From: Candidatus Margulisiibacteriota bacterium
GTDB taxonomy: Bacteria > Margulisbacteria > WOR-1 > O2-12-FULL-45-9
Length of the DNA: 29,188 nucleotides
Direction: 5' to 3'
Assembly: GCA_043816785.1 (NCBI GenBank)
Contig: JBDRHP010000102.1
Coordinates: 1 to 29,188 of the forward strand
In this document: positions 1 through 29,188 of the stretch, in pieces
Position numbering within the stretch: the first letter of the stretch is position 1
How the letters are laid out: each line of letters begins with the position of its first letter
The notes under the pieces: generated by a model
What the model was told of the DNA's origin: nothing
Seen by the model: only the letters and a program-made list of their open reading frames with translations
Database searches by the model: none
Translations under genes and position numbers: made by a program

Positions 1-716
1 GGCCAGAAGCGGGATGAATCCGGTGTAAGTATCTCATCGATCAGGATGATCTTATCCCCCAGCTTGCCGAATTCAAACTTGGTATCGGCAATGATGATGC
101 CTTTTGTGTCAGCATAATCCCGCGCCCTATTATAGATCTCCAGGGTCTTATCCCTTAAAAAAGCGCCGGCTTCCTGGCCGATTATGTCCATCATCTTTTT
201 TTCAGAGATGTTCTCGTCATGTCCGGATGCTGCCTTGGTTGCCGGCGTAAAGATCGGCTCCGGCAGCTTAGCAGATTCTTTTAAGCCGGCCGGCAGTTTG
301 ATCCCGCAAACTGAGCTGGATTGCTGGTATTCCTTCCAGGCGGAACCTGACAGATATCCGCGGGCCACGCATTCAACATCTATTGAATCGGTCTTTTTGG
401 TCAGCATGGTGCGCTTGTCCAGCACTTTCTTGATATCGTCGTGGATACGGATCTCCTTAGGGAAATCAGCTACATTAGCAGAAATCAGATGGTTCTCGAT
501 TATTGAACTCGAAAAGTCAAACCAAAAAGCCGAGAGTTGCGTCAGGATCTTGCCTTTGTCAGGAATGCCGTTAGGCATAACAGAGTCGTAAGCGGAAATG
601 CGGTCTGAAGCGACCAATAACAGCTTGTCGCCCAGGTCAAAGACGTTTCGGACCTTGCCTTTTTTAAAGAGTTTTATTCCAGGCAAATTAATGTTTAATA
701 ATACTTGTTCTTCCAA
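1..716 (-). CDS. purC: SAICAR synthetase, runs off the left edge of the window
   Basis: Not in the ORF track. Manual translation from TTG at 716, with SD-like GGGGGA upstream: MEEQVLLNINLPGIKLFKKGKVRNVFDLGDKLLLVASDRISAYDSVMPNGIPDKGKILTQLSAFWF. GKVR and SDRISA are PurC motifs. Confidence 0.93.
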   Translation of the reverse strand, partial: MEEQVLLNINLPGIKLFKKGKVRNVFDLGDKLLLVASDRISAYDSVMPNGIPDKGKILTQLSAFWFDFSSSIIENHLISANVADFPKEIRIHDDIKKVLDKRTMLTKKTDSIDVECVARGYLSGSAWKEYQQSSSVCGIKLPAGLKESAKLPEPIFTPATKAASGHDENISEKKMMDIIGQEAGAFLRDKTLEIYNRARDYADTKGIIIADTKFEFGKLGDKIILIDEILTPDSSRFW

Positions 717-733
717 GTAAACTTTCCCCCCTG

Positions 734-771
734 GAATGGAAACATGAGACTAAACGTCTCTGTTTCCATTC
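734..771 (+). repeat. TRAAC-loop hairpin copy 1 (empty)
   Basis: GAATGGAAACA-T-GAGAC-TAAAC-GTCTC-TGTTTCCATTC. Confidence 0.9.
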
Positions 772-778
772 GACTAGA

Positions 779-860
779 TTCCAGGAAACCGCGAAGCACC
801 TCGACTTCGCTCGGTGCTGCCCTGAGCTTGCCGAAGGGTTCATTCGCAGGTTTCCTGGAA
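779..860 (-). repeat. TRAAC-loop hairpin copy 2, carrying the 42-bp insert
   Basis: Minus strand: TTCCAGGAAACC-T-GCGAA-TGAAC-[42 bp]-TTCGC-GGTTTCCTGGAA. Confidence 0.9.
796..837 (-). mobile_element. 42-bp mini-element inserted in hairpin loop (copy A)
   Basis: CCTTCGGCAAGCTCAGGGCAGCACCGAGCGAAGTCGAGGTGC, identical to 5878-5919 and 11081-11122. Mobility is inferred. Confidence 0.75.
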
Positions 861-869
861 ATTATATCA
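861..869 (-). promoter_or_regulatory. Extended -10 promoter element for purC
   Basis: TGATATAAT on the minus strand (TGnTATAAT consensus). Confidence 0.55.
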
Positions 870-873
870 TGAA

Positions 874-935
874 CGTCATTCCCGCGAAAGCGGGAATCCA
901 GACTATTTGGATGCCCGATTAGATTGGGCATGACG
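874..935. repeat. CGTC-type/dRS3-like palindromic doublet, copy 1
   Basis: CGTCATTCCCGCGAAAGCGGGAATCCA-N7-TGGATGCCCGATTAGATTGGGCATGACG; encodes the last 10 codons and stop of the 903..1640 gene. Confidence 0.88.
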
Positions 936-1640
936 AAATAATGTTAAATAAAGAAATTTGGGCAGGGCCAGCTGTCGTTTCCAGCGGCCAGGCTCAGTTA
1001 TCAGCCGATAGAGCCATTCAATATATAACGCCTGAATCCACTGTGGTGCCCTTTTTTTTCTGCCAGAGATAACATCCAGGCTACCACCGATCACCATACT
1101 AACATGAATATTCATCTCCTTGAGGTGACGATTAAGCCACCTTTCCTGCTGGCCTGCACCCAGCCCAACAAACAACACATCCGGTTTCGTCACCTTGATC
1201 TGATCGATGGCTTCGCCATCATTTTTAAAATAGCCGTGATAAGTGCCTACTATATTTAATCCCTGATAGCGGCTGACCAGCTTGCTGGCCGCCTCCTGAG
1301 CCACGCCAGGAGCCCCGCCTAAAAGAAAGACTTTACTTCCAGTTTTGCCGCAAACATCCATCAAACTTAACATCAGATCAATGCCGCTGACGCGTTCTTT
1401 TATTGGTCTGCCCAGTAGCTTTGAGACCACAACCATGCTGATGCCGTCCGGCACGCGCAAGTCAGCAGAATTAATGATTTGTTTTAACTCTTCATCTTGT
1501 TGTGAAGCAACAATGATTTCTGGATTAGGGGTAACGATCATCTTGGGTTCTGAGGCTGAGAAGAAAGTTGCAACTTTTGCGGTTGCCTCATCAAGCGAAA
1601 CATTGTCAACGGTTATGCCTGCAAAATCTACGGTTTGCAT
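903..1640 (-). CDS. WecB/TagA/CpsF family glycosyltransferase
   Basis: Motifs VTPNPE, VPDGISMV, ERVSGIDL, FVGLGAGQQE, IGGSLD, EWLYRL..EP.RW. Confidence 0.92.
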   Translation of the reverse strand: MQTVDFAGITVDNVSLDEATAKVATFFSASEPKMIVTPNPEIIVASQQDEELKQIINSADLRVPDGISMVVVSKLLGRPIKERVSGIDLMLSLMDVCGKTGSKVFLLGGAPGVAQEAASKLVSRYQGLNIVGTYHGYFKNDGEAIDQIKVTKPDVLFVGLGAGQQERWLNRHLKEMNIHVSMVIGGSLDVISGRKKRAPQWIQALYIEWLYRLITEPGRWKRQLALPKFLYLTLFRHAQSNRASK

Positions 1641-1645
1641 TTTTC

Positions 1646-2740
1646 TTATTTTGCCAACTGCTCAAAAAACAACTTGAAGTTCCGCTCCGCCAGTTCACGA
1701 AGTTCTTGCTTCCTGGTGGCCAGGTTGGCTTTGATCTTTGCCTTGTTGGCCACGATCCACTCCAGCGCGTCCCTTAACCGTTTAAAATCAATTGACTGGT
1801 CGATCTTTAGGAATGGTTGCTTAAGATCTGCCATAAAAGCTTCAACTTTCGGGTCGTAGGAGATACCAAGCATCGGGACCTGATTTATCGCGGCAAAGAT
1901 CAGCGAGTGCAGGCGCATGCCGATCAGGAGATCGAAATTAGCAACCACGGACAGCATCTCATCCGGCCGGCAAATGCGAAAGATCACGTTCGACTTTTGC
2001 AGCATGTGATTACTGACCTTGGAAGATTCGCCCATGTCTTGCGGACATTCATAGAGGATAAAGACCGGGGCGTAATTATATGTTCTGGCCAGCCAGTCAA
2101 CCACTTCTGACAGTGTTTTATAAAGCCGCTCTTCATCTTTCTTGGGGACGCTTCTGACTGCTATGCCTAACAGCGGCCGATCAAGCCTAACAGCCTCAAG
2201 GCTAAGAACCCGGCGGCCATCCTCCAGCCGTGGTTCCTTGAGAATGAACGATGGATCGGCAGTCACCTGCATTTTAGGTCTTTTAATGCCCAGTTGTTTG
2301 AGCGCTTCAAATGATTCGCTGTCTCGAACAGTGATTAAGTTGACCCGATTAAGGATTAATCTGGCCATTAACCGGTTAAACCTGCCTTGGAGCGGGCCAA
2401 AACCTTGGGCCATAACCATGACTTTTTTAAATAACAGTTTAGCCAGCAAAACCAGGCCCAGATAATACCAGAAACTGCGGCTGCTGGTAACATCTTGAAA
2501 AAGTGTGCCCCCGCCGCTAATAAAAACATCTGTTTTGATCATTTTTTGCAGCAGCTTAAGCCATTTGTAGCGATGGATCGATTTTACATTGTTTAATTCC
2601 TGGGTCACTTTAGGCGAGGCGGAAAGTACGGTGATCTTTATCTCTGGTTCAGCCTGCCGCAAGCCGGCAACGATCGCTTGCAGCACGGATTCATCCCCAA
2701 CATTGCCAAAGCCATAATAGCCGGAAATTAAAACTTTCAT
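1646..2740 (-). CDS. csaB: Polysaccharide pyruvyl transferase CsaB
   Basis: ISGYYGFGNVGDE, SGGGTLFQDVTSSRS, GMRLHSLIFA, ISYDPKV. Confidence 0.92.
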   Translation of the reverse strand: MKVLISGYYGFGNVGDESVLQAIVAGLRQAEPEIKITVLSASPKVTQELNNVKSIHRYKWLKLLQKMIKTDVFISGGGTLFQDVTSSRSFWYYLGLVLLAKLLFKKVMVMAQGFGPLQGRFNRLMARLILNRVNLITVRDSESFEALKQLGIKRPKMQVTADPSFILKEPRLEDGRRVLSLEAVRLDRPLLGIAVRSVPKKDEERLYKTLSEVVDWLARTYNYAPVFILYECPQDMGESSKVSNHMLQKSNVIFRICRPDEMLSVVANFDLLIGMRLHSLIFAAINQVPMLGISYDPKVEAFMADLKQPFLKIDQSIDFKRLRDALEWIVANKAKIKANLATRKQELRELAERNFKLFFEQLAK

Positions 2741-2758
2741 GTGAAAAGCCCTCCATTT

Positions 2759-2829
2759 TTTGGAAGCCTGAGACTAAACGTCTCGGCTTCCAAATTTATC
2801 AGAAAACCGCGACGTTTAGTCGCAGGTTT
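2759..2829. repeat. Inverted pair of TRAAC-loop hairpins (copies 3 and 4, both empty)
   Basis: 2759-2794 (+) TTTGGAAGCC-T-GAGAC-TAAAC-GTCTC-GGCTTCCAAA; 2804-2829 (-) AAACC-T-GCGAC-TAAAC-GTCGC-GGTTT. Confidence 0.9.
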
Positions 2830-2838
2830 ATTCACTGG

Positions 2839-4761
2839 TTATTCCTCCTTCCTAATGAAGGGATCAACAATGAAAACCAGGATGGTCCCGATGATCACCC
2901 CGAGGACAAGACCATTAACTGTCCTGACCATTGAAACAACCAGCGGAGTGTGGCTGTGTGAAAAAGTGTTGAGCAGGGAAACCGGCGCAATGGCGCCCAG
3001 GCCTGCCAGCACCCACAACCATTGTTTTTTGTCGCGCAATAAAGTCAACGCTGCCAGATAAAGCAATGGGTAGCCGATCAAAAATTCCTTGGTGCGCGGC
3101 CGGATAAAGAACAGCGTCTCCAGGAAATTCCTGAAGTATTTTTCAAAGATAGGCACAGGCAGGACAAAATTGCCGGAGCGAGCTAAGTAGACCATTAGTC
3201 CCCCCATGACAAAGACGCCCAACAGGATCGTGGCTAATTTGACTTGAGTGTTTAGAAATGTGCTAAGCCTTTCCTTGAGATTGCCGGTCCCCTGATTCAA
3301 AATAAAGTAGCAGGCCACAAGAATGATCGGGGTGATCAAGGCCAGTTTAACCCCCATAAAGGTTTCCACACCGAGCATGAAGCGGTGGTCAGCCATCAGC
3401 CCGATCAGCAGGAAAACACCGATCAAAGATTCTGCCACAACATTAAGAATGATCAAGGTAGCATCAAACGCTACGATGGAAGGTTTTAGCCGGCGCGAAA
3501 AGCTTGAGATAACAGCCAGAGATGGAAAGACTATGGCAGTCAGCAAGGCCAGGACTTTCTGCAGGCCAAAAGAATAAGTGGAATTTGCCCCAAAATACAA
3601 CCCGCCTCCGGCCAGGATAACTAAAAGGTACATCAGGAAAATATTCAGCTTGAAAAAGTAATTAAGCAGGAAAATCCCGCCGATAACCACGCCCAAGCCC
3701 AGGACTATTAACTGCCAATCAACCACTTGTAAAGGCGGGGGGCTCTCTGCCCTGCCAATAACAAAACCAGCATTGGTCAGCGCGGTCTTTATTTCGCCAA
3801 AATATTTTAAGTTATAGGCCACTGGATAAGCGTCAACCTGCGGCGGCAGGAATGACCGGATATAGATCATTCGTACTTTTCTTTCCCGCGCGGCCCTGAC
3901 AAAGCGATCGACAACCTCGTCTTTTTTAAGTTTTTTCAGCTCGTTTTCAGAGACGCTGTGTACCCGAAGGACTTCTCTGCCCATTAAACGGCGCAGCTGC
4001 TTATCACCATCCTGTTTAACAATTTCAATATAACCATATTTGATCTTATTTTTCTTTAGTGCCGAAGCCAGGGTTGTGAGGCCGTCAGGATATCCCAGGA
4101 TTTCCTCACCGTCAAAAATAATGGTGTCATGATCCTCAAAGGCCGAGATTTTTGCCTCAATATTGCCCAGGTGAAAACGCGGATCGTTCCTGACTCTGGG
4201 AACGAGATTAAAGCCTAAGCTTTTTAAATATTTTGCCTGGGACCCTGCTAAGCCCAGGCCGATCTCACGTATTTCTTCTTCTGCCTCATTGACCTCCAGG
4301 ATCTCGCTGCCATAGAATTTAATTTGTTTCTTGCCCAAGAGCCATTGAAGCTGGTCATATACACGTTTTCTGACCATAGCCTCTGGGGCGTAAATATAGG
4401 TGCGGTCTGGCTTGGTGACACAGCTATCCACTAACAAGAACATTTTGCGGGGCAGGTCTTTAAACCGGCGCAGGCCGCTGCCTTTGGCATAGAAAAGTTC
4501 TCCGGCAACAGCGGCGTCTGGCAGCGTCTCTTCAAAAAGACCAATAGAGACGATCCCCTGCTTTTTAACTTCTTCCAGGATTGGACCCAGCGGTTTTTTT
4601 TCAAAGGCAGCTATCTTTCTTAGGTCATTGAGGTCAACGCACAATTCAACTGTGCGGTCCTGCAGCTCAATGAAATAGCGATAGTATCCAAGGTATCCGC
4701 CAACTAACACGCTGGCGGTCAAGATCAAGATTAAGATGCCTTTGCCGATCTTATCAATCAT
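2839..4761 (-). CDS. DUF5693-like membrane protein
   Basis: N-terminal TM helix, large soluble domain (RAARER.VR), multi-TM C-terminus with RPRTKEFLIGYP and NTFSH.HTP; usual position upstream of csaB. Confidence 0.75.
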   Translation of the reverse strand: MIDKIGKGILILILTASVLVGGYLGYYRYFIELQDRTVELCVDLNDLRKIAAFEKKPLGPILEEVKKQGIVSIGLFEETLPDAAVAGELFYAKGSGLRRFKDLPRKMFLLVDSCVTKPDRTYIYAPEAMVRKRVYDQLQWLLGKKQIKFYGSEILEVNEAEEEIREIGLGLAGSQAKYLKSLGFNLVPRVRNDPRFHLGNIEAKISAFEDHDTIIFDGEEILGYPDGLTTLASALKKNKIKYGYIEIVKQDGDKQLRRLMGREVLRVHSVSENELKKLKKDEVVDRFVRAARERKVRMIYIRSFLPPQVDAYPVAYNLKYFGEIKTALTNAGFVIGRAESPPPLQVVDWQLIVLGLGVVIGGIFLLNYFFKLNIFLMYLLVILAGGGLYFGANSTYSFGLQKVLALLTAIVFPSLAVISSFSRRLKPSIVAFDATLIILNVVAESLIGVFLLIGLMADHRFMLGVETFMGVKLALITPIILVACYFILNQGTGNLKERLSTFLNTQVKLATILLGVFVMGGLMVYLARSGNFVLPVPIFEKYFRNFLETLFFIRPRTKEFLIGYPLLYLAALTLLRDKKQWLWVLAGLGAIAPVSLLNTFSHSHTPLVVSMVRTVNGLVLGVIIGTILVFIVDPFIRKEE

Positions 4762-5846
4762 TATTTTGTTCCTTTCCTTAAGATTGCCTGAATAAATGGG
4801 TCAATCTCTCCGTCAATCACGCTCTGAACATCTCCGACCTCAACGCCGGTGCGATGATCTTTGACCATGGTATAAGGATGAAAAACATAGGAACGGATCT
4901 GGCTGCCCCACTCGATCTTCTTTTTTTCACCCCGGATCTCTTCTATCTTATCTTTTTGCTGTGCCACCATCAATTCATACAGTTTTGCTTTTAAAATGCG
5001 CATAGCCGCATCCTTGTTGGCGTGTTGGGAACGATCGTTTTGGCTTTGGGTGACAATGCCGGTTGGAATATGGGTGATACGAACAGCAGAGCTTACTTTG
5101 TTGACATTTTGCCCGCCTGGGCCGGAAGCGCGATAGGTATCAATGCGCAGGTCATTGGGATCGATTTCAACTTTTATATCGTCGCCCGTTTCTGGAATGA
5201 CCTCAACAGCGACAAATGAGGTGTGACGTTTGCCTTCGGAAGAAAATGGGGAAATACGGACCAGGCGATGAATGCCATTTTCCTTCTTTAGATAACCGTA
5301 AGCGTAAAGACCATTGATCATTAAGGTGACACTCTTTATGCCGGCTTCTTCGCCGTAAGAAATATCAGGCATTTCCACTTTATAATCCTTACTTTCAGCC
5401 CAGCGGCTGTACATCCGGAGGAGAATTTGTGCCCAGTCTTGCGAGTCCGTGCCGCCTGCCCCGGAGTTGATCGAGAGTATAGCATTGTTTTTATCGTATT
5501 CGCCACCCAGCAGTGCGGCGATTTCCAGGCTGTCTGCATTTTTGCTCAAACGGGTAAATTCCTTTTCTAATTCAACAGTATCATTTTCTCTAGCCATTTC
5601 AATTAATGTTTGAAGGTCCTCGGTGCCATTGAGCAATTCTTCCCAGGTGCTGATCTCTTTTTCCAGGGCTTTCTTTTCTTGCAGCAATTTTTTAGCCCGC
5701 TGCTGGTTTTCCCAAAGCTTGGGATCAGCGACCTCTTGTTCGATCTCGCCCAGCTGTTGCTTCTTGGCCTGGATATTCAAGATATTTCCCATATCCTTGG
5801 CTTTGGTCTGAAGCTGCGTTAATTTTATTTTTAGCTCGTCAAGCAT
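4761..5846 (-). CDS. prfB: Peptide chain release factor 2, continuous ORF
   Basis: SPF motif (RISPF), GGQ motif, WGSQIRSYV; downstream of secA. Confidence 0.96.
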   Translation of the reverse strand: MLDELKIKLTQLQTKAKDMGNILNIQAKKQQLGEIEQEVADPKLWENQQRAKKLLQEKKALEKEISTWEELLNGTEDLQTLIEMARENDTVELEKEFTRLSKNADSLEIAALLGGEYDKNNAILSINSGAGGTDSQDWAQILLRMYSRWAESKDYKVEMPDISYGEEAGIKSVTLMINGLYAYGYLKKENGIHRLVRISPFSSEGKRHTSFVAVEVIPETGDDIKVEIDPNDLRIDTYRASGPGGQNVNKVSSAVRITHIPTGIVTQSQNDRSQHANKDAAMRILKAKLYELMVAQQKDKIEEIRGEKKKIEWGSQIRSYVFHPYTMVKDHRTGVEVGDVQSVIDGEIDPFIQAILRKGTK

Positions 5847-5858
5847 TGTGAACCTTTC

Positions 5859-5981
5859 ATGGAACCTGAGACTAAACCCTTCGGCAAGCTCAGGGCAGCA
5901 CCGAGCGAAGTCGAGGTGCGTCTCGGTTCCATAAGATTATATTTCTCAAGGAGCCGAGAAGTTCATTCTCAGGCTCCTTGA
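5859..5981. repeat. Inverted pair of TRAAC-loop hairpins (copy 5 filled, copy 6 empty)
   Basis: 5859-5932 (+) ATGGAACC-T-GAGAC-TAAAC-[42 bp]-GTCTC-GGTTCCAT; 5946-5981 (-) TCAAGGAGCC-T-GAGAA-TGAAC-TTCTC-GGCTCCTTGA. Confidence 0.9.
5878..5919 (+). mobile_element. 42-bp mini-element inserted in hairpin loop (copy B)
   Basis: Identical to copies A and C; the empty allele TGAGACTAAACGTCTC is seen at 745-760 and 2769-2784. Confidence 0.75.
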
Positions 5982-5984
5982 ATG

Positions 5985-8516
5985 TTACCCTTCCTTTGGC
6001 AAGCAGCATTTTTTATATTTCTTGCCGGAACCGCAGGGGCACGGATCATTGCGCCCGATACTGACTTTTTTCACTGCCGCTGGTTTGGCCGTTTCACGCG
6101 ACGGAGCGCCGTAGCTGACAACCCTTGGCTTGGGTCCCTCGACTCCTCCTCGACGGAGCTCGGAGTCGCTCGGGACTAGCTGAACCTTGAAGATCATGCC
6201 GATGATCTGTTCCCTGACCCCGCGCATCATTTCCTGAAACATGGTGTAGCCTTCGATCTTATATTCAACTAAGGGATCCCTGCCCCCCATCCCCCTAAGC
6301 CCTATTCCCTCCCTCAAATTATCCATATTATGCAGCTGATCGATCCAGGCGCTGTCAATGACACGCAGCATGACCAGGCGTTCGATCTCTCTCATCTGCT
6401 CAGGGCCAACTTCTGCTTCGCGATTATCATAAGCCTGCTTAAGGGTTACGATAAGAGAGTTAATAATTGGCTTTTTTTCTTTTTCAGTTTTGATCGCTTC
6501 TATGCCTGATACCGGGACGATCTCATTAACAGCGCTGATCAAGCCGTCATAATCCCATTCATCCGGGTGGGTCTTGTCAGAGAGAAAATTATTAACATTA
6601 TCATTAGCAACCTGTTCGATCATTTCCAGGGCCTTAGTTTTAAGATCTTGCCCTCCCAGGATCCGGCGGCGCAGCGCGTAAATGGTTTCTCTTTGGCGGT
6701 TCATGACATCGTCATACTCTAAAACCTGTTTGCGGATGCCAAAGTGATATTCCTCAACCTTCTTTTGCGCGCGCTCGATCATATTGCTGATCATCCGGTG
6801 TTCGATCGGAGTATCTTCTTCGATCTTAAAGCGGTCCATCATCGTCGAGATACGCTGGGAGCCGAACAAGCGCATCAGGTCATCCTCAAGCGAAACATAG
6901 AAGCGTGATGATCCGGGATCACCCTGTCGGCCGGCTCGGCCTCTGAGCTGATTATCAATGCGCCGGCTTTCGTGTCTTTCTGTGCCAATAACATGCAAAC
7001 CGCCCAGGTCAACCACGCCGTCTCCCAGAACAATATCCGTGCCGCGGCCAGCCATGTTTGTCGAGATCGTGACCATACCCTTTTGTCCGGCCTGGGAGAT
7101 GATCTCAGCCTCTCGCTCGTGCTGTTTAGCGTTCAAAACACGATGGGCAATGCCGCGCCGCTTGAGCATTTGGGCTAATAGTTCTGAGTTTTCAATGGAG
7201 ATGGTGCCAACTAAGAGCGGTCTGCCCTTTTTGTGCCAATCAGCGATCTCGTCAGCCACGGCCTTAAACTTGGCGCGTTTGTTCTTATAAATAACATCCG
7301 GCAGGTTATTCCTGACCATTGGCTTATGAGTGGGAATAACCAGGACTTCCAGCCCGTAGATCCTCCAAAATTCTCCTTCTTCAGTTTTGGCTGTACCGGT
7401 CATGCCGGCTAATTTATTGTAGAGGCGAAAATAATTTTGGAAAGTAATAGTTGCCAGGGTCTGGGCTTCGTGCCTGATCTCCACGCTTTCTTTAGCTTCG
7501 ATGGCTTGATGTAAGCCGTCAGAATAGCGGCGGCCCTGCATCAGGCGGCCGGTAAATTCATCGACAATGAGGACCTCGCCGTCTTTGATCACATAATCAA
7601 CATTTTTTTCAAAGCAATGTCTGGCGCGCAATGATTGAATGATTTGATGGGCTAAGTCCATGTGGTCAATGTCAAAAAGATAATCAATGCCCAGCAGCCT
7701 TTCTAATTTTTTAACTCCCATTTCAGACAAAACAGCGTTCTTGGTCTTTTCATCAGTAGTGAAATCACTGCTCAAGACCAATTTCTTGGCGATCTGGTCA
7801 GCTTGTTGATAGCTTTGTAGAGAGCCTTCGACCATCCCGGAAATGATCAGCGGAGTGCGGGCCTCGTCAACTAAAATACTATCGACCTCATCGACAATCG
7901 CGAAATGCAGCGGCCGCTGGACGCACTGCTCCAGGGACAGAGACATATTATCGCGCAGATGATCAAAACCAAATTCATTGTTAGTTCCGTAGGTAACATC
8001 AGCGGCATAGGCTTTTTGCCTGTCTTCCGGCTCCATCCAGTGCTGGATCACGCCAACCTCAAGACCCAGGAATTGATAGATCGGCCCCATCCATTCGCTG
8101 TCCCGTTTGGCTAGATAATCATTGACGGTAACAACGTGCGAACCTTTGCCTGCCAGGGCATTGAGGTAGATAGCTAAAGTAGCAGCCAGGGTCTTGCCTT
8201 CGCCGGTCTTCATTTCGGCGATTTTCCCCTGATGAAGAACGATCCCGCCTAAAAGCTGGACATCAAAGTGGCGCAACCCGGTGGTCCTGACTGAGGCCTC
8301 GCGTACCGCGGCAAAGGCTTCTGGCAGAATATCATCCAGGGTTTGCCCTTCGGACAGACTTTTTTTAAAGGAGGCTGTTTTGGCCCGCAGCGCTTCATCA
8401 GAAAGTTTTTTCAGTTCCGGCTCAAGACTGTTAATACGCTCGACCAGCGGAGTTAAAGCCTTAAGTTTTTTATCATCACTATCGCCTATTAAATTAAATA
8501 ACCACTTTAAGACCAT
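5985..8516 (-). CDS. secA: Preprotein translocase ATPase SecA
   Basis: [38 protein letters not shown]-terminal [18 protein letters not shown]. Start moved to ATG 8516 (MVLKWLF) because the longer ORF overlaps hpf. Confidence 0.96.
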
Positions 8517-8544
8517 GCTTAATTTATGGGGGTGTGGAGCGAAG

Positions 8545-8907
8545 TCAAAGGCTGCCTGATTCAAAGGGCATTTGATGTTTGGTCTTGCTGGCCTTGCGGC
8601 GCTGTTCTTTAATGTGCTTGTCTTTGTGCTTTTGGATCTGCCGCTTGGCCTCTTCAATTGCCAGGTCGATTGCTGCGTAGGCATCGCGGGCAGCTTCTGT
8701 CGCTTGGATCATTTTTTTGCCGGACAGCCAGGTCCGGATCTCAGCTACCTGCCGGCGTTCAGCGTCATCAATCGACCTGGCTTCTAGAATAATTTCAACC
8801 TTCTGGATGTTTTTATAAAATTCCTCCAGCTTGCCGGCTTTTTCCTGGGCATAGTCGCGCAGCGCTGGTGTGATCTCGAGGCTCCTGCCTGTAATTTTAA
8901 TTTGCAT
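8545..8907 (-). CDS. hpf: Ribosome hibernation factor (HPF/RaiA), short form
   Basis: MQIKITGRSLEITPALRDYAQEK...YAAIDLA...RQIQKHKDK; SD AAGGAGG; comF-hpf-secA synteny. Confidence 0.88.
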   Translation of the reverse strand: MQIKITGRSLEITPALRDYAQEKAGKLEEFYKNIQKVEIILEARSIDDAERRQVAEIRTWLSGKKMIQATEAARDAYAAIDLAIEEAKRQIQKHKDKHIKEQRRKASKTKHQMPFESGSL

Positions 8908-8928
8908 AAGAATCCTCCTTTTGCTTTT

Positions 8929-8937
8929 ATTATATCA
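8929..8937 (-). promoter_or_regulatory. Extended -10 for hpf-secA, overlapping the comF stop codon
   Basis: TGATATAAT on the minus strand, 21 nt before the hpf ATG. Confidence 0.55.
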
Positions 8938-9558
8938 CGAGTCAACCGCTCGCGAAAGAGTCATGACCTCAACCCGTTTTGCTCCGGCGATCTTTAAAAC
9001 TTTGGAACATTCGGCAATGGTCGCGCCAGTTGTGTAAATGTCATCCAGCAGCAGCACCCGTTTATTGTAAACCGATTGTGAGTCAACCACTTTAAAAGCT
9101 CCAGTTATGTTATTGAAACGCTCCTGCCGCGGCAGATCAAACTGCGCCTGCGTGTTATTCACCCTTTCCAGGGCGGAAACTAGCGACGTGCCATAGTATC
9201 TGCTAAGAACGTTTCCCAACAGCTCCGCCTGATTAAAGCCTCTTTGGCGCAGGCGTTTTTTATGGAGCGGGACCGGAATGATCACATCGATCTCTTTCAT
9301 CTCCAGCATTGGCGCCTGGCTCAGGTATTTTACCATAATGATGCCAAGCGGCTCGGCCAGTCTTTTTTTTCCCTTAAATTTAAAACGATGGATAGCGGTT
9401 CTTAATGCCCCATCGTAGACCGCGATGCTGTAAATGCCTAAATGCGGCTTCATGAATTTGATGTCCTGAAAACAGGTCTGGCACAGGGCTTCTTTACTAT
9501 CACTTTTGCAAACTTCACACCGCGGGGGAAAGATAAGATTTAGAATTGAATCCCACAT
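8935..9558 (-). CDS. comF: ComF family phosphoribosyltransferase-like protein
   Basis: FPPRCEVC..CQTC zinc site, PVPLH..R..QRGFNQA, LLLDDIYTTGAT. Confidence 0.9.
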   Translation of the reverse strand: MWDSILNLIFPPRCEVCKSDSKEALCQTCFQDIKFMKPHLGIYSIAVYDGALRTAIHRFKFKGKKRLAEPLGIIMVKYLSQAPMLEMKEIDVIIPVPLHKKRLRQRGFNQAELLGNVLSRYYGTSLVSALERVNNTQAQFDLPRQERFNNITGAFKVVDSQSVYNKRVLLLDDIYTTGATIAECSKVLKIAGAKRVEVMTLSRAVDS

Positions 9559-9566
9559 TGCTAAGA

Positions 9567-9589
9567 ATTATAGCATATGATATCATATA
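9567..9589. promoter_or_regulatory. Back-to-back extended -10 elements with a 14-bp palindrome
   Basis: TGCTATAAT (minus, 9575-9567, 8 nt before comF ATG); TGATATCAT (plus, 9578-9586, 9 nt before ATG 9596); ATATGATATCATAT 9576-9589. Confidence 0.5.
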
Positions 9590-9595
9590 CTCGCT

Positions 9596-10219
9596 ATGAC
9601 CTGGGAAGAAATAATGTCTTTGCTTGATCAAGGCGAAGGCCAGTCAGTTGAATTCGAAAAAACTATTCCATCTGAAGACGACATTGCCCGCGAATTGGTC
9701 GCGTTTTCCAATGCGGATGGCGGTAAGATCATTTACGGGATTGATGATAAGAACAAGCACCTGGTTGGCGCAGAAATTACCAGCGACTTAAAAGAGCAGA
9801 TCGATAAGATCGGCAAGACTTCCTGCAAACCAGCGATTATTCCTTCCATTGATATTGTTGAAAAGGCTGAAAAAAGGATCGTAGTTGTCAATGTGCCCGA
9901 AGGTGACGATAAGCCCTACCGCTCAGACGAGATCTGTTATATCAGGGACGGCAATGTTTCCCGACCAGCCAAGGAGAACGAGGTTAAGGAGTTAACCAAT
10001 CCCTGGTCTGGAAAAGGGCTGAACAAACGGCAGATTAGATCCATGCAAATGATGGCCGAACATGGCAGCATTACCAACCGTGAGTTCCGTGAAGCGTTTA
10101 ATGTCTCTCATAAGACCGCTCATATAGAGTTAACAATACTGGTCGATAAAAGACTGGTATTGACAGAAGGCGCCGGGAGATCTACTCGTTATATTCTTCC
10201 TGCTCAACCTGAGGAATAA
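9596..10219 (+). CDS. AlbA_2 (Schlafen-like) domain protein with C-terminal winged HTH
   Basis: GEGQSVEFEK, ELVAFSNADGGKIIYGIDD, KPY....CYIR.G; C-terminal LNKRQ..GSITNREFRE..GAGRSTRY. Confidence 0.78.
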   Translation: MTWEEIMSLLDQGEGQSVEFEKTIPSEDDIARELVAFSNADGGKIIYGIDDKNKHLVGAEITSDLKEQIDKIGKTSCKPAIIPSIDIVEKAEKRIVVVNVPEGDDKPYRSDEICYIRDGNVSRPAKENEVKELTNPWSGKGLNKRQIRSMQMMAEHGSITNREFREAFNVSHKTAHIELTILVDKRLVLTEGAGRSTRYILPAQPEE

Positions 10220-10232
10220 GGTGTCGTGCCCA

Positions 10233-10289
10233 TGTCATTCCCGCGAAAGCGGGAATCTATATAGATGTCCGATCAAGTCGGGCATGACA
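10233..10289. repeat. CGTC-type/dRS3-like palindromic doublet, copy 2
   Basis: TGTCATTCCCGCGAAAGCGGGAATCTA-TA-TAGATGTCCGATCAAGTCGGGCATGACA. Confidence 0.88.
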
Positions 10290-10314
10290 CATAGAAAAAA
10301 GGAGTAATATTAGC

Positions 10315-11052
10315 ATGAGAAAACCGATCATGGCCGGAAACTGGAAAATGTTTAAAACTGAAGCTGAGGCAGTTGATTTTGCCAAGAAGATCAAACCGCT
10401 GGTCGCTGATGTTCATGACCGTATTATCATAATTTGCCCCCCCTACCCGGTCCTATCCAAGATGTGTGATGAGTTATGCAATAGCAATATTGCTTTGGGT
10501 GCGGAAAACCTTTTTTGGGAAGATGAAGGAGCCTTTACTGGCGAGGTCTCTGGCCCAATGCTCAAAGCTGTTGGCTGCACGTATGTGATCATCGGCCATT
10601 CCGAAAGAAGGCAGTACTTTGGTGAAACGGATGAGACGGTAAATAAAAGGATCAAAGCTGCTTTGAAACATAATTTGTACCCCATTGTCTGTGTCGGCGA
10701 AAAGTTGGAAGAACGCGAAAATGGCAGCACGTTTAATGTTGTTGAAACCCAGATCAAGGGCGCGTTTAAAGATATCTCAGTTGAACAGTGGGACAACATT
10801 GTTATTGCTTATGAACCTGTTTGGGCGATCGGTACCGGCAAGACAGCTACCCCTGAACAGGCCCAGGAGGTTCACGCCTTTATCAGAAAGCTTTTACCCG
10901 AAGAAGTTGCGGAGGGAACCAGAATCTTGTACGGCGGTTCGGTTAAACCAGCCAACGTTAAAGAATTAATGGCTCAGCCGGATATTGACGGCGGTTTGGT
11001 TGGCGGGGCGAGCTTAAAGGTTGATTCGTTTGTTGAATTAGTTAAGTATTGA
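10315..11052 (+). CDS. tpiA: Triosephosphate isomerase
   Basis: AGNWKM, IIGHSERR, AYEPVWAIGTG, YGGSV, LVGGASL. Confidence 0.97.
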   Translation: MRKPIMAGNWKMFKTEAEAVDFAKKIKPLVADVHDRIIIICPPYPVLSKMCDELCNSNIALGAENLFWEDEGAFTGEVSGPMLKAVGCTYVIIGHSERRQYFGETDETVNKRIKAALKHNLYPIVCVGEKLEERENGSTFNVVETQIKGAFKDISVEQWDNIVIAYEPVWAIGTGKTATPEQAQEVHAFIRKLLPEEVAEGTRILYGGSVKPANVKELMAQPDIDGGLVGGASLKVDSFVELVKY

Positions 11053-11058
11053 AATTGG

Positions 11059-11170
11059 ATTTGGAAACCCGCGAATGAACCCTTCGGCAAGCTCAGGGCA
11101 GCACCGAGCGAAGTCGAGGTGCTTCGCGGTTTCCAAATAAGGAAGCCGAGACGTTTAGTCTCAGGCTTCC
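11059..11170. repeat. Inverted pair of TRAAC-loop hairpins (copy 7 filled, copy 8 empty)
   Basis: 11059-11138 (+) ATTTGGAAACC-C-GCGAA-TGAAC-[42 bp]-TTCGC-GGTTTCCAAAT; 11141-11170 (-) GGAAGCC-T-GAGAC-TAAAC-GTCTC-GGCTTCC. Confidence 0.9.
11081..11122 (+). mobile_element. 42-bp mini-element inserted in hairpin loop (copy C)
   Basis: Identical to copies A and B. Confidence 0.75.
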
Positions 11171-11189
11171 GTCAAAAAGGGAGGATAAA

Positions 11190-12170
11190 ATGGCAAAAAG
11201 GTTATATGAAGAACTGGGTTTAGTAAATACCACGGAAATGTTTAAGAAAGCAGTTAAAGGCGGATACGCGATCCCTGCTTATAACTTTAATAATATGGAG
11301 CAGCTGCAGGCGATCATTATGGCTTGTGCGGAAAGCAGCTCTCCGGTTATAATACAAGTATCCAGCGGCGCCAGAAAGTACGCTAACCAAACCATGTTAA
11401 AATATATGGCCCAGGGTGCGGTGCAAATGGCGCGCAAGGATTTCAAAAGCAATATTCCCATCTGCTTGCATTTAGACCATGGAGATACTTTTGAGCTTTG
11501 TAAGTCTTGTATTGACTCTGGCTTCTCTTCAGTTATGATCGACGGCTCCCACCACCCTTATGCCAAGAACGTTGAATTGACCAAGCAGGTTGTTGAATAC
11601 GCTCATAAACATGGCGTAACGGTTGAAGGTGAGCTTGGTGTTCTGGCCGGTATTGAAGATGAGGTTTCGGCTGAAAAGTCAACTTATACCAAACCAGAAG
11701 AAGTGCAGGACTTTGTTAGTAAAACCGGGGTAGATAGTCTGGCTATTTCAATCGGGACATCTCACGGCGCTTTTAAATTTAAAGTTAAGCCTGGTGAGCA
11801 GCCCCCTCCCCTTCGTTTTGACGTTTTAGAGGAAATTGAAAAAAAACTGCCCGGGTTCCCAATTGTTTTACATGGCGCTTCTTCAATACCACAGGATTAC
11901 GTGGCCATGATTAATAAATTCGGCGGCAAAATGGAAGGCGCGGTTGGCGTTTCTGAGGAACAATTGCGTAAAGCGGCAAAGTCAGCGGTCTGTAAGATAA
12001 ATATTGATAGCGATGGAAGACTGGTCGTGACCGCAGTAATTAGAAAAGTTTTTGCTGAAAAACCTGGCGAGTTTGATCCCAGAAAATATTTGGGCCCTGC
12101 TCGTGAGGAATTGAAGAAATTGCTGATCCACAAAAATGAGCACGTCTTAGGCTCAGCCGGAAAGGGGTAA
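11190..12170 (+). CDS. fba: Class II fructose-1,6-bisphosphate aldolase
   Basis: LHLDHG, SSVMIDGSH, VEGELG, IGTSHG, VLHGASS, KINIDSD, FDPRKYL. Confidence 0.96.
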   Translation: MAKRLYEELGLVNTTEMFKKAVKGGYAIPAYNFNNMEQLQAIIMACAESSSPVIIQVSSGARKYANQTMLKYMAQGAVQMARKDFKSNIPICLHLDHGDTFELCKSCIDSGFSSVMIDGSHHPYAKNVELTKQVVEYAHKHGVTVEGELGVLAGIEDEVSAEKSTYTKPEEVQDFVSKTGVDSLAISIGTSHGAFKFKVKPGEQPPPLRFDVLEEIEKKLPGFPIVLHGASSIPQDYVAMINKFGGKMEGAVGVSEEQLRKAAKSAVCKINIDSDGRLVVTAVIRKVFAEKPGEFDPRKYLGPAREELKKLLIHKNEHVLGSAGKG

Positions 12171-12174
12171 AAAT

Positions 12175-13221
12175 ATGTCAGTAAAAGTTGGTATTTTAAC
12201 TGGTGGTGGGGATTGCCCGGGGTTGAATCCAGTTATCAGAGCAGCGGTTAGAAAAGGTATTGAGGTTTATAAATATGACATGATAGGTCTTTACCATGGT
12301 TGGGCTGGTTTGATGGATAAGAATTGCGGCCCGCTTGACCTGAGGGCTGTTTCAGGCATTCTTCCTCGCGGCGGCACAATCCTGGGAACTTCCCGGACCA
12401 ATCCAGCCAAGATCGAAGGCGGCTATGAAAAAGCCAAGCAAAATTTTATGGAAATGGGACTGGATGCCCTGATCGCTATTGGCGGCGAAGATACCCTGGG
12501 AGTTGCTAATAAACTTAACAAGATCGGCGTTCATGTGGTTGGCGTTCCCAAGACGATTGACAACGATCTTTCGGCCACTGACTTCACCTTTGGTTTCGAT
12601 ACTTCAGTTAACATCATTATGGAAGCAATTGATAGACTTCACACTACTGCTGAATCTCATGATCGCGTCCTAGTCGTTGAAGTTATGGGGCGGCATGCCG
12701 GCTGGTTAGCGGTTTATGGCGGCATGGCTGGCGGCGCGGACGTTATTCTGATCCCTGAGGAGAAGTTTGATTTAACTGAGGTTTGCCAGCATTTGAAGAA
12801 GCGCCATGCCGGCGGCAAGAACTTTAGCATTGTGGTAGCTGCTGAAGGCGCCCTGCCCAAAGAAGGCGGCGTGGGTTCTGAATTTTTCACCAAAGATAAA
12901 TCATTGGATGCCTTTGGCCATGTTAAATTGGGCGGGATTGCTGACGCTTTAGCCAAGGCGATCGAAAAAAATACTGGTTTTGAGACCCGCTCGGTCGTCT
13001 TAGGACACCTTCAAAGAGGCGGCACCCCCAGTGCTTTTGACCGCGTCCTGGGTACCCGCTTTGGCATTGCGGCAATTGACCTGGTCCATGACAAGCATTT
13101 CGGCAAAATGGTCGCGTTGCAGGGAAATAAGATCGTGGCTGTGCCGTTGGAAAAAGCGGTTGCTAAGCTTAAGACAGTTGATAAAGATCTTTACGATATC
13201 GCGAAGGTTTTCTTTGGCTAG
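12175..13221 (+). CDS. pfk: 6-phosphofructokinase, probably PPi-dependent
   Basis: TGGGDCPGLN, GGEDT and PKTIDND (Asp and Lys at the donor-specificity positions), EVMGR. Confidence 0.9.
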   Translation: MSVKVGILTGGGDCPGLNPVIRAAVRKGIEVYKYDMIGLYHGWAGLMDKNCGPLDLRAVSGILPRGGTILGTSRTNPAKIEGGYEKAKQNFMEMGLDALIAIGGEDTLGVANKLNKIGVHVVGVPKTIDNDLSATDFTFGFDTSVNIIMEAIDRLHTTAESHDRVLVVEVMGRHAGWLAVYGGMAGGADVILIPEEKFDLTEVCQHLKKRHAGGKNFSIVVAAEGALPKEGGVGSEFFTKDKSLDAFGHVKLGGIADALAKAIEKNTGFETRSVVLGHLQRGGTPSAFDRVLGTRFGIAAIDLVHDKHFGKMVALQGNKIVAVPLEKAVAKLKTVDKDLYDIAKVFFG

Positions 13222-14219
13222 GACGCCAGCATATTCGCGACTCGCAGATGCTCCATATCGATTTGCTTAGTGGTCTTACTTATCTTATCGATTGGAAAAA
13301 GGCAGACTCGATCTGAGATCGCGCCTACCAGATAGCCTGATTTGCCTTCAATTAACGCTTCAACCGCTGCCGCGCCTAATTTGCAGGCCAATTCACGGCT
13401 TAGAGATGATGGAGACCCTCCTCGCTGGACATATCCCAGGTTGGTGACTCGAACCTCAATATTGAGTTTGTCCCCCAGTTTCTCAGCGATCTTACGCACA
13501 TCCCCTACTCCTTCAGCCATTACTACAATAAAGCTTTCTTTACCCCTTTCCTGGCCAACCCTGATCTGTCTGGCCAACATATCCAGATCGTATTTAACCT
13601 CTGGTATCAAAATTGCCTCAGCACCAGCAGACAAGCCAACATCCAAGGCAATAAAACCATTGTGTCTGCCCATGACTTCTACGACAAAGACCCTTTCGTG
13701 TGAAGTGGCTGTATCCCTTATCTTATCAATTGCCTCCAAAGCCGTATTTACCGCAGTATCAAAGCCGATAGTATAGTCAGTTCCCGGAATATCATTATCA
13801 ATTGAGGCTGGAATAACGTTTACCGGAAAACCATACTCCTGCATAAATCTATAGGCTGACTTCATTGAGCCGTCGCCGCCAATGACAACCATAGCATCAA
13901 TTTGGCGCAGCTTAAGCTCATTGTAAGCCATTTTGCGGTTCTTCTTATCATTGAATTCAGGGGTGCGGCGGGTGTGCAGGATGGTACCGCCTTTGTTTAT
14001 AATGCCGCTGACAGATTTCGGTCCCATCTCTTTTATTAAGCCGTTAATTGCGCCATACCAGCCCTTTTCAACGCCCCAGACCTTGAGGCCATGGTATATT
14101 GCTGTCCGTACAACCGCTCTGATGGCTGTGTTCATTCCTGGAGCGTCGCCGCCAGGCGTGATCACTGCAATGGAATTAAGTCTTTTTGTCCGGGATTTAG
14201 CTTTCTTTTTAGCTGACAT
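13218..14219 (-). CDS. pfkA: ATP-dependent 6-phosphofructokinase
   Basis: GGDAPGMN, GGDGS, PASIDND, EVMGR, QRGG. Confidence 0.92.
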   Translation of the reverse strand: MSAKKKAKSRTKRLNSIAVITPGGDAPGMNTAIRAVVRTAIYHGLKVWGVEKGWYGAINGLIKEMGPKSVSGIINKGGTILHTRRTPEFNDKKNRKMAYNELKLRQIDAMVVIGGDGSMKSAYRFMQEYGFPVNVIPASIDNDIPGTDYTIGFDTAVNTALEAIDKIRDTATSHERVFVVEVMGRHNGFIALDVGLSAGAEAILIPEVKYDLDMLARQIRVGQERGKESFIVVMAEGVGDVRKIAEKLGDKLNIEVRVTNLGYVQRGGSPSSLSRELACKLGAAAVEALIEGKSGYLVGAISDRVCLFPIDKISKTTKQIDMEHLRVANMLAS

Positions 14220-14279
14220 TCAAATCATCTCCCTTTTACAGTTGCTCATATGATATCACAAATATTTATTGTTAAAAAG

Positions 14280-14310
14280 GTGAAATTGGTTTGTGAACCA
14301 ACCGATAAAT
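14280..14310 (+). promoter_or_regulatory. Sigma28-like promoter motif upstream of the NUDIX gene
   Basis: GTGAAATT-N15-CGATAAAT, i.e. GAAA-N15-ACCGATAA versus the consensus TAAA-N15-GCCGATAA. Confidence 0.55.
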
Positions 14311-14317
14311 ATTTAAG

Positions 14318-14992
14318 ATGCTTTACGCAATACGTTCTACTACATTATATGTAAGGGCTAAGATAGCGGTTAAGAACATGATGGCCATGGTAAAACCAAA
14401 GAAACAGCATATTTCAGGTTACCAGGCGGGCTATTCTCCGGAAACTGACCGGCTGCCTATCGTTGATAATTCTCTGAAAGTTCTGGGAATTGGGGAACGT
14501 GGAGAGGTGCATAAGGAAGGAATGCTGCACCCTACTGTGCATTTGCTGATGTTTTCACCGGACAAACGCTATATTTTAGTGCAGTGTCGAGGTCAAAAGG
14601 ATTTTAGCTCAGGCAAACTTGCCCAATCAGTAGCAGGCCACGCTGGCGCAAAAGAGGAAATGCTTGGCCAGACTATTGCGGATAAGGATATCAGAAGGAC
14701 ATTAGATAAAGAAACTAAAGAGGAAGCTGGCTTAGATCCATTGACGTATAGTTTTGTTCAGTGTTATCCATATGAATCCCATTGGGCAGATGGAAGGTTT
14801 ATGAATCTTGAAATGACCTTTCTTTATACTGCCGCCTATTCCGGGAGAGTTTATCCAAATTATAGCGAGGTAAAGTGGATGGGCTGGTTTGCATTAAGAG
14901 GAATTCAGAAACTTATTGATAACAGGCCTGAGATGTTCTCTCCTAGCTTTCTTAGAGATCTCGAAATCATCAAAAACTCGCAGAATAAGTGA
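14318..14992 (+). CDS. NUDIX hydrolase, IDI/YfcD-like
   Basis: R.EVH..G.LH..VH, SVAGH, KETKEEAGL Nudix box, SEV; lacks the IDI catalytic Cys; N-terminal extension with uncertain start. Confidence 0.75.
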   Translation: MLYAIRSTTLYVRAKIAVKNMMAMVKPKKQHISGYQAGYSPETDRLPIVDNSLKVLGIGERGEVHKEGMLHPTVHLLMFSPDKRYILVQCRGQKDFSSGKLAQSVAGHAGAKEEMLGQTIADKDIRRTLDKETKEEAGLDPLTYSFVQCYPYESHWADGRFMNLEMTFLYTAAYSGRVYPNYSEVKWMGWFALRGIQKLIDNRPEMFSPSFLRDLEIIKNSQNK

Positions 14993-15019
14993 AATTTTCC
15001 TGAAAAGGACACGATAAAT
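14989..15019 (+). promoter_or_regulatory. Sigma28-like promoter motif upstream of pgm-pgi
   Basis: GTGAAATT-N15-CGATAAAT, same boxes and spacing as 14280-14310. Confidence 0.55.
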
Positions 15020-15047
15020 CGGTACTCGCTCGGGGGTATTTATTTAG

Positions 15048-15067
15048 CCTGCCTACCGGCAGGCGGG
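15048..15067. repeat. 20-bp imperfect palindrome adjoining the pgm SD
   Basis: CCTGCCTACCGGCAGGCGGG. Confidence 0.5.
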
Positions 15068-15080
15068 GAGGTAATGAAAA

Positions 15081-16742
15081 ATGGCTCTACACGCTTTAGC
15101 AGGAAAACCGGCCCCAAGAGAAATGTTGATCAATGTTGCACGTTTAAGACACGCCTACTACGGATTAAGGCCCAATCATCAAGTCAGTGAACAATTGGTT
15201 TCTTTTGGTACTTCAGGCCACCGAGGATATTCTTTAGATACTTCTTTTAATGAAACACATATCTATTCAATTGCCCAGGCAATTTGCGAATACAGGGAAG
15301 CTAATGACATTACTGGGCCGCTTTTTGTCGGTATGGATACTCACGCGTTATCAGAACCAGCATTAATGACTGCTTTGGAGGTTTTTGCTGCTAACGGTGT
15401 TGATGTAATGGTCCAAAATGCGAGTGATAACACACGTTACACCCCTACACCAGCGGTTTCTCACGCGATTTTAGCCCACAATAAAGGCAGGGATACCCGA
15501 CTGGCCGACGGTGTGATCATTACCCCGTCGCACAACCCTCCGGGTGATGGTGGGTTTAAGTATAATCCCCCAAATGGCGGACCAGCTGATACTAATGCAA
15601 CCGGCTGGATCCAAAACAGGGCCAATGAGATCATAGCTAATGATCTAAAAGATGTAAGGCGAATGCCTTATGAAAGATCTCTAAAAGCTTCCACCACCCA
15701 TGATTTCGACTATGTTACCCCATACGTTGAAGGCCTGCGTGAGGTTATTGATATGAAACAGATCGCAGAATCCGGCATTAGGATCGGCGCAGACCCTATG
15801 GGCGGCGCTGGTGTTGGTTATTGGGGGCCGATCGCAGAACGCTATGGTTTGAACCTTGAGATCGTTAATCCTAATGTTGATCATACTTTCAGCTTTATGA
15901 CGGTTGATAAGGACGGCAAGATCAGAATGGACTGCTCATCACCTTATGCTATGGCAAGTTTGGTCGGCTTAAAAGATAAATTTGATATTGCCTTTGGCAA
16001 TGACACTGACTTTGACAGGCATGGGATTGTCACCCCAAGTGTTGGTTTAATGAACCCTAACCACTACTTAGCGGTTGCCATTAATTATCTGTTCTCCAAC
16101 AGAACCGGCTGGAGCCGAGATGCAGCCATTGGTAAGACTCTGGTTAGCAGCAGCATGATCGATCGTGTTGCTGCATCTTTGGACCGCAGGCTTTCTGAAG
16201 TACCTGTTGGCTTTAAATGGTTTGTTGATGGCCTATTGAATGGTTCTTATGGTTTTGGTGGAGAAGAATCTGCCGGAGCTTCATTTCTGCGTAGAGATGG
16301 CACGGTTTGGGTTACTGAAAAAGATGGTATCATCATGGATCTTCTAGCAGCTGAGATCACAGCTAGAACCCAGCGTGATCCTGGTCAGCACTATCAGGAT
16401 CTGACAGCGAGGTTTGGTGAGCCTGTTTACGCCAGGATTGATGCTCCAGCCACAGTTGAACAAAAAACTATTTTAAAAGGTCTTTCCCCTGATCAGGTTA
16501 CTGCTGATCAATTAGCTGGGGAGACTATTCTAGCTAAGTTAACTGAGGCTCCTGGCAACAACGCCGCGATCGGCGGGCTCAAAGTCGTGACCGAGAATGG
16601 CTGGTTTGCCGCCCGCCCTTCAGGAACTGAAGAGATCTACAAGATCTATGGCGAAAGCTTCCGCGGCCAGGAACACCTGGAAGCGATCCAGGCCGAAGCC
16701 AAAGCGATTGTGGCTGCGACATTTGAAGCAGCTGGTGTATAA
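15081..16742 (+). CDS. pgm: Phosphoglucomutase, alpha-D-glucose-phosphate-specific (E. coli Pgm type)
   Basis: [36 protein letters not shown]. Confidence 0.95.
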
Positions 16743-16743
16743 T

Positions 16744-16783
16744 GTCAGAGGATCAGATCATCAGAAAATCAGAATAGCAGAAA
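16744..16783 (+). repeat. Degenerate 8-bp tandem repeat, 5 units
   Basis: GTCAGAGG ATCAGATC ATCAGAAA ATCAGAAT AGCAGAAA. Confidence 0.6.
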
Positions 16784-16805
16784 GAATATATCTGGAGGAA
16801 TAAAA

Positions 16806-18449
16806 ATGCCAAGTATCGCAGGCTTCACACAGGTTAGAGCTTATCAGAAATTAAGAACGCAGTTGGCCCAGGTTAAACAGCAGCATTTGCGCCAGATATT
16901 TGCCCAGCAACCGACCCGCGCCCAGGACCTTTCAGTCAGGACCGACCAAGTTTTTTATGATTTTTCCCGCCAGCGCCTTGACGCACAAACTGTGAAAGCC
17001 CTCACTGATCTGGCTCAGGAAAGAGACTTGCCTGCTAGTATTGAATCTATGTTCTCTGGTGAAAAGATCAATTCAACAGAAGGCCGCGCGGTTTTGCATG
17101 TGGCCCTGCGCAATCTTTCCGGTGATCCGATTAAAGTTGATGGTAAAGATGTTATGCCGGAAGTTAATAAAGTCCTGGCCCAGATCGAGAAATTTACTAA
17201 TGAAGTGCTGTCCGGCAAGCGCACTGGTGTGACTGGTAAAAAGATCAAAAATATTGTTGCCATTGGTATTGGCGGTTCCTATCTGGGACCTGAATATCTG
17301 GCTACCGCGATGGGATCATATGCCAAAGAAGGCATGAACCTGCGGTTTGTAGCCAATGTTGATGCTACTGATTTTGCTGAAAAAACAGCTGACCTTAACC
17401 CTGAAGAAACAATGGTGGTTATTATTTCCAAGACCTTTACAACAGCAGAGACCATGCAGAACGCTAAAACAGCCCGTCAATGGCTGCTAGATGGTTTAAA
17501 TAACCATGCTGACGCGATCAAAAAACATATGATCGCTGTTTCTACTGCTGAGGAATTAGTCAGGGATTTTGGCATTGACACAGCTAACATGTTTGGCTTC
17601 TGGGATTGGGTTGGCGGCCGCTATAGCGCTACTTCCGCGGTTGGCGCAGTACCCCTTTCATTATATGTAGGCTTTGAGAACTTCAGAAAGGTGCTCGAAG
17701 GCGCCCATTGGATGGATGATCATTTTCGCACTGCGCCATTAGAGCAGAACATCCCAGTTCTGTCAGCTTTGATAGATATCTGGAATATAAACTTCTTAGG
17801 GCATCAAACCAGGGCTTTACTCCCCTATGCTCAAGGATTAGCTAAACTGCCGGCTCACACCCAGCAGGTTGAAATGGAGAGTAACGGCAAACAGGTCTTG
17901 ATCAATGGTCAAGATGTTGATTTTGAGACTGGTGAAGTTGTTTTTGGCGAACCTGGCACTAATGGCCAGCATTCGTTCTATCAGCTGATCCATCAAGGCA
18001 CCCAGGTTATCCCAGCTGACTTTATCGGGTTTGTCCGGCCGCAATATGAATTAGGCGCTGATACTGCTGAAACTGTTTCCCATCATCGTGAATTAATGAC
18101 AAACTTTCTGGCCCAGCCTGATGCCTTAGCTTTTGGCAGTAGTAATAGTGTTAGGGCTAAAAACTTTCCTGGAAACCGGCCTTCCAGCTCAATGTTGCTC
18201 AATGAGTTAACACCATTTACAGCAGGCTTGCTGTTGGCCTGGACAGAACATCGCGCTGCGGTTAAAGGTTTTGTTTGGGGCATTAACAGCTTTGACCAAT
18301 TTGGGGTTGAGTTAGGTAAGGTTTTAGGTAAAGACCATCGGGGAAGAATGCTGCAGTTCAATACTGATGGCACGATCAATACAAAAGGTTTAAATGCGTC
18401 AACGGCAACATTGCTTACATCGATACTAAAAGGGCAACTGCCGGGATAA
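16806..18449 (+). CDS. pgi: Glucose-6-phosphate isomerase
   Basis: IGIGGS, SKTFTTAET, DWVGGRYS, MESNGK, GTNGQHSFYQLIHQG, NSFDQFGVELGK. Confidence 0.96.
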   Translation: MPSIAGFTQVRAYQKLRTQLAQVKQQHLRQIFAQQPTRAQDLSVRTDQVFYDFSRQRLDAQTVKALTDLAQERDLPASIESMFSGEKINSTEGRAVLHVALRNLSGDPIKVDGKDVMPEVNKVLAQIEKFTNEVLSGKRTGVTGKKIKNIVAIGIGGSYLGPEYLATAMGSYAKEGMNLRFVANVDATDFAEKTADLNPEETMVVIISKTFTTAETMQNAKTARQWLLDGLNNHADAIKKHMIAVSTAEELVRDFGIDTANMFGFWDWVGGRYSATSAVGAVPLSLYVGFENFRKVLEGAHWMDDHFRTAPLEQNIPVLSALIDIWNINFLGHQTRALLPYAQGLAKLPAHTQQVEMESNGKQVLINGQDVDFETGEVVFGEPGTNGQHSFYQLIHQGTQVIPADFIGFVRPQYELGADTAETVSHHRELMTNFLAQPDALAFGSSNSVRAKNFPGNRPSSSMLLNELTPFTAGLLLAWTEHRAAVKGFVWGINSFDQFGVELGKVLGKDHRGRMLQFNTDGTINTKGLNASTATLLTSILKGQLPG

Positions 18450-18567
18450 TTTATAGTTAAGCGCGTCTTTCTTCGAGATATTTTCTTCTATAGCGGGGTA
18501 TTTTTTGTGTTAGGCCCATCCTCTGTCCCCTCCCCCTCCTCATAATTAATCCCACCCTACAACTTAA

Positions 18568-18894
18568 TCAACAATTTTTAATGCCAACAACTGCTTCAAC
18601 TCTATCCAGGCGCCTATCCTGTTCGGCATCTTTTGCTTTTGCCAGAACTCGATCATCCCTGGCTTTCTCCAGCTCACCCATAACTTTATCTAATCCACCT
18701 AACACCTGGCCAAATTTATCATCCATCTTGGCGTCTAGTTGATCAAACTTCTTATCATGCTCAAGCAATTTGCTGGCCTGAGCATTTAAGCTATTTTCAA
18801 CTTTATCAAATCTTTTATCTTGTTCATCAAATCTTATATCAAGATGTTTTGTTAGGTTTTGAATATCAGATTTAGTAGCATAATCTTTTGACAT
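18568..18894 (-). CDS. Small coiled-coil hypothetical protein
   Basis: 108 aa, strong SD AAGGAGGTGA, ATKSD motif and RFD/KFD heptad-like repeats. Confidence 0.7.
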   Translation of the reverse strand: MSKDYATKSDIQNLTKHLDIRFDEQDKRFDKVENSLNAQASKLLEHDKKFDQLDAKMDDKFGQVLGGLDKVMGELEKARDDRVLAKAKDAEQDRRLDRVEAVVGIKNC

Positions 18895-18949
18895 TGAATC
18901 TCACCTCCTTCTGTCCACCTCCACCGCCTCCCTTAAAGGGGATCATATC

Positions 18950-20938
18950 TTACTTCTTTTTAATTAACTTGTCAAATTCCTGTTCGGTTATGCATTTAAC
19001 GCCCAGTTTTTTTGCTTTATCAAACTTGGAACCTGGCTCATGCCCTGCTACTACAAAGTCAGTCTGCTTGGAAACAGAAGATGATGGATGTCCTCCAAGA
19101 TTTCTAACTAATTCCTCAGCATCAGTCCTGCTGATTTTATCCAGCCCGCCAGTAAAGACAAAAGTCTTGCCTTTTAATGGCTGAGGTCCTTTGACTTTTT
19201 TAGTCTTAATGGGTAGGCCTTGATTTTTCAACCGCTCGATCAGCTTTTGATTCTCCTTTTGGGAAAAGAAATGTTCCACTGAAGCCGCGACCTTAGGCCC
19301 GATCCCGGCGATCTTAGTCAATTCAGCGGCTTTAACATCAAAGAGGTCTTCCAGGCTGTCATAATGTTGAGCGATCAAGGAAGCCACTGTGCTGCCAACC
19401 ATTCGGATGCCTAGAGCGAATAATAAGCGGTCATATGGCCGATCTTTGCTCCCTTGGATCGAATCTATCACGTTCTGAGCTGATTTATCTGCAAAGCGCT
19501 CCAATTTAGTCAGGTCTGACTTCTTTAAGGTGTATATATCTGCCACATCCTTAACCAGCTTCTTTTCGTATAGTTGAATAGCCAGGGCTGGGCCAATATG
19601 TTCAATATCCATGGCGCCACGCATGCAGAAGAGGATCAATCGTCCAACGACTTGAGCTGGACATGAAGCATTGATACAGCGGGTAATTACCTCGCCCTGC
19701 GGCCGAAAAAGCTCTTCTCCACAAAGCGGACATTTATTTATCATTTTGAATTCTTTTTCTTTGCCAGTGCGCTTTTCTTTAACAAATTTAACAACTTCAG
19801 GAATAACATCCCCTGCTCGCTGCACTACCACATGATCGCCAATCTTAATGCCTTTACGCTTGATCTCATCTTCATTATGTAAAGTTGCGCGTTTAACAGT
19901 AACGCCAGCTAAATTTACTGGCTTTAAATGTGCAACCGGGGTTATTGCTCCAGTTCGACCAACCTGGACTTTAATATCCTCAATAATTGTTAAACCTTGA
20001 ATAGGAGGATACTTGAAGGCAATAGCCCAGCGTGGAGCACGAGCAGTAGCTCCAAGTTTTTTCTGATAATCAAAACTATTAACTTTTACTACTACTCCAT
20101 CAATCTCGTATTGCAATTTACCTCTTTTATCTTCTAAGCTTTTTATATATTTGATGACATCATGAATGTTATTAAAATGCCACAAATATGGATTAGACTT
20201 AAATCCGATCTTAAATAAGTATTTCATTATCTTCTCTTCTGTGTCTATTCCTGGTTGTGATGATCCGTAATATGGCATGAAATCTAACGGTCTTTTACTT
20301 GTTATTTTAGAATTAAGTTGTCTGACTGAACCAGCAGCTGCATTTCTAGGGTTTGCGAATATAGCTTCATCCTTTTCTGCCCGTGCTTCATTTAATTTAA
20401 GAAAATCTTCGTTTGGGAGTATTACTTCCCCTCTTACTTCAATGTCTATTTTCTCTTGTAAATGTAGCGGCACTGTTCTGATCGTTTTAATATTATTTGT
20501 TACGTCTTCTCCGATTACTCCATCGCCGCGAGTTGAAGCGTTAGTTAACACCCCTTTAAAATATTTTAAGGATATTGCGAGGCCGTCGTATTTCATCTCA
20601 AGAAAATAATTAATGTTTTCCTCTTTTAATGCATCTTTTACTCTCTTGTCAAAAGCTATCATTTCTTCTTCGGTATTAGCTTTATCTAGGGATAATAGAG
20701 GAATTCCATGTTTAACCGTTTTAAAAGCTTTAAGCGGCTCTCCGCCTACTCGCTGGGTCGGAGAATCAGGAGTGACCAAGGTTGGGAATTTCTTTTCTAG
20801 CCCCTGCAGCTCACGAAAGAGCTTATCGTATTCACCGTCGGAGATCTTTGGTTTATCAAGAACGTAGTAAAAATGGTCGTGCTGATGGATCTCTGCCCTA
20901 AGATTCTCGATAAGTTTTTTAACTTTTGCTTTATCCAA
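18950..20938 (-). CDS. ligA: NAD-dependent DNA ligase
   Basis: EMKYDG, STRGDG..GEDVT, NPRNAAAGS, QVGRTG, C4 zinc finger, HhH, BRCT. Start moved to TTG 20938 (MDKAKVKKLIENLR); the track's longer N-terminus lies inside the repeat. Confidence 0.95.
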   Translation of the reverse strand: MDKAKVKKLIENLRAEIHQHDHFYYVLDKPKISDGEYDKLFRELQGLEKKFPTLVTPDSPTQRVGGEPLKAFKTVKHGIPLLSLDKANTEEEMIAFDKRVKDALKEENINYFLEMKYDGLAISLKYFKGVLTNASTRGDGVIGEDVTNNIKTIRTVPLHLQEKIDIEVRGEVILPNEDFLKLNEARAEKDEAIFANPRNAAAGSVRQLNSKITSKRPLDFMPYYGSSQPGIDTEEKIMKYLFKIGFKSNPYLWHFNNIHDVIKYIKSLEDKRGKLQYEIDGVVVKVNSFDYQKKLGATARAPRWAIAFKYPPIQGLTIIEDIKVQVGRTGAITPVAHLKPVNLAGVTVKRATLHNEDEIKRKGIKIGDHVVVQRAGDVIPEVVKFVKEKRTGKEKEFKMINKCPLCGEELFRPQGEVITRCINASCPAQVVGRLILFCMRGAMDIEHIGPALAIQLYEKKLVKDVADIYTLKKSDLTKLERFADKSAQNVIDSIQGSKDRPYDRLLFALGIRMVGSTVASLIAQHYDSLEDLFDVKAAELTKIAGIGPKVAASVEHFFSQKENQKLIERLKNQGLPIKTKKVKGPQPLKGKTFVFTGGLDKISRTDAEELVRNLGGHPSSSVSKQTDFVVAGHEPGSKFDKAKKLGVKCITEQEFDKLIKKK

Positions 20939-20994
20939 ATCCTCACCCCGCCCCGACTTTGTCGGGGCACCCCTCTCCACTTCGTGGAGAGGGG
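20939..20994 (+). repeat. Left composite end of the DUF559 cassette
   Basis: ATCCTCACCCC-GCCCCGACTTTGTCGGGGC-ACCCCTCTCCAC-TTC-GTGGAGAGGGG. Confidence 0.85.
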
Positions 20995-21335
20995 AAAAGA
21001 TATCTTTTGATTGTTTTCAGAACTGAATCCAGTGAGTTTAGGACTTGGTCATTTTTGAACCGTAACATCTTGATCCCCATGGATTCGATTATGTTTTGCC
21101 TTTCTAAATCATATTCTACCCTATCATTATGTATTGCGCCATCAACTTCAATACCTAGTTTGTGAGAAACGCAATAAAAATCAAGAATAAATCCTCTGAT
21201 CGGATGTTGCCTTCTAAATTTCACCCCGACCATGCCTCTATTACTTAAATATTTCCATAGTAACGATTCCGCTTCCGTCATTTCCTTCCTGAGGATTCTG
21301 GCACCTAGAAACGTTCTATATTTGTTTCTATTCAT
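20943..21335 (-). CDS. DUF559 (Vsr-like, PD-(D/E)XK) endonuclease domain protein
   Basis: AR.LRKEMTEAE..LW..L, KFRRQHPI, FILDFYC, IEVDGAIH, D.ER...IESMGIKMLRF.N. Confidence 0.88.
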   Translation of the reverse strand: MNRNKYRTFLGARILRKEMTEAESLLWKYLSNRGMVGVKFRRQHPIRGFILDFYCVSHKLGIEVDGAIHNDRVEYDLERQNIIESMGIKMLRFKNDQVLNSLDSVLKTIKRYLFPSPRSGEGCPDKVGAG

Positions 21336-21345
21336 AAAAGGATTT

Positions 21346-21413
21346 ACCCCTCTCCATCGCAGATGGAGAGGGGTGTCAATTCACGATTTATCGTGAATTG
21401 ACGGGGTGAGGAT
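21346..21413 (-). repeat. Right composite end of the DUF559 cassette
   Basis: Minus strand: ATCCTCACCCC-GTCAATTCACGATAAATCGTGAATTGAC-ACCCCTCTCCATC-TGC-GATGGAGAGGGGT. Confidence 0.85.
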
Positions 21414-22103
21414 CCCTTCAACCGGAATAACAACAGTGTTTAATTTGCCAATCTCAGCCAGGGTGATGATTGTGTCCATGTTTACGGCCTGGGTTACATG
21501 GAAGGGATCGGCATAGGTGCGCATCAAACCAGACAGATAAGCGCCGCAGCCCAGATCATCACCTATGTCAGCAACCAGCTGGCGGACATAGGTCCCCTTT
21601 GAGCAAAGGACCTCAAAGGTAACCCGAGGGTTTGTGCCACCCTCATAATTCAATAGTTTAATGCTATGAATCGTCACCTTGCGCGGTTCGCGTTTAATCG
21701 TGATGCCTTTTCTAGCCAGTTTATAAAGCCGCTGACCTTTTACTTTAATAGCTGAGTGCATGGGCGGAACCTGCTCGATCTCACCTTTGTATTTAGCCAG
21801 CGAGGCTGCAACGTTGGAAAGCTCAAAGGATACGTTGCGGATCTCGGTCACTTTGCCCATGGCATCATGCGAGTCAGTACAGATCCCTAAGGTCATTTCC
21901 GCGATATAGCCCTTATCTCCAGCCAGGAAATGCTGAACCGATTTGGTGGCTTTTCCCAGGAAGATCGGTAAAACTCCAGTAGCCATGGGATCCAGGGTGC
22001 CTGAGTGGCCGACTTTTTTGACTTTGGATAGGTTTCTGATCTTGGCAACAACGTCAAAGGAGGTCCAGTCACGCGGTTTATTAACGATAATTATGCCTTC
22101 CAC
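21381..22103 (-). CDS. truB: tRNA pseudouridine-55 synthase, short form without PUA domain
   Basis: KVGHSGTLDPMATGVL, QVPPMHSAIK, CSKGTYVR; GTG start. Confidence 0.94.
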   Translation of the reverse strand: MEGIIIVNKPRDWTSFDVVAKIRNLSKVKKVGHSGTLDPMATGVLPIFLGKATKSVQHFLAGDKGYIAEMTLGICTDSHDAMGKVTEIRNVSFELSNVAASLAKYKGEIEQVPPMHSAIKVKGQRLYKLARKGITIKREPRKVTIHSIKLLNYEGGTNPRVTFEVLCSKGTYVRQLVADIGDDLGCGAYLSGLMRTYADPFHVTQAVNMDTIITLAEIGKLNTVVIPVEGILTPSIHDKS

Positions 22104-22112
22104 GATTTTTTC

Positions 22113-22142
22113 GGAAACCAGCGACTAAACGTCGCGGTTTCC
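22113..22142 (+). repeat. TRAAC-loop hairpin copy 9 (solitary, empty)
   Basis: GGAAACC-A-GCGAC-TAAAC-GTCGC-GGTTTCC. Confidence 0.88.
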
Positions 22143-22167
22143 TCAAATTCATCTCCTTGAAAGTCAA

Positions 22168-23145
22168 CTACACCAGATACTTTGAAGCTTTGAGATACTT
22201 CAGGACTTCAGCCACAACCTTTTTCTTGGCAGTCACAATGTCATCGGAAAGAATTGCCCCGGCCGCGCGGAAATGCCCTCCGCCGTCAAAACGCCGAGCG
22301 ATCTCTGAAACGTTGATCTTGGATTTGGAGCGCAAGTTAACTTTGACCTTGCTGCCGTCCTCGCGAAATAAGATCGCCACTTCAATGCCGTCAATTGAGC
22401 GGATCTGGTCAACCAGACCAACAATGTCATCGCCCTTAGCCCCTACTTTTTCCATCATTTCCTGGGTAACCACAACCCAAGCGGCCTTGCGGTCCGGAGA
22501 GACTTCTAGGGTTGACAGAGCAGCTGCTTGAATGCGAATACTGGCAATGCTTTTTGTATCGTAGATCCGGGTCGTGATCGCGTGAGTATCCACCCCAGCC
22601 TTGAGCATATCCTCGGCCATAATGAAGGTGCCAACAGACGTGTTCTCATACCGGTAATTGCCTGTGTCAGTGATCAAGGCCACATAGAGATTTTCAGCCA
22701 CCGGCTTATCGATCTTGATCTTTAAGTTCTTGAGCAGTTTATAGACTAATTCAGCAGTGGAGGAGCTTTTTTGCGCGTAATTGATATCGCCGTATTGCGT
22801 ATTATCCGGGTGATGGTCAATGTTAATAATAAGTTTAGCGATGTCTTTGACTGAGAGCTTATCTCCCAGCCGCTTGATGTCCGAGGCATCGACCGCGATC
22901 AGCAGATCGTACTTTTTATTTTGCTCAACCTTATTTTTAACAGAATCAGATCCGGGCAAAAACCTGTATATTTTTGGCACGCCATCCTGTGAATATTGAT
23001 CAACCGCCAGGCCCATTTGAGCGAGGACTAATCCCATGGCGTTCATGGAACCGATGGAATCCCCATCAGGATCAACGTGAGAAACGATCAGGGCGTTCCT
23101 AGCGTTTTTTAGGGCTTTTTTTATGGTGATGAATATTTCGTTCAT
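22168..23145 (-). CDS. nrnA: DHH family oligoribonuclease/pAp phosphatase
   Basis: HVDPDGDS, IDHH, TDTG, GGGH..AAG; located between rbfA and truB. Confidence 0.88.
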   Translation of the reverse strand: MNEIFITIKKALKNARNALIVSHVDPDGDSIGSMNAMGLVLAQMGLAVDQYSQDGVPKIYRFLPGSDSVKNKVEQNKKYDLLIAVDASDIKRLGDKLSVKDIAKLIINIDHHPDNTQYGDINYAQKSSSTAELVYKLLKNLKIKIDKPVAENLYVALITDTGNYRYENTSVGTFIMAEDMLKAGVDTHAITTRIYDTKSIASIRIQAAALSTLEVSPDRKAAWVVVTQEMMEKVGAKGDDIVGLVDQIRSIDGIEVAILFREDGSKVKVNLRSKSKINVSEIARRFDGGGHFRAAGAILSDDIVTAKKKVVAEVLKYLKASKYLV

Positions 23146-23485
23146 GTTCTTCTTTGTCTAGTTTTGAGATAATTCCCAGAACACGGCTGCCCTTTTCCAG
23201 TGAATCGTCTCTTACAAACCTGATCTCTGGCACTGCACGCAGATCCAAAAGGCGGCCTAATTTACCGCGGATAAAACTGGTGGCTGAATAAAGCCCCTGC
23301 ATAGACTCTTGTTTTTTCTCTTCGTTCGCTAATATGCTTACGCGAACATTAGCGTTTTCCAGGTCAGGGGTAACCTCAACCTGAGTAATGCTGACAAAAC
23401 CAATGCGCGGGTCAGAAACATCCTCGCGGATTATGCGGCTGATCTCTTCTCTGATCAACTCTGCTACGCGGTCGACCCTGCTCAT
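23099..23485 (-). CDS. rbfA: Ribosome-binding factor A
   Basis: RVDRVAELIREEIS, DPRIGFVSIT.V.VTPDL, LRAVPEIRF..D. Confidence 0.94.
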   Translation of the reverse strand: MSRVDRVAELIREEISRIIREDVSDPRIGFVSITQVEVTPDLENANVRVSILANEEKKQESMQGLYSATSFIRGKLGRLLDLRAVPEIRFVRDDSLEKGSRVLGIISKLDKEEHERNIHHHKKSPKKR

Positions 23486-25545
23486 TTCCTGCGCGCCTTT
23501 TCCCTTATTTCAAATGCTTCGACTACGTCCCCTTCTTTGAAATTCACAAAGCCCTGAAGGGCAATGCCGCATTCAAAATTCTGCTCAACAGCCTTGACGT
23601 CATCCTTAAATCGCTTGAGGGATTCCAGCTTGCCCTCATAGATCTTTTCTGAATCTCGGAAAATCCTGATCTTGGCGCCCCTGACCATTTTGCCATCAAT
23701 AACAAAGCAACCGGCGATTACGCCAACCTTAGAAAACTTAAACAGGTTTCTTACCTCAGCATGGCCAAGAACGACTTCTTCATATACCGGCTCAAGCAGC
23801 CCTTCCATGGCCAGCTTAACATCGTCAACCAGCTTGTAGATAATATCGTACTCCCTAACCTCAATACACTCTTTGGCACTAGCAGCTTCTGCATTACCCT
23901 CAAAGCCGACATTAAAACCAACAATAATGGCTGCCGAAGCGCGGGCTAGCATTATGTCAGATTCATTGACCGGACCAACTGCCCGGTGGATAATATTGAT
24001 GCGAATATTGCCGATGGCCAGGTTCTGGAGCGATTGCTCAATCGCTTCGATCGATCCCTGAGCATCTGCCTTGACCACCAGGTTAAGCGATTTATTTTTG
24101 CCTTCCTTAACCAGCTTGGAAAAGTCTTCCAAAGAAAGAACCTTGCCTCGGGAGACTTTGTCTTTAAGCTCTTTGCGCTGTTCTGCCAGCATTCTGGCCT
24201 CTCTCTCAGAGGGCATTACCTGCAGCATATCTCCAGAAGTTGGAACATCATTGCTGCCCAGGACTTCAACCGGCGTTGCAGGCCCTGCCTCATTCAGGCG
24301 TTTGCCATGGTCATCAAAAAGCGCCTTGACCTTGCCATAGGTTGCTCCCAGTACAAAAATGTCTCCGACCCGCAAAGTCCCGCTTTTGACCAGAAGATCG
24401 GCTACCGGACCGCGGCCTTTATCCAACCGAGACTCTATAACTACCCCGACGGGAGTGCCATTTGGGTCAGCTTTTAATTCCTGAACTTCTGCTATCAGCA
24501 GAATCATCTCCAGCAGCTCTTTTATGCCTGTGCCATCCTTGGCCGAGGTTGGGACCATGACGGTTGTGCCGCCCCAATCTTCTGCCAGCAGATCCTGCTT
24601 TGATAACTGGGTCTTGACACGATCAAGGTCAACCCCAGGCTTATCGATCTTGTTGATCGCTACCATGATCGGCACGCCGGCTGCCTTGGCGTGATCGATC
24701 GCCTCAATTGTTTGTGGTTTAACGCCGTCATCAGCCGCTACTACCAGAACAGCTATATCTGTGACCTTGGCTCCCCTGGCCCGCAGCGCGGTAAATGCCT
24801 CGTGGCCTGGCGTATCCAAAAAGGTGACTTTCTTGCCGTGGACTTCAACTTGATACGCGCCAATATGCTGAGTTATGCCGCCGGCTTCGCCTTCAGCCAC
24901 GCGGGTTTTTCTGATGGCATCCAACAGTTTTGTTTTGCCATGATCAACATGTCCCATGATCGTAACAACCGGTGGCCGATGGATAAGTTTGCCCACTAAT
25001 ACGTCCGGTGATTGCGCCACAACTGTGTCGCGTTTTTTAATAGTGACCTGCCTGCCTAAAGCGCCAGCGATATCTTTAGCCATCTCAGCATTGATCCGCT
25101 GGTTAATGTTTGCCAGAGTTCCCCTTTTCATTAATTCCTTGATCAAATCAGAAGCCCTGACCACTAACTTTTCAGAGAGTTCTTTTACGGAGATATCTTC
25201 TGTTTCAATGACCGGGCCAGTCGCCTTAACCTCTGGCACTGGTTCTGAAGGAACTGGTGGTTGAGGCTTTGGCGCGGGGGGCGGCGTTACTTCTTTTACT
25301 GCGGGCTTGGCCTCTTTTTTGGGAGCGGAGACTTCTTTAACGATCTTAGCTGTCTCGGTGTCAATTGAGGAGGCTGCGGTTTTTGCTTCAACCCCAAGAT
25401 CCTTGAGCATTACCAGCAGATCCTTTGGATCTAGGTTCAGTTCCTTGGCCAAAGAACTGATCTTGATCTTTTTGACAGCTGGTTTGCTAACTTTTTTGGC
25501 CTTAACAGTTTTCTTTTTAGTTGTTTTCTTTGCTTTAGTAGCCAT
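23482..25545 (-). CDS. infB: Translation initiation factor IF-2
   Basis: [37 protein letters not shown]. Confidence 0.97.
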
Positions 25546-25569
25546 AATAACTGCTTTCCTGCTTTGAAC

Positions 25570-26730
25570 CTATTTCTTTAACTTCTTAACTGCCTCATCA
25601 GGAACAATGCTGTTAGCTGCCTTAACCTCGTAACCCAGCTTGTTAAGCTTTTCGATCATTTCTTTGCTCTTTAAACCCAGCTCTTTTGCTAATTCATGGA
25701 CTTTAATTTTTACTTCAGCCTCTGCTTCAGCCCTCTTAGCCTTTAGCTCTGCTATAGCCTTCTTACCCCTTTTCATCCCCTCTTTTTCTTTCTCTGCCCC
25801 TTCAGCCGATAGAATGTCTATCTTCCAGCCAGTTAGTTTAACCGCTAACCTGACATTTTGGCCCTCTTTGCCGATTGCCAGCGACAGCTCTTTTTCTGGC
25901 ACGTAAACTTCAGCTGATTTTGCCTCTTCGTTGAGTACAACTTTGGTTACCTTGGCCGGGCTTAATGAGTGGGTAATGAAGGTCACCGGATTATCACTCC
26001 ACTCAATGATATCAACACGTTCTGGCCCTAATTCCCGGACAATGTTTTGGATCCGGGCACCCATATGGCCAACACAAGTGCCAACCGCGCCGATCTTCTT
26101 ATCGTTGGAAAAAACAGCTATTTTGGTCCTTCTGCCTGGCTCACGGGCCATGCCTTTTATTTCAAGAATTCCTTCTTTTAATTCCGGAACTTCCATCTCA
26201 AAAAGCCTTTTGATCAAGCCCGGGTGTGCCCTGGATACCACCACAAAAGGTCCTTTTGGGGTCTTTTTAGTTTCAACAACATAGAGTTTGACCCGATCTC
26301 GTTCCCTCAAGGTTTCGCCCGGGATCTGTTCCGCGGCTGACAAAACAGTCTCGATCCGACCCAAATTGATCAGATATCCGCCGTACTCACGCCGTTGAAC
26401 AATTCCGGTGATGAGTATGCCCTGTTTGTGAGTGAATTCGTCGAAAGCTTCATCCTTTTCCGCTTCACGGATGCGCTGGATAATTACCTGTTTCGCTGTT
26501 TGCGCTGCTAGCCGTCCGAAATCCTTGGGAGTGACATCTTTTTCATCCAGTAATATTCTGAACACGCCATCATCGGTTATGTCTACGGACAGGTTCTCTT
26601 CTTCTTCCTTAAATCTCTTTTTAGCAGCAGAAAGCAGCGCGGCTTTAATAGCTTCTAGCAAAGCTTCCTTGTGAATCCCTCTTTCTCGCTGGATTTCCTC
26701 CAACATTTCATGAAATCTCTCGATTTTCAT
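25570..26730 (-). CDS. nusA: Transcription factor NusA with C-terminal IF2_N-like domain
   Basis: FGRLAAQTAKQV, S1 domain, KH domains (AREPG.RTKIAV, LSLAIGKEGQNVRLA). Confidence 0.95.
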   Translation of the reverse strand: MKIERFHEMLEEIQRERGIHKEALLEAIKAALLSAAKKRFKEEEENLSVDITDDGVFRILLDEKDVTPKDFGRLAAQTAKQVIIQRIREAEKDEAFDEFTHKQGILITGIVQRREYGGYLINLGRIETVLSAAEQIPGETLRERDRVKLYVVETKKTPKGPFVVVSRAHPGLIKRLFEMEVPELKEGILEIKGMAREPGRRTKIAVFSNDKKIGAVGTCVGHMGARIQNIVRELGPERVDIIEWSDNPVTFITHSLSPAKVTKVVLNEEAKSAEVYVPEKELSLAIGKEGQNVRLAVKLTGWKIDILSAEGAEKEKEGMKRGKKAIAELKAKRAEAEAEVKIKVHELAKELGLKSKEMIEKLNKLGYEVKAANSIVPDEAVKKLKK

Positions 26731-26744
26731 CGAACCCCCTCCCT

Positions 26745-26782
26745 AAAAAACAAAAAGTGGGAGTTTCCCCCACTTGTTTTTT
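26745..26782 (-). promoter_or_regulatory. rimP-leader-like attenuator hairpin in the nusA 5' UTR
   Basis: AAGTGGG-GGAAACT-CCCACTTTTTGTTTTT between the promoter and the SD. Confidence 0.65.
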
Positions 26783-26790
26783 GCATAAGT

Positions 26791-26819
26791 ATTATAGCAA
26801 CCGCCCACTTTATTGTCAA
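26791..26819 (-). promoter_or_regulatory. Consensus sigma70 promoter of the nusA-infB operon
   Basis: TTGACA-17 bp-TATAAT with TG extension. Confidence 0.85.
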
Positions 26820-26843
26820 TATCCTCACCAGTTTGTAGGCACT

Positions 26844-26904
26844 TGTCATTCCCGCGAAAGCGGGAATCCAATACTCTGGATGCCCGATCAAGTCGGGCAT
26901 GACA
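26844..26904. repeat. CGTC-type/dRS3-like palindromic doublet, copy 3
   Basis: TGTCATTCCCGCGAAAGCGGGAATCCA-N6-TGGATGCCCGATCAAGTCGGGCATGACA. Confidence 0.88.
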
Positions 26905-26905
26905 C

Positions 26906-26937
26906 AAAAGAAAAGGGCCCCGGTTCTCGGGGCCCTT
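26906..26937 (-). terminator. Intrinsic terminator of groESL
   Basis: AAGGGCCCCG-AGAAC-CGGGGCCCTT followed by TTCTTTT. Confidence 0.8.
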
Positions 26938-26942
26938 CTAAA

Positions 26943-26974
26943 ACAACAGTACTACTGAACTACAGCACTACTAG
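26943..26974. repeat. Degenerate 8-bp tandem repeat, 4 units
   Basis: ACAACAGT ACTACTGA ACTACAGC ACTACTAG. Confidence 0.5.
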
Positions 26975-26978
26975 CTGA

Positions 26979-28640
<1,662 letters not shown>

Positions 28641-28650
28641 TCACACCTCC

Positions 28651-28944
28651 TTACTTTTTTATAGCCAAAATATCTCTTTCTGACAAGATGATATATTCTT
28701 CGTTCTCGATCTTGACCTCAGTTCCGCCGTACTTGCTGTAGATAATGTTATCGCCAATTTTAACTTCTAACGGAACCTTTTGGCCATTATCCAGGATCCT
28801 GCCGCTGCCAACTGCTACAACCTTGCCTTCAGAAGGCTTTTCTTTGGCGGAATCCGGCAAAACTATCCCGGACTTGGTCTTTAGTTCTTCTGGATCTGGT
28901 TTAACAACTGCTCTATCCCCAATTGGGGTTAAATTCTTACCCAT
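28651..28944 (-). CDS. groS: Co-chaperonin GroES
   Basis: [29 protein letters not shown]. Confidence 0.97.
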
Positions 28945-28965
28945 ACTTTCACCTCCTTGGAATTA

Positions 28966-28992
28966 TTAGCACTCAACCTTGTAGAGTGCTAA
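28966..28992. promoter_or_regulatory. CIRCE (HrcA operator)
   Basis: Perfect TTAGCACTC-N9-GAGTGCTAA upstream of groS. Confidence 0.95.
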
Positions 28993-29021
28993 TAATAGCA
29001 TGGGGGAAGGATGGATGTCAA
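28992..29021 (-). promoter_or_regulatory. Sigma70 promoter of groESL
   Basis: TTGACA-18 bp-TATTAT with TG extension, abutting CIRCE. Confidence 0.7.
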
Positions 29022-29030
29022 GGGGGCGCA

Positions 29031-29188
29031 ATGTTTTGTAGCACCAAAAAAGAAAAATATGCGGACTTCCGCCCTGCCTTTGCCGCGGAGAAGCTTCTGG
29101 AATTGGATAAGATCAAGTTGAGCGATGAAACAGTTCGCCGGCTCATGATCGCCGCCAGTCTCTGGAAAGAAAGGAAAAGGAAGGCGAC
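29031..29188 (+). pseudogene. N-terminally truncated IS1202/ISNCY-like transposase fragment, runs off the right edge
   Basis: KEKYADFRPAFAAEKLLELDKIKLSDETVRRLMIAASLWKERKRK resembles the internal Y.DFGPT.A.EKL...S.ET.R..M...GLW motif; the expected upstream N-terminal region is absent. Confidence 0.65.

Follow-up and report, generated by a model that had tools for sequence, protein, structure and literature searches.

Among the systems described so far, the REP/REPIN-RAYT repeats come closest to the host hairpin studied here: in the available text of PMC3333891, PMC6006769, and bioRxiv 10.1101/2021.07.10.451892 they are, like the host, multicopy, mainly extragenic bulged hairpins, mostly arranged as inverted doublets with variable spacers, which flank a low-copy Y1 gene. 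The host differs in that its Y1 protein is IS200-like, with Y---Q rather than Y---NP (by the class definitions in the available part of PMC6006769), in that it has no fixed GTAG tag, and in that its loops carry foreign mini-hairpins. REPs are known targets of full IS elements (ISPpu9, ISPa11, and ISPsy8; available text of PMC1525189 and PMC12288879), and there, too, a mobile unit lands in the palindromic repeat of another family, as does the 42-nt insert (42-mer) that we describe; those elements, however, are full IS with their own transposase, whereas the passengers here are 16–44 nt long, gene-less, of many unrelated sequences, and placed at one bond. For non-autonomous IS200/IS605 elements, insertion 3' of a fixed tetranucleotide without duplication and in one orientation, and ends shared with a TnpA-bearing element, are expected. 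The 42-mer shows no duplication and a single orientation in 28 of the 28 copies listed, the 4-mer upstream of it varies, and none of the five Y1 genes of its genome has 42-mer-type ends, except for the passenger inside the host hairpin of one of them (contig C10).

The NTS/SRM-Ssn system (PMC11893778, in the text available) resembles the insert in that a small, oriented hairpin repeat goes with a gene for what looks like a single-domain GIY-YIG protein, and the tolerance of its nuclease SsnA for loop extensions parallels the loop passengers seen here. SsnA, of another subfamily than the gene discussed below, cuts single strands upstream of its hairpin; what that text demonstrates is cleavage, not mobility or nesting. 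The 42-mer does not match the NTS or NTSvar motifs (compared by eye with those in the available text), its linked gene is closest to UPF0213, and the repeats stand on the 5' side of that gene only, whereas NTS doublets proper and an Ssn-like gene (contig C33) occur separately in the same genome. CGTC-tagged REPs and TIRYT-associated TIRs are small stem-loops with unpaired tails, often in head-to-head heterodimers, and include Y1 genes with flanking non-GTAG repeats (main text of PMC3733652); the 42-mer lacks the CGTC tag, a distinction drawn from that text. Our searches turned up no description of the 42-mer, of the host, or of passengers without genes that share one bond in a loop, and the motif strings matched none, although the figures and supplements of PMC3733652, PMC6006769, and PMC11893778 may list these repeats. 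For REP-type repeats and the smaller GIY-YIG-linked hairpins, the published work, in its available parts, demonstrates cleavage and strand exchange in vitro rather than a full cycle of movement. New here are the cognate Y1 gene of the host, an empty/filled pair at that gene, a bond used by many passengers, and evidence for hitchhiking.

Results

A 42-nt passenger in the loop of bulged host hairpins

The window, i.e., the whole 29,188-nt stretch of DNA that was analyzed, is contig C102 of the genome G000 (assembly of 1.53 Mb, 87% complete, 106 contigs). Between the stop of secA and the start of prfB it holds a filled host hairpin, ATGGAACC-T-GAGAC-TAAA[42]C-GTCTC-GGTTCCAT (5859..5932, plus strand), with the anatomy typical of the family: an outer stem, a 1-nt bulge, a 5-bp stem, and a TRAAC loop. 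Fold prediction keeps the host stem closed around the insert, with pair probabilities of 0.97–1.0 for 12 of its 13 stem pairs. The partner hairpin of this doublet is empty (GGAGCC-T-GAGAA-TGAAC; 5950..5977, minus strand); among 17 readable relatives, 16 lack any such hairpin between secA and prfB, and the remaining one, G011, has an empty doublet there. Two further hosts in the window are filled, one on the minus strand (GGAAACC-T-GCGAA-TGAA; 784..855, passenger 797–838) with an empty partner (GAGAC-TAAAC; 738..767, plus), the other between tpiA and fba (GGAAACC-C-GCGAA-TGAA; 11063..11134, plus, passenger 11080–11121), again with an empty partner (GGAAGCC-T-GAGAC-TAAAC; 11141..11170, minus). 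An empty/empty doublet lies at 2762..2829 (2762–2791 plus; about 2804–2829 minus) and an empty single hairpin (GCGAC-TAAAC) at 22113..22142 (plus).

A previous, sequence-only reading of the window had reported three identical 42-mers at 5878–5919 (plus), 11081–11122 (plus), and 796–837 (minus) and empty hairpins at 746–760, 2770–2784, and 11148–11162, and upon re-reading all of these were as reported. It was also correct in describing the insert as an inverted doublet, but the boundaries had to be moved: the natural register is 5877–5918, one base to the left, and consists of CCCT-TCGGCAAGCTC-AGGG (unit 1, 5877–5895, 11 nt between the ends), a CAG spacer (5896–5898), and CACC-GAGCGAAGTCGA-GGTG (inverted unit 2, 5899–5918, 12 nt between the ends), placed on the plus strand before the last loop C (TRAA^C). 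This register is set by passengers that start with T elsewhere (11 of the 38 clean rows from genomes other than G000, see below) and still leave the loop C on the 3' side. Unit 2 alone occurs as a 20-nt insert with the same ends in G025 and G034.

A substitution search of G000 (≤10 mismatches) returned 21 copies, 20 intact and one interrupted, and most of them lie inside TRAAC hairpins: 19 are in loops of host hairpins, 2 in loops of own-family repeats. The 19 divide into 14 of allele A (GGCAAG core), to which the copy at 5877–5918 belongs, and 5 of allele B (GACTGG core). The interrupted host copy, on contig C88, is an allele A that itself holds a variant 42-mer, and this inner copy and the one at C11:45341, both variants, are the two in own-family loops. 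The region C11:45260–45380 is a triple nest, a 42-mer in a 24-nt module in a monomer of the same family. All copies share one orientation relative to the host, and a reversed-pattern control gave 0 matches across all 65 class genomes. Each of the 28 listed copies has a purine before it and the C that is the last loop base after it; the upstream 4-mer is TGAA or TAAA in the host and CAAG, CGAG, CAGG, ATAG, AGTG, or GGGG in own-family monomers, only purine^C being fixed. These data support the view of the insert as a non-autonomous, orientation-fixed mini-element at a structured loop without target duplication. None of the outcomes that the sequence-only reading had named as contradicting it was seen: 19 of the 21 copies lie in TRAAC hairpins, filled hosts cover 10 haplotypes, and the host-insert junction recurs in G004. 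MITE hallmarks were not observed, in that CCCT and GGTG, the two ends, do not pair as a terminal inverted repeat would and there is no duplication relative to the empty homolog. Viral contigs gave 0 matches to the 42-mer pattern, metagenome contigs gave 0 for the strict pattern and two near-identical loci for a relaxed one, and a GTDB-wide scan with the strict pattern gave a single match, suggesting that the exact doublet is lineage-restricted.

The host family flanks an IS200-like Y1 gene

The host census of G000 comprises 112 unique units (91 empty, 14 with allele A, 5 with allele B, and 2 with other inserts; 10 duplicates belonging to a larger repeat at contig ends were dropped), foreign mini-hairpins thus occupying 21 of 112 loops; it misses hosts broken further into the 3' arm, four of which were seen, all with CCTGCC-type inserts. 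Within 120 nt of one another lie 44 pairs, 41 of them tail-to-tail and every spacer different. None of the 44 is doubly filled, compared to 1.3 expected; this deficit is not significant and G036 has doubly filled doublets, and we rejected the notion that doublets are never doubly filled. Empty hosts are present in 44 of the 65 class genomes.

Host hairpins flank a Y1 (HUH) transposase gene on C10 and a stop-containing Y1 gene on C60. Of the homologous Y1 loci (the best 30 of 35 phylum matches), 22 have hairpins upstream, 26 have them downstream, and 20 in both places, compared to 1 of 30 in a far control. The C10 protein (164 aa) keeps HVH and Y---Q and is similar to the TnpA proteins of ISDra2 and IS608; it scores 69 bits with the IS200 model NF033573 (cutoff 55) and 48 with the RAYT model NF047646 (cutoff 80). 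On the grounds of its Y---Q and of these two scores, above the IS200 cutoff and below the RAYT one, we describe the host as REP/REPIN-like and not as a class 2 RAYT system. Three further Y1 genes of G000 (C16:17359, C49:10273, and C99:6781) each have their own unrelated flanking palindromes.

The hairpin 3' of the C10 Y1 gene is filled, which adds 14 codons in frame. In G003, the homolog (67% identical) has a hairpin of the same stem haplotype in the same place, which is empty, and G004 likewise, with one stem variant; this pairing is by position relative to the Y1 gene, since the homologs sit in different gene neighbourhoods. The comparison of C10 with G003 and G004 shows a base-exact empty/filled pair and hence that at least one pre-existing hairpin was filled in place. 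The C10 hairpin is not a master template, given that its filled haplotype is rare. The arms of host hairpins extend into site-specific complementary flanks by 2.3 bp on average (0.65 when shuffled, with a maximum of 0.97 in 2000), suggesting that one arm serves as template for the other, in which case 'compensatory' changes in the stem would be cheap. A conserved GTAG 5' of the host was not found, the 5' flanks being variable and, judged by eye, palindromic with the 3' flank.

Many unrelated passengers use the same loop bond

When host arms with an additional 12–42 bases behind TRAA were searched for, 59 rows from 18 of the 65 genomes matched the pattern. From the 45 rows outside G000, 7 were dropped (three matches due to chance or a loop variant, two broken host halves, one truncated arm, and one insert at another offset), leaving 38 rows from 14 genomes with clean small inserts of 16–44 nt, which we grouped into about nine unrelated hairpin types. 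Many of these passengers are a hairpin followed by a 4-nt tail (CAAG, CAGG, TAAA, or CGAG), which is not a duplication, as it differs from the target. The fixed loop position that had been proposed for the 42-mer stands for the 42-mer, but the bond is not special to it, many unrelated hairpins using TRAA^C. Since the host-arm pattern forces the TRAA^C offset, its rows cannot serve to measure bond specificity; CCTGCC-type inserts occur at other host offsets, about −1, +2, and +4 in an unbiased scan of G000 and +1 in G036. The host at the pheT-Y1-mutS locus is empty in G000, and in G011 a CCTGCC 20-mer occupies it at TGAA^C; on C25 of G000 a 24-nt own-family monomer occupies a host loop. Host 5' halves that end at TRAA and continue into unrelated flank were found at three loci in relatives (two in G017, one in G018) and none in G000.

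We also observed scattered CCTGCC..GGCAGG palindromes of 16–21 nt at window positions 15048–15067 and at about 30 other sites in G000, also within tRNA-like copies and other repeats; the preference for a purine pair 5' of them is weak (22 of 32 versus about 15 by chance).

The insert belongs to a module family linked to a GIY-YIG gene

Both units of the 42-mer are one module, stem-TCGRC-N-GCTC-stem, with 56 matches in G000 compared to 2 in the reversed genome. Members of the module family (stem-TCGAC-N2-5-GCTC-stem) sit between a purine and a C at the 3' edge of hairpin loops, mostly in loops of their own family. In the window, a TCGAC..GCTC monomer of this passenger-half family is nested in a longer TCGACTC..TCGCTC unit (6134..6176, plus strand) inside the secA frame, which is still open; in G006, the 3' end of secA holds a 24-nt monomer with a CAAG tail, in frame near the stop and outside any host hairpin.

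A long form of the module lies upstream of a gene on C77, one of 7 GIY-YIG matches in G000, which encodes a 98-aa PF01541 protein with its closest PDB matches in UPF0213 (1ZG2, E = 2e-12). At C77 homolog loci (the best 30 of 97 matches listed, from related genomes that are not independent), module units were found within 200 bp upstream in 17 of 30, with 0 downstream and 0 in controls. A frequent layout there is tRNA end, unit, CAAG, spacer, inverted unit, ATG, which mirrors the layout of the 42-mer itself. G036 and G011 have 31 and 12 monomers, respectively, yet no homolog of the C77 gene at E ≤ 1e-12 in their assemblies, their sole GIY-YIG matches being a tRNA-adjacent small gene and a 420-aa frame, which counts against the link.

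Although the sequence-only reading found no cognate enzyme in the window, candidate enzymes lie outside it, the C10 Y1 and the C77 GIY-YIG. Of the gene types it had named for inspection, Y1 is flanked by the host and GIY-YIG is fronted by the module, whereas the other two had neither motif in the stretches covered. DUF559 (3 genes in G000) was rejected as the cognate because the window's copy (20943–21376) has a different flanking repeat, CCCTCTCC..GGAGAGGG hairpins, with a CCCGAC..GTCGGG mini-hairpin beside the downstream one at about 20952. IS110, with a single match in G000 (C11), was rejected in that neither motif occurs in 1.6 kb covering most of the gene and its 3' flank.

Several features near GIY-YIG genes were noted in addition. 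The C77 protein is 42% identical to the C33 GIY-YIG protein, whose gene (C33:3032–3253) is flanked by NTS-type doublets, the upstream copies carrying loop inserts of their own; in the window, NTS-motif doublets lie at 869–934, 10228–10288, and 26839–26903 (the first unit matches the motif as given in the available text of PMC11893778). Small GIY-YIG genes stand between a decayed tRNA 5'-part copy loaded with palindromic inserts and an intact tRNA gene in G000 (C55:2695, C105:4393, C2:1649, and C24:5472) and also in G004, G011, G025, and G036. Just upstream of the C77 GIY-YIG gene (about 4990–5240), a tRNA-Asn-like gene is interrupted in its anticodon loop by roughly 200 nt, which we take to carry group I intron-like motifs.

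Haplotypes, alleles, and relatives

The sequence-only reading had proposed that the insert entered each host variant independently and that a tree of host stems could be used as a check. Each of the 10 pairs of host features fails the four-gamete test in the 91 empty hosts; hence no host tree exists, and differing stems are not proof of independent insertion. Filled hosts are spread over 10 haplotypes, fewer than the 13.9 expected at random (P = 0.013, i.e., more clustered), and 7 of these 10 also occur empty. The loop base is linked to the nearest stem pair in filled hosts (p = 0.02) and not in empties (p = 1), this being one of 10 pairs tested and a result that fails correction.

Alleles A and B are found in host loops in 19 of 19 copies, and other variants in own-family loops in 9 of 10 (2 in G000, 2 of 3 in G004, 4 in G025, and one metagenome pair counted once; Fisher p = 1e-6, the copies not being independent). 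The probability that none of the 19 A/B copies would lie elsewhere is P = 0.10 when the rival targets are restricted to the 14 free monomers of G000, and P = 0.0006 when the 42-mers' own cores are also counted. Occupancy is similar in both kinds of loop, 19 of 110 hosts as against 2 filled own-family loops beside 14 free. In G004, of the same family and separately assembled, the same host-insert junction recurs with one base changed; the core of this copy, GACAAG, is the family consensus and differs from allele A by 1 change and from B by 2, and its host is of a haplotype in which both alleles occur in G000. One more G004 copy, which is interrupted, likewise lies in an own-family loop. In G025, all four 42-mers are in own-family loops, beside 23 empty hosts, and no host has a 42-mer.

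Filled hosts in G000 mostly have unique flanks, unlike the clonal picture in G036. There, a CCTGCC-type passenger is associated with the GCGAG host variant (31 of 32 rows versus 2 of 30 empties; p = 5e-14), yet with both loop variants, and another passenger lies in a host loop in each of its 26 copies (26 of 26), the loop always being TAAA (16 of 30 in empties); many of these copies have shared flanks, partly in a clonal composite, and others unique flanks. These passengers indicate that filled hairpins can multiply as units and still vary. The clonal composite of G036 is about 150–170 bp long with TGAGAC..GTCTCA ends and encloses a host doublet, both loops usually with different passengers. 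Given the four-gamete shuffling, the clustered haplotypes, the confinement of alleles A and B to hosts, and the co-amplification in G036, independent insertion at each host variant is not established. Contigs from 4 sequencing runs, all short, showed no joint that skips the 42 bases among 15 listed and no listed piece that bridges a filled site, which speaks neither for nor against filled/empty polymorphism.

Discussion

On balance, we favor the view that the 42-mer, in which two units of a small hairpin module are joined as an inverted doublet without a gene, probably entered a host loop once or a few times via a single-strand step and then probably spread as a passenger of the host repeat. 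Its starting points are observations: the module family lands at purine^C at the 3' end of hairpin loops, mostly of its own family, and the host TRAA^C has the same geometry, unrelated mini-hairpins occupying that bond across the class. Entry would be by a single-strand nuclease that acts on hairpins, for which the UPF0213-like GIY-YIG, with genes fronted by module doublets, is the best candidate. With the passenger confined to the loop, the host stem remains intact, so that the Y1 system would go on copying filled hairpins to new sites; exchange among host copies would turn empties into filled ones and reshuffle the stems on either side of the insert. For G000 we infer one or few entries, perhaps shared with G004, followed by host-coupled spread through amplification and copy-to-copy exchange. 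Points that speak against this view are the range of 10 filled haplotypes with mostly unique flanks, the rarity of the filled C10 haplotype, the weaker P = 0.10 when only free monomers are rival targets, and the monomers of G036 and G011 without a C77 homolog.

A different account, which we consider rather unlikely, is that the 42-mer is a free mini-element inserted repeatedly by its own nuclease, probably a small GIY-YIG, each filled host being a separate event at purine^C. Members of the family do insert alone, as the own-family nests, the 24-nt monomer in the C25 host loop, and the G006 secA monomer illustrate; the in-place fill at C10 fits a fresh insertion equally well, and the occurrence of 7 of the 10 filled haplotypes also as empties and the like occupancy of host and own-family loops agree with it. 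Repeated insertion sits poorly, however, with alleles A and B never being outside hosts while other variants are nearly always outside, with the clustering of filled haplotypes, and with G025, where 42-mers have left all 23 hosts without one. In addition, the related SsnA cuts upstream of its hairpin, and the available text of PMC11893778 does not demonstrate joining of DNA.

It is improbable, in our estimate, that the bond is set by the host's Y1, which would nick the hairpin at TRAA^C, join foreign hairpins by HUH strand transfer, and move a passenger from loop to loop (peel and paste) with the stems of the recipients unchanged. Such a mechanism would account for both host confinement and mixed host haplotypes, and is consistent with unrelated passengers at one bond, no duplication, a single orientation, the preserved HVH and Y---Q of the C10 protein with its resemblance to ISDra2 and IS608 TnpA, the three host 5' halves ending at TRAA in G017 and G018, and the cleavage and exchange of single strands by E. 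coli TnpA-REP (available text of PMC3333891). Against it, the 42-mer uses the same geometry in own-family loops, which have no Y1 hairpin, CCTGCC-type inserts occur at other host offsets and about 30 unrelated sites, no TRAA-broken host half was found in G000, and Y1 enzymes, as far as the available text of PMC6006769 and PMC3333891 describes them, cut outside the bound hairpin. A wider proposal, speculative and unlikely though marginally less so, is that the host loop is a cargo bay: after nicking its repeat at TRAA^C, the IS200-like Y1 would ligate in short foreign hairpins that other nucleases had released, and would then carry them to further copies. If true, a REP system would be parasitised, at a single phosphodiester bond, by tiny selfish hairpins from many families, which would form a tier of hyperparasites beneath REPINs and amount to a natural tool for inserting small DNA.

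We think it very improbable that the insert is kept for an RNA function (a terminator, stability, or regulatory hairpin): filled doublets do lie between co-oriented genes (secA-prfB and tpiA-fba), but the 42-mer alone, folded as DNA, does no better than its shuffles (z = 0.34), a search of the window against Rfam gave no match, and relatives have the sites without the insert. An assembly artefact, i.e., a collapsed repeat pasted into several hairpins, is scarcely credible even for an 87%-complete assembly in 106 contigs with no listed contig piece bridging a filled site, given two alleles with private variants, the same junction in G004, nested variants, and equivalent passengers in 14 other genomes.

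The passengers serve as barcodes of how a REP family is copied, and those of G036 reveal amplification of filled hairpins as units. With an empty/filled pair that is exact to the base, one defined bond, lineage markers that are built in, and two small candidate enzymes within the same genome (164 and 98 aa), the system makes the question of how such repeats move testable with oligonucleotides and two proteins. The effect on the cell is probably near neutral; inserts are found in frame within genes, 42 nt in the C10 Y1 gene and 24 nt in the G006 secA.

Finally, we observed a collapsed multicopy element at contig ends of G000 (C8, C41, C60, C62, C87, and C88, and C42, C58, C60, C61, C79, and C85; six left and six right ends). 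Its terminal repeat GGGTGTCCAATA always follows CCCTCTCCC..GGAGGG-type hairpins, an empty host hairpin lies near both ends, and the start of its ORF is, we presume, IS1182-like.
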